Source: Halobacteriovoraceae bacterium (lineage in GTDB: Bacteria > Bdellovibrionota > Bacteriovoracia > Bacteriovoracales > Bacteriovoracaceae). From it: 64,000 nucleotides of DNA. Below, piece by piece: positions 1-64,000 of the stretch. The translations under genes and the position numbers were made by a program. The stretch's first letter is position 1. Each line of letters starts with the position of its first letter. Under the pieces are notes generated by a model that had not been told where the DNA came from, made no database searches, and saw only the letters and a program-made list of their open reading frames with translations. The stretch lies in the NCBI GenBank assembly GCA_963719505.1, contig CAVRCF010000005.1, positions 1,199,643-1,263,642 on the forward strand, read 5' to 3'.

Positions 1-187
<187 letters not shown>

Positions 188-220
188 TTATTTTAGTTTC
201 AAAAAATGGTTTCTATCGTT

Positions 221-2365
221 TTAGTGGTTGTAATAACCTTCACCTGAATTTGCCTTAGCCGCAAATCCCTCAGTTGGTTCATACATTTTTCCAAGTTCCT
301 TATATTTACTTGTTTTATCCACGATGTTCTTTAAACCAACAGTATCAGCATACTTGAGGGCTCCCGTTCTAAAAGGAGGAAAACCTAAACCGAGAAGAAG
401 TCCCATATCAACTTCTGTCGCTGTATTGACGATATTTTCTTCCAGACATCTTGCACATTCAAAAATCATCGGAAACATCATTCTCTCGACAATCTCTTCA
501 TCAGTGACTTCGACCTTTCTTTTGACGACTTTATCGACAATGGCTTGAGTTCCAGCATCGACCACTTTCTTCAGTTTTCCTTTTCTATCGAGTTCATATT
601 TATAGAAGCCGATTTTATTTTTTTGACCAAGTCTTTTTTCTTTGTGCATAACCTCAACAATCGTGTCGCGATCAAGCTTCATTCTATCTGGAAATGCATC
701 ACCAATAATTGCAGCCGCGTGATCACCAGTATCAATTCCGACAACATCCATTAAATACGCCGGTCCCATAGGCCATCCAAATTTTTCCATAACCTTATCA
801 ATTCTTTGATAATCAACTCCATCTTCGATGAGAAGATTAAATCCATTAAAGTATGGAAAGAGAACTCTATTGACTAGAAATCCTGCACAGTCATTAACCA
901 CAATGGGTGTCTTTCCCATCTGAATGGCATACTGAACAGTTTTTGCAATTGTTTCTTCGCTTGTTTTCTCGCCTCGAATAATTTCAACCAAAGGCATTCT
1001 GTGAACAGGATTAAAGAAGTGCATCCCACAAAAATTCTCTGGTCTTTTAAGATCTTTTGCAAGTTCTGTTATTGAGATCGTCGAAGTATTTGAAGCTATG
1101 ACCGCATCCTCTCTCACTTTTGATTCGAGATCTTCTAGGACTGATTTTTTAATTTTTATATTTTCAACGACAGCTTCAACAATAGTGTCAACAGATTGAA
1201 AATCTCCATAGCTTAGAGTTGGAGTGATCTGACTAATTGTTTTGGCCATTTGTTCAGGACCAATTTTTCCAATCTTAATTAATTTTCCTAAAAGCTTAGT
1301 CGCCTCACCCATCCCTAACTCAAGAGCGGGATCATTGATATCTTTCATGATGATAGGCGTTCCCTTACTGGCCGATTGGTAAGCAATTCCGCCCCCCATA
1401 ATACCAGCTCCAAGGACAGCAGCCTTTTTCGTTTTCGCAACATCTTTTGTTAGCTTCTTACTTACCTTTTTAAGAAATTGATCTCCTAAAAAAACACTCA
1501 CAAGACTTTCAGCTTGCGGGGTATGGGCAAGTGTTGCAAAGGCTTCTGCTTCAATATCAATCGCTGCGTCTCTTTCAAGAGTGCAAGCTTGTTGCATAAC
1601 TTCGATGGCCTTAACTGGTGCCGGATAATTTTTTCCGGCCATCCCTAAAACAAAACCTTTCGCTGTTTCAAATGTCATTGCCGCTTCAGTTTTATTTAAA
1701 CGAAGAGGTTTCAGTTTTACCTCTTTTTTCTTTTTCCAATCTAGCTCACCATCCATCGCTCTTTTTAGAGTCAAGAGAGCTGCTCTTTCTAGGTCAGAGG
1801 CAGCAACCACACCGTCAACGATTCCTACTTTTAAAGCATCTTCAACTTTGTACTGCTTACCACTTGTGATCCATTCAATAGCATGATCAGCTCCTGCTAT
1901 ACGAGGAAGCCTTACACTTCCACCCCAACCTGGCATGATTCCTAGCTTTGTTTCAGGAAGTCCAATTTTTGCTCCAGCACTTGCGATTCTATAATCAGCC
2001 GTCAGACACATTTCAAGTCCTCCACCAAGAGCAAATCCATTAATCGCAACGACAGATGGAATAGATAAATCTTCAAATCCATTCATTGTCTTATTCATCT
2101 GAAGAATCCATCCTTTGATGTCTTCGTGATTTCTTTTAAAGTGGGTCATAAACTCTGTAATATCTGCACCAAAAATAAAGTGCTCTTTTGAACTTTTCAT
2201 CAAAAGGCCTTTCGCTTTCGAACCTTGAATAGCCTCAAGAGCTTTTGGCAGTTCTTCCATCATAAGATTACCTATGACATTGGCTCCGCTGTCTTTAATA
2301 TTAAAATTCATGTGGGCAACATCATCTTTCAATTCAATTTGAATTGCCTTTCCATCAAATAGCAT
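221..2365 (-). CDS. fadB: Fatty acid oxidation complex alpha subunit (enoyl-CoA hydratase/3-hydroxyacyl-CoA dehydrogenase)
   Basis: Crotonase motifs GADI, ALGGGLE, GLPETKLG; Rossmann GAGIMGGG; ASNTS and GMHFFNP; 714 aa. Confidence 0.95.
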   Translation of the reverse strand: MLFDGKAIQIELKDDVAHMNFNIKDSGANVIGNLMMEELPKALEAIQGSKAKGLLMKSSKEHFIFGADITEFMTHFKRNHEDIKGWILQMNKTMNGFEDLSIPSVVAINGFALGGGLEMCLTADYRIASAGAKIGLPETKLGIMPGWGGSVRLPRIAGADHAIEWITSGKQYKVEDALKVGIVDGVVAASDLERAALLTLKRAMDGELDWKKKKEVKLKPLRLNKTEAAMTFETAKGFVLGMAGKNYPAPVKAIEVMQQACTLERDAAIDIEAEAFATLAHTPQAESLVSVFLGDQFLKKVSKKLTKDVAKTKKAAVLGAGIMGGGIAYQSASKGTPIIMKDINDPALELGMGEATKLLGKLIKIGKIGPEQMAKTISQITPTLSYGDFQSVDTIVEAVVENIKIKKSVLEDLESKVREDAVIASNTSTISITELAKDLKRPENFCGMHFFNPVHRMPLVEIIRGEKTSEETIAKTVQYAIQMGKTPIVVNDCAGFLVNRVLFPYFNGFNLLIEDGVDYQRIDKVMEKFGWPMGPAYLMDVVGIDTGDHAAAIIGDAFPDRMKLDRDTIVEVMHKEKRLGQKNKIGFYKYELDRKGKLKKVVDAGTQAIVDKVVKRKVEVTDEEIVERMMFPMIFECARCLEENIVNTATEVDMGLLLGLGFPPFRTGALKYADTVGLKNIVDKTSKYKELGKMYEPTEGFAAKANSGEGYYNH

Positions 2366-2547
2366 TACTTCTCCTTAAGCTTGAAATATTATCCCCCGTA
2401 TTATCACGTCAAACTGATTTTTAATCAATGCGCAGGCGCTTATGTCTAAAGTATTCCCGTTAACACACTGCTCTTGGATACCCTTATCTCACTTTTTTTG
2501 ATATAAATTCGCAAAATTAAATGTCAATTTAGAGCACGGAGTCAAAA

Positions 2548-3681
2548 ATGAACGAACTACAAATGGAACTGAGAAACTCAGTTAAAAAATTCTGTATCGA
2601 TCAGATTGAGCCTCATATGGAACACGATGATGCCAATGAAAACTTTCGTATGGATATTTTCCAAGGCTTGGGAGAAATGGGCCTTGCTGGAATTACAATA
2701 AAAGAAGAAAACGGTGGAGCTGGTCTTGGATGTATGGATATGTGTGTGGTTCTTGAAGAAATAGCAAAATACTCAGTTGCCTACTCCGTAACTGTTTCAG
2801 TTTCAACAATGGTTCAGTCCATTATAGAAAAATTTGGAAATGAGGATCAAAAGAAAAAGTATCTCCCGAGCCTCACAGCAGGTAAAGAGATTGGAGCTTT
2901 TTGTTTATCTGAGTCTCACTCCGGAAGTGACGCTGCCTCATTAAAAACAACAGCAAAGAAAACTGACGGTGGATATATATTAAATGGAACAAAAATGTGG
3001 ATCACCTCTGGTGGAGTCGCAAGCACCTATATTGTCATGGCCCGAACTGGTGGAGAAGGCGCAAAAGGTATTTCAGCTTTCATCGTTGAAGATGGAACTG
3101 AGGGGCTTAGTTTTGGAAAGAAAGAAAAAAAGATGGGATGGCGTGCTAGTCCTACTCGAGAAGTAATCTTTGAAAACTGCTTTATCCCTGATAAAAATCT
3201 TCTTCAAACAGAGGGAATGGGTTTTAAAATTGCAGCGAGTGCGCTTGATAAGGGAAGAGTCACTATTGGTGCGGTCGGAGTTGGTCTCGCAATGAGAGCG
3301 CTTGATGAAGCCGTTAAATACTCTTTGGAAAGAAAACAATTCAATCAAGCCATTTTTGATTTCCAAGGACTGTCTTGGATGATTTCAGATATGGCCACTG
3401 ACGTCGAAGCTGCGAAACTTCTCGTTTACGAAGCGGCAAGACAAATTGATGCTGGAATGGATTGTGGAAAGATTGCCTCAATGGCAAAGATGAGGGCCAC
3501 AGATACTGCTATGAAAGTCACAACTGATGCTGTCCAAGTTCACGGAGGTGTTGGTTATACTTCAGAGTATCCTGTTGAAAGATATATGCGAGATGCAAAA
3601 GTTCTTCAAATTGTTGAAGGAACAAATCAAGTTCAAAAAATAGTTATCGCTAGAAAAATAAAAAAGGAATATCAAAAATGA
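2548..3681 (+). CDS. Acyl-CoA dehydrogenase
   Basis: FCLSE...GSD, NGTKMWIT, ERYMRDAKVLQIVEGTNQVQ. Confidence 0.93.
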   Translation: MNELQMELRNSVKKFCIDQIEPHMEHDDANENFRMDIFQGLGEMGLAGITIKEENGGAGLGCMDMCVVLEEIAKYSVAYSVTVSVSTMVQSIIEKFGNEDQKKKYLPSLTAGKEIGAFCLSESHSGSDAASLKTTAKKTDGGYILNGTKMWITSGGVASTYIVMARTGGEGAKGISAFIVEDGTEGLSFGKKEKKMGWRASPTREVIFENCFIPDKNLLQTEGMGFKIAASALDKGRVTIGAVGVGLAMRALDEAVKYSLERKQFNQAIFDFQGLSWMISDMATDVEAAKLLVYEAARQIDAGMDCGKIASMAKMRATDTAMKVTTDAVQVHGGVGYTSEYPVERYMRDAKVLQIVEGTNQVQKIVIARKIKKEYQK

Positions 3682-4955
3682 TTTTTAACTTTCAGACAAA
3701 TGCTGATTATTCTCATCACTCTTTTTCGAAAGACTACCTTAAAACAATGAGTGATAAGTTCCTAGGAACAATTAATAGAGATGATATCGGTTTCTTTCAC
3801 TTAACTGAAAATAAAGCCCACCTTGAAACGACAAAAGTTATTTTTGAAAAATACAAAGGTAGAAAACACTTTGTCCAAATTGGAATTGGTGGATCAGCCC
3901 TTGGTCCTCAGATGCTCATCGATGCGCTGGGAAAAAAATCAAACGATAGGACTTTCACATTTCTCGACAATACAGACTCAGAATATATTAAAGATGAACT
4001 CAGTGCTATTAACCCTAAAGAATCGCTTTTTTATGTCGTCTCTAAATCGGGTGGTACGGCTGAGACCATGGCTTGCTTTGCCATTTGCCGTAAAGCTCTT
4101 CTTGACCAAGGTGTTGAAGAGAAAGACTTCAATAAGTACTTTGTTTTTTCAACTGATCCTGTAAAAAGTGACCTGAGAGATCTTGCAAACGAAAAGAATT
4201 ATGACACTCTTGAGATCCCATCCAATATAGGTGGCCGATTTTCTGTCCTAACCAGTGTTGGTCTTCTTCCTGCTCTTTTTGCAGGAATTGATATCGATCA
4301 GCTCTTTGCTGGTGCACAAGAGATGAAAAAGATAATTCTTGAAAAAGAAGGAATGGAGAATCCACTTTATAAAGCTGGTGCGGAACTTGCTTTTGCTTTT
4401 ATTGAAAGTGATCCCAAAGTAAATCAAACTATTCTTATGCCTTATTCGTCCAAACTCAAAAGCCTAAGTCATTGGTTTGTTCAGCTATGGGGAGAAAGCC
4501 TTGGAAAATATTCTGATGATAAGAAGAAAAATACAGGACTTACACCTATTCCAGCTTACGGAGCGACAGATCAACACTCTCAAATGCAGCTCTTTATGGA
4601 AGGAACAAATGATAAGTTTCTCTTTCTTTTAGAGGTTGAAAATAAGTCTTGCGACTTTGAGTTGCAAAATTCTATAGGAAAAAGCTCAAGTGATGGTCTC
4701 AATGGCTACACTTTAAACCAACTCATTGAAGCTCAGTTGCACGGAACAATTAAAGCACTAAGAGATAGAGATAGAAGCGTTGGCCATATAAAGATTGATA
4801 AGAATAACGCTCAAAACCTAGGTGCTCTTATCATTTATTTTGAAAGCCTGACCGCTTTGATGGGACACTATCTTTTTGTAGACCCTTTTAATCAGCCAGG
4901 TGTTGAACTTGGTAAAAAGTACGCCTATGAGTTTTTAGCAAAGAAAGGTAAATAG
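3678..4955 (+). CDS. pgi: Glucose-6-phosphate isomerase
   Basis: GIGGSALG, SKSGGTAET, GGRFSV, QLWGESLGK, DQHSQMQL, PFNQPGVELGK. Confidence 0.93.
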   Translation: MIFNFQTNADYSHHSFSKDYLKTMSDKFLGTINRDDIGFFHLTENKAHLETTKVIFEKYKGRKHFVQIGIGGSALGPQMLIDALGKKSNDRTFTFLDNTDSEYIKDELSAINPKESLFYVVSKSGGTAETMACFAICRKALLDQGVEEKDFNKYFVFSTDPVKSDLRDLANEKNYDTLEIPSNIGGRFSVLTSVGLLPALFAGIDIDQLFAGAQEMKKIILEKEGMENPLYKAGAELAFAFIESDPKVNQTILMPYSSKLKSLSHWFVQLWGESLGKYSDDKKKNTGLTPIPAYGATDQHSQMQLFMEGTNDKFLFLLEVENKSCDFELQNSIGKSSSDGLNGYTLNQLIEAQLHGTIKALRDRDRSVGHIKIDKNNAQNLGALIIYFESLTALMGHYLFVDPFNQPGVELGKKYAYEFLAKKGK

Positions 4956-5050
4956 TAGTTTAAAAGGATGGGAAAAAGGTAATCTGTTGAAAAACATGGT
5001 TTTTCCTATAGAATAAAGCATAAATCTAAGGACAAATTGGAGAGAAATTA

Positions 5051-5956
5051 ATGAGTGATGACGCTACATTAGTGATTACTGATATTAAGGCAGCTTTAGC
5101 TGCAAGTGATAAAGAGGCTGAGTCAAAGCCGGCGTGTTTACTCGTTGTTGGTGGCGAACTAAACGGAGCAATTTTTGATCTTCAAGATGGTGACAATACA
5201 GTTGGTAGAAATCCCGATTGTGAAATCCCTCTCGACTTTCAAGGTATATCAAGAAAACACTTTAAGGTTAATGTTAATACAGATGTTGTTAAACTAACAG
5301 ATCTTGGTTCAAGCAATGGAACTTATGTTAACAATGAAAAAATAAGTGGCGATCTAGAGCTTAAAAAAGGCGATATGATCAAGATTGGTAGTATGGCGTT
5401 AAAGTTTCTTCCAAAAGGTGATACTGAGAGACTAACCTACGACAAACTTCAAGAGGATGCCAATACTGATGGCCTTACGAAGTGTTATAACAAAATGTAT
5501 TTTAACAATAAGTTAGACCTTGAAGTAAAGAAATCAAAAGTTACGGGTAATCCCCTCTCTCTTGTTATCTTTGACCTAGATCACTTTAAGCACCTCAATG
5601 ATAATTACGGCCACGATGCAGGAGATTACGTTCTTGCAGAGAAAGCTGATCTTCTACGAGATAATGGAATTAGAAAAGGTGATACGTTCGCTCGATATGG
5701 TGGAGAGGAATTCGTTGTTCTCCTACCAAACACAAATTTAAAACAAGCTTTTGAAATCGCAGAAAGACTAAGAAAACTTGTGGAAACACATGAGTTCATC
5801 TACGACGGAAAAAAACTTCCAGTTACCGCATCGATCGGTGTTGCTGATTATCGTCAGGGAGTCAACACAGGGACAGATCTTTTCAAAAGAGCGGATTCTG
5901 CAGTTTATAAATCCAAAGAAGGCGGAAGAAATCAAGTCAACTTTTATAAAGGATGA
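5051..5956 (+). CDS. FHA-GGDEF diguanylate cyclase (DgcB-like architecture)
   Basis: FHA motifs VGR, ISRKH, DLGSSNGT; DLDHFK, RKGD I-site, ARYGGEEF. Confidence 0.92.
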   Translation: MSDDATLVITDIKAALAASDKEAESKPACLLVVGGELNGAIFDLQDGDNTVGRNPDCEIPLDFQGISRKHFKVNVNTDVVKLTDLGSSNGTYVNNEKISGDLELKKGDMIKIGSMALKFLPKGDTERLTYDKLQEDANTDGLTKCYNKMYFNNKLDLEVKKSKVTGNPLSLVIFDLDHFKHLNDNYGHDAGDYVLAEKADLLRDNGIRKGDTFARYGGEEFVVLLPNTNLKQAFEIAERLRKLVETHEFIYDGKKLPVTASIGVADYRQGVNTGTDLFKRADSAVYKSKEGGRNQVNFYKG

Positions 5957-7629
5957 CTAACATGAGCGACTCGCTCAACACTGACAAAATTAACTTACTT
6001 CCTGAACATATCATCGACCAGATTAAAGCTGGTGAAGTCATCGAACGTCCAGCAACTTTACTAAAAGAGTTGTTGGAAAATTCGGTCGATGCCAAATCAA
6101 CTAAAATTTCAATTCATATTATCAATATGGGACTTGATTTAATTAGTGTTGAAGATAACGGTGTCGGTATCTCTTATGATGACCTTCCCCTAGCCTTCTG
6201 TCGTCACGCAACTAGTAAAATTGATAACTTTGAGGACCTCTATAAACTCTACACTTATGGTTTTAGAGGGGAAGCTCTTGCAAGTATGGCCTCTGTGTCA
6301 AAGGTTACCTGTACATCAAATAAAGCTGATTCACCAAAAGGAACTTTCAAAGTTCACGGTGGAGAGATATTATCTCAAACCAGAGAAAAAACAATTTTAG
6401 GAAAAAGTGGTACAGGAATATTTGTCAAAGACCTCTTCTTTAATACACCTGTTCGAATGAAATTTCTTCAATCCCAAACAAGTGAAAGAAATCAATTAAA
6501 GAAAATTCTCAATGCTTTTATCCTCACTCATCCCGAGATAGAATTTGCAATAAAGTGGGATGATGGTTTAAAAGAAGTTTATCCTATTGTCTCTGGTCTT
6601 GAAGAGCGTATCAAGAAACTCTTTGAAAAGAAGAGAGACCCACTTGAGCTTATCCATTTTGAAAGCGAATACGATAATAGTGAAATGGAGATGTATCTTT
6701 CTTTGAATTCAAGTAAAGGTCATGCTGGAAAATTTCAATATATTTTTATCAATGGACGCTATGTTCAAGATATTCAAATACATAAAATCATCTTAAACTC
6801 AGCACAGAGTCTGTGGCCTTTTGGACAAAGTGGTAATTATATTGTTTTTCTAAGCATTGACCCCCATAGACTTGATGTTAATGTTCACCCTAATAAAACT
6901 GTCATTAAGCTCTTTGCCGCTAATGCCATTTTTTCATTGATCTCCAGTTCAATTAAAAGATACCTTCCTAAAAATACTCATACATCTCAGTTCACTCCGT
7001 CTCAATCGGATCTTGGTATTGACAGAGATATTAAAAACTTCAAAGACATTAATTATAAAAGTCAGGATTTTACTAGCTCAAACTCCCTTCAAAACTATTT
7101 TGAAGGTTTAGATAATACTGGTCAAACAACAGAGAGTTCTGTCATTTTTAAATTTAAAGACAAAGATGCTTGTCTCGTTGCTCTTCAAGAAGGGACTTAC
7201 CTTTTAGACAATAAATTATTTTTTTTCAATATGATTGAGACTCTTTTTAAAAAAGATATCAATAGCACTCCAACACCTCTTCTAGTTAGTTCTCCTATCC
7301 CATTAGAGAAGAGTCTTAAAAATGAGCGTCTAGAGCAAGTTCAAGCGATGGGTTTTGAGTTAGATTTTTTTGATAAATCAACTCTTGTCCTCAGGGCTTT
7401 TCCCCAGATGATTTCCTCTTTTCCTGTTGAAAAGATTCTCATGATGCTAATTGATCCAAAAACTTCAATAAAACAAACTGATGTCGTTTTAAATCGAGAA
7501 GCACAGATAGATTTTATTCCCAGTATTGGAAACATAGAAGACAGTTTAGAATTGTGCGGACTCAGCCAAATGACACAAAACCGAGTCATTAAAAAAGTGA
7601 CAGGTAAAGATATGCTTAAGTTACTATGA
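5953..7629 (+). CDS. mutL: DNA mismatch repair protein MutL (divergent C-terminus)
   Basis: IKAGEVIERP, KELLENSVDA, RHATSK, GFRGEAL, DVNVHPNK; followed by miaA. Confidence 0.9.
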   Translation: MTNMSDSLNTDKINLLPEHIIDQIKAGEVIERPATLLKELLENSVDAKSTKISIHIINMGLDLISVEDNGVGISYDDLPLAFCRHATSKIDNFEDLYKLYTYGFRGEALASMASVSKVTCTSNKADSPKGTFKVHGGEILSQTREKTILGKSGTGIFVKDLFFNTPVRMKFLQSQTSERNQLKKILNAFILTHPEIEFAIKWDDGLKEVYPIVSGLEERIKKLFEKKRDPLELIHFESEYDNSEMEMYLSLNSSKGHAGKFQYIFINGRYVQDIQIHKIILNSAQSLWPFGQSGNYIVFLSIDPHRLDVNVHPNKTVIKLFAANAIFSLISSSIKRYLPKNTHTSQFTPSQSDLGIDRDIKNFKDINYKSQDFTSSNSLQNYFEGLDNTGQTTESSVIFKFKDKDACLVALQEGTYLLDNKLFFFNMIETLFKKDINSTPTPLLVSSPIPLEKSLKNERLEQVQAMGFELDFFDKSTLVLRAFPQMISSFPVEKILMMLIDPKTSIKQTDVVLNREAQIDFIPSIGNIEDSLELCGLSQMTQNRVIKKVTGKDMLKLL

Positions 7630-8579
7630 AAAATATTATTTGTGTTATTTCGGGACCAACGGCAAGCGGCAAGACGAGTACGAGTATAGAGCTTGCCAAG
7701 AAATTTGGTGGGGAAATTGTCAATTTCGACTCACTTTTATTTTATCGGGAAATTCATATCGGTACCGCAAAGCCCACCGCTGATGAAAGAGGTGATATCA
7801 TTCATCACTTTGTTGACTGTGCCAGCGTAAACTCACCTATAAATGCAGCGGACTATTCAAAAATGGCCATAGAGAAAATAAATGAGCTTCACCGTCAAAG
7901 TAAGATTGTCTATCTGGTTGGCGGATCAGGCTTTTACTTGCAAGCTGTTCTCAAAGGTATGTACGAATCAAAAACAACCCCCAAAAATATTATCGACAGA
8001 TCCGATATATTATATAGAGACCATGGAATTGATCCTTTTAGAGAGATATTAAAAGAGCATGACAGTAAATCATATGATCAATATCACGAAAATGATCACT
8101 ATAGAATAAGAAGGGCCGTTGAGCATTATTGGAGTAACGGAACCTTATTTTCTGATCAAAGAGAAAAAATGGATCAAAGAGAAGATGTCTCCCCCCAAGT
8201 AGTAAACGAGTGGAATGTCTTCCATGCCCACTTAGACTTAGACAAAGAATCTCACTTCGATATTATTCAACAAAGAACCAAAAAGATGTTGGATGATGGT
8301 CTACTAGAAGAAGTCGAAGATCTTATAAGTGAGGGCTTTACAGGTGCCGAGAAACCTCTAAAATCAATTGGCTATAAGGAATGCTTTGGTTATAAATCCG
8401 GAATTTTCAAGGACCGCCAGGAACTTGAGGAGCGAATTAATATATCCACTAGGCAATTAGCAAAAGCACAAAGGACTTGGTTTAAAAAAGTAGACAAGTC
8501 GACATATAACCCCCTCTTTGATAAATTAGAATTAGAAGAAGATTTTAAGACTTTTATAGGAGTCAATAGTGACAATTGA
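7626..8579 (+). CDS. miaA: tRNA dimethylallyltransferase
   Basis: GPTASGKT, IGTAKP, VGGSGFY, SIGYKE, TRQLAKAQRTWF. Confidence 0.95.
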   Translation: MKNIICVISGPTASGKTSTSIELAKKFGGEIVNFDSLLFYREIHIGTAKPTADERGDIIHHFVDCASVNSPINAADYSKMAIEKINELHRQSKIVYLVGGSGFYLQAVLKGMYESKTTPKNIIDRSDILYRDHGIDPFREILKEHDSKSYDQYHENDHYRIRRAVEHYWSNGTLFSDQREKMDQREDVSPQVVNEWNVFHAHLDLDKESHFDIIQQRTKKMLDDGLLEEVEDLISEGFTGAEKPLKSIGYKECFGYKSGIFKDRQELEERINISTRQLAKAQRTWFKKVDKSTYNPLFDKLELEEDFKTFIGVNSDN

Positions 8580-9441
8580 ACAAAAGAAAAATTTGAAAGT
8601 TATCGTTATATCTGATGGTACCGGAGAGACAGCGACAGAAATGACCAGAGCAGCAGTTGCTCAATTTCCAGACAAAGAGATTTTTTTTACACGTTATAAA
8701 AATGTAAGAACAAAGGATCATATTGAGGCGATCTTTCAAGAAGCAGTTCTTCATCATGATATGATTGTCTACACTATCGTTTCTAAAGAGCTTAGACTCT
8801 TTGTTCAAAAGCTGAGTAAAGAACAAAAAGTTCGATCAACAGATCTATTAGGTCCTCTTCTTCAAAGTTTTTCAAATGTTTTTGAAATGGAACCTGACTA
8901 CCAACCTGGACTTCTCCACGCAGTCAATGATGAATACTTTAGAAAAGTTGCCGCTGTAGAATTCACTCTTAATCACGATGATGGTCGAAATATTAAAACG
9001 TTGGAAGAAGCCGATGTTATTTTACTAGGCATTTCTAGAACCTCTAAAACTCCTTTGTCTATTTACCTCTCTTTAGAAGGAATAAAAGTTGTTAATGTTC
9101 CTATTATTATGAATATGCCACTACCTGAAAAAATCTTTGATATAGATCAAAGAAAGATCTTTGGTCTCACCATTGATCCGGCAGCTTTACATGAGATACG
9201 TAAAAATAGACTCTCAAGACTTGGAGCCGTCAAAGAAGGTGATTATGCTGATATCAAGAAAGTTTCAGAGGAAATAGAGTGGGCCAATTCACTTTTTGCT
9301 GAAAATAAAAGATGGCCTATTTTCAATGTTACTGGAAAAGCGCTAGAAGAAACTGCAGCAGAAATAACAAAGCTTCTCAATATGCGTAAAGAAAATCGCT
9401 TTAAGCATAAGAAACGCTTTGAGAAAAAACCCAAAGCGTAG
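8569..9441 (+). CDS. Pyruvate,phosphate/water dikinase regulatory protein (kinase/pyrophosphorylase)
   Basis: ISDGTGETA, HDDG, GISRTSKTPLS, LEETA. Confidence 0.9.
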   Translation: MTIEQKKNLKVIVISDGTGETATEMTRAAVAQFPDKEIFFTRYKNVRTKDHIEAIFQEAVLHHDMIVYTIVSKELRLFVQKLSKEQKVRSTDLLGPLLQSFSNVFEMEPDYQPGLLHAVNDEYFRKVAAVEFTLNHDDGRNIKTLEEADVILLGISRTSKTPLSIYLSLEGIKVVNVPIIMNMPLPEKIFDIDQRKIFGLTIDPAALHEIRKNRLSRLGAVKEGDYADIKKVSEEIEWANSLFAENKRWPIFNVTGKALEETAAEITKLLNMRKENRFKHKKRFEKKPKA

Positions 9442-9453
9442 ATGACTAAGCCG

Positions 9454-11373
9454 TTACTCTAAGAATAGTTTTTTATTTTCTTCTATAACAAACTTCACAC
9501 TTCTTTCTGTTCCCAGTAGTGGATTTGCGATGACACCTTTGTACGCACCAGCTGGTACTCTATAGTTGTCAATTGGTAGATCTCTTTCGACTTTATCTCC
9601 GTCGATATAGAAAATAATTTTTGAACCAGAAGTAAAGTTTCTTGAAGTACTAAGTAAACCTATTCTTTCTCTTTCTAAAGCTGGAACGTTGACGTTAACT
9701 TGTTGCTTAGTAGTATCAAGTCTAATCGCTTTATGAACATATTTTTTATAGCCAGATTTTTTAATCGTAACTTCTAATTTCTTATGCAGAGGGACCTTGA
9801 TCGCGATACCATCAAGTTCCATTTTTCTACCGTTAACAAAGACTTCCATATCAAAATCATAATTAGAGAATGTAATTGATCCTTGATCTCCCTGACTCGC
9901 CTTCGCTTGTCCTGGGTTTTGTCCCGAAACAGAGCTTGTTTTTCGACTTCCACCAAAGCTATCGCCAAGAATGTCTTTTACAACATCTTGCTGTGTATAG
10001 AGAAATCCGAAAACAAGAACTGAAGCAATCGCCCCATAGACCATATTATTTGATTTTTTCGGAGCAACTTGTTTAGAAGAACTCGTTCTCGTTCGAGTCG
10101 ATGCGGTTCTTCTGACACTTCTTGTTGTGGTTGCACTTTTTCTCGCTTGAGTCTTACCTGTTGTTGCTCTTCTTCCAACTTTCTTCGTTTGAGTTGCACC
10201 ATTTCGAACCTTAGTTGAAGTGGCATTGGCTCTTGTATCGAGAAGAAGTGTCTCCGATGCATCAATATTTTTTGTGTCTCCAAAGTCTAGAACAATTTTC
10301 GACTTTGTTAAACTTTTTGAATCAGCAACGGCATTAGACCCTGATCGAGACTCTCCATTAGCAGCATCATCTTTTATCTCTGCCAAGTATGGAGTAATAT
10401 CGATCTTTCCATAGTTAACAAATTTCTTTTTATCTGATGTAATCTCTTCTGCAAATAGTTGTTCTGCAAAAGAATTTAAATCTGTTGGGTTAAAGTCTGG
10501 ATAATTTTGATAAAGAAACTTAACAAGAGCTCTGTTAAATTTATCCATATCTTCATAACGCCCACTTCTATCTTTAGAAAGAGCTTTAAGAACAATTGCG
10601 TCTAATTCTTTTGGAATATGAGGGTTGAACTTTGATGGTGGTGGAATTTTACAGGCTTGAATCTGCTTTAAAACCGCAAGATCGTTATTCGCCGTAAAAA
10701 GTTTTCTTCCCGTCAACATTTCCCACAAAGTAATACCAACAGCGAATTCATCATAGCGAGGGTCTAAATCTAACCCATCGAGATACTCTGGTGCTAAGTA
10801 AGAGAGTTTCCCCTTGATCGTTCCCGCTTGAGTGGCTTCAGAGTTTGAATCAGCTTTAGCGATACCAAAGTCAATAACTTTAACTGCTCCGTCATAAGTT
10901 AACATTATATTATGAGGAGAAATATCTCTATGAATAATATTAAAAGGTTTCCCCGTCAATTTGTCTGTGAATGTATGAGCATAATGAAGCGCCTGACAAA
11001 CCTGAGAGATAATATAAACAGAGATTTCCTCAGGAAAAACACACTTTCTCTCTTTAAGTCTATCAAGGTATTGTTTTAAGTTTGCACCATCAACGTATTC
11101 CATTGCTGTAAAGAGTTGAGCGTTTACCATTCCATAGTCGTACATTTGCACAATATTAGGGTGAAGAAGACCAAACGTTACATTTATCTCATCTTCAAAC
11201 ATTTGAACAAATGAAGGGTCTTTAGAAAACTGCTGTTGAACCATCTTTATGGCCACAATCTTATTTGCTTGCTCACCTAAATAACGGGCCCGACAAATTT
11301 TTGCCATACCACCGTCAACTAAATGATCTAGGATAAGATACTTTCCAAATCTTTCAAATTTATTTTCGCTCAT
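9454..11373 (-). CDS. Membrane-anchored Hanks-type Ser/Thr protein kinase with C-terminal PEGA-like region
   Basis: GGMA, VAIK, HRDISPHN, DFGIAK, YLAPE; one TM helix (MVYGAIASVLVFGFLY) after a Thr/Arg-rich linker. Confidence 0.9.
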   Translation of the reverse strand: MSENKFERFGKYLILDHLVDGGMAKICRARYLGEQANKIVAIKMVQQQFSKDPSFVQMFEDEINVTFGLLHPNIVQMYDYGMVNAQLFTAMEYVDGANLKQYLDRLKERKCVFPEEISVYIISQVCQALHYAHTFTDKLTGKPFNIIHRDISPHNIMLTYDGAVKVIDFGIAKADSNSEATQAGTIKGKLSYLAPEYLDGLDLDPRYDEFAVGITLWEMLTGRKLFTANNDLAVLKQIQACKIPPPSKFNPHIPKELDAIVLKALSKDRSGRYEDMDKFNRALVKFLYQNYPDFNPTDLNSFAEQLFAEEITSDKKKFVNYGKIDITPYLAEIKDDAANGESRSGSNAVADSKSLTKSKIVLDFGDTKNIDASETLLLDTRANATSTKVRNGATQTKKVGRRATTGKTQARKSATTTRSVRRTASTRTRTSSSKQVAPKKSNNMVYGAIASVLVFGFLYTQQDVVKDILGDSFGGSRKTSSVSGQNPGQAKASQGDQGSITFSNYDFDMEVFVNGRKMELDGIAIKVPLHKKLEVTIKKSGYKKYVHKAIRLDTTKQQVNVNVPALERERIGLLSTSRNFTSGSKIIFYIDGDKVERDLPIDNYRVPAGAYKGVIANPLLGTERSVKFVIEENKKLFLE

Positions 11374-11390
11374 ATTAAAACCTCAAGAAC

Positions 11391-11418
11391 TTATCGACCA
11401 ATTTTAGGTTTTCCTTAA
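11391..11418 (-). promoter_or_regulatory. Sigma28 (FliA)-type promoter of the kinase gene
   Basis: Minus strand TTAAG-N15-GTCGATAA, ending 17 nt before the ATG. Confidence 0.65.
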
Positions 11419-11464
11419 TAGGAATAGAGGACTTTTTTTATATTAACATGATTCTGGAGTAAAA

Positions 11465-11492
11465 TTATCGGCTTAGAGCAGATCAACCTTTG
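11465..11492 (-). promoter_or_regulatory. Second sigma28-type promoter upstream of the kinase gene
   Basis: Minus strand CAAAG-N15-GCCGATAA. Confidence 0.5.
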
Positions 11493-12003
11493 TAAAACCA
11501 GGAATTGTCGTCCAAATAGATTTTATTTCTGGAACGGTACTGGATGCACAAAAGCCTGTAACCTTGTGATTTTCAAAGTTCATTTCGTTAACTGTAACAT
11601 GAGCTTGAATATTGGCCTTAAATTTAGGGATGTTTATTTCTCGAAGCCCGGCCTCTTTAAGAGCCCCCGTTAACTTCACTCGAGACAGAGTCCGAAAGTT
11701 GTTTGTATACAAAAGTGCCACATAAAATTGACTGCAACTATTTAAAAGTTCATCCTTACTAGTGCCTAACCACCTTGAAAAAGGAGACTTTTCATCAAGT
11801 TTAACTAGGAGTATATCTGCTGATAGTTTCGCTTTTTGATACCATGATGTTCTCTTAAAGATGAGTGAATCATCCCACTTTCCATCTTTATCTACCCCAC
11901 CAACAAAAGCGATATTCTCTTTTACCACCTTATTTGTCTCCACCATTGATGCACAACCAAAACCCACAATTGAAATGAGGATGAGTGATAGATATTTTTT
12001 CAT
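11473..12003 (-). CDS. Hypothetical lipoprotein
   Basis: Signal peptide with lipobox-like GFGC. Confidence 0.7.
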   Translation of the reverse strand: MKKYLSLILISIVGFGCASMVETNKVVKENIAFVGGVDKDGKWDDSLIFKRTSWYQKAKLSADILLVKLDEKSPFSRWLGTSKDELLNSCSQFYVALLYTNNFRTLSRVKLTGALKEAGLREINIPKFKANIQAHVTVNEMNFENHKVTGFCASSTVPEIKSIWTTIPGFTKVDLL

Positions 12004-12908
12004 TTTTTCTCCCAGGTTTTATTTTTTATATAATGACTAATTTCTTTGAACGCTTGTGATCTGTCTTTGTCGTTTAATAAATCGTGCTTTGAATTAGGAT
12101 ACAAAGAGACTTTTGTTTTTGTTTTATCAAGTCCACTTATGAACAACTTCGTCTTCTCATTATCAACTATAGAGTCATCCCCTGACAATAAAAAGAAAAA
12201 GGGATTTTTTAAATAATATGAATAAGGTGTAATTGTTTTGCTCGTTTTTAAAATTTCAAGACCTAGCTTCATTGTCATAAATTTAGAGTTCAGAGGATCG
12301 TGATTAAAGGCAATTGCTCTTTCTCTATCCCCGGTTAAGTCAAAACCATCGTACAGAGAAGGAAGTCTGAGTTTTCCAAGCTTTGAAGAAAAAAGAAGAC
12401 TCAAATTACTTAAGAAGGGAGGCAGGTCTATTTTGGGCTTGATGCAAGGATTAGTCAAAATAACTGACGATACCTTAAATGGAATTTGATCTGCTTTATC
12501 AACAAGAGTCTTTATAAGAACCATTCCCCCTAGACTATGACCAATGAAATGTGTTTCGACCTCGTGTTCACTATAGAGGTGGTGAAAAAGTCTCGTAAAC
12601 TTCAAGAAGTCCTCTACAAAATAGTCAAATTTTTCTATATAGGCACGAGAGCCTCCACTTAGGCCATGGCCAACTAAATCCATCGAAGAGATAACGACAC
12701 TTTTACCTATGGTATCTCTTAAGTGATCAAAGAGTTCATTGTGTCTTTTGTGGTATTCGACAGCTCCGTGTTGAAAAATGATATGGATTATTTTTTTTGG
12801 AAGCTTTGTCTTAGGGTAAAGAGTTTTTGTAAAGCAATGAGCTTTTCCTTGAGATGATTCAAAGTTTGAATCGACTACGCGGTGGAGCTCATGTGCAGAC
12901 TTTGTCAT
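12000..12908 (-). CDS. Alpha/beta hydrolase (lysophospholipase-like)
   Basis: HG..EY, DLVGHGLS, nucleophile elbow GHSLGG, C-terminal D and H. Confidence 0.85.
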   Translation of the reverse strand: MTKSAHELHRVVDSNFESSQGKAHCFTKTLYPKTKLPKKIIHIIFQHGAVEYHKRHNELFDHLRDTIGKSVVISSMDLVGHGLSGGSRAYIEKFDYFVEDFLKFTRLFHHLYSEHEVETHFIGHSLGGMVLIKTLVDKADQIPFKVSSVILTNPCIKPKIDLPPFLSNLSLLFSSKLGKLRLPSLYDGFDLTGDRERAIAFNHDPLNSKFMTMKLGLEILKTSKTITPYSYYLKNPFFFLLSGDDSIVDNEKTKLFISGLDKTKTKVSLYPNSKHDLLNDKDRSQAFKEISHYIKNKTWEKK

Positions 12909-12911
12909 TTT

Positions 12912-13682
12912 CTATTCTTTTATATACGAGTTAATAGCTGAAACTGCTTCCTCTCCAAGATCGTGAAACCTAAAAGAGAAGCCCTGACCGCCTTCGAGAA
13001 GTCGCACAATTTTTCCAGAAGCCACAAAACTGTGCTCACTTGTTTCCGGATGCACATTGATATCGATACTCTCCCCGACATTACCTGGAAACTGATCGAT
13101 AAGCACCTGCATTCCGCCTACCGAGACATCTCTGCATATTCCTTCAAAAACCTTTTGATTATTCTGGATAAACATTCTTGCTATAAATGGTTTTCTCTTA
13201 AAAGCTCTTTTATCTTCCTCATTTATTTCAGGAGGAAGTTCATCGAAGGTTTGCTCAAAGTCTTCAAATTCTGAAATAAGAGACCAATTGTTTTGACCGG
13301 TTGAAAAAATAAACGTTTTAGCGTTGATTCTATTTTCTTTGTAGAGTTTTAAAAGTGTTTCTAATGAAAAGGGTCCATACTCAATTTCTTCCGCGCCTCT
13401 ATCAGCACCAATTTTTATATAGTAAAGTTTATCTGTACGGCTCTTTGATGAAAACTTTAACTCTGTTATAGGCGCAGGAATATCAAGCTTTGGTGGATTT
13501 GAAGGCGCTTGCTGACTCTTTTTAGAAAAATCTGACACCTCTGTGATCTTCATCCAGTTATCAAAGCCTTTTTGCCAAACGTAGTCCTCTTCTTTAATAA
13601 TATTGTCATTATAAAGCTCTTGAACGGTTTCTTTTGTTACTGGTCCTTGTCTTTCACCATTTAAAACATAATACCAACTCAT
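12912..13682 (-). CDS. Tandem GYF_2 (DUF4339) domains plus PilZ domain
   Basis: WYYV...GPV...VWQKGFDNW; second YGPFS...NW repeat; PilZ RAFKR and DVSVGG. Confidence 0.8.
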   Translation of the reverse strand: MSWYYVLNGERQGPVTKETVQELYNDNIIKEEDYVWQKGFDNWMKITEVSDFSKKSQQAPSNPPKLDIPAPITELKFSSKSRTDKLYYIKIGADRGAEEIEYGPFSLETLLKLYKENRINAKTFIFSTGQNNWSLISEFEDFEQTFDELPPEINEEDKRAFKRKPFIARMFIQNNQKVFEGICRDVSVGGMQVLIDQFPGNVGESIDINVHPETSEHSFVASGKIVRLLEGGQGFSFRFHDLGEEAVSAINSYIKE

Positions 13683-13780
13683 AAATCTAAACCCTTATTT
13701 AAACAATTTTTCTTAACCTTATTTTACAATGCTTTTAATAACTTAGAGCCTTTATGGCAGTATTTTCCCTAATAAACCAT

Positions 13781-13808
13781 TAAAGTTTTGGATTTATAAA
13801 ACCGACTA
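13781..13808 (+). promoter_or_regulatory. Sigma28-type promoter of the vWA lipoprotein gene
   Basis: TAAAG-N15-ACCGACTA. Confidence 0.55.
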
Positions 13809-13842
13809 GTCTTATGGAGTTATTCTTATTTAAGGATTTTTT

Positions 13843-15258
13843 ATGAAAAGAGTATTTATATTTCTTCTGATCACCCTTCTTTCTGTATCATGCGGAGAGG
13901 AGATTTTGACTCAGGGAACATTGAGTGAAGACTTTACAGCAAGTGATCTTCAAGGGTTTGAGCTGAACACCTGCTCTCAAATGACCTTTGAAAAACCTCC
14001 TGTGGATATCCTTTTCGTTATCGATAACTCGGGAAGTTCCCTGCTTCCAAGTTTTAATAATATTAAACAACAAATAAGAAATACCGTTAATACCATATCA
14101 AATGAGTTTGATTTTCATATTTATGTTGCTCCTTTGATTCCACTTCAGGGAGAATCCCTGACTCAATATCAAACTGTCGTAAGTGATCCTTCAACGCTAC
14201 CAAATCAATCCTCTGTTAATATTGTCAGCATTGAAAATCTATCGCTTTTTGCAACTGCGACAGGAAATAATGATGAGCATGGGATAAGCAGAGCTTTAGA
14301 TCTTATCAACGGAAACAGAACAAACGGTATTTTTAGACAGAAAGCAAATACAATTATTGTCACCATCTCTAATGGTGATGACACTGAGGCGATTACGACA
14401 GTTCAAGGTAACTCATACTTTGATCCCAATAAATTTAATCAATTAAAAAACTCTGTTAAAAGTTTAAGTGCTAAGTTTAACCCTTCAAATAGTGGACTCC
14501 AAGCTGAGTCTCTGAGATATATCACTCTTGTTTCTCACACCAACTGCAATGGATGGAAGCCAGGGGTTATTTACAAAAAGATGAGTAATGAGATTTATTC
14601 TGAAATGGGAAATACTGATGATCCATCTCAAAGAGACAGTAAAGACCTCTGCTCAGGAAACTACGCAAACCTTTTTGCATCAATCAATAATAGTATTAAA
14701 GCTGTTGTCGTTGGTCACAAGTATGACCACTGGAAAATTAGTAATGCTGGTCCAACAGCGATTCAAGATGATGATATAACAGTGACGAGAGTTAGCCCAA
14801 GCGGAGCAACTCAAAACATACAAGCCGGTACAACCAATGGATTTGAATACTTAGGTTACAGATCTGGACAAAATACACGTTTCGAACCAACAATTGGTGA
14901 GCCTAAAACTGGTCTTATGATCAAGCTCAATGGTTCAGCGCAAGTTAGCTACCCAGACTGTATTATCGCAAAGACGAGAACTCCAACAGAATACTTTGGA
15001 TACCTAGCTCTTCCAAGAGAGCCACAAGCGGGATCAATTAAAGTTATAATCAGAGGACAAGAGTATTCACAAAACTCGACAAATGGTTGGGGCTATATAG
15101 GATACTTAGAAACTAAGAATATAAAGGTTCCTGGACCAACTGGAGCGAGTACAAATCCTCCACTTAATAAAACAGGATACTTCGTTCAGCTTTTCGGTGA
15201 TGCTATTTTCACTAACGGTGATTCGATAGAAGTTTATTATAAGCCAGCTTCTTTATAG
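13843..15258 (+). CDS. vWA-domain lipoprotein
   Basis: Lipobox-like SVSC; VDILFVIDNSGSS MIDAS motif; IIVTISNGDD. Confidence 0.75.
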   Translation: MKRVFIFLLITLLSVSCGEEILTQGTLSEDFTASDLQGFELNTCSQMTFEKPPVDILFVIDNSGSSLLPSFNNIKQQIRNTVNTISNEFDFHIYVAPLIPLQGESLTQYQTVVSDPSTLPNQSSVNIVSIENLSLFATATGNNDEHGISRALDLINGNRTNGIFRQKANTIIVTISNGDDTEAITTVQGNSYFDPNKFNQLKNSVKSLSAKFNPSNSGLQAESLRYITLVSHTNCNGWKPGVIYKKMSNEIYSEMGNTDDPSQRDSKDLCSGNYANLFASINNSIKAVVVGHKYDHWKISNAGPTAIQDDDITVTRVSPSGATQNIQAGTTNGFEYLGYRSGQNTRFEPTIGEPKTGLMIKLNGSAQVSYPDCIIAKTRTPTEYFGYLALPREPQAGSIKVIIRGQEYSQNSTNGWGYIGYLETKNIKVPGPTGASTNPPLNKTGYFVQLFGDAIFTNGDSIEVYYKPASL

Positions 15259-16299
15259 TTAGTTACTTTTAGATTCGTTTAGCTTTTGAATAAGGTGAAC
15301 GAATTTAATATGAGGCAGTTGTCTTTTTAATTTTAAATAGAAGACTTCAATAAACATTCCACCACCATCGAGAATAACGTCTCCAACAAGGCTATGTTCT
15401 CTAGCATCGTCCAAAGATTCAAGTGTGACACCTGCTTTTTCTGTTTTCCAGCCTTCTATCAAATGCTTAATAGGCACGAGAATCTTTTCTTCTTTATCGA
15501 ATTCCATTTTAAGAGTTTCTTTCCAGATGGCTTTTAGAAAAGTGACTCCCGCTGGAAGTATCTTCAACTTCTCCTCTTCAACAATATGTTTTTCGGTGTT
15601 GTAAAAAACAAAAAGTGATTTTATGGCTTCGATATTTTTTAATATATAAATCTTTGGTAGTCCGTCTTTATCATCTAGAATTTCCATCAAGCCCATATCA
15701 ACAAGAACAAAGACTAGCTCATCGAGTTTAACTTCCATTATAGAATAGATATCTCGCATATAAAGATCTATTGTCTTTCTATGAATTGCTAAGCCAAGAT
15801 TATGCTTTTCTCCGTGGGCCTTATACATGAGAAAGAAAGTTCCAAGAATTTTCATGATATCGTTTGCTTTGAGAAACTCATAGCCTGCGACTTTCCCAGA
15901 TCCATAATTTAAACTCGCTGAATTACTCTCTAGCTCTTTTACTCGAGCGTTGGTGACCTTCAGCCTTTTTACAAGTGTATTGATAATTGTCTTAAACCAA
16001 GGGTTTAAACCAGACATTGTTTTAGCAAAAGCAGAAAAAGAAATTTCGATAACTTCACTTGTGATCATGGCACTCGCGGCGCAACTTCTTCGACTGGATC
16101 CATTGTCATCAAAGTAGGCCATCTCTCCGATAACCTCTCCCGTTCTTAAAACGGCAATTTCAACAAATCCCTTTCCCTTGGGTTTATAAAGTCTGAGCTG
16201 ACCGCTTTGAATAATATACAAGGAGCTGGCGTGTTCTCCATCTTCAAAGAGAACTTCGTTAGGTTTTAAAACTCTTATTCCAGACTTTCCAGCGCTCAT
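15259..16299 (-). CDS. Cyclic nucleotide-binding domain protein
   Basis: LFEDGE, LYIIQSG, GEVIGEMAYF, RSCAA. Confidence 0.8.
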   Translation of the reverse strand: MSAGKSGIRVLKPNEVLFEDGEHASSLYIIQSGQLRLYKPKGKGFVEIAVLRTGEVIGEMAYFDDNGSSRRSCAASAMITSEVIEISFSAFAKTMSGLNPWFKTIINTLVKRLKVTNARVKELESNSASLNYGSGKVAGYEFLKANDIMKILGTFFLMYKAHGEKHNLGLAIHRKTIDLYMRDIYSIMEVKLDELVFVLVDMGLMEILDDKDGLPKIYILKNIEAIKSLFVFYNTEKHIVEEEKLKILPAGVTFLKAIWKETLKMEFDKEEKILVPIKHLIEGWKTEKAGVTLESLDDAREHSLVGDVILDGGGMFIEVFYLKLKRQLPHIKFVHLIQKLNESKSN

Positions 16300-16308
16300 A
16301 AAATTGGC

Positions 16309-17469
16309 CTATAGCCTTTCTATAATCATACTTAAAGCTTCACCACCACCAATACAGATTGCAGCACAGCCAAGCTTCTTATTCTCTCTTTCCATTGCGT
16401 TCATAAGTGTTAGAAGAATTCTTGCACCGCTTGTACCTATTGGGTGACCAAGACTAACTCCTCCTCCAAAAATATTGACCTTTTTATGATCGAGTTCAAG
16501 CTCTTTAATCGCGACCATCGCCACAGCAGCAAAAGCTTCGTTAATTTCCCAAAGGTCTATGTCAGAAACTTTTAATCCCGCTTTAGCTAAGTTCTTTTTA
16601 ACGGCTTCCACAGGTGCAGTTGTAAACCATGTCGGGTTTTGAGCATGACTGGCAAAAGAGTGAATTTTGAATTTTGCTTGGTCTTTATATTTTTCAGAAC
16701 CTAGAACAAGTGCACAAGCTCCATCATTGATCGTCGAAGCGTTAGCAGCTGTTATCGTTCCCTCTTTTTCAAAAGCTGGTCTAAGAGTTGAAACTTTATC
16801 GAACTTTACTTTTGAAGGGCCCTCATCCTCAGAAACAGTAACATCACCTTTACGACTTGAGATTGTCACAGGTGTAATTTCACTGGCAAAGACACCATCG
16901 GCTTGAGCTTTTTGAGCACGTTTAAAGGATTCGATCGAGAAGTTGTCCTGCGCCTCTCTTGAGAGATCATATTTCTTAGTGCACTCTTCAGCGCAATTGC
17001 CCATTGGTCTATCAGAGTAGACGTCCCATAATCCATCCCACTGCATTGAATCTTTAAGCTTAGTTTCTCCAAACTTAAAACCATTTCTTGAGTTTGGTAA
17101 TAAATGAGGCGCCAAAGACATATTTTCCATTCCACCTGATACGACAATGTCATTCTCACCTGTCATGATTGACCTTGCTCCAAGAATGACTGACTGCAAA
17201 CCAGAGCCACAAACTTTATTGATCGTAGTCGCTGTTACAGATTCTGGGAGTCCAGCAAAAAGAGTTGCTTGTCTTGCAGGTGCTTGACCAACTCCGGCTT
17301 GAACGACATTTCCCATAAAAACTTCTTGAACATTGTCTTTTGAAATTTTTGAATTTTTCAAAGCCCCTTCAATAGCAACAGCTCCAAGCTTTGGTGCAGT
17401 TACAGAAGATAAGCTTCCTAAAAATGATCCCTGTGGTGTTCTTGAGCCACCTAAAATGTAAACAGTCAT
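16309..17469 (-). CDS. atoB: Acetyl-CoA C-acetyltransferase (thiolase)
   Basis: NKVCGSG, EINEAFA, GHPIGTSG, CIGGG. Confidence 0.9.
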   Translation of the reverse strand: MTVYILGGSRTPQGSFLGSLSSVTAPKLGAVAIEGALKNSKISKDNVQEVFMGNVVQAGVGQAPARQATLFAGLPESVTATTINKVCGSGLQSVILGARSIMTGENDIVVSGGMENMSLAPHLLPNSRNGFKFGETKLKDSMQWDGLWDVYSDRPMGNCAEECTKKYDLSREAQDNFSIESFKRAQKAQADGVFASEITPVTISSRKGDVTVSEDEGPSKVKFDKVSTLRPAFEKEGTITAANASTINDGACALVLGSEKYKDQAKFKIHSFASHAQNPTWFTTAPVEAVKKNLAKAGLKVSDIDLWEINEAFAAVAMVAIKELELDHKKVNIFGGGVSLGHPIGTSGARILLTLMNAMERENKKLGCAAICIGGGEALSMIIERL

Positions 17470-17614
17470 ATATTTTCCTTTGATTTAATTTTGCTTTATT
17501 TTATGTATTTTCTTTAATAATTACCACCAAGAAAGGACCTTTTTTACTAAAGTTGTCTTGTTTTAGTCTCAAAATTTTGCTATTTTCCACGCTTATCACC
17601 CACAGGAGAAGAGT

Positions 17615-18073
17615 ATGGAAATCGGTCGTTACCCAGAGAGTCAATTAAGCGTTGGTAAAAGCCTTCCCACTGAATGGATAGAGTCTTTTGTGGGGCTTTT
17701 AACGCAAACTTACTTTGCTCAAACAGAGAAAGACCACCGATTTTTTGACGTGTATGGACAAATATTTGGGCAAGAAATCGTTTTTGTCATTTCTTATATT
17801 CACCATGATGACCACCTAGCCGCTCCTATAACTATTTATCTCTCCCATGAGATCGTCGATGATAAAACAACAAAAAATGCATTGGAGAAAGTTGTCAATC
17901 TCACCGGTCATATCTTGGATGACATATTCTCTCAGGAAGATTGGAATGATTTCGTTCCAAATTGGACGGAAAATAATTACGATCAAATACCTTTTCACTA
18001 CAAGATCACAAGAGAAAATGTTGGGCTGTCTCTTCAAGCAGAAGAAATTCTCAAAAAAGATGGATTAATTTAG
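17615..18073 (+). CDS. Hypothetical protein
   Basis: 152-aa ORF with AGGAG RBS filling the gap between genes. Confidence 0.7.
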   Translation: MEIGRYPESQLSVGKSLPTEWIESFVGLLTQTYFAQTEKDHRFFDVYGQIFGQEIVFVISYIHHDDHLAAPITIYLSHEIVDDKTTKNALEKVVNLTGHILDDIFSQEDWNDFVPNWTENNYDQIPFHYKITRENVGLSLQAEEILKKDGLI

Positions 18074-18091
18074 TCATATCATTTGACCAGC

Positions 18092-18119
18092 TTTAGTTTT
18101 ATCGACATCATGTCGATAA
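18092..18119 (+). promoter_or_regulatory. Sigma28-type promoter overlapping a palindrome
   Basis: TTTAG-N15-GTCGATAA; contains TTATCGACAT-C-ATGTCGATAA. Confidence 0.55.
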
Positions 18120-18154
18120 CGCATATGTCATAACCCGTGAAGCTAAAGGTTTAA

Positions 18155-19525
18155 ATGAAGGTTTTAATTATTCAAGAAAAGAGTGAAATTAGAGATTATC
18201 TCCAATTTGCCCTTAGCGCATTTGAACAAATTGAACTCTCCATTACAGGATCAGTTAGCCAAGCCATAGACTATCTTCACCTTCAGAAAGACTTCAATGC
18301 TATTTTTATTGGTAATAAAGTCACAAAAGATACTGAACCAAAAGAGTTACTGACACAAATCATCACTTATTGCAGAGCTAATGATTCGATACTTATTGGA
18401 ACCAATAAGGGGCTAGAAGAATATCTAGGAGAGAACTATATTCATCCGATGGCTTCAATTCTCTCTATCAACAGAAAAATTAAATCAATTCTTGGACTTG
18501 ATACAAAACATCTCGATCTTGAAAATTTTATCCCTGTCTCTTTTGAATTGTGTTCACAATTTAAGATCTTACCTTGTGACCTTCACTTTAAGATTGGTAA
18601 AGGTGAACAAACAAAACACCTTAAAAGGTATATGAAAGGTAGTAAAATCGATAAAGCATCGATGAGAGAATATAGTGAAAAGAATCTTGTTAATATTTAT
18701 GTTAGAAAAGAAGATTATAAAAGTATTGATCAATTTTTAAAAAGTAAAATGACTTCGGTTGAAAATGCAAGTGTCAATACTGTTACAGGTATATCGACTT
18801 CTTATTTTGAATCCTTAGAAGAGTCTATTGATTACGGCTCTTACATCATAAAGACTTCTGGAATGGTGGGCTTTGATACAAAGAAAACTCACCTGCTTGC
18901 AAAGAAACTTCAGTCACAGGTTAATAACCTCTCTACAACTGAAAAAGATAAAATTGAAGATATGTTTAAATTATCATTAACCAGTAAAAGTAATATTGAT
19001 TTAAAAATCAACTCACTTTGCTCGATAATTTCGACAAATTTAATAAACCAATACACATGGGGAACGACAGAGATGGTTGAGATGCTCATGTATGCATCCG
19101 CCTTTCATAATATTGGCCTCAGCGGAAATTCACAACTTATTACAGTCATCACAGAAGAAGAGTTTAATCAGCTTCAACCTGATGAGAAAGCTCTTATCAA
19201 ACACCACGCCGCTTACAGTGCAAGTATAGCGGGAGCTCTCGATTTCATTCACCCCAATGTCAAGAAGCTTATCAGAGAGCAACACGGTTTTGCCGATGGT
19301 GAACAGTTTATTGGTGAAAAACAAAACACCTCAAACTTCACCGCAATGTTTAGAATTGTCTCAGAGTTAGCAACAGAGTTTATCAAGGATTTTGAGCTAA
19401 ACAATGACGAGTTTAATGCTTTAAAAGTTATTTACAGAGAGAGAGAGAGAAATAACAATGAGTACCCTGAAATCTATGACGCCTTAATTGATTGCATTCC
19501 AAAAGACTTAGTAAAACCTCTATAA
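18155..19525 (+). CDS. Degenerate receiver plus degenerate HD-GYP-like protein
   Basis: REC-like N-terminus (KVLIIQE); AFHNIG at the HD position; IREQHGFADGEQF in place of HHE...GYP. Confidence 0.6.
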   Translation: MKVLIIQEKSEIRDYLQFALSAFEQIELSITGSVSQAIDYLHLQKDFNAIFIGNKVTKDTEPKELLTQIITYCRANDSILIGTNKGLEEYLGENYIHPMASILSINRKIKSILGLDTKHLDLENFIPVSFELCSQFKILPCDLHFKIGKGEQTKHLKRYMKGSKIDKASMREYSEKNLVNIYVRKEDYKSIDQFLKSKMTSVENASVNTVTGISTSYFESLEESIDYGSYIIKTSGMVGFDTKKTHLLAKKLQSQVNNLSTTEKDKIEDMFKLSLTSKSNIDLKINSLCSIISTNLINQYTWGTTEMVEMLMYASAFHNIGLSGNSQLITVITEEEFNQLQPDEKALIKHHAAYSASIAGALDFIHPNVKKLIREQHGFADGEQFIGEKQNTSNFTAMFRIVSELATEFIKDFELNNDEFNALKVIYRERERNNNEYPEIYDALIDCIPKDLVKPL

Positions 19526-19553
19526 AAAAAAAGCCCCCTATTTGGAGGCTTTT
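19524..19553 (-). terminator. Intrinsic terminator between convergent genes
   Basis: Minus strand AAAAGCCTCC-AAATA-GGGGGCTTTTTTTTT. Confidence 0.75.
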
Positions 19554-19558
19554 ATTAT

Positions 19559-20608
19559 TTAATCACTTTCATCAAATCTGTTTTGTGGAACATAGTTTCT
19601 CGTTTCTGCTCCGATATCGTCATCTTCCTCATCGTCAGGAGAATCGAAATCATCCCCATCAAAATCGTCCGTCGCAATATTTAAATCGCTCAAGGCCTTA
19701 TAGAAATCTTTTTCATCATGAAGGTCATCTACTAGAGCTTCAATATATGAAACAGGATACTTCGCAATAAGCTCTTCAATAAACTCTTGAAGCTTTCCTT
19801 CTCTTAAGATCTCTCTTTTCTTTTTAATCTCATACCAATTAGAAATATAGTGAAGACGACAGTATTGTTGAGTTGATCGAATATTTTCGCAGCCTTTTTC
19901 AGCACACTCATCTGATCTATGATCGACAAAAAAGTCTAACGTTCCGATCGCATCAGCAATTTCTTCCCAAGAGAAGTTCTCTGAAAGATTTTGTATTTCA
20001 TCTTGAACTTTAGATTCAGCTTCTTTTATTTCTTTTTTAGGAGCTTTCTTAGCTGCAACAGCTTCGATCTCCACCTCTTCTTCTATAGGGTCAGCTTTCT
20101 TCACCTCTTGTGCAGATTCTTTTTTTGAAGCTTTTTTAGAAACTGCCTTTTTTGTCACTTTTTTCGCCGCCTTATTTGGTGTATTACTCTCGGCTTTTTT
20201 TGACGCTTTCTTTACTGTTTTCTTTGCAATTTTCTTGGAGGTTTTTTTTGCGACTTTTTTGGCCACTTTTTTAGCAACCTTCTTTTTAGCCACTTTCTTT
20301 TTCGCAACTTTTTTAGCTACTTTCTTGGCCGCTTTTTTGGCCGCTTTCTTAGCAACTTTTTTTGTCGTCTTTTTCTTCGCGACTTTTTTTGCAGCTTTTT
20401 TCGCAACTTTCTTTGTTGTTTTCTTTGCGGTTTTCTTTGCAGCTTTTTTCGCAACTTTCTTAGAAGCTTTCTTCGCTACTTTTTTCGTCGCCTTTTTCGC
20501 AACTTTTTTAGCCGCTTTTTTCGCAACTTTTTTTGTTGTTTTCTTTGCTACTTTTTTTGATGTCTTTTTAGTCGCTTTTTTAGCAACTTTTTTCTTGGCT
20601 TTAGCCAT
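19559..20608 (-). CDS. Histone H1-like Lys/Ala-repeat protein with C-terminal Cys/His motif and acidic tail
   Basis: Likely start MAKAKKK; long KKVA/KKAA/KKTT repeat tract; CAEKGC...YCRLH; D/E-rich end. Confidence 0.8.
   Translation of the reverse strand: MAKAKKKVAKKATKKTSKKVAKKTTKKVAKKAAKKVAKKATKKVAKKASKKVAKKAAKKTAKKTTKKVAKKAAKKVAKKKTTKKVAKKAAKKAAKKVAKKVAKKKVAKKKVAKKVAKKVAKKTSKKIAKKTVKKASKKAESNTPNKAAKKVTKKAVSKKASKKESAQEVKKADPIEEEVEIEAVAAKKAPKKEIKEAESKVQDEIQNLSENFSWEEIADAIGTLDFFVDHRSDECAEKGCENIRSTQQYCRLHYISNWYEIKKKREILREGKLQEFIEELIAKYPVSYIEALVDDLHDEKDFYKALSDLNIATDDFDGDDFDSPDDEEDDDIGAETRNYVPQNRFDESD
20225..20600 (-). repeat. Degenerate 12-nt coding tandem repeat (KKxx tetrapeptides)
   Basis: Recurrent GCAACTTTTTT/GCTTTTTT units on the + strand. 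Confidence 0.85.
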
Positions 20609-20688
20609 ATTTAATAACCCCTTGAGAATTCCCATAGACTGACAAAATTAGCACCTTTAGAGTGATATTGCCAAGTATTAGAAGTCTT

Positions 20689-21831
20689 TTATTGTACTTC
20701 TTTGAACTCACTCGCCGCGATAACTATTCTCTGAACTTCAGATGTCCCCTCATAGATCTCTGTTATTTTAGCATCTCTGAAATAACGCTCCACAGGATAC
20801 TCATTCGTGTAGCCGTTTCCACCAAGGACTTGGATCGCTTGAGTTGTAATCCACATCGCTGATTCTGCAGCGAAAAGTTTTGCGTGTGCGCTCTCTTTAG
20901 AATAAGGAAGACCTTTATCTTTTAAGGCACTTGAATGATAAATCAAAAGTCTAGAAGCTGCGATTTTCGTACTCATATCAGCAATTTTAAATTGAATCGC
21001 CTGAAGACTTGAAAGTGGATTACCAAACTGAACTCTCTCCGTCGCGTATCTTCTCGCGTATTCAAAAGCTCCTCTGGCAATTCCCAAAGCTTGAGAGGCA
21101 ATTCCAATTCTTCCACCATCCAAAGTGGCCATCGCAATCTTAAAACCTTTTTGCTCTTCCCAAAGAAGATTTTCTTTTGGAATTTTAATCTTATCAAAAG
21201 CCAGCGAGCAAGTTGAAGATCCCTTGATCCCCAGTTTGTCTTCTTCTTTAATAATAGAGAAGCCTTCGGAAGCAGTCTCTACGATGAAAGCACTTATGCC
21301 TCTATAATTTTCTGTTTTTTGAGTTTTAGCAAACACGATGGCAATGTCAGCTTCCTTTCCGTTGGTGATCCAGTTTTTTGTACCATTGAGCTCATAGTGA
21401 TCACCTTTATCTTCAGCAAAAGTTGTTAAAGATCCAGCATCACTGCCTGCATTTGGTTCAGATAAACAAAAGCAGCCAATATGTTCACCTGAGGCAAGTT
21501 TTGGCAGGTACTTTTTCTTTTGCTCTTCATTTCCAAAGTTCAAAATTGGCCACACACATAAAGATGTATGAGCAGAGACAAAAACCCCCGTTGATCCACA
21601 GTTTCGGGACAATTCCTCAACAATGATTGAGTAAGACGTGTAGTCCATTCCAGCGCCACCGTACTCTTCAGGAATATACGATCCTAATAGGCCATTCTCT
21701 CCAAGCTTTGCGATGAGCTCTTTTGGCATGGCAGCCTTTTTATCAATTCCATGGGCAAGAGGTCCAACTTCTGAATCGGAAAATCGAGCAACCATATCTC
21801 TAACTTCATTATAACTTTCATCTAAAATCAT
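20689..21831 (-). CDS. Acyl-CoA (butyryl-CoA-type) dehydrogenase
   Basis: FCLSEPNAGSD, GTKNWITN, RDAKITEIYEGTSEVQR. Confidence 0.93.
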   Translation of the reverse strand: MILDESYNEVRDMVARFSDSEVGPLAHGIDKKAAMPKELIAKLGENGLLGSYIPEEYGGAGMDYTSYSIIVEELSRNCGSTGVFVSAHTSLCVWPILNFGNEEQKKKYLPKLASGEHIGCFCLSEPNAGSDAGSLTTFAEDKGDHYELNGTKNWITNGKEADIAIVFAKTQKTENYRGISAFIVETASEGFSIIKEEDKLGIKGSSTCSLAFDKIKIPKENLLWEEQKGFKIAMATLDGGRIGIASQALGIARGAFEYARRYATERVQFGNPLSSLQAIQFKIADMSTKIAASRLLIYHSSALKDKGLPYSKESAHAKLFAAESAMWITTQAIQVLGGNGYTNEYPVERYFRDAKITEIYEGTSEVQRIVIAASEFKEVQ

Positions 21832-21845
21832 TTTTATGTCCTTCT

Positions 21846-22634
21846 CTATTCACCAGTAAAAACTGGTTTTCTTTTTTCTATAAAAGCTTTCGTTCCCTCT
21901 TTCATATCTTGGGATTCAAAGATCTTTCCAAACATTTCTCGCTCGACTTTTAGACCCTCTTCAAGGTTTATATCTACGCCCCTGTTTATCGTAAACTTTG
22001 CAACACCTACTGCATGAGGAGAATTTTTTGCTATTTTATTAATAAGTTTTTTACATTCATCAATCAGAACTTCTTTTGATTCGAAATTGGCGAGTGTCAA
22101 CCCTAGCCTTAAGGCTTCATCAGACTTGATCATTCTTCCGGTATAGATAATTTCCTTTGCTCTATTGCGACCAACTATTTTTGCCAATCTTTGAGTTCCA
22201 CCAAAACCGGGAATAAGACCAAGACTAACTTCAGGCAAACCAAAAACAGCTGAGTCTGTACTCAAAATAAAATCGCAAGCGAGGGCCATCTCACAACCGC
22301 CACCAAGGGCAAAACCATTGACCGCAGCAATAACAGGAAATCTTATTTCCTCAAACATAAAAGTTACTTGTTGACCTAAGTAAGCAAGATCAGCGGCTTC
22401 GTCTTCTCCAAGCTCAGACATCTCTTTTATGTCAGCTCCTGCAATAAAAGCTTTCTCCCCTTGACCGGTAAAGATAAGACCTTTGATATTCTCTTTGCAG
22501 TTCTCTTCTAGAAATTCTCTAAGCTCATTGAGAACTTCCATATTCAATGCGTTGAGTTTGTCCTCTCTGGTCAGTGTAAGAAAACCTATTCCATCTTCGA
22601 CTTTATAATCGATATATTTATATTCATTTTTCAT
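21846..22634 (-). CDS. crt: Enoyl-CoA hydratase (crotonase)
   Basis: AFIAGADI, ALGGGCE, GLPEVSLG, PGFGGTQRL. Confidence 0.88.
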   Translation of the reverse strand: MKNEYKYIDYKVEDGIGFLTLTREDKLNALNMEVLNELREFLEENCKENIKGLIFTGQGEKAFIAGADIKEMSELGEDEAADLAYLGQQVTFMFEEIRFPVIAAVNGFALGGGCEMALACDFILSTDSAVFGLPEVSLGLIPGFGGTQRLAKIVGRNRAKEIIYTGRMIKSDEALRLGLTLANFESKEVLIDECKKLINKIAKNSPHAVGVAKFTINRGVDINLEEGLKVEREMFGKIFESQDMKEGTKAFIEKRKPVFTGE

Positions 22635-23481
22635 AAGAATGAAATCCTCTTCCAGACTTTTTCCCGAGTCTTCCGGCTAAGACGTATTGTCTTAAAAGGG
22701 GGCATGGCCTATATTTTGTATCTCCAAGCCCTTCGTGAAGAACTTCCATAATGGCAAGACAGGTATCGAGTCCAATAAAATCAGCCAAAGTCAAAGGACC
22801 CATCGGCTGATTTGTTCCTAACTTCATTGCGGTATCGATATCTTGTGCACTGGCAATCCCTTCATGCAAAGTATAGACTGCTTCATTTATCATTGGCATC
22901 AAGATTCTATTGACGGCAAACCCTGGCATATCATTAGCTTTAACAAAGACCTTGCCCATCTTTACCGAGACATCTTCAACGGCTTTAAAGGTTTCGTCAC
23001 TCGTTTCTAATCCTCTAATACCTTCAACGAGTTTCATCACAGGTACTGGATTCATAAAGTGCATACCAGCTACTTTTTCAGCTCTACTAGTAACGGCTGC
23101 AATTTCAGTGATTGATATAGAGGAAGTATTGGTCGCGAGGATGGCATTTTTTTGAATCGCCTCATCCATAGACTTAAAAATTTCGAACTTTATTTTTTTA
23201 TTTTCGGTGGCTGCCTCAATGGCGAGATCAACTTCTTTCATATCTTTGATCGAAGTGATGCCCGTGATCCTTCCAAGAGTTTGATCAGCGACTTCTTGGG
23301 TCCACTTCTCTTTTGAAACTCCTCTATCTAGCTGTTTTTTAATAAAATCGAGCCCATAGTCTAGTGCATCCTGGCTAACATCAAAGAGGAAAACTTCATA
23401 ACCCGAAAAAGCTGCAACTTGCGCGATGCCTCTTCCCATTTGTCCAGCACCGACTACTCCAATCTTCTCTATTTCTGTCAT
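22624..23481 (-). CDS. hbd: 3-hydroxybutyryl-CoA dehydrogenase
   Basis: Start taken at MTEIEKIGVVGAGQMG; ATNTSS, GMHFMNP, PMGPLTLADFIGLD. Confidence 0.9.
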   Translation of the reverse strand: MTEIEKIGVVGAGQMGRGIAQVAAFSGYEVFLFDVSQDALDYGLDFIKKQLDRGVSKEKWTQEVADQTLGRITGITSIKDMKEVDLAIEAATENKKIKFEIFKSMDEAIQKNAILATNTSSISITEIAAVTSRAEKVAGMHFMNPVPVMKLVEGIRGLETSDETFKAVEDVSVKMGKVFVKANDMPGFAVNRILMPMINEAVYTLHEGIASAQDIDTAMKLGTNQPMGPLTLADFIGLDTCLAIMEVLHEGLGDTKYRPCPLLRQYVLAGRLGKKSGRGFHSYEK

Positions 23482-23679
23482 TTTCCAAGCTCCATCATAA
23501 AAGGATAAATATAATTTTTGACATAATATCCTAATAATAGGACAAATGGTCAATCGCATGGCATTGAAATCTGATATATGTCTAAAAAAAACCTTGCCAA
23601 GAGAAGGTTAATGTTTTAAAAAATGCGCTACGCAATTTAAATAAATAATAGAAGTTTTAAATATCTTAGGAGATTAAAC

Positions 23680-23940
23680 GTGGCAAACCATAAGTCGGCA
23701 AAGAAAAGAATCAGACAAAACGAAAAAAGAAGAGTTAATAATAAGTGGAAAGTTTCTCGTTTTAGAACAGAGTTAAAAAAGCTTAGAACTTTTATTGCTG
23801 AAGAAAATAAAGATGAAGCAGTTAAGCAATTTCCAATTGTTCAAACTCTTTTAGCTAAACTTGCAAAGTCTCCAATTATCAGAAAAGATACTGCTGCTAG
23901 AAAGACTTCAAGATTAGCTTCTCAAGTTTCTAAATTATAA
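23680..23940 (+). CDS. rpsT: 30S ribosomal protein S20
   Basis: MANHKSAKKRIRQ...AARKTSRL; AGGAG RBS, GTG start. Confidence 0.96.
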   Translation: MANHKSAKKRIRQNEKRRVNNKWKVSRFRTELKKLRTFIAEENKDEAVKQFPIVQTLLAKLAKSPIIRKDTAARKTSRLASQVSKL

Positions 23941-23960
23941 TTTAAATAATTTCATTTTAT

Positions 23961-23998
23961 AAAAAAAAAGCCTGGATTTAAGTCCAGGCTTTTTTTTT
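23961..23998. terminator. Bidirectional intrinsic terminator
   Basis: A9-GCCTGGA-TTTAAG-TCCAGGC-T9 between convergent genes. Confidence 0.9.
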
Positions 23999-24005
23999 GA
24001 TATTT

Positions 24006-25412
24006 TTACTTTCTTATTTCTGCTAGATCTTGAAGATCATTTAAATAACTTACGATACCAAAACCAAATCCTGTACCAATAAATCCTTTCGTTCTTTTCA
24101 ACCAGATGAAGTCAGGTCTCTCATAGCTTAACCAATATCCACCAGTAATATTTCCTTTCTTATCAAGGTTTAAATAGTACTCAAAGTCTTTGTGAGCAGC
24201 TCTATAGTTTGATGTTCCATTAGTTGGATTCCACCAAGCATAAAACTCTTCTTCAGGGTCCGACTGCTCCCAGAACATTCTTCCACCGTCATTTGCGTAA
24301 TCAAGTCTGGTTTGAACTTTTATTTGCTTAACTGTTTTCTTGTCAGCATTTAAAAATCCACTTGTTTTAGTCTCAACGACCTTAGAGCTGTAACCAATAA
24401 TAGGCTGATTCCAAACTTCATTATCTCTAACAACTTCTGCAATAAAACTTTCTTTATCGAGGTTAATTCTATTTGCTAAAGCGATATGAAATGCGCCAGG
24501 GTTTGTATCCACACACTCTGGTGGAAGTTCATGCGTAACGACCTGTCCATTAACCACATGCTTATAATACTCTTTCCCATTTACAAGAGACCATGCCTCT
24601 TTGGGAAATTCAACCTTACATCTTTCACCAATTCTATTAGTAGATGTTCTCTTTCTCGCAAAATAGTTACTTGTAATGGCAAAATGGTAGTAACTAAGAA
24701 GTGCTTTCAAATCACTAGAGCCAAAGTTTAGGGTTATTCCGTCTTTCTTTATAGTTGTCACTTTCGGCTCTTCAAATTCAATCGCAGCAGAAGCCCAACC
24801 ATTACAAATACCTTCCCAGTATTGATCATAAGGACCGGTTAACCTTAAAACATTTTTAGTTAGTTTAAAGTTTGAGTCTCTTCCAGTCTTTAAAGAGATA
24901 TAAATATCAAACTTCTCCGTAGGAGAAAGCTTATCGATATCAACTTGACTCATTTTTCTTACATCATCAAGGCTTTCAGGTCTCTTTACATTAAAGAAGT
25001 ATCTTTGGTGCTCAGCTCCCTTTTTGGACAATAGAGAATTAATTTCTGATTTCGCCTCAAGAATTCTTGATTCTGTCGATTGAATCATCATGGGACTAGG
25101 ATTTACTGCAGAAAATAAATCACCTTTTAAGGAGACAATTTCTTCTTTTAAAGCACCTACTTGGGCTTGGAGTTGTCTGACACTTGGAATGTCGCCGTAG
25201 AAATTGTTCCATCTAAAAGCTATTCCGCCATAAATATGTGGCCAAAAAGAAGAAGCCCATGGCGTGAGGTGGCTTTCAAGAGATCCTTCTAGTGCTAAAG
25301 AGCTCATCTTGTGATTATAGTGCTTACCAAAAAAGTCTGGATTATTACTTCCTTCAAATGCCTGAGCCACACCTGAAAGGGTAATAAGTCCTGCAATAAC
25401 TAGATTTTTCAT
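24006..25412 (-). CDS. Secreted transglutaminase-elicitor-family protein
   Basis: Signal peptide MKNLVIAG...AQA; PWASSFWP, LSPTEKFD, WEGICNGW, NPGAFH, EVWNQP, RPDFIW. Confidence 0.7.
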   Translation of the reverse strand: MKNLVIAGLITLSGVAQAFEGSNNPDFFGKHYNHKMSSLALEGSLESHLTPWASSFWPHIYGGIAFRWNNFYGDIPSVRQLQAQVGALKEEIVSLKGDLFSAVNPSPMMIQSTESRILEAKSEINSLLSKKGAEHQRYFFNVKRPESLDDVRKMSQVDIDKLSPTEKFDIYISLKTGRDSNFKLTKNVLRLTGPYDQYWEGICNGWASAAIEFEEPKVTTIKKDGITLNFGSSDLKALLSYYHFAITSNYFARKRTSTNRIGERCKVEFPKEAWSLVNGKEYYKHVVNGQVVTHELPPECVDTNPGAFHIALANRINLDKESFIAEVVRDNEVWNQPIIGYSSKVVETKTSGFLNADKKTVKQIKVQTRLDYANDGGRMFWEQSDPEEEFYAWWNPTNGTSNYRAAHKDFEYYLNLDKKGNITGGYWLSYERPDFIWLKRTKGFIGTGFGFGIVSYLNDLQDLAEIRK

Positions 25413-25559
25413 CCTCAAAGTCCTTTCCTTAAAATAATAATAGCCTCTTCTAACACGGAGTTTCATTTTTATCTATATCAATGACTTGTAGTGTAACTTT
25501 TTACAATCTCATAATTTCAAGCACTTAGCTTCTATCAGCAGAAAAGCCAACCTAATAGC

Positions 25560-25587
25560 TCAAGTAAACGCCAATTCTAGCCGATTA
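25560..25587 (+). promoter_or_regulatory. Sigma28-type promoter, probably giving a leaderless mRNA
   Basis: TCAAG-N15-GCCGATTA ending 6 nt before ATG 25594; no SD. Confidence 0.55.
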
Positions 25588-25593
25588 GTATTT

Positions 25594-27699
25594 ATGAAAA
25601 AATTTAAACTCTTACTTATTTTTATTTTTCCTCTTACGGTTCTATCCCAGCCGACAACTCTCTCTTCATTACAAAGTCAGATTGATGGGCTCGAGAATCA
25701 AAAAAATAGGAAGCTAAGTGAAACTCTAGCCTCCGAAGCCCAACTGGCCCAAGCGTCTGAACAGAGGCAAACAACTCTTGCTCGGGCTCTTGAAATTGGC
25801 GCCATTATTCCAACTTTGGACAAAAGGAAAATTGAAAAACTTAAAGAGATTTCCAAAGAAATAGAATCTGAGTTAGAAGCAACAAAAATTCCCCTTGAAG
25901 AACAAATTCGCATCACTCACTACAGGGATCAGAATAAGTATAGAGGCTATTTAAAGTGTCTAAGAAGAAACCTCGATAGTGGCAGTGATATCTTTAATAA
26001 AAAAATTGAAACGTGTCGGCCTCGACGGGCTCAAGACTTCACAGGTTCTGCCTCTTTCATGCAGAAACTTCAAAAAGCGAGTGAACTTTTATCGATAGAT
26101 GAACAAAAGCTACGAAGAGAATACAATACAGCAACTAATAAAGTGTCGAGCCTCGATTCAAAGATAAATTCTTTGAAACATCTCAGCTATGATTCTAGAA
26201 AAGAATTAGAGCAACTAGAACTTCAAATTGATGACTTACAAGTAAAATTTAAAAGAGAAGAATTCATGGCCATCAATAAGGATTTTTACAACTGTAATAG
26301 TAAAACACCAACGATTGATTTAGAAAATGAAACGCTTCACGCTCAAACGTCTAAAAAGGGGCCTTTTTATAATATTCCTAGAGATCACCAAGACGGTGTA
26401 GGGACGTGTTATGCCAACACAGCTAAAAACCTTCTTTTGGGGCTTTCTGATGGGAAAATGAACGCCTCATTTCTTGAGATGGCTTTGCAGTATAAAAGTA
26501 AATTCTCAAATGGACAAGCCTTCGACTTAGATGGAGGGCACTCGTGTGAAGTGTTAAAAATAGTAGAAGATATTGGCTACTGCCCCAAAGGCTTCTCCCC
26601 GATTGAAAGCGGAGACGAAACACAAAGAATAGGTGGGCTTTTTAAAGACAATACAAGTCTCTATGGCCATGCCCAAGTCATAGAGATGGTTAAACGTTTT
26701 ATGGATGGAAAAGCTTTACTAGAGAAAAATACAGATTCTTGTTCAATCAGTATGGTTAAGAATTCTAAAAAAATGATAGAAGCTATGAAAGCTGATGCCG
26801 ATATAAAACTTCCTTATCCAACAATCAATAATTTTGTCCTCGACAAAAATAAAATGCTTGGTTTTTACTTTTGGAGTTACAAAAATAAAGTGACAAATCC
26901 GATATCGGAAGAGGAATATTTAAACGACTACAATCGAGTTCAAAATGAATTTTCAAAGAGCTATCTCGAAGCGGCCATTGGAGAAGAATCCGAAGCAAAG
27001 TTACGCAAAAGGTTCGACGATACTTATGGTCAATTTTTTAGAAAATATGGTTTTGAAGACAAGCTCAAAGTACCTCATTTAGCTTCCAGACTCGACTCAT
27101 TTCTACGAAAAGGTTACGATCAAGACTTTAGAAAAGCGGCAATCAAAACAAGCATGTTTTACAAAGAGTTCTTCTCTGAAAGTAATGATACCGTCAACCT
27201 TTCTGATTCAACTTGCTTAAAAGATAATAGTCTTTTTACAACTTTTATTTCAGGTTTAAATGAAATTGCGAATATGTTTAGGGCCACTGGTGGTGATACA
27301 GACAAACTTTTTGATAATGAAGGAAACTTTATTTCGAGTCATGATCTTATGACTCTCGCTGTTGCACCAAAATGTTTAAACACTAGCAATAGGAAAAAAC
27401 TTGATCTTCCCTACCAGTGCAAACTTGTTACTACCAATCGAGCCTTAACAGTTGAAAGAGAAATTTCTAATAAAAGAGATCTTATTTTAACAAGCCTCCT
27501 TGAAGGGCTTCCTGTCGGGAACACCCACCCTCAGCCAGGAGGGTCCCATATTAATACTATTGTGGGATTCAGGTATAACTCTTCAATAGATAAATGTGAG
27601 TATAAAATCAGAGAGTCTCAATCAGCGACGTCATTTTGGACGAGTGAAAAAGATATCCTAAAAAACAATACCAACTTTACTTTCGTGGAGAAGAAATAA
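25594..27699 (+). CDS. Secreted coiled-coil protein with putative papain-like peptidase domain
   Basis: Signal peptide; RDHQDGVGTCYA; DGG; HINTIVG...YKIRES. Confidence 0.6.
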   Translation: MKKFKLLLIFIFPLTVLSQPTTLSSLQSQIDGLENQKNRKLSETLASEAQLAQASEQRQTTLARALEIGAIIPTLDKRKIEKLKEISKEIESELEATKIPLEEQIRITHYRDQNKYRGYLKCLRRNLDSGSDIFNKKIETCRPRRAQDFTGSASFMQKLQKASELLSIDEQKLRREYNTATNKVSSLDSKINSLKHLSYDSRKELEQLELQIDDLQVKFKREEFMAINKDFYNCNSKTPTIDLENETLHAQTSKKGPFYNIPRDHQDGVGTCYANTAKNLLLGLSDGKMNASFLEMALQYKSKFSNGQAFDLDGGHSCEVLKIVEDIGYCPKGFSPIESGDETQRIGGLFKDNTSLYGHAQVIEMVKRFMDGKALLEKNTDSCSISMVKNSKKMIEAMKADADIKLPYPTINNFVLDKNKMLGFYFWSYKNKVTNPISEEEYLNDYNRVQNEFSKSYLEAAIGEESEAKLRKRFDDTYGQFFRKYGFEDKLKVPHLASRLDSFLRKGYDQDFRKAAIKTSMFYKEFFSESNDTVNLSDSTCLKDNSLFTTFISGLNEIANMFRATGGDTDKLFDNEGNFISSHDLMTLAVAPKCLNTSNRKKLDLPYQCKLVTTNRALTVEREISNKRDLILTSLLEGLPVGNTHPQPGGSHINTIVGFRYNSSIDKCEYKIRESQSATSFWTSEKDILKNNTNFTFVEKK

Positions 27700-28055
27700 T
27701 GCGACTAACTCTTCTTCTTCTCCTCATATCCATAACAGTTAAAGCTGCTGATAGCCAGTTCAAGATAGCTGGGAAGTATTACGCCTTCATAAAAAAAGGA
27801 TCGCTCCTGGTGAGTGAGAATTGCAAAGATAAGTGTGTGGCTTTTGAGAAATCAAAGTCAATCAAGTCTAAAATAACACCCAAAAAGAAAGATTTTGCCA
27901 GTTCTATAGGGTCCTACGCGTGCACTGAAGTACTAGGAGGCCAGTCTCTTTTGGGTGTGAAAAAAAATAAAGATATGGTTGCCGTGTGCCTATTTAAGAA
28001 AGATTCTAGTATGGTCGATATAAATTCATTAACAGATTTTATTCAAGCCCTTTAG
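27699..28055 (+). CDS. Small secreted Cys-containing hypothetical protein
   Basis: Signal peptide, 4 Cys, TAATG stop/start overlap with the upstream gene. Confidence 0.7.
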   Translation: MRLTLLLLLISITVKAADSQFKIAGKYYAFIKKGSLLVSENCKDKCVAFEKSKSIKSKITPKKKDFASSIGSYACTEVLGGQSLLGVKKNKDMVAVCLFKKDSSMVDINSLTDFIQAL

Positions 28056-29013
28056 GAATTCTTTTATCCATCACCCTAAACCAAAGCTTTGGAATTAAAC
28101 TTAGTAGAATCATCCCAGGGTAGCCTGTCGGCATTTGAGGAGCATCATTTTGACTTTCTAAAGTCTGGTACTTCTTAGCGACCATGGCATGATGATCACT
28201 ATGCCTAGAAAGATTAAAAAGTATTCCCCTCCCCACTAGATGATTTGAATTCCAAGAGTGTAAAGGTGTCACTTTCTCATACCGACCGGAGGGATTTAGT
28301 TTTCGCTGGAGACCGTAATGCTCAATATAGTTCACGCATTCTAAGAGAAGGAATCCAAGCGTCGCGCTCAGAACAAAAGCGAGCATAACGTTGAAAGAGA
28401 ATGTAAAAAAGATCGTGGCACAAAGGAGGATTTGCAAAAAAATCCCAAGAAAAAGGTCCTCTTTATCGATTGTATAAGCAGACTTAAATGTTCCGTAAAT
28501 AGACTTTATTACAAATCGATAGAGACTCTCCCCCTTTGCTGCACTAGAAGGATCCTGTGGAGTTGATACATATTTGTGATGACCTTTATTGTGATCAATA
28601 AAAAATTGGTAATACAAAGAGGATATCAAGAGGGCTTTTGCCATCCATACTTCGTAAGTTTTAGACCGGTGTCCAAGTTCATGAGCAACATTAATACCGA
28701 TCACTCCGCAGTTAATCCCCATGCTCACAATGATTCCTGCCATTTCTAAGCTGGAATTTAAGTCTGACAGCCGCTGACAAAAAAGAAAAAGCAACATGTA
28801 CTGTATCGGAACTTGTAAATAAAGAAGAAGGTCATAATAGAAAATATCTTTTTGGTCAAAATCTTTGGAGGTGGTATCAAGGGCAACATCGAGAACCGGA
28901 ACAATGATGAAAGCAAAGACGACACAAGACCATGTCCCCAAGCCATCAGAGTAAAGTGAAATAAAAGTCGACAGCGGTATCAAAAAACCAAGAAGATAAA
29001 GACTAGAACCCAT
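28039..29013 (-). CDS. alkB: Alkane 1-monooxygenase (membrane di-iron hydroxylase)
   Basis: HELGH, DHNKGHH, NYIEHYG, RHSDHH, PQMPTGY; start taken at MGSSL. Confidence 0.88.
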   Translation of the reverse strand: MGSSLYLLGFLIPLSTFISLYSDGLGTWSCVVFAFIIVPVLDVALDTTSKDFDQKDIFYYDLLLYLQVPIQYMLLFLFCQRLSDLNSSLEMAGIIVSMGINCGVIGINVAHELGHRSKTYEVWMAKALLISSLYYQFFIDHNKGHHKYVSTPQDPSSAAKGESLYRFVIKSIYGTFKSAYTIDKEDLFLGIFLQILLCATIFFTFSFNVMLAFVLSATLGFLLLECVNYIEHYGLQRKLNPSGRYEKVTPLHSWNSNHLVGRGILFNLSRHSDHHAMVAKKYQTLESQNDAPQMPTGYPGMILLSLIPKLWFRVMDKRIPKGLE

Positions 29014-29911
29014 ACACATCCTTCGCAGCTTTGTAGGTATTCTCATAGGCTTTTATTGTAGCATGTATAGGCTTTGAGTATCCACCCCCAAGGGCCATAG
29101 AAAGTGGAAAATCATTAAATTTTGCAAAGTTAAAGACCATTAAATCTCTTTGAAACAAGCACTCATATGATAGATTAAGAGTCCCTAGACTATCTTCTTT
29201 TAGAGCATCTACTCCTGCTTGATAGAGAACAATATCATAATTATTAACTGTCAAAGAAGCCAACGTTTCTCTTAAGGCTTCAATATACTCACCATCGGTA
29301 ACAGTATCTGGAAATGCTCTATCAATTGTTGAAGGCACTTTTCTAAAAGGATAATTTTTTTCTCCATGGAAACTTACAACGTCGACAAAGTCATCATCTT
29401 GAAAAAGTGAAGAGTTCCCATTTCCTTGATGAACATCTAAATCGATAATAAGAACTCGATGTCTAAACTTTTGGTTTAAAAGTGCGATGGCGATAGCAAA
29501 GTCGTTAAAAAAGCAAAAGCCTTCACCGCGATCGTAGCTTGCGTGGTGTGTTCCTCCGCACAAGCTGGAGGAGAAGCCCAACTCCTTCGCTGAAAATGCA
29601 GATTGAACGACGGCTCCAATTGAGGAGCGTGTGCGATCAAGCATTTGCTCGTTAAGTGGAAGTCCGACAATTCTGGCCCTCGCATGTTCTAAAGTATGAT
29701 TAAAAACGCTATCGACATACTCTTTTGCGTGAGCAAGATAAATACTTTGTCGATCGATAAGCTGTGCAGCATGCATAGAATTTGCTTGGACAATATTTTT
29801 CGCCACCAAAGCACTGCGCAATAAAGCATACTTCTCCATTGGAAACCTATGCCCATCTTCAAGCTTAACTTCATAGATATCATTGTAAAAAACTCTTATC
29901 TTTTCACTCAT
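29003..29911 (-). CDS. Histone deacetylase family protein
   Basis: HRFPMEKY, GGTHHA, GFCFFND, DLDVHQGNG, AGVD, GGGY. Confidence 0.92.
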   Translation of the reverse strand: MSEKIRVFYNDIYEVKLEDGHRFPMEKYALLRSALVAKNIVQANSMHAAQLIDRQSIYLAHAKEYVDSVFNHTLEHARARIVGLPLNEQMLDRTRSSIGAVVQSAFSAKELGFSSSLCGGTHHASYDRGEGFCFFNDFAIAIALLNQKFRHRVLIIDLDVHQGNGNSSLFQDDDFVDVVSFHGEKNYPFRKVPSTIDRAFPDTVTDGEYIEALRETLASLTVNNYDIVLYQAGVDALKEDSLGTLNLSYECLFQRDLMVFNFAKFNDFPLSMALGGGYSKPIHATIKAYENTYKAAKDVYGF

Positions 29912-29979
29912 TTAAATAAAATAGCATAAGACAATTCTCTCTGCTATAATTTGGGCAAATTTTAATAGCGAGGAAAATT

Positions 29980-31107
29980 ATGGCAATCACATCTGTACCT
30001 TTCATCACCCTAAACCGTTTCGAAGATGGGTTTAAGGAAAAATTTCTAAATGGAGTCACTGAACTTGTTGATAAAACTCAATTCGTCGGTGGACCGATTG
30101 TATCGACTTTAGAAGAAAATTTAGCAAAGAAAACCGAAGCAAAATTTGTCGTCGGGTGCGCTAATGGTACTGATGCCATACAAGTCGCTCTCAGAACAAT
30201 TGAAGTTGAAAAAGACGATATCGTACTCCTACCGGATATGACTTTTTGGGCGACTTTTGAAGCCGTTGTCAATGTTGGAGCGAAGCCAGTAACTGTGGAC
30301 GTTAATCGTGACACTTGTCACTGGGACTTTGATACTTTTAAAGAGGCAGTGGATAAGTTCAAACCAAAAGCCGCAATTATGGTTCATCTTTATGGCCATG
30401 CATCTCCAGACACAATGAAAATTAGAAGTTACGCAAAAGATAATAACGTTCTTCTTGTTGAAGATGGAGCTCAATGCTTTGGGACAAAAGTTGACGGCAA
30501 ATCAGTTCTAGGAACTGCACTCATTGCAACGACCAGCTTTTACCCTGCAAAAGTTCTCGGAGCTTCAGGTGATGCGGGAGCAATATTCACAAATGACTCA
30601 CAATTAGCAAATACCGCAAGAGTACTGACCAATCACGGAAGAACCACCCACTATACTCATGGGCTCGTTGGCTGGAACTCAAGGATTGGATCTTATGAGT
30701 CACTCTTTTTAAATCTCTCGTTAGACCATATCGATGCAAGGCTTAATAGCAGAAGAGAAGCGGTAAATTACTACTACCAAAACCTTCAAGGTCTTCCATT
30801 AAAAGTAAAACTATCCTCTGATAATGTGGATGAGAATGGATACTGTGCTGTGGCCATGATTGACCCAGAACTCAGAGGAGCTCTTATTGAGACCCTTAAG
30901 GATGCTGGAATTGGCTCTGGAACTATTTATCCAGGAGCTATGAGCCTACAAGAAGGGGCTGATAAGTATCTCGAAGGTAAAATTGACAATGGAAATGCAG
31001 ACTATATCTCAAAAGCAGTTTTAAACCTTCCTTGTTTTGCTTATATTACAAAAGATGAGCTTGAATATGTTGTCTCAACTGTAAAAAAGCACTTCAATAA
31101 TATGTAA
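29980..31107 (+). CDS. DegT/DnrJ/EryC1/StrS sugar aminotransferase
   Basis: NGTDA, VHLYG, EDGAQ, SFYPAKVLG..GDAG. Confidence 0.92.
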   Translation: MAITSVPFITLNRFEDGFKEKFLNGVTELVDKTQFVGGPIVSTLEENLAKKTEAKFVVGCANGTDAIQVALRTIEVEKDDIVLLPDMTFWATFEAVVNVGAKPVTVDVNRDTCHWDFDTFKEAVDKFKPKAAIMVHLYGHASPDTMKIRSYAKDNNVLLVEDGAQCFGTKVDGKSVLGTALIATTSFYPAKVLGASGDAGAIFTNDSQLANTARVLTNHGRTTHYTHGLVGWNSRIGSYESLFLNLSLDHIDARLNSRREAVNYYYQNLQGLPLKVKLSSDNVDENGYCAVAMIDPELRGALIETLKDAGIGSGTIYPGAMSLQEGADKYLEGKIDNGNADYISKAVLNLPCFAYITKDELEYVVSTVKKHFNNM

Positions 31108-31156
31108 AATATCCAATCAGAAAGAAAAAAGAGCGATTAATTGATATGAGTTCCAC

Positions 31157-32380
31157 ATGAACAAAATTATCTTAATCGCTTTTTTTATTTCTGGCTCTCT
31201 TTTTGCCAAATCAAATCTCTATCAAATAAGTTTTTCGACGTTTGTTGACCACAACGAGTTTTCTGCACAAAAAGCTATGAAGCATCAAATCGTTCACTCC
31301 ATGGGCACTGGTATGAATAGGTTCGCTAATAGATCGAGCTTAAATTATAATTATGAGATAAAAGTCACCGAGACTGTAACTTTTGAAAAATTCCAAAGGA
31401 CCTATTATTCATTTCGCGGTGAATTTCTCATTGAAAATGAATTGGATCAGATCGAAAACTACAAAATTATTTTACCTTTAAACCCCGAGACTATTTTTGA
31501 TAGTGCAAGCCGGTTTAAACATTATTGTTCAAAATCTGGTTACAGAGGTAATAAAGAAACCTTTTATTGGGCTTGGAGTCCAAACACAAAATACTGTGGA
31601 TTAAAAGTAAACGAGCATTTCCTTGAAGTCGAGATCAACAGTGCGACAAAAGTTGTTCAAGACTCTCTTCACCTTAGCTCTGAGTTTCTTGTCGATGATG
31701 AGTACGCTTTGTTCTACTACTTTGGATCTGACTTTTTCTCGCTTAGAAATTTTGGGATGGCCCAAAAAGGATATACTGAAATATCTAGAACTCTTCGACG
31801 TCTGGGTTTTTCTAAAATCAAGTATTCAAATATGCTCATGGAGATTATTGGGACGAATAGTCTTTACTCTCAGTTTCTCCACTACCAAGGAGAAATTCAC
31901 GGTAAAAAAGCAAACGCCTATATTATGCTTGGAAATCCAACCGATCACACTCCTGGAGCAAAAAAAGAGTTTTTTAAATTTACAAAATATGCGCTAGAAA
32001 ATGGAAGTACCTACACGTACATGGGTCATGCGGGCCTTGGGTCAGTCTTTAACCTTGATCTTCAAGAGCAACAGTTCGGCGAAAAAATAAATTATAATCT
32101 GAATCAAAAACAAATGATTTATATAGACGGATGTAATACTTTTTTCTATTCAACTAATTTTTTCTTTAAGAAAAAACCTTTAACCAACTCGCTAGTCCTC
32201 ATCACAAATGGATTGAGTATACTCACCAATTTCTACAAACAAACAGTATCAACAATTTTAGATAATCTACTCCTAGATCAGTTCACCAATGAAGATCTCG
32301 AGTCCAAGGCTGAATACTATATGCGCAACCAAAGAGCACGGCTCGATGAGATGGCACTTGTCAATGCGTCTTCAAATTAA
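31157..32380 (+). CDS. Secreted hypothetical protein, possible caspase/gingipain-fold peptidase
   Basis: Signal peptide; YTYMGHAG and IYIDGC motifs. Confidence 0.6.
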   Translation: MNKIILIAFFISGSLFAKSNLYQISFSTFVDHNEFSAQKAMKHQIVHSMGTGMNRFANRSSLNYNYEIKVTETVTFEKFQRTYYSFRGEFLIENELDQIENYKIILPLNPETIFDSASRFKHYCSKSGYRGNKETFYWAWSPNTKYCGLKVNEHFLEVEINSATKVVQDSLHLSSEFLVDDEYALFYYFGSDFFSLRNFGMAQKGYTEISRTLRRLGFSKIKYSNMLMEIIGTNSLYSQFLHYQGEIHGKKANAYIMLGNPTDHTPGAKKEFFKFTKYALENGSTYTYMGHAGLGSVFNLDLQEQQFGEKINYNLNQKQMIYIDGCNTFFYSTNFFFKKKPLTNSLVLITNGLSILTNFYKQTVSTILDNLLLDQFTNEDLESKAEYYMRNQRARLDEMALVNASSN

Positions 32381-32384
32381 AGAT

Positions 32385-32483
32385 CTACTGCAAGATATAG
32401 GCATAAATAACTGGGATTCCATAGGTCATTAAAAATGCCACGGCCATAAATAATGCAATTGAACCTAATGTTTCACGTTCCAT
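32385..32483 (-). CDS. Small single-pass membrane protein (32 aa)
   Basis: GGAGG RBS then MERETLGSIALFMAVAFLMTYGIPVIYAYILQ; below the ORF-track cutoff. Confidence 0.6.
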   Translation of the reverse strand: MERETLGSIALFMAVAFLMTYGIPVIYAYILQ

Positions 32484-32653
32484 AATTAATTCCTCCATAA
32501 AAAGAATATCGTTAATGTAAAAACATTTGGTTTTTGATCCTCATATTAATTGTGTTTTTTTCTTAACATAATCATCTCTTCCTTGATATACCTATGCGCT
32601 TAAACATAAAATAATGTAAATACAATCAGTTAAATTCTACTTTAAGGAGAATA

Positions 32654-33637
32654 ATGAAACACTTGGCATTTTTAATCTGTATCCTCTCTCTAAGTGCGTA
32701 TGCAAAGCACAGAGTTGACTTTGGAATTGGACTCACCTTTCCCCAAGCTCACACAGACTTCAATAATGAAGCTGACACTGATACATCAATTTTTCTAAAC
32801 TATAGACAAAAGACTTCCAAAGAACTCTCATTTGGTGCTGGTTACTATCGGTTTAATTTTTCTGATACTGATCTAAAAGATGATGTTTTCTATTTACTTG
32901 GACGCTATGACTTTGAATCTTACAGACACATCAGACCGTTTGCCTCGGTTGGTGCTGGTATGGCCAATATCGACCCTGAAGGAAGTTCCGATTACCTTAG
33001 ACTGACGACATTTGCAGGCCTTGGTGCCGATACGACTATTGCTCCCAATTTAAAACTTGGGGTAAATTTTAATTATCATTTCATTGCTAAGAAAACTTCA
33101 GCAAAGTCTGAACAAAGTATTTATATTCCTTCACTATTTTTAACTTATGCCTTTGGTCCTAAGGAAACACAAGCACCAGCTCCTATTCTTAGTGACTTTG
33201 ATAAAGATGGTGTAACAGATTCTGATGACCAATGCCCAAATACAAAAATGGGAGTGAGAGTAAATGCTTATGGGTGTGATGTTGAGAGAAAAGATATCAC
33301 CGTCGCTCTCGATGTGAAATTCGAAGCCTATAAGACTGAAATTGATCTTTCTTCCACAAGCCAACTAGATAAGATGGGGAGAACGCTAAAAAATAATCCT
33401 GAAATTTTCATTGAAATCCAAGGTCACACTGATACATCTGGAAATGAACAAAAGAACACAGAGTTGTCAAAGCTCAGAGCTGGATCAGTTAAAGATTATC
33501 TCGTAAGAAAACATGGAATTAATTCGGAAAGACTTATTGTTAGAGGATACGGACCAAAATTTCCTTTAAAATCAAATGATACCCCTGAAGGTCGTGAAGC
33601 AAATAGAAGAGTTCAAGCAAAAATCATTTCAAAATAA
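32654..33637 (+). CDS. OmpA/OprF family outer-membrane protein
   Basis: Signal peptide, beta-barrel, DFDKDGVTDSDDQCP repeat, IQGHTD...LSKLRA...GREANRRV. Confidence 0.92.
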   Translation: MKHLAFLICILSLSAYAKHRVDFGIGLTFPQAHTDFNNEADTDTSIFLNYRQKTSKELSFGAGYYRFNFSDTDLKDDVFYLLGRYDFESYRHIRPFASVGAGMANIDPEGSSDYLRLTTFAGLGADTTIAPNLKLGVNFNYHFIAKKTSAKSEQSIYIPSLFLTYAFGPKETQAPAPILSDFDKDGVTDSDDQCPNTKMGVRVNAYGCDVERKDITVALDVKFEAYKTEIDLSSTSQLDKMGRTLKNNPEIFIEIQGHTDTSGNEQKNTELSKLRAGSVKDYLVRKHGINSERLIVRGYGPKFPLKSNDTPEGREANRRVQAKIISK

Positions 33638-33643
33638 AAAACC

Positions 33644-33669
33644 AGAGCGCCTATTTATTTAGGCGCTCT
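33644..33669. terminator. Hairpin between convergent genes
   Basis: AGAGCGCCTA-TTTATT-TAGGCGCTCT. Confidence 0.75.
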
Positions 33670-33689
33670 AATCTTCAATCTAATATTTT

Positions 33690-34520
33690 TTAAACGTTTA
33701 AGGCTTTCAAATGAAAGTCGATATGACTTTTTAAAAATGTCGAGATAAAGAAATAGCTATGATCATAACCTTCTCTTAAATGAATTTTTGTTTTTTGTCC
33801 GTGCTCTTTGCATGTCTTTTCAAAATCTTTTGTCAAAAGCTGATCAGGATAAAATTCATCATCAAGACCTTGATCAATTAAAATTGGAAGGGGGTGTTTC
33901 GCTCCGCTTTTAATAAGTGAAGTGGCATCGTACTTATCCGCTTTTTCTTTCCAATCTGATCCCAAATAGCCTTCAAATGCTTTTTGTCCCCAGGGAACTT
34001 GAATAGGATTAGTGATAGGAGAAAAAGCCGAAATTGATTTGAATAAGTCGCTTTCGGTTAGACCTAAAATAAGTGCACCATGCCCTCCCATAGAGTGGCC
34101 CATGATAGAAACTCTTTCAATTCCAAATTTTTCCTTCAAAAGATTAACGATATCTCCTTTTATGAAGTCATACATTTGATAATGGTCTTTATAGCCTTCA
34201 GTCGTTGAATTAATATAAAAACCAGCTCCTGAACCAAAATCGTAAGACTCATGTTCCTTCGGAAGATCTAGACCTCTAGGTGAAGTATCAGGGCAGATAA
34301 TCATGACATCTTTTTGGGCCAACAGTGCTTGGCTTCCAGCTTTTGTAATAAAGTTTTCTTCATTACACGTTAAGCCTGAAAGCCAAATAATGGCTTTTTT
34401 TACCTTTCCCGCTTTAGGCTCGAAAGTGGAGAATTTCATCTTCGTTTTTGTCGCCTTGGAATCAAATTCATAAACACGAGTAAAGCCATCAAAGCTTTTA
34501 TTTTCTTTAAGTTTTTCCAT
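33690..34520 (-). CDS. frmB: S-formylglutathione hydrolase
   Basis: WLSGLTC, PDTSPRG, GHSMGGHG, YDHSYFF; start taken at MEKLK. Confidence 0.93.
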   Translation of the reverse strand: MEKLKENKSFDGFTRVYEFDSKATKTKMKFSTFEPKAGKVKKAIIWLSGLTCNEENFITKAGSQALLAQKDVMIICPDTSPRGLDLPKEHESYDFGSGAGFYINSTTEGYKDHYQMYDFIKGDIVNLLKEKFGIERVSIMGHSMGGHGALILGLTESDLFKSISAFSPITNPIQVPWGQKAFEGYLGSDWKEKADKYDATSLIKSGAKHPLPILIDQGLDDEFYPDQLLTKDFEKTCKEHGQKTKIHLREGYDHSYFFISTFLKSHIDFHLKALNV

Positions 34521-34521
34521 A

Positions 34522-35679
<1,158 letters not shown>

Positions 35680-35737
35680 TTATGACAAATTTAAAAATAT
35701 TAGCCAAGGCAGGAAGTGTCTATTTTACGCCACAAAT

Positions 35738-35770
35738 AAAAAAAGGCCCTACATAATAGTAGAGCCTTTT
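35738..35770 (-). terminator. Intrinsic terminator
   Basis: Minus strand AAAAGGCTCTAC-TATTAT-GTAGGGCCTTTTTTT after the 36164 gene. Confidence 0.75.
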
Positions 35771-35795
35771 GCTTTATTTTATTTGAAAAGATTAT

Positions 35796-36164
35796 TTAGA
35801 GATTTACAGACAAAATCGCAATAGAGATTTGAATATCACTTGCCTCAGAGATATCATCCTGTGCGTTATATCTAATTTTTTGAATAACTTCGTCTAGCAT
35901 TTCAGTCTTATTTGCTCCTTCAAGATAGTCATTCGCATCTGCTTGAACCGCTTCTAATTCAACTCTAGCTGCAGCCATTGTCGTCGCACTTGTTAAAACA
36001 AATGGAGAAAGGACTGTTCTTGTTGCTGCATCTAAAACAGCTGCTGTAAGTGCCGTTGTCGAAATTGTTACAGCTGAAACTTGATCGCCAAAACTTTGTG
36101 AAAAAGATGATGTTGAAAGAGTTAAAAGGGAAACCGTTAAAAGTGTTTGCATTGTTTTTTTCAT
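35796..36164 (-). CDS. Small secreted protein, DUF2388-like
   Basis: Signal peptide, Thr/Ala-rich N-half, DANDYL and C-terminal ASDIQISIAIL resembling DUF2388 (from recall). Confidence 0.55.
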   Translation of the reverse strand: MKKTMQTLLTVSLLTLSTSSFSQSFGDQVSAVTISTTALTAAVLDAATRTVLSPFVLTSATTMAAARVELEAVQADANDYLEGANKTEMLDEVIQKIRYNAQDDISEASDIQISIAILSVNL

Positions 36165-36330
36165 GAAATTCTCTCCGTCGCATTTAAGCGTTATGTTAGT
36201 GTTATTTGGATTTTGTGTTTCAAGATTAATTTAAAGGCTTTTTTATTTCTATGAACGTTGAATTGTTTATCAGGGGTGTCAAAAGATTAGACAGTTTTGT
36301 GGGGATAAGGGCCAAAGAAAGCCACTATTA

Positions 36331-36346
36331 TGGCATCACAATTGCT
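36331..36346 (+). promoter_or_regulatory. Sigma54 (-24/-12) promoter
   Basis: TGGCAT-CACAA-TTGCT, 26 nt before ATG 36373; TGT-N11-ACA at 36277-36293 may be an activator site. Confidence 0.7.
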
Positions 36347-36372
36347 ACATATAGGCAAAGGAAGGTTAATTT

Positions 36373-38343
36373 ATGAAAGTCCTAATTATTTTGCTATTCG
36401 TGGTTTCTAGTTTACCTGTGCTCAGCTTTGAGTTTAAAAGTAATCTTGATCACTCTGAGCATAATCAACTTATTCAAAGCTACTTTCAAGATGTAAAAAA
36501 CCTTCTTCCCCAAACAATAAAAACAAATATATCCCAGGTTATCGAAGTTCGGTTTGAAGATCTCGATTCAAAAAGACAAGGGATGAAGGGATTGGTGAAA
36601 AAGAAGATCCTACAAAAAAAGAAAAATATTTCTCTTATCAGACTCGACCTCTCCATCCTTGAAATGCTCAAGTCTCCAACAAGCTTAGTTAAGTCGGCAC
36701 ATAAAACAAATCAAGCGTTAGCAAATGCCGTCCTTCTTCATGAAGTGATGCATCTTTATGATTATCAAAATCTCTTTCTCGGAGCAGAAAAAGAGATGAA
36801 TGATACTTGTATTGATCAAAAAAAGAGTAAAAGCTTATCGAGAAAAGAGAAGCGCACATGTCGAAGACTAAAAAGAAAGAAATACACTCTTTCGGATAGC
36901 CGCCTATTCTCTAACCTTGCGGGATGGAATGCCCTAGGCCTTGTTAAGAAGAAAAACAAGCAGCACAATAGAAATTATCTCAGAACTCCAGATCGCTATG
37001 AACTTACAAATCGACAGGAGTTTTTAGGTGTCAACTTTGAGTTTTTTATTCTCGATCCTGAGTATAAATGTAGAAGACCAAATCTTTATTCCTATCTATC
37101 AAAGTCATTAAATGTGGAACCTCATTCAGAATATAACTGTCAAACCAGTACCAGAGTCCTTATGACATCTGAGGCCCTTCAAGGCAAAGAGGCAGCAGTC
37201 ATAGATCTTGATCCAAAAAGAGTCTACGAAGTGCACTACCTTTTTGCAGGAAAAGGGAAAGCGATTATGAGTAGATGGGGTCACGCGATGATAAGAATCA
37301 TCCTGTGTGCACCAGAAAGAACTGTTGTCGATCAAGAGTGTCTCAAAGATGTTGCCTATCATGTTGTTCTAAGCTTTAGGGCCAATATCACTGGTACTTC
37401 CATGAGCTATGCCAAAGGTATGAATGGAACCTATGATTCCCTTATGTTTCTTCTTCCTCTAAAGGATGTTGTAAAAGAATATACTCAAGGCGAATTTCGA
37501 GATGTCTTCTCAGTTCCTCTAAAACTAGATTCAGATCAAAAAGAACAAATGATGTTCACTATTCTTTCTCAGTACTGGGCTTATCGAGGCGCCTACTACT
37601 TCGCCTCTAATAACTGTGCGAATGAAACTCTCAAAATGATCCGCTTAGGTTTTAAAGATGATCTTCATATCCAAGCAATGACTGTGATCACACCAAATCA
37701 GATCTTTAATAGACTCGAAAGCATGAATCTGGGAGACATGAGTGTGCTTGAAGATAGGCAAAAAGCTATAAGCAAAGGCTACCTCTTTGAAGCAGCTCAT
37801 AAAAAACTCGAACAATCCTACTTAAGACTAGTTGAGTCCGGTGCAAAAATTGATTATAAAAACTACGAAGAGTTTTTGCAAAATTCAACTGCCTCTGATC
37901 GAGAAGTTATTTTACATCACTTGCAAGCGTCGCAGAAGTCAGTTGATAAAAGAAAGCGACTCGCTTCTCTTTTTAAGATAGAGAGTTTTCTCTTTGAGAA
38001 AAAACAACTGGAGTTGGTCTCCCTATTGGCGAAATTTATTAATGAACAAAAAAGAGACAATTCGCTAGATCCAAAAATTGAAAGGTATCTTAAAGACTAC
38101 CAACAATTACAAAATAGTTTGTTGGCTGAAAATATCATAAGCACAGGCTATGGGATCCCTCTAAGAGAAGAAATAGATCAGACTCTTGAAACTTCAACTG
38201 AAGGGGCCAAAGATCAAATTGCCAGTGTCAGCGACACCCTTATTCAATGGGCCCAGCAGAGTCATCGCGAAGAGCTTGAGGAAATTGGAAAAATACAGCA
38301 GAACAAAATTAAAATCTTCGAAACACTCCAAAGTAGCTTCTAG
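36373..38343 (+). CDS. Secreted DUF4105-domain protein with N-terminal HEXXH domain
   Basis: LLHEVMH; PDRYEL...EF.GVNFEFF.LDP.Y.CRRP; SRWGHAM; YYFASNNCA. Confidence 0.75.
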   Translation: MKVLIILLFVVSSLPVLSFEFKSNLDHSEHNQLIQSYFQDVKNLLPQTIKTNISQVIEVRFEDLDSKRQGMKGLVKKKILQKKKNISLIRLDLSILEMLKSPTSLVKSAHKTNQALANAVLLHEVMHLYDYQNLFLGAEKEMNDTCIDQKKSKSLSRKEKRTCRRLKRKKYTLSDSRLFSNLAGWNALGLVKKKNKQHNRNYLRTPDRYELTNRQEFLGVNFEFFILDPEYKCRRPNLYSYLSKSLNVEPHSEYNCQTSTRVLMTSEALQGKEAAVIDLDPKRVYEVHYLFAGKGKAIMSRWGHAMIRIILCAPERTVVDQECLKDVAYHVVLSFRANITGTSMSYAKGMNGTYDSLMFLLPLKDVVKEYTQGEFRDVFSVPLKLDSDQKEQMMFTILSQYWAYRGAYYFASNNCANETLKMIRLGFKDDLHIQAMTVITPNQIFNRLESMNLGDMSVLEDRQKAISKGYLFEAAHKKLEQSYLRLVESGAKIDYKNYEEFLQNSTASDREVILHHLQASQKSVDKRKRLASLFKIESFLFEKKQLELVSLLAKFINEQKRDNSLDPKIERYLKDYQQLQNSLLAENIISTGYGIPLREEIDQTLETSTEGAKDQIASVSDTLIQWAQQSHREELEEIGKIQQNKIKIFETLQSSF

Positions 38344-38374
38344 AGTCAAAAAGCAAGTTCATTTTTTGACTCTA
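38341..38374. terminator. Hairpin directly after the DUF4105 stop codon
   Basis: TAGAGTCAAAAA...TTTTTGACTCTA. Confidence 0.5.
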
Positions 38375-38504
38375 TGATCCACTTTAAAACCCCATAAAAG
38401 CTAAATGTGTAGTTTTCTACATATTGTCTAAAATTTTTCTGATTGATTACTCCTCCACTCTCTACTAGATTTGAATGAACAAAAACATTAAACAAAGGAC
38501 AAAA

Positions 38505-39014
38505 ATGAAATTTATTATTACCTTGGCCATTCTCTGTGTATTCTTTCTCTCATGTAGTCATCAAAAACTGATGAATAAAACTGTCGTTGATTTAGAGAGC
38601 AAAAGTAATAGCAAAGTAACTGGTGTTATTAATATTTGGGAGACAGAAGATTCAATAAAAGTGACTGCGAATGTCAAAGGATTAAACCCAAGCTCTGAGC
38701 ATGGTTTTCATATTCACGAAAAAGGAGATTGCTCAGCTAAGGATGCTAAAAGTGCGGGAGGTCATTACTCTCCTGAAGACAGCAAGCACGGAGGACCAGA
38801 CCAGATGAATCACCACCTTGGAGACATGGGGAATTTAACTTCAGACTCTGATGGTGTCGCAACAAAAACAATAGTGATAAAAAAATTGAATATTTCTAAA
38901 GGCAATAAGTTTTCTGTGAAAGGTAAAGCAATCATCATTCACAATGACCAAGATGATATGACCTCTCAGCCAAGTGGAAATGCCGGTGCAAGAATTGCTT
39001 GTGGTGTAATTTAA
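38505..39014 (+). CDS. sodC: Cu/Zn superoxide dismutase, lipoprotein
   Basis: Lipobox-like FLSC; HGFHIHE, AGGH, HLGDMGN, IIH, GNAGARIACGVI. Confidence 0.94.
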   Translation: MKFIITLAILCVFFLSCSHQKLMNKTVVDLESKSNSKVTGVINIWETEDSIKVTANVKGLNPSSEHGFHIHEKGDCSAKDAKSAGGHYSPEDSKHGGPDQMNHHLGDMGNLTSDSDGVATKTIVIKKLNISKGNKFSVKGKAIIIHNDQDDMTSQPSGNAGARIACGVI

Positions 39015-39032
39015 TATATAAAGAAGAGATTT

Positions 39033-39068
39033 CAGAGCCGAAAATATTAGTCGGCTCTGCTTTATTTT
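39033..39068 (+). terminator. Intrinsic terminator
   Basis: CAGAGCCGA...TCGGCTCTG followed by a T-rich tail. Confidence 0.75.
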
Positions 39069-39071
39069 GAG

Positions 39072-39389
39072 CTATAGTGAAGCTGTTCTATCATCAATTC
39101 GAAGACAATTTTTATTGGCAAAGTTCTCAAGTTTTTTCAGTTTATATTCAAGACGCTCGTGAGATCTGGTAGACGCTTCCGTGGAATCAACAAGGGCTTT
39201 TTTTATTATTTTTTCACCAATATTCAACTCTCTTTGAGTAATACCGACTGTGAGAACTTTTCCTTTCTTGATAGAAAACTGACTGACGACTTTATAGTCT
39301 AAGATTTTACATTCATCATACATTTTCTGTGTGCCACAAAAAGCGCCAACAGAAGACAGCCCTGCGACTATAAAGATTAAACTCTTCAT
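39072..39389 (-). CDS. Hypothetical secreted protein
   Basis: GGGGA RBS, start MKSLIFIVAG, signal-like N-terminus. Confidence 0.55.
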   Translation of the reverse strand: MKSLIFIVAGLSSVGAFCGTQKMYDECKILDYKVVSQFSIKKGKVLTVGITQRELNIGEKIIKKALVDSTEASTRSHERLEYKLKKLENFANKNCLRIDDRTASL

Positions 39390-39508
39390 AAATTCCCCAA
39401 TAATTAAGATAAAAAACGCAACATAGCACATCCCAGAATAAATGCACCATAGCGTTATAATACGTATAAAATCTTCACTTTCTTTAATCTAATAGTTAGA
39501 ATTTCTTC

Positions 39509-39994
39509 ATGAAAGAAGTGATATTAGTCTATGGAAACTCTGGCAGCGGCAAATCCACCTTAGCAAAAAAGCTTTGCCAGCAAAGATCCCTGGCTCATTT
39601 AGACCTAGATACAATTGCTTGGAATGACTCAACTCCCCCCGAAAGAAAGAGCTTAGCTGAGTCAGAAGTCCTCATAAAAGAGTTTATTAACTCAAATAAC
39701 GGATGTGTCATTGAAGGTTGTTATGGTGACCTTTTAGAGTCTACGCTTCCCTATGCAAGCGAACTTATCTATCTAGACCTCTCTATTGAAAACTGCATAG
39801 AGAACGCAAAAAATCGCCCCTGGGAGCCCCATAAATACGAATCTAAAGAGGCACAAGATAAGAACCTAAGTATGTTACTTGATTGGATTAAGGGGTATGA
39901 CCATCGAGATGATTCTCTTTCTAAAACATATCATGAAAAAGTCTTTATTCAGTTTGAAGGACCTAAGCAGAGAATTATTCACTTAAGTCCTTGA
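39509..39994 (+). CDS. P-loop kinase (adenylate/shikimate kinase-like)
   Basis: GNSGSGKST, HLDLD, VIEGCY. Confidence 0.85.
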   Translation: MKEVILVYGNSGSGKSTLAKKLCQQRSLAHLDLDTIAWNDSTPPERKSLAESEVLIKEFINSNNGCVIEGCYGDLLESTLPYASELIYLDLSIENCIENAKNRPWEPHKYESKEAQDKNLSMLLDWIKGYDHRDDSLSKTYHEKVFIQFEGPKQRIIHLSP

Positions 39995-40020
39995 ACTCAC
40001 TTATAAAAGCCAAAAATATT

Positions 40021-40072
40021 TTGTATGACACTTGAATAGTACAATTTTTTGTATTAATCTTCAGTAGTACAA
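40021..40072. promoter_or_regulatory. Tandem YtrA-type GntR operators
   Basis: Two copies of TTGTA-N14-TACAA immediately upstream of the GntR gene. Confidence 0.75.
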
Positions 40073-40080
40073 AGGAACTT

Positions 40081-40458
40081 ATGGAAATCGACACCTCCGC
40101 TCCGGAGCCTATTTTTGAACAAATCATTGCACAATTAGGCAACGCCGTAATGGAGGGCAATCTTGTTTCAGGAGATAAGCTTAGCTCAATTCGGCAGCTG
40201 GCAAGTGACTTAGAAGTTAACCCAAATACTATAGCCAAAGCTTATTTGATACTTGAAGAATATAATATTATTGAAACTCGAGGTCGTGCAGGAAGCTTTG
40301 TTACTCATAATGCTAAAAATGCATATCTAAATTGGTTAGTCAGTTCAACATCTACAAAAATTAATGAGGCTTGGAATAAACTTAATACTTTGTCCTCATC
40401 AAAAGACCTTAGTAAAAAAGTTTGGAAGCTAGCGATAAAGGAGTTAAGAGATGAATAG
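40081..40458 (+). CDS. GntR family regulator, YtrA subfamily
   Basis: PIFEQI, LSSIRQLA..L.VNPNTIAKAY..LE, short C-terminal domain. Confidence 0.9.
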   Translation: MEIDTSAPEPIFEQIIAQLGNAVMEGNLVSGDKLSSIRQLASDLEVNPNTIAKAYLILEEYNIIETRGRAGSFVTHNAKNAYLNWLVSSTSTKINEAWNKLNTLSSSKDLSKKVWKLAIKELRDE

Positions 40459-41209
40459 CAATCCAACATTACTATGGTTTATTTTCCATGCTATCCAAAT
40501 TATTTTATTTAACTTCTATATTTCAAAAAAGATGTCTCATTTAAGTTTTATTTTTCTTAAGAGAAGAAATCCTCATCTTGTCGAGAGCTTATTAAACAAG
40601 CAATACCTACACACTCCTATGATCGATTACGTTATTGGCTTTATAGCTTTGGGTTTTCTTTCTTGGGGATATTTTAGCTTTTCGTCCCAACTGTACTGGA
40701 GTGGTAAGTACACATCTCTTTTTGGTTTTCTTTTTGTCTCATCAACAATTGACCTTATTCAATACGAAAGATTAAAAAGAAAGATCCCCCTAGTTGCCAA
40801 AAGGTCAGCAGACTTTAAGGCAAGAGGTGTTGGCAAAAGTGTACCGATTTGGTGCTGGATACTCTTCTTATTTCTCAGCATCGTTGGACTATTTTTTGTC
40901 GGTAACACTAAGGTTTTTCTCATCCAACTGGGTGTAATAATTTTCATTTTAGCTTCAGGGTATTCAATAGAGAAAAGAGCAAAGCTTCCCATTGAACAAA
41001 ATGAGGATAAGGAATATAGAGAAAGTGAGGTGTGGACTGTCTATATTATCGGAGTAACCTTAGCCATCGCTCCAATCTTAAGCAGGTTCTTTGGTCATTA
41101 TGGTATTGATGCAATTTATTCTTCACTTGCTATCGTTTCATTTCTTCTTTTTATAAACTCAAAAGTGTATAAAAAAATTATAGATAAAGATGAGCCGCTC
41201 TCTCTATAA
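40451..41209 (+). CDS. Multi-pass membrane protein
   Basis: About 7 hydrophobic segments; overlaps the GntR gene end. Confidence 0.75.
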   Translation: MNSNPTLLWFIFHAIQIILFNFYISKKMSHLSFIFLKRRNPHLVESLLNKQYLHTPMIDYVIGFIALGFLSWGYFSFSSQLYWSGKYTSLFGFLFVSSTIDLIQYERLKRKIPLVAKRSADFKARGVGKSVPIWCWILFLFLSIVGLFFVGNTKVFLIQLGVIIFILASGYSIEKRAKLPIEQNEDKEYRESEVWTVYIIGVTLAIAPILSRFFGHYGIDAIYSSLAIVSFLLFINSKVYKKIIDKDEPLSL

Positions 41210-41232
41210 GAGAGTCACGGCCCGTACTTTTT

Positions 41233-43507
<2,275 letters not shown>

Positions 43508-43574
43508 CTTACATCCTTTGTTTTTTAGTTTATTCAAGTGACAAAAGGGTAAGCCGTAAATTCGATTCTTTCTA

Positions 43575-43610
43575 TTAGATTTTTCTTATTAATACATAGA
43601 CAAAATTTAT
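43575..43610. promoter_or_regulatory. Possible OxyR/LysR-type operator upstream of katG
   Basis: TTAG-N7-TTAT-N6-ATAG-N7-TTAT, resembling the ATAG-N7-CTAT repeat. Confidence 0.4.
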
Positions 43611-43681
43611 AATGACAACAAGCATTGTAGATTTTTTTCAAGAGATTGAAATTACATAAAAGCTAAAAGCAACTCAAAGGA

Positions 43682-44292
43682 TTAGAATTTATTTCTATCC
43701 GCTAATGTAGGTTCAACGATCGGCTTGCCAGAGAATTGGTCAAAAAAAGGATTAGGGTTATAGGACTTTATTATCTTACCTATGACAATCATCTTCAACA
43801 TTTTTAAGCCTATGCTCAAAGGAAATTTTGGATGTGAGTGATGGGGAATCTCTCCTACTGCATATTTATTCATACAACGAGCGGCAATTTCACCGAGAGC
43901 ATCTTCTTTGCTCATAGGTAAATTTTTAATATCAATTGAACTTGTTATCACTCCCGTAAACGCTACTTTTGCACCCAGCGTGTTCGCAAGAGGAGAATGA
44001 CAACATTTTGCATACCACCATAAAGACCTTTGGGTGTTAGCCGTAAACAAGCGATGTTCTCTTTGCCTTTATGAAAAGAAACTTTATTGGGAGTTACTTG
44101 ATAAATCTCTGTACCACCATTTGAGTCTAAAGTTTTATCTTCTGCTTTAAGATATTTTGCGTATTTTTGACAATCATCACAGTAGCAAATCAGATAGTTC
44201 CCCTTTTTGGGTTTATCTAAAATGGAGCCTTCAATTTCACCACATGAACACTTCAAAGGAATTTTTATTTTTTTGGTCGAATCTAAAACCAC
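43682..44292 (-). pseudogene. GFA-like (DUF6151) Zn protein split by one frameshift near 44020
   Basis: CSCG and CYCDDCQ in one frame; WYAKCCHSPLAN in another; one added base restores KGLYRWYA. Confidence 0.75.
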
Positions 44293-44305
44293 TTGCTTCC
44301 CCTTG

Positions 44306-45859
44306 TCAGTTCGCTTTGATAATTTTAATAGGTGTCTTAGCCTTTAATTCGTATAAATCATCCCTTCGATCAAAAAGTGGCCTTACACTCCCTACTTCTC
44401 TTTGGGCATGAAGAGTTGTTAGATCAACATCTGCAACGACTACTGTCTCAACATTTGGATCTGCTTCTCCCTCTAGTGAATTTGTTGGAAAGGCAATATC
44501 ACTTGGTGTAATAATCGCGGCTTGTCCATAATTGATTGGATAGGACTTAACAGGAAGATTCCCAACATTGCCTGCAATGGCGACATAAATATAATTCTCA
44601 ATCGCTCTAGCAAAAGCGCTGTTTCTCACCCTATTGTAGGCTTTTCTCTCATCAGTGCTAAAAGGGACAAAAAGGATTTCAACTCCCGCTAAAGTGAGAA
44701 GCCTAGTCACTTCTGGAAACTCTACATCATAACAAATTTGAATCGCAATTTTACCGTAAGGTGTTTCAAAAACGCTAATCCCCTCACCTGGTAGAATATC
44801 GAAGTACTTTCTCTCTCCCGGAGTAATATGAAGCTTATCTTGTTCAAAAATTTTACCCGATGGCGTAAAAAGGTGCGCAACATTATACATCCCATCTTTT
44901 CTCATTACAGGATGAGAGCCACCAATGATATAGATTTTTGACTCCTTAGCTTTTCTTGAAAGAAGTTCTCTATACTTATCGGTATATTCTGAGAGCTTTC
45001 TCATCGCCTTAGCACCCGAGAGGTTTGGGTCAAATAAGCTAAAAAGTTGAACCGTAAAGTATTCGGGTAAAAGCAGAAAGTGACTATGATAGATGGAAGC
45101 TGTATCAACGAAGAAGGCAACATTTCTTTCAAACTCATCCCAATCCGCAATCTTTTTTAGCTCCCATTGGCCTGCACAAATACGAACTTTTCTCACTGCT
45201 TTCTTTATTATTGGTGAAGAGTTTTTTCTTTTGGCATCGTTGAATTCAGGATTTTTCAAAACCAGCCAAGTTGCATAGTTCATACTGGATTTGTCTTGAA
45301 CAAAGTCTAGCAAAACACTTTGAACTTTATAACCAACTCTTAAGTGAGCACTGAGAGCTGGATCTTTCAATTTTCCTTTAGAAACTTTCTCGACATACTC
45401 CTCGGCGTTCATCTTCCCCGCGTGATCAATGAATCCTGGGATGCGTCCATGAGCAACCATTCTTTTTAGATTATATTTCTTCAATAACTTTAAACGCTTT
45501 TCGTAAAGAAGTCCTACAAGCCCCTTGTTACGATACTCAGGTATTATTCCAATATCTGCCCCATAGAGGCTGTCTCCTGAGACATTATGAGTAGAGAAAG
45601 ATCCTCTGCCTGTTATTTCATCGTAGGTGTAAGTGGCGTCGTCAGAGTCCATTTGAACGATTATTGAGCAGGCATATCCCACAATTTTTTTGTCGACTTC
45701 TAAAAGAAACTGGCCATCTGGAAAGTTTTTAAACTGTAGGGCGAAAATTCGTCTTCCGAAATGATCACTAAAATCGGTATAAATCGCTTTGTGACAGCTC
45801 ACGATGCCCTCTATATCTTCTTCTTTCCATCTTCTTACTTTTGCATTTTTCATCAACAT
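44306..45859 (-). CDS. GNAT acetyltransferase / carbon-nitrogen hydrolase fusion
   Basis: N-terminal GNAT (PEYRNKG); nitrilase triad LLPEYF, QDKLH, ICYDVEFPE. Confidence 0.9.
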   Translation of the reverse strand: MLMKNAKVRRWKEEDIEGIVSCHKAIYTDFSDHFGRRIFALQFKNFPDGQFLLEVDKKIVGYACSIIVQMDSDDATYTYDEITGRGSFSTHNVSGDSLYGADIGIIPEYRNKGLVGLLYEKRLKLLKKYNLKRMVAHGRIPGFIDHAGKMNAEEYVEKVSKGKLKDPALSAHLRVGYKVQSVLLDFVQDKSSMNYATWLVLKNPEFNDAKRKNSSPIIKKAVRKVRICAGQWELKKIADWDEFERNVAFFVDTASIYHSHFLLLPEYFTVQLFSLFDPNLSGAKAMRKLSEYTDKYRELLSRKAKESKIYIIGGSHPVMRKDGMYNVAHLFTPSGKIFEQDKLHITPGERKYFDILPGEGISVFETPYGKIAIQICYDVEFPEVTRLLTLAGVEILFVPFSTDERKAYNRVRNSAFARAIENYIYVAIAGNVGNLPVKSYPINYGQAAIITPSDIAFPTNSLEGEADPNVETVVVADVDLTTLHAQREVGSVRPLFDRRDDLYELKAKTPIKIIKAN

Positions 45860-45968
45860 CCTCTTGGTAATTTACCTTTTGATATTCTCATATTTTTAAA
45901 AGCCTAGTCCAATTTAATTAGATAAAGTACAGTGACAAAAGAACTCAGTTTTAAATCGGTAATGCCTT

Positions 45969-47165
45969 ATGCAAAAGTTGGTCTACTTTTCTCTTTATTT
46001 CTCAGAAGGAGCCCCAATTGGGTTTATCTGGTGGGCCATGCCTTCTATTTTAAGCGCCCAAGGATTCTCAACAACTGAGATTGCCACAATTTCTGCCCTT
46101 GCGGCTCTTCCTTGGTCATTTAAGTTTCTCTTTGCCCCTCTCATCGATATTGTCTCCATGAACTGGATGAAGCTAAAGAATCAACTGGTGATTTTTCAGA
46201 TTGCTATGGGCTTTAGTTTACTTTTTTTAGAAAGTGCGATTGAGAGCCAACAAACAAGTCGAATTTTAATCGTTCTCATTACCCATGGAGTCTTTGCTGC
46301 GCTTCAAGATATCTCTATTGATGCAATGGCCATACGTACGATTCCAAAAGATCAGGTTGGAAAGATCAACGGAATCATGCAAACTGGAATGTTGGTGGGT
46401 CGCTCAATTTTTGGTGGAGCTGGAGTTTATTTGGCCTATTTGTTTGGCCTTGACATCATGGTCTATTTTCTCATTGGATCGATTTGGATTTCTCTTATCA
46501 TTTTTAAAACATCCAATTTTTCATCTGCCCCTCTTCTTAAAATTTCCATGTCTCAGTATTTGACAGACTTTTTTGCGATCCTTAAAAAAAAATCGATATG
46601 GTTACTTCTTGGTGTAACATTTTTTGCGGGTTTCTCTTACAATGGAATCTCAACGATAGCGGGGGCGGTCTTAACCAAAAAAGGGGCATCCCCCCAGCTC
46701 TACGGTCTCACCTACAGCTTACTACTGCCAGTTTTTATGTCAGCCGGTGCGCTCCTTGGAGGATACCTCAGTGACAAACTTCACTCCATAAAGACATTTT
46801 GCTTTTCCGTTATCCTCTCAATTTTAAGTTCTCTTTTAGTGGGTGTAAGCATTGATACCCTGACAGACAACTATCTTCTCATTTCGACCTATGCCATTTT
46901 TTACTTTTTTATTGGAAGTACCACAGCTTCCCTTTATGGCTTTCTCATGAAAAACACTTCAAAGGAATTTGCTGCCCTTGAATTTTCCATTTTTATGGCG
47001 TTGGTTAATCTTTGTGATTCAACAAGTAGCTATATGACTGGTCAATTGCTTTTGTCCTACAACTATCTCATGACCTCGGCGATCATAGGGTCTATTTGTA
47101 TTTTTAGTCTTTTATTCATTTCGATTTTTGAAAAGAATAGAGCTACTTCGACTCATAAACATTAA
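45969..47165 (+). CDS. MFS transporter, AmpG-like
   Basis: LYFSEGAP, LPWSFKFLFAPLID, QDISIDA; about 12 TMs. Confidence 0.85.
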   Translation: MQKLVYFSLYFSEGAPIGFIWWAMPSILSAQGFSTTEIATISALAALPWSFKFLFAPLIDIVSMNWMKLKNQLVIFQIAMGFSLLFLESAIESQQTSRILIVLITHGVFAALQDISIDAMAIRTIPKDQVGKINGIMQTGMLVGRSIFGGAGVYLAYLFGLDIMVYFLIGSIWISLIIFKTSNFSSAPLLKISMSQYLTDFFAILKKKSIWLLLGVTFFAGFSYNGISTIAGAVLTKKGASPQLYGLTYSLLLPVFMSAGALLGGYLSDKLHSIKTFCFSVILSILSSLLVGVSIDTLTDNYLLISTYAIFYFFIGSTTASLYGFLMKNTSKEFAALEFSIFMALVNLCDSTSSYMTGQLLLSYNYLMTSAIIGSICIFSLLFISIFEKNRATSTHKH

Positions 47166-47562
47166 CCATCTCGCTATGTAATGGACCTCTATTTTTAAAA
47201 CGAAACCGTCGCAACATTCTAAATGACTCAAGCGAATAGTCTGACAGAACAAAAGTCAAAAGCATCGATGCAAAAGAGACAAAGAATAAGGCCAAGCAAA
47301 TATGATATTCTTTTATCCATGGATTTGCTTCACTTAAAAGCCACGACACATTCATCACAATCCATGTCAGCACTGTAAAGTTAATTCCTTTTTCCACAGG
47401 CTTTTGGGATACCAAAAGGGTCAAAAGTCCTGTGACAATAGTTGGAAGGGCAAAAAAGTAGGCCAAGGATTGGTATTCTAACATCCAAGAACTATCCATT
47501 AGAAACCAACAGATAGAGTTCAACACCTCTAAAAGATAAATTGTTTTTGCATTGTCTTTCAT
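47143..47562 (-). CDS. Small membrane protein
   Basis: Four hydrophobic segments. Confidence 0.65.
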   Translation of the reverse strand: MKDNAKTIYLLEVLNSICWFLMDSSWMLEYQSLAYFFALPTIVTGLLTLLVSQKPVEKGINFTVLTWIVMNVSWLLSEANPWIKEYHICLALFFVSFASMLLTFVLSDYSLESFRMLRRFRFKNRGPLHSEMVNVYESK

Positions 47563-47647
47563 TTGGTCTTCTCACAGAGGGTTTAGTAGCTGCGATTTTA
47601 CACTAATAATGAAAAACTCATTATGCAAAATGAATGGTCTATAGAAA

Positions 47648-48154
47648 TTACCTTATGCTTCTGACAAGGGCTTTACTCACCCCTTCAAGGTCATCCATAT
47701 TAAGTTCCTCTTTAAAGGTAGCTCTAACCTGACGTCCTAAAACATTCATTCCGATATAAGACAGTTGGGTTCTTAAAGACACGAGTGCTGGAACACCTCC
47801 ACCACCACTAAAAGTTGCAATGGCAACGGGCTTGTCATTAAAAGAAGATCTCCAATCAGAACCTCCACCTCTACTAATCCAAGCAATCATACTTGTTACC
47901 ACAGGAGGAACACCGCCATTATATTCAGGAATAACAAAAACAAAGCCCTTGGCTTGATTAAATTGTTTTACCAACTCGTAAACCTTCTCGGGGATTCCTT
48001 TTGATTCTTCTAAAGTCGTATAAAGTGGAATCTCCAAGGAAACAAGATTGATAACTTCTGAAGAAACGTTCATCTTCTCTAGGCATTTATGAAATTGATT
48101 TGAATGATCTAAATTTTTATTGCTACTACCTGCAATGATAACTATATCACTCAT
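47648..48154 (-). CDS. NADPH-dependent FMN reductase
   Basis: PEYNGG, WISR, KPVAIATFSGGGG. Confidence 0.88.
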   Translation of the reverse strand: MSDIVIIAGSSNKNLDHSNQFHKCLEKMNVSSEVINLVSLEIPLYTTLEESKGIPEKVYELVKQFNQAKGFVFVIPEYNGGVPPVVTSMIAWISRGGGSDWRSSFNDKPVAIATFSGGGGVPALVSLRTQLSYIGMNVLGRQVRATFKEELNMDDLEGVSKALVRSIR

Positions 48155-48453
48155 TTTTGACTCGCTTATTTTAAAAGTTTTACCTTTATCCCGTAAAGGT
48201 CTTAAGTTCTTAAGAGATCATCATAAGTGAAAGGTTAAAGAATATAAAGCTTAAATTAAGGGCCTTAAGAATCCAAGGAAAGTTGGCAATTCTCCATTTT
48301 AACTGCTTTAAGCCCTTTTTATTGGGCCATCTAAGTGTTTAAAAACGTGTCCATTTGGAGCTGACATTAAAACTTTTAATCACAAATGCAGTTGTGCCTT
48401 ATAATCAATCAATTGTTTTATCGAGAGTTGTTTTCCACCAAGGAGTTGTACGT

Positions 48454-48702
48454 ATGTTTAGTAGCGAAAAGTTTAAAGAGTCATTAAAAGGTCAATTTAA
48501 AGAAAGTGTTCAGATGGCAATTCAAGAATGTTATAGCGACTATCAAAATACATTAGATATAGAGCTACTGCATGAAAAATTGAGCTCTCTTCAACGCTTT
48601 GCTCTTAGAGATGGTTTTAAGCCCCATGAATGGAGCGACCTTATTTCCAATCTATGCCCCGAGTCTTATACCGAGTACACCGGTCTTGAAATTGCTGCAT
48701 AA
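48454..48702 (+). CDS. Hypothetical protein ending in LEIAA
   Basis: AAGGAG RBS before MFSSEK; followed by hairpin GCCGATC-GAGA-GGTCGGC. Confidence 0.65.
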   Translation: MFSSEKFKESLKGQFKESVQMAIQECYSDYQNTLDIELLHEKLSSLQRFALRDGFKPHEWSDLISNLCPESYTEYTGLEIAA

Positions 48703-48818
48703 TATAGTGATGAGCCGATCGAGAGGTCGGCGAAATCTCTATTCATGATGACAAACATCAATAAAAGGCCACTCCTATTTAACCTTTAAGAATTGATATG
48801 TTATTATTTTGAACAACT

Positions 48819-50078
48819 ATGAACTACTACGCAATTGATTTTGGTACATCCAATTCTTTAATAAATTTTATTTCAGATTCAAAAGAGATCATTCGTATTC
48901 CCATGGAAGAGGATGGTCAATATATTCTCAGATCTCTTATCTTTACAACTGATCAAAGAAGCTGGTTTTTTGGAGAGCAGGCCATTAAAGAATATACTGA
49001 AAATGATGGAGAAGGTCGCTTTTTGCGCTCCCTTAAGAAATTTCTAGCTGACCCTGGTTTTAAAGGATCTGAAATCCACAATAAAAAGTATTCAATTGAA
49101 GCTATGATTGCTGTTTTTCTAAGAGAGATGAAAAGAAGGGCTGATCTGTTCACAGGAAAAAATATAGAAAATGTTGTTATGGGGCGTCCCGCAAAATACT
49201 CAACTAATAAGGACCATGATCAGCTTGCTGAAGATAGGATGCGTAAGGCTTGTCAACTTGCTGGTTTTAAAACAATTCACTTTTGTCCTGAGCCACTGGC
49301 CGCAGGTCTCGATTTCGATAGTGAAAATAAGAAAAAGAAAATCGTTCTCATCGCGGATTTTGGAGGAGGGACCTCAGACTTTACTCTCATGCAACTCCAC
49401 AGCGGACAATATACTCAAGATGATATTTTGGGTTTGTCGGGTATCTACAAAGCCGGAGATTCACTGGATGGAGAGATGATGCACAAATTTATCTCTAAAC
49501 ACTTTGGCTCAAATTTTAGCTTTAAACTACCAATGGGTGATCAAACTCTTTCATTTCCAAGAGCTCTTCTAAAAAAGATTTGCTCCCCCGCCCATATAAC
49601 TCACTTAAGAGAGAAAGACACTTGGAACTATTTAAAGACCATTCATCCTTTCGCCAAAGACGAACAAAGCAGACGTCAACTAAATCAACTCTTCGCTCTT
49701 ATTGAATGGCAACTGGGCTACACACTTTTCCATCAAATTGAGAAATCAAAAATTGAAATCTGCTCGAATGATTTAACTTCTCACACCTTTAGATTTTCTC
49801 ACCATGAAATTGATATTGAACAGGTCATTGATAAAAAAGAGTACAATGAAGCTATGAGTAGTATTGTGGAGGAAATTATCGAGACAATGTTGGATGTTTT
49901 TAACCAATCAGACATTTTACCCAAGCAAGTTGATGAAGTTGTTCTCACAGGAGGAACAGCTCAGTTCACTCAAATCCAGAATCGTCTCGCTGAAATATTT
50001 GGCAAAGAAAAGCTTATAGAACACGATATTTACCAGTCTGTCGTCGGAGGTCTTTCTCAGTACGCAGTCCTCCTCTAA
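48819..50078 (+). CDS. Hsp70-family protein, YegD-like
   Basis: IDFGTSNS, GRP, EPLAA, DFGGGTSDF, LTGGT; no substrate-binding domain. Confidence 0.88.
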   Translation: MNYYAIDFGTSNSLINFISDSKEIIRIPMEEDGQYILRSLIFTTDQRSWFFGEQAIKEYTENDGEGRFLRSLKKFLADPGFKGSEIHNKKYSIEAMIAVFLREMKRRADLFTGKNIENVVMGRPAKYSTNKDHDQLAEDRMRKACQLAGFKTIHFCPEPLAAGLDFDSENKKKKIVLIADFGGGTSDFTLMQLHSGQYTQDDILGLSGIYKAGDSLDGEMMHKFISKHFGSNFSFKLPMGDQTLSFPRALLKKICSPAHITHLREKDTWNYLKTIHPFAKDEQSRRQLNQLFALIEWQLGYTLFHQIEKSKIEICSNDLTSHTFRFSHHEIDIEQVIDKKEYNEAMSSIVEEIIETMLDVFNQSDILPKQVDEVVLTGGTAQFTQIQNRLAEIFGKEKLIEHDIYQSVVGGLSQYAVLL

Positions 50079-50083
50079 ACCGA

Positions 50084-51184
50084 TTACTTATTTGTCACAA
50101 AAATTTTATTAATAAGTTTTTTTAAAGGTAAAACTTCAAGAATATACCTCTCGATAGTTGCGCGATCATTATACGTTTTTACCGTTCCGGAAACCTCAGC
50201 AAACTCTCCATAGATACTAATGGAGATATACTTTGCTCCATCAAAAAAACTTTTAATTTCATTTTCTAATTGCTTAGCTTTTTTGACATTTTTTCTAACT
50301 GCAGAGGCTCCATACTTAACATCTGTGATAACATCTCGAACACCCCCTTGTTTGTTAATAAACCTTTCAATATCAACGATACTGGTGTGATTAGAAGCAG
50401 CCCCAGACAACGTAACAGTGTCTTCCTTAACCTTTACAGATAAAGAGCGTTTCTGTCCTCCAAGGACGTTACCTATGTACATCTTAATCTTTCTCTCAAG
50501 CTCTTTACTCTTTAATTTCTTTAGAGGTTTAACTTCGATATTTCTTGAGATAACTCTTTTTACTCCAAGAACTTTTGAACTTTCTACTTTTATAATCTCC
50601 TTATCATGAAGTGATTTTACTTTTCCTTGTAAGAAAACAAATCCTTCAATAACTTTTACACTGATCCCTTTATAGTTCCCATTTAAGACTAAATGAGATT
50701 TCACCATCTCCGAGAGCATCCTATCGCCTTTACTCTTACCTGTGGCTTTTGGATGAGGTCTCAATGATTCAATTAGAAGGGCATGCAAAATGCTAGATTC
50801 TTTAGGCCACTTTATAACCCCCTGCAAACCCCTTTGATAAAGTGCCGTATAGAAGCTAGGCCTTTTATCCTCTCTTGAAAGGTAGAAGATTGGAATCGTA
50901 GTATAAAACTCAAGAAGAGCATCGAGGTAAACTTTGAGTTTGAACTTAACATGTTTCTCATCAACAATAATTGCTATGGTTAAAGGGTTAACTGTCTCCT
51001 CTAACTGATCAACATCAGAGAAAATCACTAGGATATTAAAATTTCTCTCTATTTCTTGAATCTTTCTTCGTATCTCTTTTCCACCAACAATAACAATATT
51101 TGGAACCTTATATGAATAAAGATTCATTAATTTGCCTTTGGGCTTAGTTTTAATTGCGACTTTATTCTTTCTTACTGGTTGCAT
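50084..51184 (-). CDS. BON-domain protein with N-terminal receiver-like domain
   Basis: Repeated I.V.V..G.V.L.G...GV..V...I BON patterns. Confidence 0.7.
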   Translation of the reverse strand: MQPVRKNKVAIKTKPKGKLMNLYSYKVPNIVIVGGKEIRRKIQEIERNFNILVIFSDVDQLEETVNPLTIAIIVDEKHVKFKLKVYLDALLEFYTTIPIFYLSREDKRPSFYTALYQRGLQGVIKWPKESSILHALLIESLRPHPKATGKSKGDRMLSEMVKSHLVLNGNYKGISVKVIEGFVFLQGKVKSLHDKEIIKVESSKVLGVKRVISRNIEVKPLKKLKSKELERKIKMYIGNVLGGQKRSLSVKVKEDTVTLSGAASNHTSIVDIERFINKQGGVRDVITDVKYGASAVRKNVKKAKQLENEIKSFFDGAKYISISIYGEFAEVSGTVKTYNDRATIERYILEVLPLKKLINKIFVTNK

Positions 51185-51303
51185 TTTGAAATCCCTTTGT
51201 CTTTTTAAGATTATAGAGTCTTTTTAACCATTTTGATAATTAATTAAGGATGAGGCTGTGATGCACAGGTGAGACCCTCTTTAGAGGGTCTTTCTTTTGA
51301 TTA

Positions 51304-51477
51304 CTATTTTCCACAACATTTTTTATATTTTTTTTGACTTCCACAGGAGCAAGGATCATTTCTTCCAATTTTCTCCCCCGTTCTTTTAATAGGAGTTAAT
51401 TGCTCGTGTCCATGATTACAGTTTGGCCCGTGAACATGCCCAACTTCTTCTTTATTTTCATTACTTTCAGATGTCAT
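51304..51477 (-). CDS. Small SEC-C motif metal-binding protein (57 aa)
   Basis: Manual translation ...[11 protein letters not shown]...[22 protein letters not shown]. Confidence 0.9.
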
Positions 51478-51485
51478 ATCTATTC

Positions 51486-51854
51486 CTATTGATGAGATAA
51501 AATAAGTTTAATATCTTTTTGACCCAGCTCAATTTTTTTCTTTGTTACAACTTCTAATCCACTTTTATCCATCGGGCTTCCAGAAGGACTTATTCTCGCC
51601 GTAATTGCAAATGGTCCTTCAAAAGGAATTTGTTTCATCATGGCATCTTTTTGACTCAATTCAAATTTTACGGGGAAAACAGGTTTCTCTATTTTTTTTA
51701 CGGCTAATGGCATTCGCATTGTCCCGTCAAATTTTTTAGCAAAGATAAAAAGAACACCCTTAGGAACCTTCCCTTTTACGCTAACCTCTCCTGAGATTGT
51801 TTCAGCTAAGCCTAGGTTCGCTATTAAAAAGCACATGACTAATATAAGTTTCAT
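51486..51854 (-). CDS. Secreted protein resembling the C-terminal Ig-like domain of CcmH/CcmI
   Basis: LFIFAK...MPLAVKK...FPVKFEL...AM...ARISPSG. Confidence 0.65.
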
Positions 51855-51927
51855 TTCCCCCCCCTGGTTTGATTATTGGTTTAGGGACTTTTACATCATA
51901 TATATTCATAGTGTCAAAGATAATGCT

Positions 51928-52947
51928 TTAGATCGTCATCGTGACTTTTGAAAGAAACCTCGGGTTATCAGGATCAAGATCTCTGGCCTTTGCTAGGCTT
52001 TCAACCATTAAGTAAAAACTATAAATAAGATTAAGGGTATCCAAATAGAGATGACAATTTGGTGCGTAGAGGCAATCTTCATCACTGATATATTTATCAC
52101 TTATGATACAAACTTTAGCTCCTCGTTTTCTCAAATCTAAGCCCGTCTCAATCAAACTCTCCTGCTCGACTCCTCTCAGAGCAAATATTAAAACGGGAAA
52201 GTCATCTCCAACGACGGCCTGAGGACCGTGCTTAATTTCCGCACTCGAAAAAGATTCGGCCTGGATATGACATGTCTCTTTCAACTTTAAGGCCGCCTCG
52301 TGAGCGATAGTAAATCCAAGACCTCGCCCCACGATCATCATCTGGTCACAGTCTGTTAACATCTCTACAATTTCAGGCCAGTGACAAGAGAGTTGTGTGG
52401 GCAAATGTTCTGGAGCTTTCTCAATCGCACCTAAAAATTCACTATCTTCAGCAACCTGTGCCACTAAAGAGGCTCCTGCATATAACGATGCGATGAAAGA
52501 CTTGGTAGCGGCAACAGAAGTTTCCTCTCCAGCACAAAGAGGATAAACAAGAGTCGCTTCACTTGCTAAAGGTGAATTTGTATCATTAACAAAAGCCAAA
52601 GAAGTAGACTTTTGTTTATTCACAAGCCCAACCAGAGAAAGAATATCTGGACTCTTACCTGACTGAGAAATTGCGACTCCAATTGCTTTTGAAAAATCAA
52701 GGTCAACTCTATGAACTGAAACAAGGGAAGGGCTCAGGGACATCGATAATTTTTTAAGCTCTAATGAAGCGAGATAATTAAAGTATGCAGCTGCATGATC
52801 ACTACTTCCCCTAGCAAAAGTTGCAAAGCAAAATGGGTTTATCTTTTTTATCTGATCAGAAATTTGAATTCTAACTTTCGAATTTTGGGACCACTGTTTT
52901 TTTAAGACATCTTTTGTTTGTAAAGTCTCTTCAAGCATTTTTGTCAT
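51928..52947 (-). CDS. SIS-domain glucosamine-6-phosphate deaminase (NagB-II type)
   Basis: ARGSSDHAA, ISQSGKSPD, SVAATKS, EAALKLKET, HGP. Confidence 0.85.
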   Translation of the reverse strand: MTKMLEETLQTKDVLKKQWSQNSKVRIQISDQIKKINPFCFATFARGSSDHAAAYFNYLASLELKKLSMSLSPSLVSVHRVDLDFSKAIGVAISQSGKSPDILSLVGLVNKQKSTSLAFVNDTNSPLASEATLVYPLCAGEETSVAATKSFIASLYAGASLVAQVAEDSEFLGAIEKAPEHLPTQLSCHWPEIVEMLTDCDQMMIVGRGLGFTIAHEAALKLKETCHIQAESFSSAEIKHGPQAVVGDDFPVLIFALRGVEQESLIETGLDLRKRGAKVCIISDKYISDEDCLYAPNCHLYLDTLNLIYSFYLMVESLAKARDLDPDNPRFLSKVTMTI

Positions 52948-54029
52948 AAACTTCTCCCCTGTAAATAAACATCAAGGAGATCAAAGTGCTTATCTAAAAC
53001 TAAGATATCCGCTCTCCTTCCGACCTTTAAGCACCCTCTGTCGTTTGCACCAAGTAAATCGGCTTGTATTTGAGAGAGTCTTTTTGATGACTCCACCATC
53101 GACAGATCAAGACTGAGAATATTCTTTAAGGCTTGAATCATTGTCAGAGAACTTCCGGCCAAAGTTCCATCGGCAAGTCGTATTCCATTTCCACACTTAT
53201 GCACATCGTGCGTTCCTAGTCGATAGGTTCCATCTGGCATCCCACAAGCCGCTGTTGCATCTGTCACAAAGTAAAGTTTAGGTATGGATCTTAATGCAAC
53301 TTTTATAGCACCAGGGTGAACATGTAAAAGATCAGGAATAAGTTCGGCACACTGAGCATGAGCGAGACTTGCTCCCGTGAGTCCAGGAGCTCTATGATGA
53401 AAGCCTGACATAGCGTTAAAGACGTGAGTGACACTGTCAGCCTTCTTTTCAAGAAACTCTTTTGACGTTTCATAGTCAGCATTTGAATGACCAATTTGAA
53501 TGAGAATATCTCTCTTTTTTAAAACTTGAACTTCGCTCTGTGAAATATTTGATTCAGGGGCAAGAGTAATAATCTTTATGGGTGCAATTTCATGTAAAGA
53601 TAAAACTTCTTCAAGATTAAAGGCCCTTGAAAACGCTGGTTGGGCCCCTAATTTATCAGGCGAAATAAAAGGACCTTCAAGATGAACTCCCAAAATTTTT
53701 GCCTCTGCCTTGGTAGGTGTTTTCATCACACTAGCAATAGCATGAAATATATTTTTAAGTTTCTCTGGAGTATCCGTGAGAGTCGTAGCTAAAAGTGAGG
53801 TTGTTCCATTTTTAGCGTGGCAGGTAAGCATGGTTCTAATTGCTGACTCTCCCTCCATAATATCACATCCCCCTCCCCCGTGAACGTGAAGATCAATAAA
53901 GCCTGGTAAAATCCAACTTTCATTCTCTTTTATTTTTGACACTTTGCTGATGTTTAGAATCTCATCATTAAACTCTATTTCACCATAAAAAGAACTTTCA
54001 CCTGTAACAATATTACCTTTAATTTTCAT
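52944..54029 (-). CDS. nagA: N-acetylglucosamine-6-phosphate deacetylase
   Basis: PGFIDLHVHG, HLEGPF, GHS, THVFNAM, HVHP, VTDA, LAGS. Confidence 0.95.
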   Translation of the reverse strand: MKIKGNIVTGESSFYGEIEFNDEILNISKVSKIKENESWILPGFIDLHVHGGGGCDIMEGESAIRTMLTCHAKNGTTSLLATTLTDTPEKLKNIFHAIASVMKTPTKAEAKILGVHLEGPFISPDKLGAQPAFSRAFNLEEVLSLHEIAPIKIITLAPESNISQSEVQVLKKRDILIQIGHSNADYETSKEFLEKKADSVTHVFNAMSGFHHRAPGLTGASLAHAQCAELIPDLLHVHPGAIKVALRSIPKLYFVTDATAACGMPDGTYRLGTHDVHKCGNGIRLADGTLAGSSLTMIQALKNILSLDLSMVESSKRLSQIQADLLGANDRGCLKVGRRADILVLDKHFDLLDVYLQGRSL

Positions 54030-54891
54030 TTCGACCTTTATCTTTAATCAGCATGAGTGCTCCATCGACTGAGCTTCCGATTCCTGACGTGCATCTTTTT
54101 GAAATATGCTCAGGAAGATGGGGTAAAAACTGCTCTCCCAATTTTCCACACATCACCACCGGTAAAAGCTTCGTTTTATCCAAAGCCTCAATCATCTGTT
54201 CAATATCGGCCAAGGCTTTTTCGATAAGTTCCTTGGCAAACAAGTCTTCATTTTGTACTGAGAAAACTAAAGGAGCTAAAGAGGCATAATCTGTTTGAGT
54301 GGCAAGGCCCAACCATTTTAAAAATTCGTTTGAGCTTTTTCCACATTTTTCTTTTATAAGCTTTGATAGAGGACTCGCTTTCACTCTTCCATCCAAGACC
54401 TTCTCCGTATACCTAACAGATTGGATACCAAGCCAAGACCCGGAAGCTTCGTCTCCAGCGGGATATCCCCAACCAGAAACGCTGTGAATTTTTCCAGAAA
54501 TGTCTTTGCTCATTCCAATGCTTCCAGTTCCCAAAGCAATAATAACTCCAGGATTGTCATTATGAGCACCAAGTAAAGTGGTAAATCCATCGGCTTTAGC
54601 GACAACCTTTGAGAAGCCTGGATTGGCCAAGAGGAATTCTTTTTTCCAACTCGAATTGTTCATCCCGGAGATTCCAGCCCCCAAGTAACATTCACTTAAT
54701 TTAATATCTTTAATACATTCATTTAGAGTTTTAACAATGACCTGCCAAGACTTTTCAACCCCTAGGGATAATGCTGAAGCTGGTCCATTTCCCTGGGTAA
54801 TCAAAGCACCAGTCGTGTCCATGATTTTTAGACGAGTCCCTGTCCCTCCTCCATCAACACCAATATAGTACTTAGCTTTTTTCATACCCAA
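54019..54891 (-). CDS. N-acetylglucosamine kinase (BadF/BadG/BcrA/BcrD ATPase family)
   Basis: GVDGGGTGT, GTGS, GWG..GDEASG; first gene of the nagA operon. Confidence 0.85.
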   Translation of the reverse strand: MGMKKAKYYIGVDGGGTGTRLKIMDTTGALITQGNGPASALSLGVEKSWQVIVKTLNECIKDIKLSECYLGAGISGMNNSSWKKEFLLANPGFSKVVAKADGFTTLLGAHNDNPGVIIALGTGSIGMSKDISGKIHSVSGWGYPAGDEASGSWLGIQSVRYTEKVLDGRVKASPLSKLIKEKCGKSSNEFLKWLGLATQTDYASLAPLVFSVQNEDLFAKELIEKALADIEQMIEALDKTKLLPVVMCGKLGEQFLPHLPEHISKRCTSGIGSSVDGALMLIKDKGRNEN

Positions 54892-55112
54892 TTTTATGAC
54901 CTTCAGTGGTAAAGATCAATAGTATTACTCTACATTATCAGGGATGTCAGACTCGTTGGCGTTTTCAAGATTACTATTGCCTTTCAAATTATTAAGTTTT
55001 TAAATTTTGTAAAATAGTGGACTAAAATATCAAGCTGTTCATCCCTAATAGGACTATATTAATCTAGAAATCAACTCAGTTTTACTTCTGCTAAGAGTCT
55101 TTAAGAAAGGGC

Positions 55113-55961
55113 TCATATATCGAGAGAGTTATTTCCGCTATATAAATCTTGAATCTCTTGGGTTGTCAGTAAGCGGTTCCATAGACCAAACGAATCAAGG
55201 TTCCCTCTAAAACGATCAAGAGCTGGATTTGTGGGATAGCCGTAGCTATTATACCTTTCGCATAATGAAATATAAGTATCACTTGTAGCATATTGGGTAA
55301 CGACGTCTGAAAGAACAAGCGCTCCATCAATGTAGACATTAATAGACCAATTGGGATTTGATCTTTGAAAGCTTACAACCAAGTGGTGCCAATTACTATT
55401 TTGACTACTTATTGTTGTCTTAACCGAGATAGAATCAGAAACATCAACGGAGTCTTGTCGACTAATGACACTAAGGGTATCAACAGTAGCATTAGAGCAA
55501 GAAACTGGAGATCTAGTAACAACCTCAAGCCCCCGCGTTGAGAAGATCGAATTGTCAAAAGAAGAAGTACAAGTGGTCCCCTTTTGAACCCAAATAGAAA
55601 AAGAAAAACTGCTTAGTGAACTTTTTGAAAGTGTATCTACAGATTTAACCATCTGGTTTGTTCCACCAATTCCAGTTGCATTTTGACAGCTAATCCCTTG
55701 TGCATGCTGTCCAGAAACTCTTCCCATTCCTCCCGCCATTGTCTCTAAGTCAGTGAGTTGTTTTGAGAAAACCTGACCGACAAACGGTTGATTTGAACTG
55801 ATGGACTCTTCAAACCGCCAAAATCCGAATATTTCGTCTGTAAGCTCTAAATCTGTATTGCTATCAGATCGATTTTGAAAGGCTTCATCAATATTTGCCT
55901 TAGATCCAGTAACGGCTTCTATAAAATTACAACCAGCTGTGAGAGAGAGCACCAAAACCAC
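55113..55961 (-). CDS. LamG-like jelly-roll lipoprotein (start uncertain)
   Basis: TAGC lipobox-like; FSFSIW, WHHLVV, YIDG, FRGNLD..GLWNR.LT..EI..LY. Confidence 0.7.
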   Translation of the reverse strand: MVLVLSLTAGCNFIEAVTGSKANIDEAFQNRSDSNTDLELTDEIFGFWRFEESISSNQPFVGQVFSKQLTDLETMAGGMGRVSGQHAQGISCQNATGIGGTNQMVKSVDTLSKSSLSSFSFSIWVQKGTTCTSSFDNSIFSTRGLEVVTRSPVSCSNATVDTLSVISRQDSVDVSDSISVKTTISSQNSNWHHLVVSFQRSNPNWSINVYIDGALVLSDVVTQYATSDTYISLCERYNSYGYPTNPALDRFRGNLDSFGLWNRLLTTQEIQDLYSGNNSLDI

Positions 55962-56150
55962 ACAAATATATCTAGTGGTAGACGATAGGAAATCATTTAT
56001 TTTCCTTCTATAAATCTTTTGAAACTTTAAGAAGATTATAGCAGTGAAAATTATTTATCAGGAATTTTTAATTTTAGTAAATATCTGCCTTAAATGTAGA
56101 TCTGCTTAGTTGCACCAAAAAGAAAAAGACCGCCTAACGGACTAAAAGAA

Positions 56151-56843
56151 TCAGCGATTTGAAGGTAAAGCAATAATTGCTTGGTAAAGCTCTTCAAGTC
56201 GAGAGATCGGATCAGTTGACTGAAGGATTTGTTGCATTTTGAACTCTTGGAGTCGTAAAAAGCGAAAGAGCTTGAAACTAAAATCATTCACAGATTTTTC
56301 TCGAGAAAGCTCGCTTATTTCCTCACTTGCTTCAACTTTTTGTAAAGCAAGTTGATCTTTTAAAAAATTTATAATGAGATCTTTTTGTTTAACGACCCTC
56401 TCATTAGCATTTGAAAACTCCAACTCGAAAGCATCACGATATTCCTCACACATCCCAATCTTGTAAGGCTCATTCTGTATGATGTTCACAATTCTAAAGC
56501 GTTTGAGCATATGAATAGAAACGAGATAGCGCCCATCCTGCGTTTTTTCAGTTATATCAACTGGGCCTGCGCTAAAGATATCCTCGGGTTTATAAGTTGA
56601 AAGATTTTGTTGGTAGAGTAAATAAGCTTCATCAATAGAATTTGCTCTTGTGCTTATACTTTTTGCAAATCGTTCTATACTCTGAGTATGGCATACACCA
56701 AGAAGCTTGTTTCTATCGACACAGTCTTGAATCATTTGCCGATACCGTGGCTCAAAGACGTGCAAAGGCACAATAGTTTGTGGGAAGTTTACAGATCCGG
56801 GGATGGGAAATAGAGCAATTTCGTAAAGACCATTATTATTCAT
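56151..56843 (-). CDS. Lon N-terminal substrate-binding domain protein
   Basis: LFPI...FP...PLHVFEPRYRQMI...DGRY. Confidence 0.85.
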   Translation of the reverse strand: MNNNGLYEIALFPIPGSVNFPQTIVPLHVFEPRYRQMIQDCVDRNKLLGVCHTQSIERFAKSISTRANSIDEAYLLYQQNLSTYKPEDIFSAGPVDITEKTQDGRYLVSIHMLKRFRIVNIIQNEPYKIGMCEEYRDAFELEFSNANERVVKQKDLIINFLKDQLALQKVEASEEISELSREKSVNDFSFKLFRFLRLQEFKMQQILQSTDPISRLEELYQAIIALPSNR

Positions 56844-57194
56844 ACATCCTTTATAACATTTATATCTTAGACATTTAATAAATGCTTTTGTCTGTCTAAG
56901 AAAATTTTAGGAGGTCTACAATGAAGCTAGATCTTGTTTTGCATATTCCAGCTTGTAATTTGTAGCGGAGCAATTAGACTCCAAAACGTTGAATTATAGC
57001 TGCGATTATAAGGATAGAAAAACGAGGCACCACAACCGTCTCCCCTTTTATTTTAAATTGAATACCTATTCCCTTCCAAAAATCTGATTGTTGAAAAAAA
57101 GGTGGGGAGCATTAGGAGTTATAAGGCTACACCTTGCAGCATAAATCTAAGATGAGGGCTTTTTATTTGCTTCATTTCTCGGTAAAATTAATGA

Positions 57195-58286
57195 ATGAAA
57201 AGAAGAAGCTTTCTAACATTTTTATTCCTACTCAGCCCTATGACTTGGCTAAGTGGATGCAAAAACTGGTTTTATAAAACTGAACAAAAGAGAGAAAAAA
57301 TGAAATTAACTCCAATCGACTTTCAATGGCCAACACTTGACCCTTTCTTGTTTTGTGTCCACCATTTTGACCACTATCCAACGGGAAACGATCAACATGG
57401 TTTAGATGCTAAGCATTTTCTGGGCAGAAATATGGGCTCTGATTTTATGCCGAAGGACGGCTTTAGAATTTATCATGGCCAAGAGATACCAGGTTTTCCA
57501 GTTCATCCACATCGTGGGTTTGAAACCATCACAATTGTGAGGAAGGGCTACGTGGATCATGCCGATTCACTTGGAGCTGCTGGAAGATATGGTGAAGGAG
57601 ATGTACAGTGGCTAACTGCGGGGTCAGGTATTCAGCACTCAGAGATGTTTCCCCTACTACACAAAGATAAAGAGAATACTCTTGAATTGTTTCAGATATG
57701 GATTAATTTACCAAAAGCAAATAAAATGGTTCCAGCTGATTTTAAAATGCTTTGGTCAGAGAAAATTCCAAAAATTAAAAAAGATAACTATGAAGTCACA
57801 CTTATCTCTGGTGAATTTGAAGATCAGACTTTTTATCAAGCACCTAAAGATAGTTGGGCTGCAAAGCCTGAGAATAATGTGAATATATTATTAGTAAACT
57901 TAAAAGAAGGCGCTGAATTCAAATATCCTAAAGCTAAACAGACTACGAATCGGGTGCTCTATTTCTTTGGTGGAGACAAAATCATAGTTAATGGAGAAGA
58001 AATAGCACAGAAAAGTGCACTCTACCCTGACTCTGACCAAGACTTAGTCCTAAAGACAAGTGGTAACTGTGAAGTCTTAATACTTGAAGCCAAGCCGATC
58101 GCTGAACCAGTTGTTCAGCATGGACCTTTTGTTATGAATTCAAAAGCTGAAATCGTTCAAACCTTTGAGGACTATCAAAAAACACAATTTGGAGGATGGA
58201 GTTGGGATCGCACAGATATGATTCACGGAAGTGAAACGAATCGCTTTGCAAAATACCCAAACGGTAAAATTGAAAAGCCAATTTAG
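57195..58286 (+). CDS. Pirin family protein with Tat/lipoprotein-like N-terminal extension
   Basis: DPFLFCVHH, HPHRGFET, AGSGIQHSE, FQIW.NLP, GPFVMN; N-terminus KRRSFL...LSGC. Confidence 0.9.
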   Translation: MKRRSFLTFLFLLSPMTWLSGCKNWFYKTEQKREKMKLTPIDFQWPTLDPFLFCVHHFDHYPTGNDQHGLDAKHFLGRNMGSDFMPKDGFRIYHGQEIPGFPVHPHRGFETITIVRKGYVDHADSLGAAGRYGEGDVQWLTAGSGIQHSEMFPLLHKDKENTLELFQIWINLPKANKMVPADFKMLWSEKIPKIKKDNYEVTLISGEFEDQTFYQAPKDSWAAKPENNVNILLVNLKEGAEFKYPKAKQTTNRVLYFFGGDKIIVNGEEIAQKSALYPDSDQDLVLKTSGNCEVLILEAKPIAEPVVQHGPFVMNSKAEIVQTFEDYQKTQFGGWSWDRTDMIHGSETNRFAKYPNGKIEKPI

Positions 58287-58357
58287 TTTTAAGTATATAA
58301 AGATGAGATTTTAATTATAAGACTCCTAAAAGTCTCCATAGGAATTAAAAACTGTGG

Positions 58358-59887
58358 TTAGTTTAAAATATATTTAAGAGAAAAATCCTCTCCCGATATT
58401 TTTCGGAATAAATCTTCAAACTTATACAATCCAGAAGGTTGAATGACTTTTTCTTTTAAGAATTTTCCAAAGCCCTTGGTGTCTTCAAAAATTGATTTAA
58501 TTCCATGATCTCGACAATAAACTTCTTTAAACATTTCACAAGTGACGTCTCCCATAAAGTAATTATGCAAGTAAATAGGATGTGTTGTGTGATGAATTAA
58601 GTACCCCCAAGGAGGCTCCCCTACAAAAGAATCGATCGTCCCAAGTTCTGTCATATACTCAATATTTAACTGATTTATATCATCGAGATTTTTCAGATCT
58701 TTTCTATAAAGGTCTTGGTCGAATAATATTGTCTGAATACTTGTTAGTGAACTTTTTTTGTTCCAATCACATAGCCGTTTAAACTCAGTGCTCGCATTTT
58801 TATCTTTAAAAAATTGTGAATAAAAAAGTTCTTCTTTTTGCATCCCTCCAAAAAGATTGGCTAAGCCTTCAGATATAATGCCACTTATGCCCCAGTTAAG
58901 AATCGTGTCCTCAGGATCTATATTATTATAATGATTAGCGTGTCCTGCTTCATGAAGAAGAACATTGTAATGAGAATACTGGTTATCTATATTGGCCAGA
59001 ATTCGACAGTCTTTCCCTAACTCTACAGTAAACTGATAGCCCCATTCTGACTTATTTTTTCTAGGAAAAACATCGAAAGTAATATTTTGTTTTGTTAAAT
59101 CAAAATCAAATTTTTTATAAAGATCACAAAGGTATGAATAGTAGTCAATCATATTCACCTCCTTCTTATTGTATGAGCATATTTGATTAGCAATATATCT
59201 CTCATCCCAAGGTTCTAAGTTTTCTTTTTTTAGAAACTTTTCAGCATATCTTTGACTGTCCTTTTTTAAAGAAGGTAAAAATTCTTTAAGTTGTTTTTCC
59301 CAGTCTTTAAAGAGTGATGGACTAAGTTCATTCACTTCAAGCTCCATCGCTACAAAGTCACTCGCACCATACAGCCTTGCATATTCTTTTCTAAGATTAA
59401 TGAGTTCAATAAATCCACCGTCCACAAGAGGCTTGTTGACTTGAGCTCGAGAACGCCAGGCCTTTTCTCGATTTTTTTCATCAGGACTGTTTGAAATAAT
59501 TTTACTTATATCAGTAGCGGTATGTTCTATACCGTCAATTTTAGATCTATGTGTGTTTAGAACACCAGACAATTTAGTCGTAAGGGTTGAAATTCTTTCA
59601 TCTAATTCATTTAATTCTCTAGATAAGTGATACGGCTTAAAACTATTGAAAAGTAATTCCACACAACGTTTATCATGTTCATTTAAATTTTTGTCTTGAA
59701 AGGACTTTATAAGATCAAAATTCTTTTTATCTTTATATATTTCTTTGATTTTCTTTAAAGAGTCTTCAACACCAAAATCATCCCCTGTTGTATAGTACGT
59801 CCAGTTTCTTTTACTACAATCAGTAGATTTTTCCTTGATACTATTGGCAAGTTCAATTAATGGCTGTATTTCTAATTTTGAATTCAT
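58358..59887 (-). CDS. Gluzincin metallopeptidase (M3/M2-like)
   Basis: HEAGH plus downstream SEG; HPIYLHNY. Confidence 0.8.
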   Translation of the reverse strand: MNSKLEIQPLIELANSIKEKSTDCSKRNWTYYTTGDDFGVEDSLKKIKEIYKDKKNFDLIKSFQDKNLNEHDKRCVELLFNSFKPYHLSRELNELDERISTLTTKLSGVLNTHRSKIDGIEHTATDISKIISNSPDEKNREKAWRSRAQVNKPLVDGGFIELINLRKEYARLYGASDFVAMELEVNELSPSLFKDWEKQLKEFLPSLKKDSQRYAEKFLKKENLEPWDERYIANQICSYNKKEVNMIDYYSYLCDLYKKFDFDLTKQNITFDVFPRKNKSEWGYQFTVELGKDCRILANIDNQYSHYNVLLHEAGHANHYNNIDPEDTILNWGISGIISEGLANLFGGMQKEELFYSQFFKDKNASTEFKRLCDWNKKSSLTSIQTILFDQDLYRKDLKNLDDINQLNIEYMTELGTIDSFVGEPPWGYLIHHTTHPIYLHNYFMGDVTCEMFKEVYCRDHGIKSIFEDTKGFGKFLKEKVIQPSGLYKFEDLFRKISGEDFSLKYILN

Positions 59888-59946
59888 ACCAAATCCTCTC
59901 AGGACAATTTTTGATATTTTCTATCATCATCTCTTATTATAGTTTC

Positions 59947-60354
59947 CTAATCAGGGAACCCGTCAAATCCTTGCAATTCCTCTAATTTCTCTTCCCAGTT
60001 AGCCTTGCTTCCTACAAATAAGTGGGCGTTTGGTTTTATATCGACTGGAACATCTAAACTGCCTGCTGGTACCACAAGTAATTTACCTGCATTTTGAATA
60101 ATTGGGAGTGCTGAACCACATTCTGAACAAAAGCTCTTAGCGTGCCTTGTCTTTGGCAAAGTAAAAGTCTTTACAAAACTATCCCCTAATAGCCAAGTGA
60201 ACTTTGAATTTGTTGAGAATAAATTTGCTGCATGAGCAGAACCAGTATCCTTCTGGCAAAACTTACAATGACAAAGAAAAAAACTTTGAAATTCTCCCTC
60301 AACCTCAAACTTTACTTTCTCACAAAGACAGGATCCTAAGTGTTTAGTGTTCAT
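59947..60354 (-). CDS. GFA family Zn-binding protein
   Basis: GSCLC, CHCKFCQK, FCSECGS. Confidence 0.9.
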   Translation of the reverse strand: MNTKHLGSCLCEKVKFEVEGEFQSFFLCHCKFCQKDTGSAHAANLFSTNSKFTWLLGDSFVKTFTLPKTRHAKSFCSECGSALPIIQNAGKLLVVPAGSLDVPVDIKPNAHLFVGSKANWEEKLEELQGFDGFPD

Positions 60355-60374
60355 ATTGTAATTCCTATTAGTTG

Positions 60375-60424
60375 GTTTGAGAGTTCATTTTAAGATGGTC
60401 TTCCCAGTTCGTCGACTATCGAAC
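60375..60424. repeat. att-like site 1 (50 bp)
   Basis: GTTTGAGAGTTCATTTTAAGA-TGGT-CTTCCCAGTTCGTCGACTA-TCGAAC. Confidence 0.6.
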
Positions 60425-60442
60425 GGCGACAATGAAAATAAT

Positions 60443-61207
60443 CTAACTTTCTTCATCTCTTAAAGTTAAAATTTCAACACCTGTTTCTGTCACTACTACT
60501 GTATGCTCCCACTGAGCAGAAAGCTTTCCATCTCTTGTCACAACAGTCCAATCATCAGAGAGATGCTTAATCTTTCCCCCACCTTCATTAACCATTGGCT
60601 CAATTGTAAAGACCATTCCCTTTTGAAGCTTTAGTCCCTTACCTTTTTTACCATAGTGGAGAACCTGCGGTTCCTCGTGCATCTCTGCTCCAATCCCGTG
60701 GCCACAATAATCTTTCACTATTGTATATCCATTTCTTAGAGCATGCCTATGGACATGAAAGCCTATGTCTCCCAGAGTATTACCAGGCTTTACCTGCTCA
60801 ATACCTTTCATCAGGCACTCTCTTGTAATTTCACATAATTTTACTGCTTCAGCGCTACACTTACCGACTAAATACATCCGTGAAGTATCTGCAATAAAAC
60901 CATGTTTTTTAACCGTAACATCAAGGTTAACTATATCCCCCTCCTTTAAAATTTCTTTTTCAGAGGGAACACCGTGGCAAACGACATTGTTAATAGATGA
61001 ATTTAAAGCAAATTGAAAATCGTATTGTCCAATAGATGATGGAATAGCATCGTAGTCTTCTCTGATCCACTTTTCAGCAAGCTTTGCTATCTTATATGTA
61101 GAAACACCAGCTTTTACTTCTGGAATCAACCGAGTGAGGATTTCGCCTGCAATTTGCCCTGTCTTTCGATAAAGCTCTATGTCTTGATCCGACTTTAAAT
61201 TAATCAT
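60443..61207 (-). CDS. map: Type I methionine aminopeptidase
   Basis: VVCHGVP, DVTV, ADTS, CGHGIG..MHEEP, FTIEPM, SAQWEHT. Confidence 0.96.
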   Translation of the reverse strand: MINLKSDQDIELYRKTGQIAGEILTRLIPEVKAGVSTYKIAKLAEKWIREDYDAIPSSIGQYDFQFALNSSINNVVCHGVPSEKEILKEGDIVNLDVTVKKHGFIADTSRMYLVGKCSAEAVKLCEITRECLMKGIEQVKPGNTLGDIGFHVHRHALRNGYTIVKDYCGHGIGAEMHEEPQVLHYGKKGKGLKLQKGMVFTIEPMVNEGGGKIKHLSDDWTVVTRDGKLSAQWEHTVVVTETGVEILTLRDEES

Positions 61208-61423
61208 TTCTTTTTAGTCTTCTTAACTATTTCAGAAACTCTCAACTTACTATATTTAAAAAGTAAGTCGCGTATCTCTTCATAGTTTATAGATGGATGC
61301 ATCTCTGCCAGCATTCCTATCTTTGATCCAGTGCTCGGCTTGTGAATTTAAAGAACGATCAAATACTCTTGAAGCTTCTCTAAGTTCATCATGAATTTCT
61401 TCTGATATTTTTACGATTCCCAT
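61204..61423 (-). pseudogene. ParD-like ribbon-helix-helix protein with a +1 frameshift near 61323
   Basis: MGIVKISEEIHDELR...RSLNSQAEHWIK, then IGMLAEMHP...KK* after removing one A; ATGA overlap with map. Confidence 0.75.
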
Positions 61424-61473
61424 TTTTATACATTATATAGCAAAACGTATATCGTCAATTAATAATGGAATCA

Positions 61474-61523
61474 GTTCGAGAGTTGGTTTTTAAGTGGTGC
61501 CCCGACGTCTCCGGTTATCGAAA
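61474..61523. repeat. att-like site 2 (50 bp)
   Basis: GTTCGAGAGTTGGTTTTTAAG-TGGT-GCCCCGACGTCTCCGGTTA-TCGAAA. Confidence 0.75.
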
Positions 61524-61531
61524 CAAAATTC

Positions 61532-62014
61532 TTAATCTTTGTTATTCAAGCCGATCTTCTTACGCTTTTTTGGGCTCAGCCTAACTTCTTCTAAGCTATC
61601 CAGTCTTTCAAAAACGACCTTAAACACCTATGTCACATTTTGCTCCAAACTATCAACTTTTCTATCTGTCCTCTCTTCAAGAGCATAAAAGCTTCTAAGT
61701 TTTGTAAAAATTCTCATAATTGAGATATTTACCTTAATCGCCTGCTTACTATTTAGAACTGATGACAGCATAGCGACTCCATTTTCTGTAAAAACAAGAG
61801 GTTGCTTCTGTTTCCCACCTCTTCCTACTTTTGATAGTTGAAACATAAAGTCATCTGGAAATCGATCTATATTCCTTCTAACCTGTTCGTTAAGTCTTTT
61901 TGTTTCAACTCCATAAAGTTTTGCCAAGTCACTATCAAGCATTACATTTTGTCCGCGAATAACATAAATCATGTTTTGAATTTGATCTAATTGAATTTCC
62001 ATTTTTATCCCCAT
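61532..62014 (-). pseudogene. ORF6N (KilA-N-like) DNA-binding protein with an in-frame TAG
   Basis: IRGQNVMLDSDLA.LYGVETKRLNEQVRRN..RFP.DFMFQL, FTENGVAMLSSVL; TAG at 61628-61630, then the frame continues to ...PKKRKKIGL. Confidence 0.8.
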
Positions 62015-62102
62015 TTTAATTAACAGAGCTTAATAAGTGAAATGCATAGTTCTTAAAAGTAATTGATTATAAGAAAGTGAGATATCTCATTTGAGAAATG
62101 AA

Positions 62103-62183
62103 TTTTTAACAAAAAAAAGCCTCGTGGGTTAGACGAAGCTTTTTGATAAATATTTGGTGCCTCGATGTCTCCGGTTATCGAAC
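62103..62183. repeat. Terminator arm plus tRNA-3'-like arm (att-like site 3)
   Basis: 62103-62152 repeats at 63950-64000; 62155-62182 matches 61495-61522 at 26 of 28 nt. Confidence 0.85.
62111..62144 (-). terminator. Intrinsic terminator, copy 1
   Basis: Minus strand AAAAAGCTTCGT-CTAACCC-ACGAGGCTTTTTTTT. Confidence 0.85.
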
Positions 62184-62762
62184 TGCAGTGCTTACAAGTC
62201 TCTGATAATACGTCTCATGAAAAAGTTTTGAGTATGTCTTGGTATTTCTATACTGCCCCTTCTCAATTGCATTTTCTCGAGCAGTTCCCTCGTAAACATA
62301 ATTACATCGTTCAGGAACACCAGCAGACCTTTCATTTAGGTCAGAACATTTAATCTGAACTCTATGAAAGCCAATTTCAAATAGATGCTTTTCTAGCATT
62401 AGGACTGCCTCAGACATAAAACCTTTACCTTCAAACTTCCCTAAAATCCAATATCCGAGCTCCGCGCAATTATCACTCCACTGAATTGAATGAACTCCTA
62501 TATTACCCATATATAAATTACTGTCTCTTTGAAAGATCCCATAGTCAAATAATGTGAATGCATCCCATTTCTCATGAGTTGATCTTATGTATTTTTCTTC
62601 ATCTTCTACATTATTGATGAACTCTACCCAAGGAAGGAACCGATCTAGACGCTCTCTATCCTCTTGGACATAGTCGAACATTTTTGCTGCCAATTGAATG
62701 TCATGCTTTTTGATATAGACTCGGTCGCCAACAATTTTTTCTGATAAAATTCTTTGATCCAT
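62175..62762 (-). CDS. RimJ/RimL-type GNAT acetyltransferase
   Basis: FLPW, AELGYWI...EGKGFMSEAV, N.RSAGVPERC.Y.YEG; start taken at MDQRI. Confidence 0.88.
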   Translation of the reverse strand: MDQRILSEKIVGDRVYIKKHDIQLAAKMFDYVQEDRERLDRFLPWVEFINNVEDEEKYIRSTHEKWDAFTLFDYGIFQRDSNLYMGNIGVHSIQWSDNCAELGYWILGKFEGKGFMSEAVLMLEKHLFEIGFHRVQIKCSDLNERSAGVPERCNYVYEGTARENAIEKGQYRNTKTYSKLFHETYYQRLVSTAVR

Positions 62763-62782
62763 AAAAGTACCTTCAATTTTTG

Positions 62783-62830
62783 GTTCGAGAGTACATTTTA
62801 GCGGTGTAAATCTGTTGAGGAATTTCAAAC
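62783..62830. repeat. att-like site 4 (48 bp, more diverged)
   Basis: GTTCGAGAGTACATTTTAG-CGGT-GTAAATCTGTTGAGGAATT-TCAAAC. Confidence 0.55.
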
Positions 62831-62903
62831 TGAAACACTCATCCGAACATAACTACCACCACGTGTAGATAATCTAAAACGATAAACCTAATCGAGTTAA
62901 GAA

Positions 62904-63782
62904 CTAGTCCCTTACTCTTTTCAACAGGCTCTCATCACCAGTGGCTAAATCAGTAAATCTCACAGTGTTAGGAGAAAAAAAATTCATTTTGTACTTACTG
63001 CCGTTAAATAAAATTAGATTGCCCTTTATTTCATGAAGCTGACCTTCCTTACCAAATGAGACAACTTCTGATTCTCCACTTAGCTCATCTATCTTATTCC
63101 ACGAACCAGTCAGGACTTTAGGAATAAAGTCGAGATAGGTGTCTAATCCAACCTGCTTATAGGTACAAGAACTTCTTGAAATTGAACGAGTTATTATTTC
63201 ATCGTACTCTTCAGATCTAATATTTTCACTTGTTAATGTATATTTAGTATTAAAGGGATCGTGAGAGATATCTATCTTTTTTGACTCTTGAGTCGACTCT
63301 TCACCATCAATCGTTCTCTTAACAGTCACTACATGACCATCGATTAACTTCTTTATTATCTCAGCCTTACTTTCTCTAAAGACAGGCGTTGCCTCTCTTT
63401 CATTTATACCTCTAGACTCACTTGAGACGACGAGAGTATCATTATCAGTAAATTCTAAAGAACTTATACCAATATCAAAACCTGTGACAGTCTCAAACCC
63501 ATTAAAGAATTCGAACTGTGAGTTGTATGTAATATTTAGGCCACTATTAGAAGAGTTCTCAATGTACTTTCCAATTGTAAACGAAGTCTTTCTAGTTGTT
63601 TTACCATCCCATGTCGAAATAAAAGTGTTAACACACTCGAAATCGTAAACCCTAGACCCATCGAATGATTGTTCAAAATGATAATCCTTGTAGCTAGAAA
63701 TCTTTGTTTCAAAACCCATAAACTCTTGAGAATAGGCTTGAGCACCTAAAATTAAAACAAACAAACCAAATTGAAACTTCAT
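62904..63782 (-). CDS. Secreted hypothetical protein, beta-rich
   Basis: AAGGAG RBS; signal peptide MKFQFGLFVLILGAQAYS. Confidence 0.75.
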   Translation of the reverse strand: MKFQFGLFVLILGAQAYSQEFMGFETKISSYKDYHFEQSFDGSRVYDFECVNTFISTWDGKTTRKTSFTIGKYIENSSNSGLNITYNSQFEFFNGFETVTGFDIGISSLEFTDNDTLVVSSESRGINEREATPVFRESKAEIIKKLIDGHVVTVKRTIDGEESTQESKKIDISHDPFNTKYTLTSENIRSEEYDEIITRSISRSSCTYKQVGLDTYLDFIPKVLTGSWNKIDELSGESEVVSFGKEGQLHEIKGNLILFNGSKYKMNFFSPNTVRFTDLATGDESLLKRVRD

Positions 63783-63949
63783 AAATCTCCTTAATTCAAA
63801 CTTTAGGAAAAATTACGAAAATATTAATGTGGTGTAAACCCACTCCAAAGATCTTGTATTTTTTATACAACCTTCCCGTCAGAGGCGACGCCTGAATAGA
63901 TGACTAGACCTATTTAAAAAATTGATCAAAGTGGGTGTATAATCGTGAT

Positions 63950-64000
63950 TTTTTAACAAAAAAAAAGCCTCGTGGGTTAGACGAAGCTTTTTGATAAATA
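63950..64000. repeat. Second copy of the terminator arm, cut by the window edge
   Basis: Identical to 62103-62152 except A9 versus A8. Confidence 0.9.

Follow-up and report, generated by a model that had tools for sequence, protein, structure and literature searches.

The stretch of DNA analyzed here (the window, 64,000 nucleotides) ends in a row of small, unrelated genes separated by related sites, which raises the question of whether these genes were collected by an integron-like system built on a different enzyme or whether the row arose in some other way. The sequence-only reading had proposed the former, describing five units and four sites. Re-reading of the sequence and a Pfam search placed the same units and sites at the same coordinates, all on the minus strand. 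The last recognizable unit is a GFA-family gene (59947-60354; PF04828, E 1.1e-25), separated by site 1 (60375-60424) from a methionine-aminopeptidase-like M24 gene, map (60443-61207; PF00557, E 7e-50), and a ParD-like antitoxin gene (61208-61423; PF11903, residues 1-34 only) that is apparently frameshifted and open only over 61280-61423. Beyond site 2 (61474-61523) lies an ORF6N-domain gene (61628-62014; PF10543, E 3e-28), and beyond site 3 (62114-62183) a GNAT acetyltransferase gene (62175-62762; PF13302, E 1.3e-18) whose final codons, as read from the sequence, fall within the site. Site 4 (62783-62830) is followed by an open reading frame for a 292-residue protein (62904-63782) with a signal-peptide-like N-terminus, which matched no Pfam family and had no DNA match in the sampled arrays. 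The window ends where the contig ends, inside a truncated fifth site (63950-64000). The sequence to the right of base 64000, in which a tRNA gene had been expected, is not in the assembly as the contig stops there.

Read on the gene strand, a site starts with Box A, a copy of the end of tRNA-Phe from the T-loop to CCA in which five additional bases follow TTCGA. Next comes a terminator, a conserved CTCTCGAAC box that we term Box B, or both. Sites 1 (degenerate Box A at 60396-60424, Box B at 60375-60392) and 2 (Box A at 61495-61523, Box B at 61474-61492) have no terminator. In site 3, Box A (62155-62183) contains the GNAT stop codon and runs into a terminator hairpin (62144-62114); the left arm of this site had been described as replaced by the terminator, but a Box-B-like stretch comes after it. 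Site 4 has a good Box B and a Box A that has decayed past detection. Site 5 carries the same terminator as site 3 (a 21-base repeat, with a terminator-like structure at 63992-63962), and its Box A would be expected beyond base 64000.

A profile built from 77 related sites and searched against the whole of the window's own genome detected site 2 (E 2.4e-8) and site 3 (E 2.6e-7). Site 1 (E 0.59) was the fifth best match genome-wide, at the correct place and on the correct strand, and the tRNA-like arm of site 4 was not detected by this profile. The tRNA-like arms of sites 2 and 3 are the only two matches in the 3.69-Mb genome at up to 6 mismatches. The tRNA-like arm of site 2 has its last 12 bases in common with the genome's own tRNA-Phe (C3:420103-420178), and a 27-mer of this site is present in seven other genomes of the family. 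For Box B, the pattern GAGAGT-N3-4-TTTTA occurs four times in the window, three of them at sites 1, 2, and 4; shuffled sequences give an expectation of 0.18 and none of 100 shuffles reached four, while the bare 10-mer of the Box B arm alone was not above chance. The conserved left arm spans about 41 bases, which exceeds the usual 25-bp half-site of a large serine recombinase (LSR) and counts against reading the sites as LSR sites.

The hairpins at sites 3 and 5, together with a promoter-like stretch in the Box-B-type module, could mean that the sites are expression punctuation, that is, terminator-promoter modules spread by duplication rather than recombination sites. This we regard as very unlikely. 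Profile matches are confined to the array, with no significant match elsewhere in the genome, so that the sites do not behave as a motif scattered genome-wide; across the family the modules keep to the flank of tRNA-Phe, bound units that have been exchanged, and are linked to LSRs. Promoters in the window do not exceed shuffled sequence either (8 found, 13.2 expected). On both strands the sites read GTTCGA ... TCGAAC, and the RYYYAAC ... GTTRRRY order of an attC site was not found. Together these results support the earlier view that the sites are of a recombination type, have one half resembling a tRNA 3' end, and are not attC sites.

The pattern TTCGATA-N12-GGGGCACC, allowing at most one mismatch, matched 93 of the 237 genomes of the family (41 of its 69 genera), compared to 9 genomes for the reversed control pattern. 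An N13 version gave chance-like numbers (20/237 genomes, none in the own genome). On all 10 contigs that hold both tRNA-Phe and sites, every site is downstream of the tRNA gene and in the same orientation, and none of 82 profile matches in the sampled stretches was on the opposite strand. Sites in relatives are thus found only downstream of a tRNA gene, tRNA-Phe, and all face one way, which supports the earlier reading. The flank upstream of tRNA-Phe is conserved; the content downstream is not, and synteny within one genus stops 8-39 bases past CCA. A comparison of content across genomes likewise gave units that differ.

The end of contig C3 is 790 bp away from the own tRNA-Phe gene, whose 3' side carries a terminator and a Box-B-like stretch, then one gene and a degenerate site. 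The window very probably represents the far part of a variable island downstream of tRNA-Phe, with its contig presumably joining the end of the tRNA-Phe contig. A position behind a tRNA 3' end, as first proposed, is seen in relatives; in the own genome the tRNA neighbor is inferred, as a site is cut by the end of the contig. The arrays have the arrangement of tandem serine-recombinase islands, in which several repeats of the 3' end of the target, all in one orientation, lie downstream of the target with differing cargo between them; the own target sits at another contig's end.

The proposed type of recombinase, an LSR, is also supported, with this enzyme linked to the sites in relatives. LSRs are present in 138 of the 237 family genomes. 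An LSR that combines Resolvase and Recombinase domains lies directly after tRNA-Phe in G042 and G014, convergent with the tRNA gene, and its reading frame continues through that gene on the opposite strand; the first Box A beyond the LSR lies 17 kb (G042) and 30 kb (G014) further on, and the same elements encode Resolvase-domain proteins of 203 and 200 residues, respectively. Homologues of this LSR at 58% identity or more are beside tRNA-Phe in 6/6 cases, and 11 of 15 more distant homologues are beside other tRNAs. In six arrays, remnants of LSR 3' ends come after either the tRNA or a Box A (G117, G246, G094 twice, G003, G118, and G002). A recombinase frame that overlaps attL and the RNA gene, accompanied by a second small serine recombinase, was found in relatives only. 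The own assembly, which is 83.5% complete and has a gap adjoining the array, gave no match to PF00239, the serine catalytic (Resolvase) domain, and only a 177-residue partial Recombinase-domain frame elsewhere. The own array contains no LSR remnant, and Pfam assigned no recombinase to its units. By sequence, these units fit the description of a cis-mobilizable element (CIME), a unit between attachment sites that is without recombinase or transfer genes.

Integration by tyrosine recombinases at the tRNA T-loop is the commonest origin of partial tRNA repeats, and the own genome has 10 matches to the tyrosine recombinase domain (PF00589), so the sites could be remnants of islands placed by phage-type integrases. 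All 10 lie outside the window, however, and none was found near the arrays of the five genomes checked (G127, G117, G094, G118, and G006). The tRNA-like part of Box A also differs from the host tRNA in G042, G014, and G013, which indicates that it is not a displaced tRNA end; in G042 the difference is at base -9 from the CCA end, and Box A must there derive from the element. With the adjacent LSRs and the 5-bp offset described below also pointing elsewhere, we consider an origin from tyrosine integrases highly improbable.

The distance from TTCGA to the end of CCA is 23 bases in tRNA-Phe and 28 in Box A, and the same outward shift of TTCGA by 5 bases occurs in a tRNA-Leu element (G023). According to Rutherford et al. 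(2013, PMC3783163), the motif for the zinc-ribbon domain is 5 bp nearer the center in attB than in attP. Judged from sequence, the offset in Box A is this published shift, with the putative outer motif displaced as in an attP-type half-site. Comparison of junctions narrows the putative crossover to GGGCACCA, the 8 bases at the end of the tRNA gene, or the base that follows.

We propose, with a probability of about 0.72, that the array consists of stacked LSR elements and LSR-less derivatives at tRNA-Phe. LSR-bearing mobile elements specific for the 3' end of tRNA-Phe would insert there, and every insertion would leave a site at its distal edge. The left half of this site would be of attP type and come from the element, resembling the T-loop-to-CCA segment of the tRNA but with its outer TTCGA 5 bp further from the crossover. 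The tRNA would retain its own sequence and gain a terminator from the element. As further insertions followed at the tRNA, older units would be displaced outward, and deletion of the recombinase genes would then leave small units, with one or a few genes each, between sites of one orientation. The units of the window may be either fossils or passengers that a recombinase acting in trans could still move. Canonical LSRs are reported to recombine attP with attB only; repeated insertion at an occupied tRNA end would therefore need a laxer enzyme or another route.

A system of this kind is already known, from the staphylococcal SCC elements, the ssrA islands of Dehalococcoides, and the tycheposon islands of Prochlorococcus. 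SCC and SCCmec are cassettes with Ccr-type LSRs, tens of kb in size, that stack at the 3' end of rlmH. Both arrangements stack cassettes of serine recombinases at a single conserved gene, on its 3' side, and have units that lack a recombinase (pseudo-SCC) between repeats of the site; SCC differs in target, in unit size, and in being without tRNA mimicry. The ssrA islands (integrase DsiB; McMurdie et al. 2011, PMC3146451) share several features with the array: tandem islands 3' of a tRNA-like gene with co-oriented 3'-end repeats between them, a CcrB-like LSR on the reverse strand beside attL with a frame running through the repeat and the RNA gene, as in G042 and G014, another, small serine recombinase within the element, an additional motif, upstream of the repeat, that cannot be aligned to the RNA gene, and units without an integration module that are discussed there as cis-mobilizable elements. 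In contrast to these islands, the target here is tRNA-Phe in a marine low-GC family, the crossover falls in the last 8 bases of the gene rather than, as in PMC3146451, in the T-loop, units go down to single genes of 0.5-1 kb, and the own genome is without a recombinase. Tycheposon islands, as portrayed by Hackl et al. (bioRxiv 10.1101/2020.12.28.424599), are likewise anchored at tRNAs, with newcomers pushing older elements outward, partial tRNA copies between elements, and fragmented integrases and further partial tRNAs as remnants. By that account, however, 910 of 937 of them use tyrosine recombinases, many carry replication modules, and their repeats are true partial tRNAs, whereas Box A is a look-alike offset by 5 bp.

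For the marine low-GC family, the array marks the place and manner in which accessory genes are stored and swapped, among them detoxification enzymes, acetyltransferases, and toxin-antitoxin pairs, with phage-defense systems in the full elements. More than 80 related attachment sites form a natural collection here, beside a clade of tRNA-specific serine recombinases in which the target tracks the protein sequence; collections of this type help in the study of DNA recognition by such enzymes. The 5-bp rule published for attP and attB can be seen directly in these genomes.

Variable as the content is, some units are shared between genomes. Of 154 downstream homology blocks, 15 stop, in both genomes, no more than 10 bases from the CCA end of a site, compared to a mean of 0.02 and a maximum of 1 in a shifted null; these 15 are dominated by one unit type (ORF6N) and come from related genomes that are not independent, and the remaining 139/154 do not end at sites. 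In many arrays an ORF6N unit stands immediately upstream of Box A. That of the window has DNA homology to units in 12 other genomes, and for G007, G088, and G101 this homology extends, in both genomes compared, to within 3-17 bases of the CCA end of the site. For the GFA unit, DNA identity is 86% to a unit flanked by two sites in G101, which is of another genus, whereas core genes are 64-69% identical across genera. One unit, after the tRNA in G094 and after Box A in G003, is common to both genomes from CCA onward.

The junction between G100 and G101 lies about 20 bases past CCA, inside the repeated terminator, a position that homologous recombination would fit too. The array might now be shuffled by such recombination alone, for example after DNA uptake, between repeated site-plus-terminator modules of 40-80 bp, leaving the sites as inert scars. 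Within and between genomes, these modules have the length and similarity that this would take, and the own genome is without an LSR. Against this, block ends cluster 0-10 bases from the CCA end and not across the module, and relatives have intact LSR elements at the same position; we regard homologous recombination as the only route as improbable.

Integrons and CALINs combine an IntI tyrosine recombinase, attI, and a common promoter with folded attC sites running AAC...GTT. The array resembles them in its small, co-oriented, mostly single-gene units, similar cargo, and recombination-site borders, but it lacks IntI, attI, and a common promoter, and its GTT...AAC sites would, from their sequence, be double-strand-type serine recombinase sites rather than folded attC. 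An IntI-type tyrosine recombinase beside the array was absent from the window and from the five relatives' arrays checked. The earlier description as an integron analogue is supported as far as tRNA-linked co-oriented sites, a linked LSR, and variable units go, but not as an integron-like platform, in which a resident recombinase would have an insertion site and a promoter of its own. The further claim that single genes were captured one by one is not shown, as many units in relatives are decayed recombinase-bearing elements.

A true analogue would consist of mobile single-gene cassettes with a conserved left end (terminator, promoter-like stretch, and Box B) and a right end formed by Box A, captured singly at tRNA-Phe by an LSR acting in trans. 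This is possible, though we find it doubtful. One-gene units of 0.5-1 kb without an LSR remnant do exist (the own GFA, GNAT, and ORF6N units, and in G101 a GFA unit of roughly 530 bp with a site on either side). At least nine genera keep the Box-B-type left end, which contains TTTACA-17-TAAAAT and is followed by the gene start 17-21 bases on. G101 and G088 each have two ORF6N mini-units, the GFA unit has the inter-genus identity given above, and cargo such as GNAT, glyoxalase, cupin, and toxin-antitoxin genes resembles that of integron cassettes. Counting against it are the absence of a resident recombinase, the lack of any circle or empty site in small shares of sequencing runs, the many other units that are clearly decayed LSR elements, and excision between two internal sites, which would be non-canonical for an LSR; the small units are equally explicable as cargo remaining after deletions. 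More speculatively, and just as tentatively, there may be a family-wide serine-recombinase counterpart of the integron behind tRNA-Phe, in which mini-cassettes of 0.5-1 kb with standard ends and a promoter built into the left one are captured, reordered, and exchanged across genera by the tRNA-Phe-specific LSR of larger elements, the ubiquitous ORF6N mini-cassette being a selfish or regulatory passenger. Should the mini-cassettes prove mobile, this would be integron-like gene capture on a different enzyme.

The M24 unit is 84% identical in DNA to its counterpart in G002 and 71% to that in G117. Relative to G002 and to two metagenome contigs (runs X1 and X3), its ParD-like reading frame carries one extra base near 61321.

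The four related sites that the sequence-only reading had described near the right end of the window are present at 60375-60424, 61474-61523, 62134-62183 and 62783-62830 (sites 1 to 4, minus strand), and the row continues into a fifth, truncated copy (site 5, 63950-64000), whose terminator hairpin is identical to that of site 3. The sites separate five minus-strand units (59947-63782), holding a GFA gene, a ParD-like ORF with a methionine-aminopeptidase-like gene, an ORF6N gene, a GNAT gene and a gene for a 292-aa protein without a Pfam family. Relative to G002, another genome of the family, and to contigs of two metagenome runs, the ParD-like gene (61208-61423) has one extra base near 61321, which ends its frame after 47 codons; either the gene is a pseudogene or the assembly is in error here. 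The genome comprises 3.69 Mb in 5 contigs with 37% G+C. The window occupies the terminal 64 kb of contig C5, which stops at base 64000, and the repeat has no continuation on any other contig end of this genome. A tRNA search found no tRNA in the window, and no Rfam family was found in 55000-64000 at E values up to 1. Window positions 52000-59947 have no DNA match in three same-genus genomes, and a match to the array contig of G003 is seen only at about 49081-50066, which suggests that the variable island may reach to the left of 59947, as far as ~50 kb in window coordinates. The stretch 52000-59947 contains lectin-like, Lon-N-like, pirin and M3 peptidase genes.

Read on the gene strand, each site opens with a look-alike of the tRNA-Phe end from T-loop to CCA (Box A), composed of TTCGATA, 12 variable bases and GGGGCACCA. 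In site 2 the final 12 bases are the end of the genome's own tRNA-Phe gene (C3:420103-420178). Box A is 5 bases longer than the tRNA end, the additional bases lying immediately after TTCGA. The CCA is followed by a terminator hairpin in sites 3 and 5, and directly by Box B, a conserved stretch terminating in CTCTCGAAC, in sites 1, 2 and 4; the next gene's start codon lies ~20 bases past Box B. Sites 2 and 3 have a Box A arm that occurs nowhere else in the genome. A profile built from 77 related sites and run over the genome returned site 2 with an E value of 2.4e-8, site 3 with 2.6e-7 and site 1 with 0.59 (the fifth best match genome-wide), and did not detect site 4. Weak Box-A-like matches also occur off the array at C1:366918-366943 and C2:334609-334637 (E 0.11 and 0.2). 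The Box B pattern is enriched in the window, with 4 matches vs 0.18 expected, three of them at sites; the 10-mer of Box B by itself shows no enrichment there. Conserved positions reach beyond the search pattern, from 13 bases upstream of TTCGA through CCA. Across the 77 sites, which come from many loci, conservation in these 13 bases (61524-61536 and 62184-62196 in the window) follows a three-base period (positions -13, -10, -7, -4 and -1). This fits coding sequence, which would be either a short C-terminal ...AVR-stop peptide on the gene strand or the tail of a recombinase on the opposite strand; the window's own GNAT gene ends in ...AVR-stop fashion.

The Box A pattern is present in 93 of 237 family genomes, representing 41 of 69 genera. 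The reversed pattern, used as a control, had matches in 9 genomes, and a spacing control with one extra N gave chance-like matches only. On all ten tRNA-Phe-bearing contigs the sites lie downstream of tRNA-Phe and in the same direction as the tRNA. None of the 82 profile matches in the sampled stretches is on the opposite strand, a count that is informative mainly for stretches with at least two sites, as stretches were oriented by majority. Contig C3 ends 790 bp past the genome's own tRNA-Phe, and between the tRNA and that end lie, in this order, a terminator, a Box-B-like stretch, one gene and a degenerate site. The window end falls within a site of opposite orientation. The simplest reading, inferred from these contig ends, is that the two would face each other over a gap, with the array downstream of tRNA-Phe.

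Upstream of tRNA-Phe, pyruvate kinase, QueG-like and hydrolase genes are kept between genera, whereas the downstream content is not conserved; within one genus, a syntenic stretch of 13.7 kb (76-78% identity) ends 8-39 bases past the CCA. Array cargo includes GFA, GNAT, glyoxalase, cupin, GrpB, MerR and toxin-antitoxin pairs, with ORF6N very frequent, and units reappear at different positions and in different hosts. A four-gene HTH/SLT unit lies directly behind the tRNA in G094 and is flanked by two sites in G013 and G003. The unit with the ParD-like ORF has counterparts in G002 (84% identity) and G117 (71%), and the GFA unit is 86% identical to a GFA unit bounded by two sites in G101, a member of another genus, compared with 64-69% for intergenus core genes. 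Of 154 downstream homology blocks, 15 have an end no more than 10 bases from the CCA end of a site in each of the two genomes (shifted null: mean 0.02, maximum 1 in 200), although these ends are mostly from ORF6N units and are not independent. In an empty-versus-filled comparison within one genus (G006, G117 and G118), only the terminator module was common beyond the tRNA.

A link to tyrosine recombinases was considered and rejected: none of the genome's 10 is in the window, and the surroundings of the arrays in five well-assembled relatives are free of them. Large serine recombinases (LSRs) occur in 138 of 237 family genomes vs 2 of 14 control genomes. G042 and G014 each encode, convergent with tRNA-Phe and immediately behind it, a protein of 554-559 aa that combines Resolvase and Recombinase domains. 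The first Box A lies 17 kb (G042) and 30 kb (G014) further on, past a small resolvase, SSB, regulators and restriction or defence genes. With the G042 LSR as query, 20 of 237 genomes had a match at E 1e-30 or better. All six matches with at least 58% identity (three full-length, three fragments, five genera) adjoin tRNA-Phe, and 11 of the remaining 15 adjoin other tRNAs; among the best 12 Recombinase-domain loci, 5 lie no more than 1.5 kb from a tRNA or tmRNA. Remnants of recombinase 3' ends are found behind the tRNA or Box A in G117, G246, G094 (twice), G003, G118 and G002; many units therefore started as recombinase-bearing elements. The array in the window has no recombinase remnant and its genome no Resolvase domain; the sole Recombinase-domain ORF of this genome is partial (177 aa) and on another contig.

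The LSR frames of G042 (L094:7703-9379) and G014 (L101:13774-15435; L numbers denote sampled stretches) have no stop before the tRNA and cross the terminator and the entire tRNA-Phe gene on the opposite strand. In the excised form, these frames would continue into Box A. A stretch of ~15-20 bases with GGTTCGAGAGTAC occurs about 145 bases past the tRNA or site in G042, G014, G094 and G003. It is part of the recombinase gene's 3' coding end and runs opposite to Box B of the window sites; 15 of its bases are common with site 4 (62783-62800). The family also encodes many copies of a type of protein, 150-180 aa long, that combines a helix-turn-helix with only the first half of the Recombinase domain and lacks the catalytic domain, for example at C1:55869-56024 (L102:1501-1968) and inside the G002 array (L008:14989-15444).

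In serine-integrase sites the inner motif has the same place in attP and attB, and the outer, zinc-ribbon-domain motif is 5 bp closer to the centre in attB, as described by Rutherford et al. (2013, PMC3783163). Here the inner part (...TCGGGGCACCA) is common to the tRNA and Box A, and TTCGA is 5 bases further outward in Box A than in the tRNA; a tRNA-Leu element of G023 has the same outward shift. Given the published offset, Box A looks like an attP-type left half-site and the tRNA end like an attB-type one. The acceptor-like part of Box A mismatches the host tRNA in G042 (base -9), G014 and G013, so this part is element-derived and not a displaced tRNA end, and G094 and G003 have a unit in common from the CCA onward. 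These junction comparisons place the putative crossover within GGGCACCA or the following base, and half-site spacing predicts the same location. One comparison dissents, as G100 and G101 have their boundary about 20 bases past the CCA, within the repeated terminator. A crossover in the T-loop, with TTnAGTAT as the outer motif, was considered because TTnAGTAT resembles a Listeria motif quoted in PMC3783163; it is ruled out by the acceptor part of Box A, which is unfit for the host tRNA in the same three genomes.

Sequence comparison across genomes revealed two classes of left ends among the units. In class one a recombinase remnant comes next. Class two consists of a terminator, a promoter-like TTTACA-17-TAAAAT and Box B, followed after 17-21 bases by the start of a gene oriented like the tRNA; a promoter scan of the window gave a count not above that of shuffles. 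Sites 1, 2 and 4 are class-two left ends minus the hairpin, and are as a result 50-bp near-palindromes (GTTCGA...TCGAAC). We considered whether they are complete 50-bp attP sites. The symmetry is real, but in other genomes a 36-base terminator separates the two halves of this left end. The symmetry may therefore be a by-product of deletion, though it may also be functional.

The feature is best classed as a stack of serine-recombinase islands and recombinase-less derivatives, an already known kind. The components of the mechanism put forward in the sequence-only reading are correct, namely the tRNA 3' end, the serine recombinase and insertion in succession, but the term "integron analogue" is only partly supported. 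The array is like integrons in outward look only. SCC composite islands work alike. The closest described system is that of the Dehalococcoides ssrA-specific islands, which, as presented in PMC3146451, are likewise tandem islands behind a tRNA-like gene whose end is repeated between them. They too have a reverse-strand serine recombinase (CcrB-like there) with a frame through the repeat and the RNA gene, DsiB running through the latter like the LSRs of G042 and G014, together with a second small serine recombinase and recombinase-less units discussed as cis-mobilizable elements. Tycheposon islands, as outlined by Hackl et al. (bioRxiv 10.1101/2020.12.28.424599), also work alike. The literature sampled, by terms other than the organism name, yielded no description of the tRNA-Phe system of this family.

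A possibility more interesting than stacked islands alone is that the single-gene mini-units could still be mobile cassettes. Three public runs, which hold only 5-6% of the sampled words, contained no circles or empty junctions for the window; one of them (X2) has two 151-base contigs identical to the GFA gene (60079-60355) and nothing more of the 4.1 kb. IS3-type transposase genes lie inside three arrays (L066:7272-8102, L075:1588-1995 and L076:584-1642). Full recombinase elements and larger units carry cargo of the phage-defence type (L100 and L101 in G014, L094 and L095 in G042, L077 in G087), including methylases with nucleases, GmrSD, a HamA-helicase pair and type III restriction-like genes.
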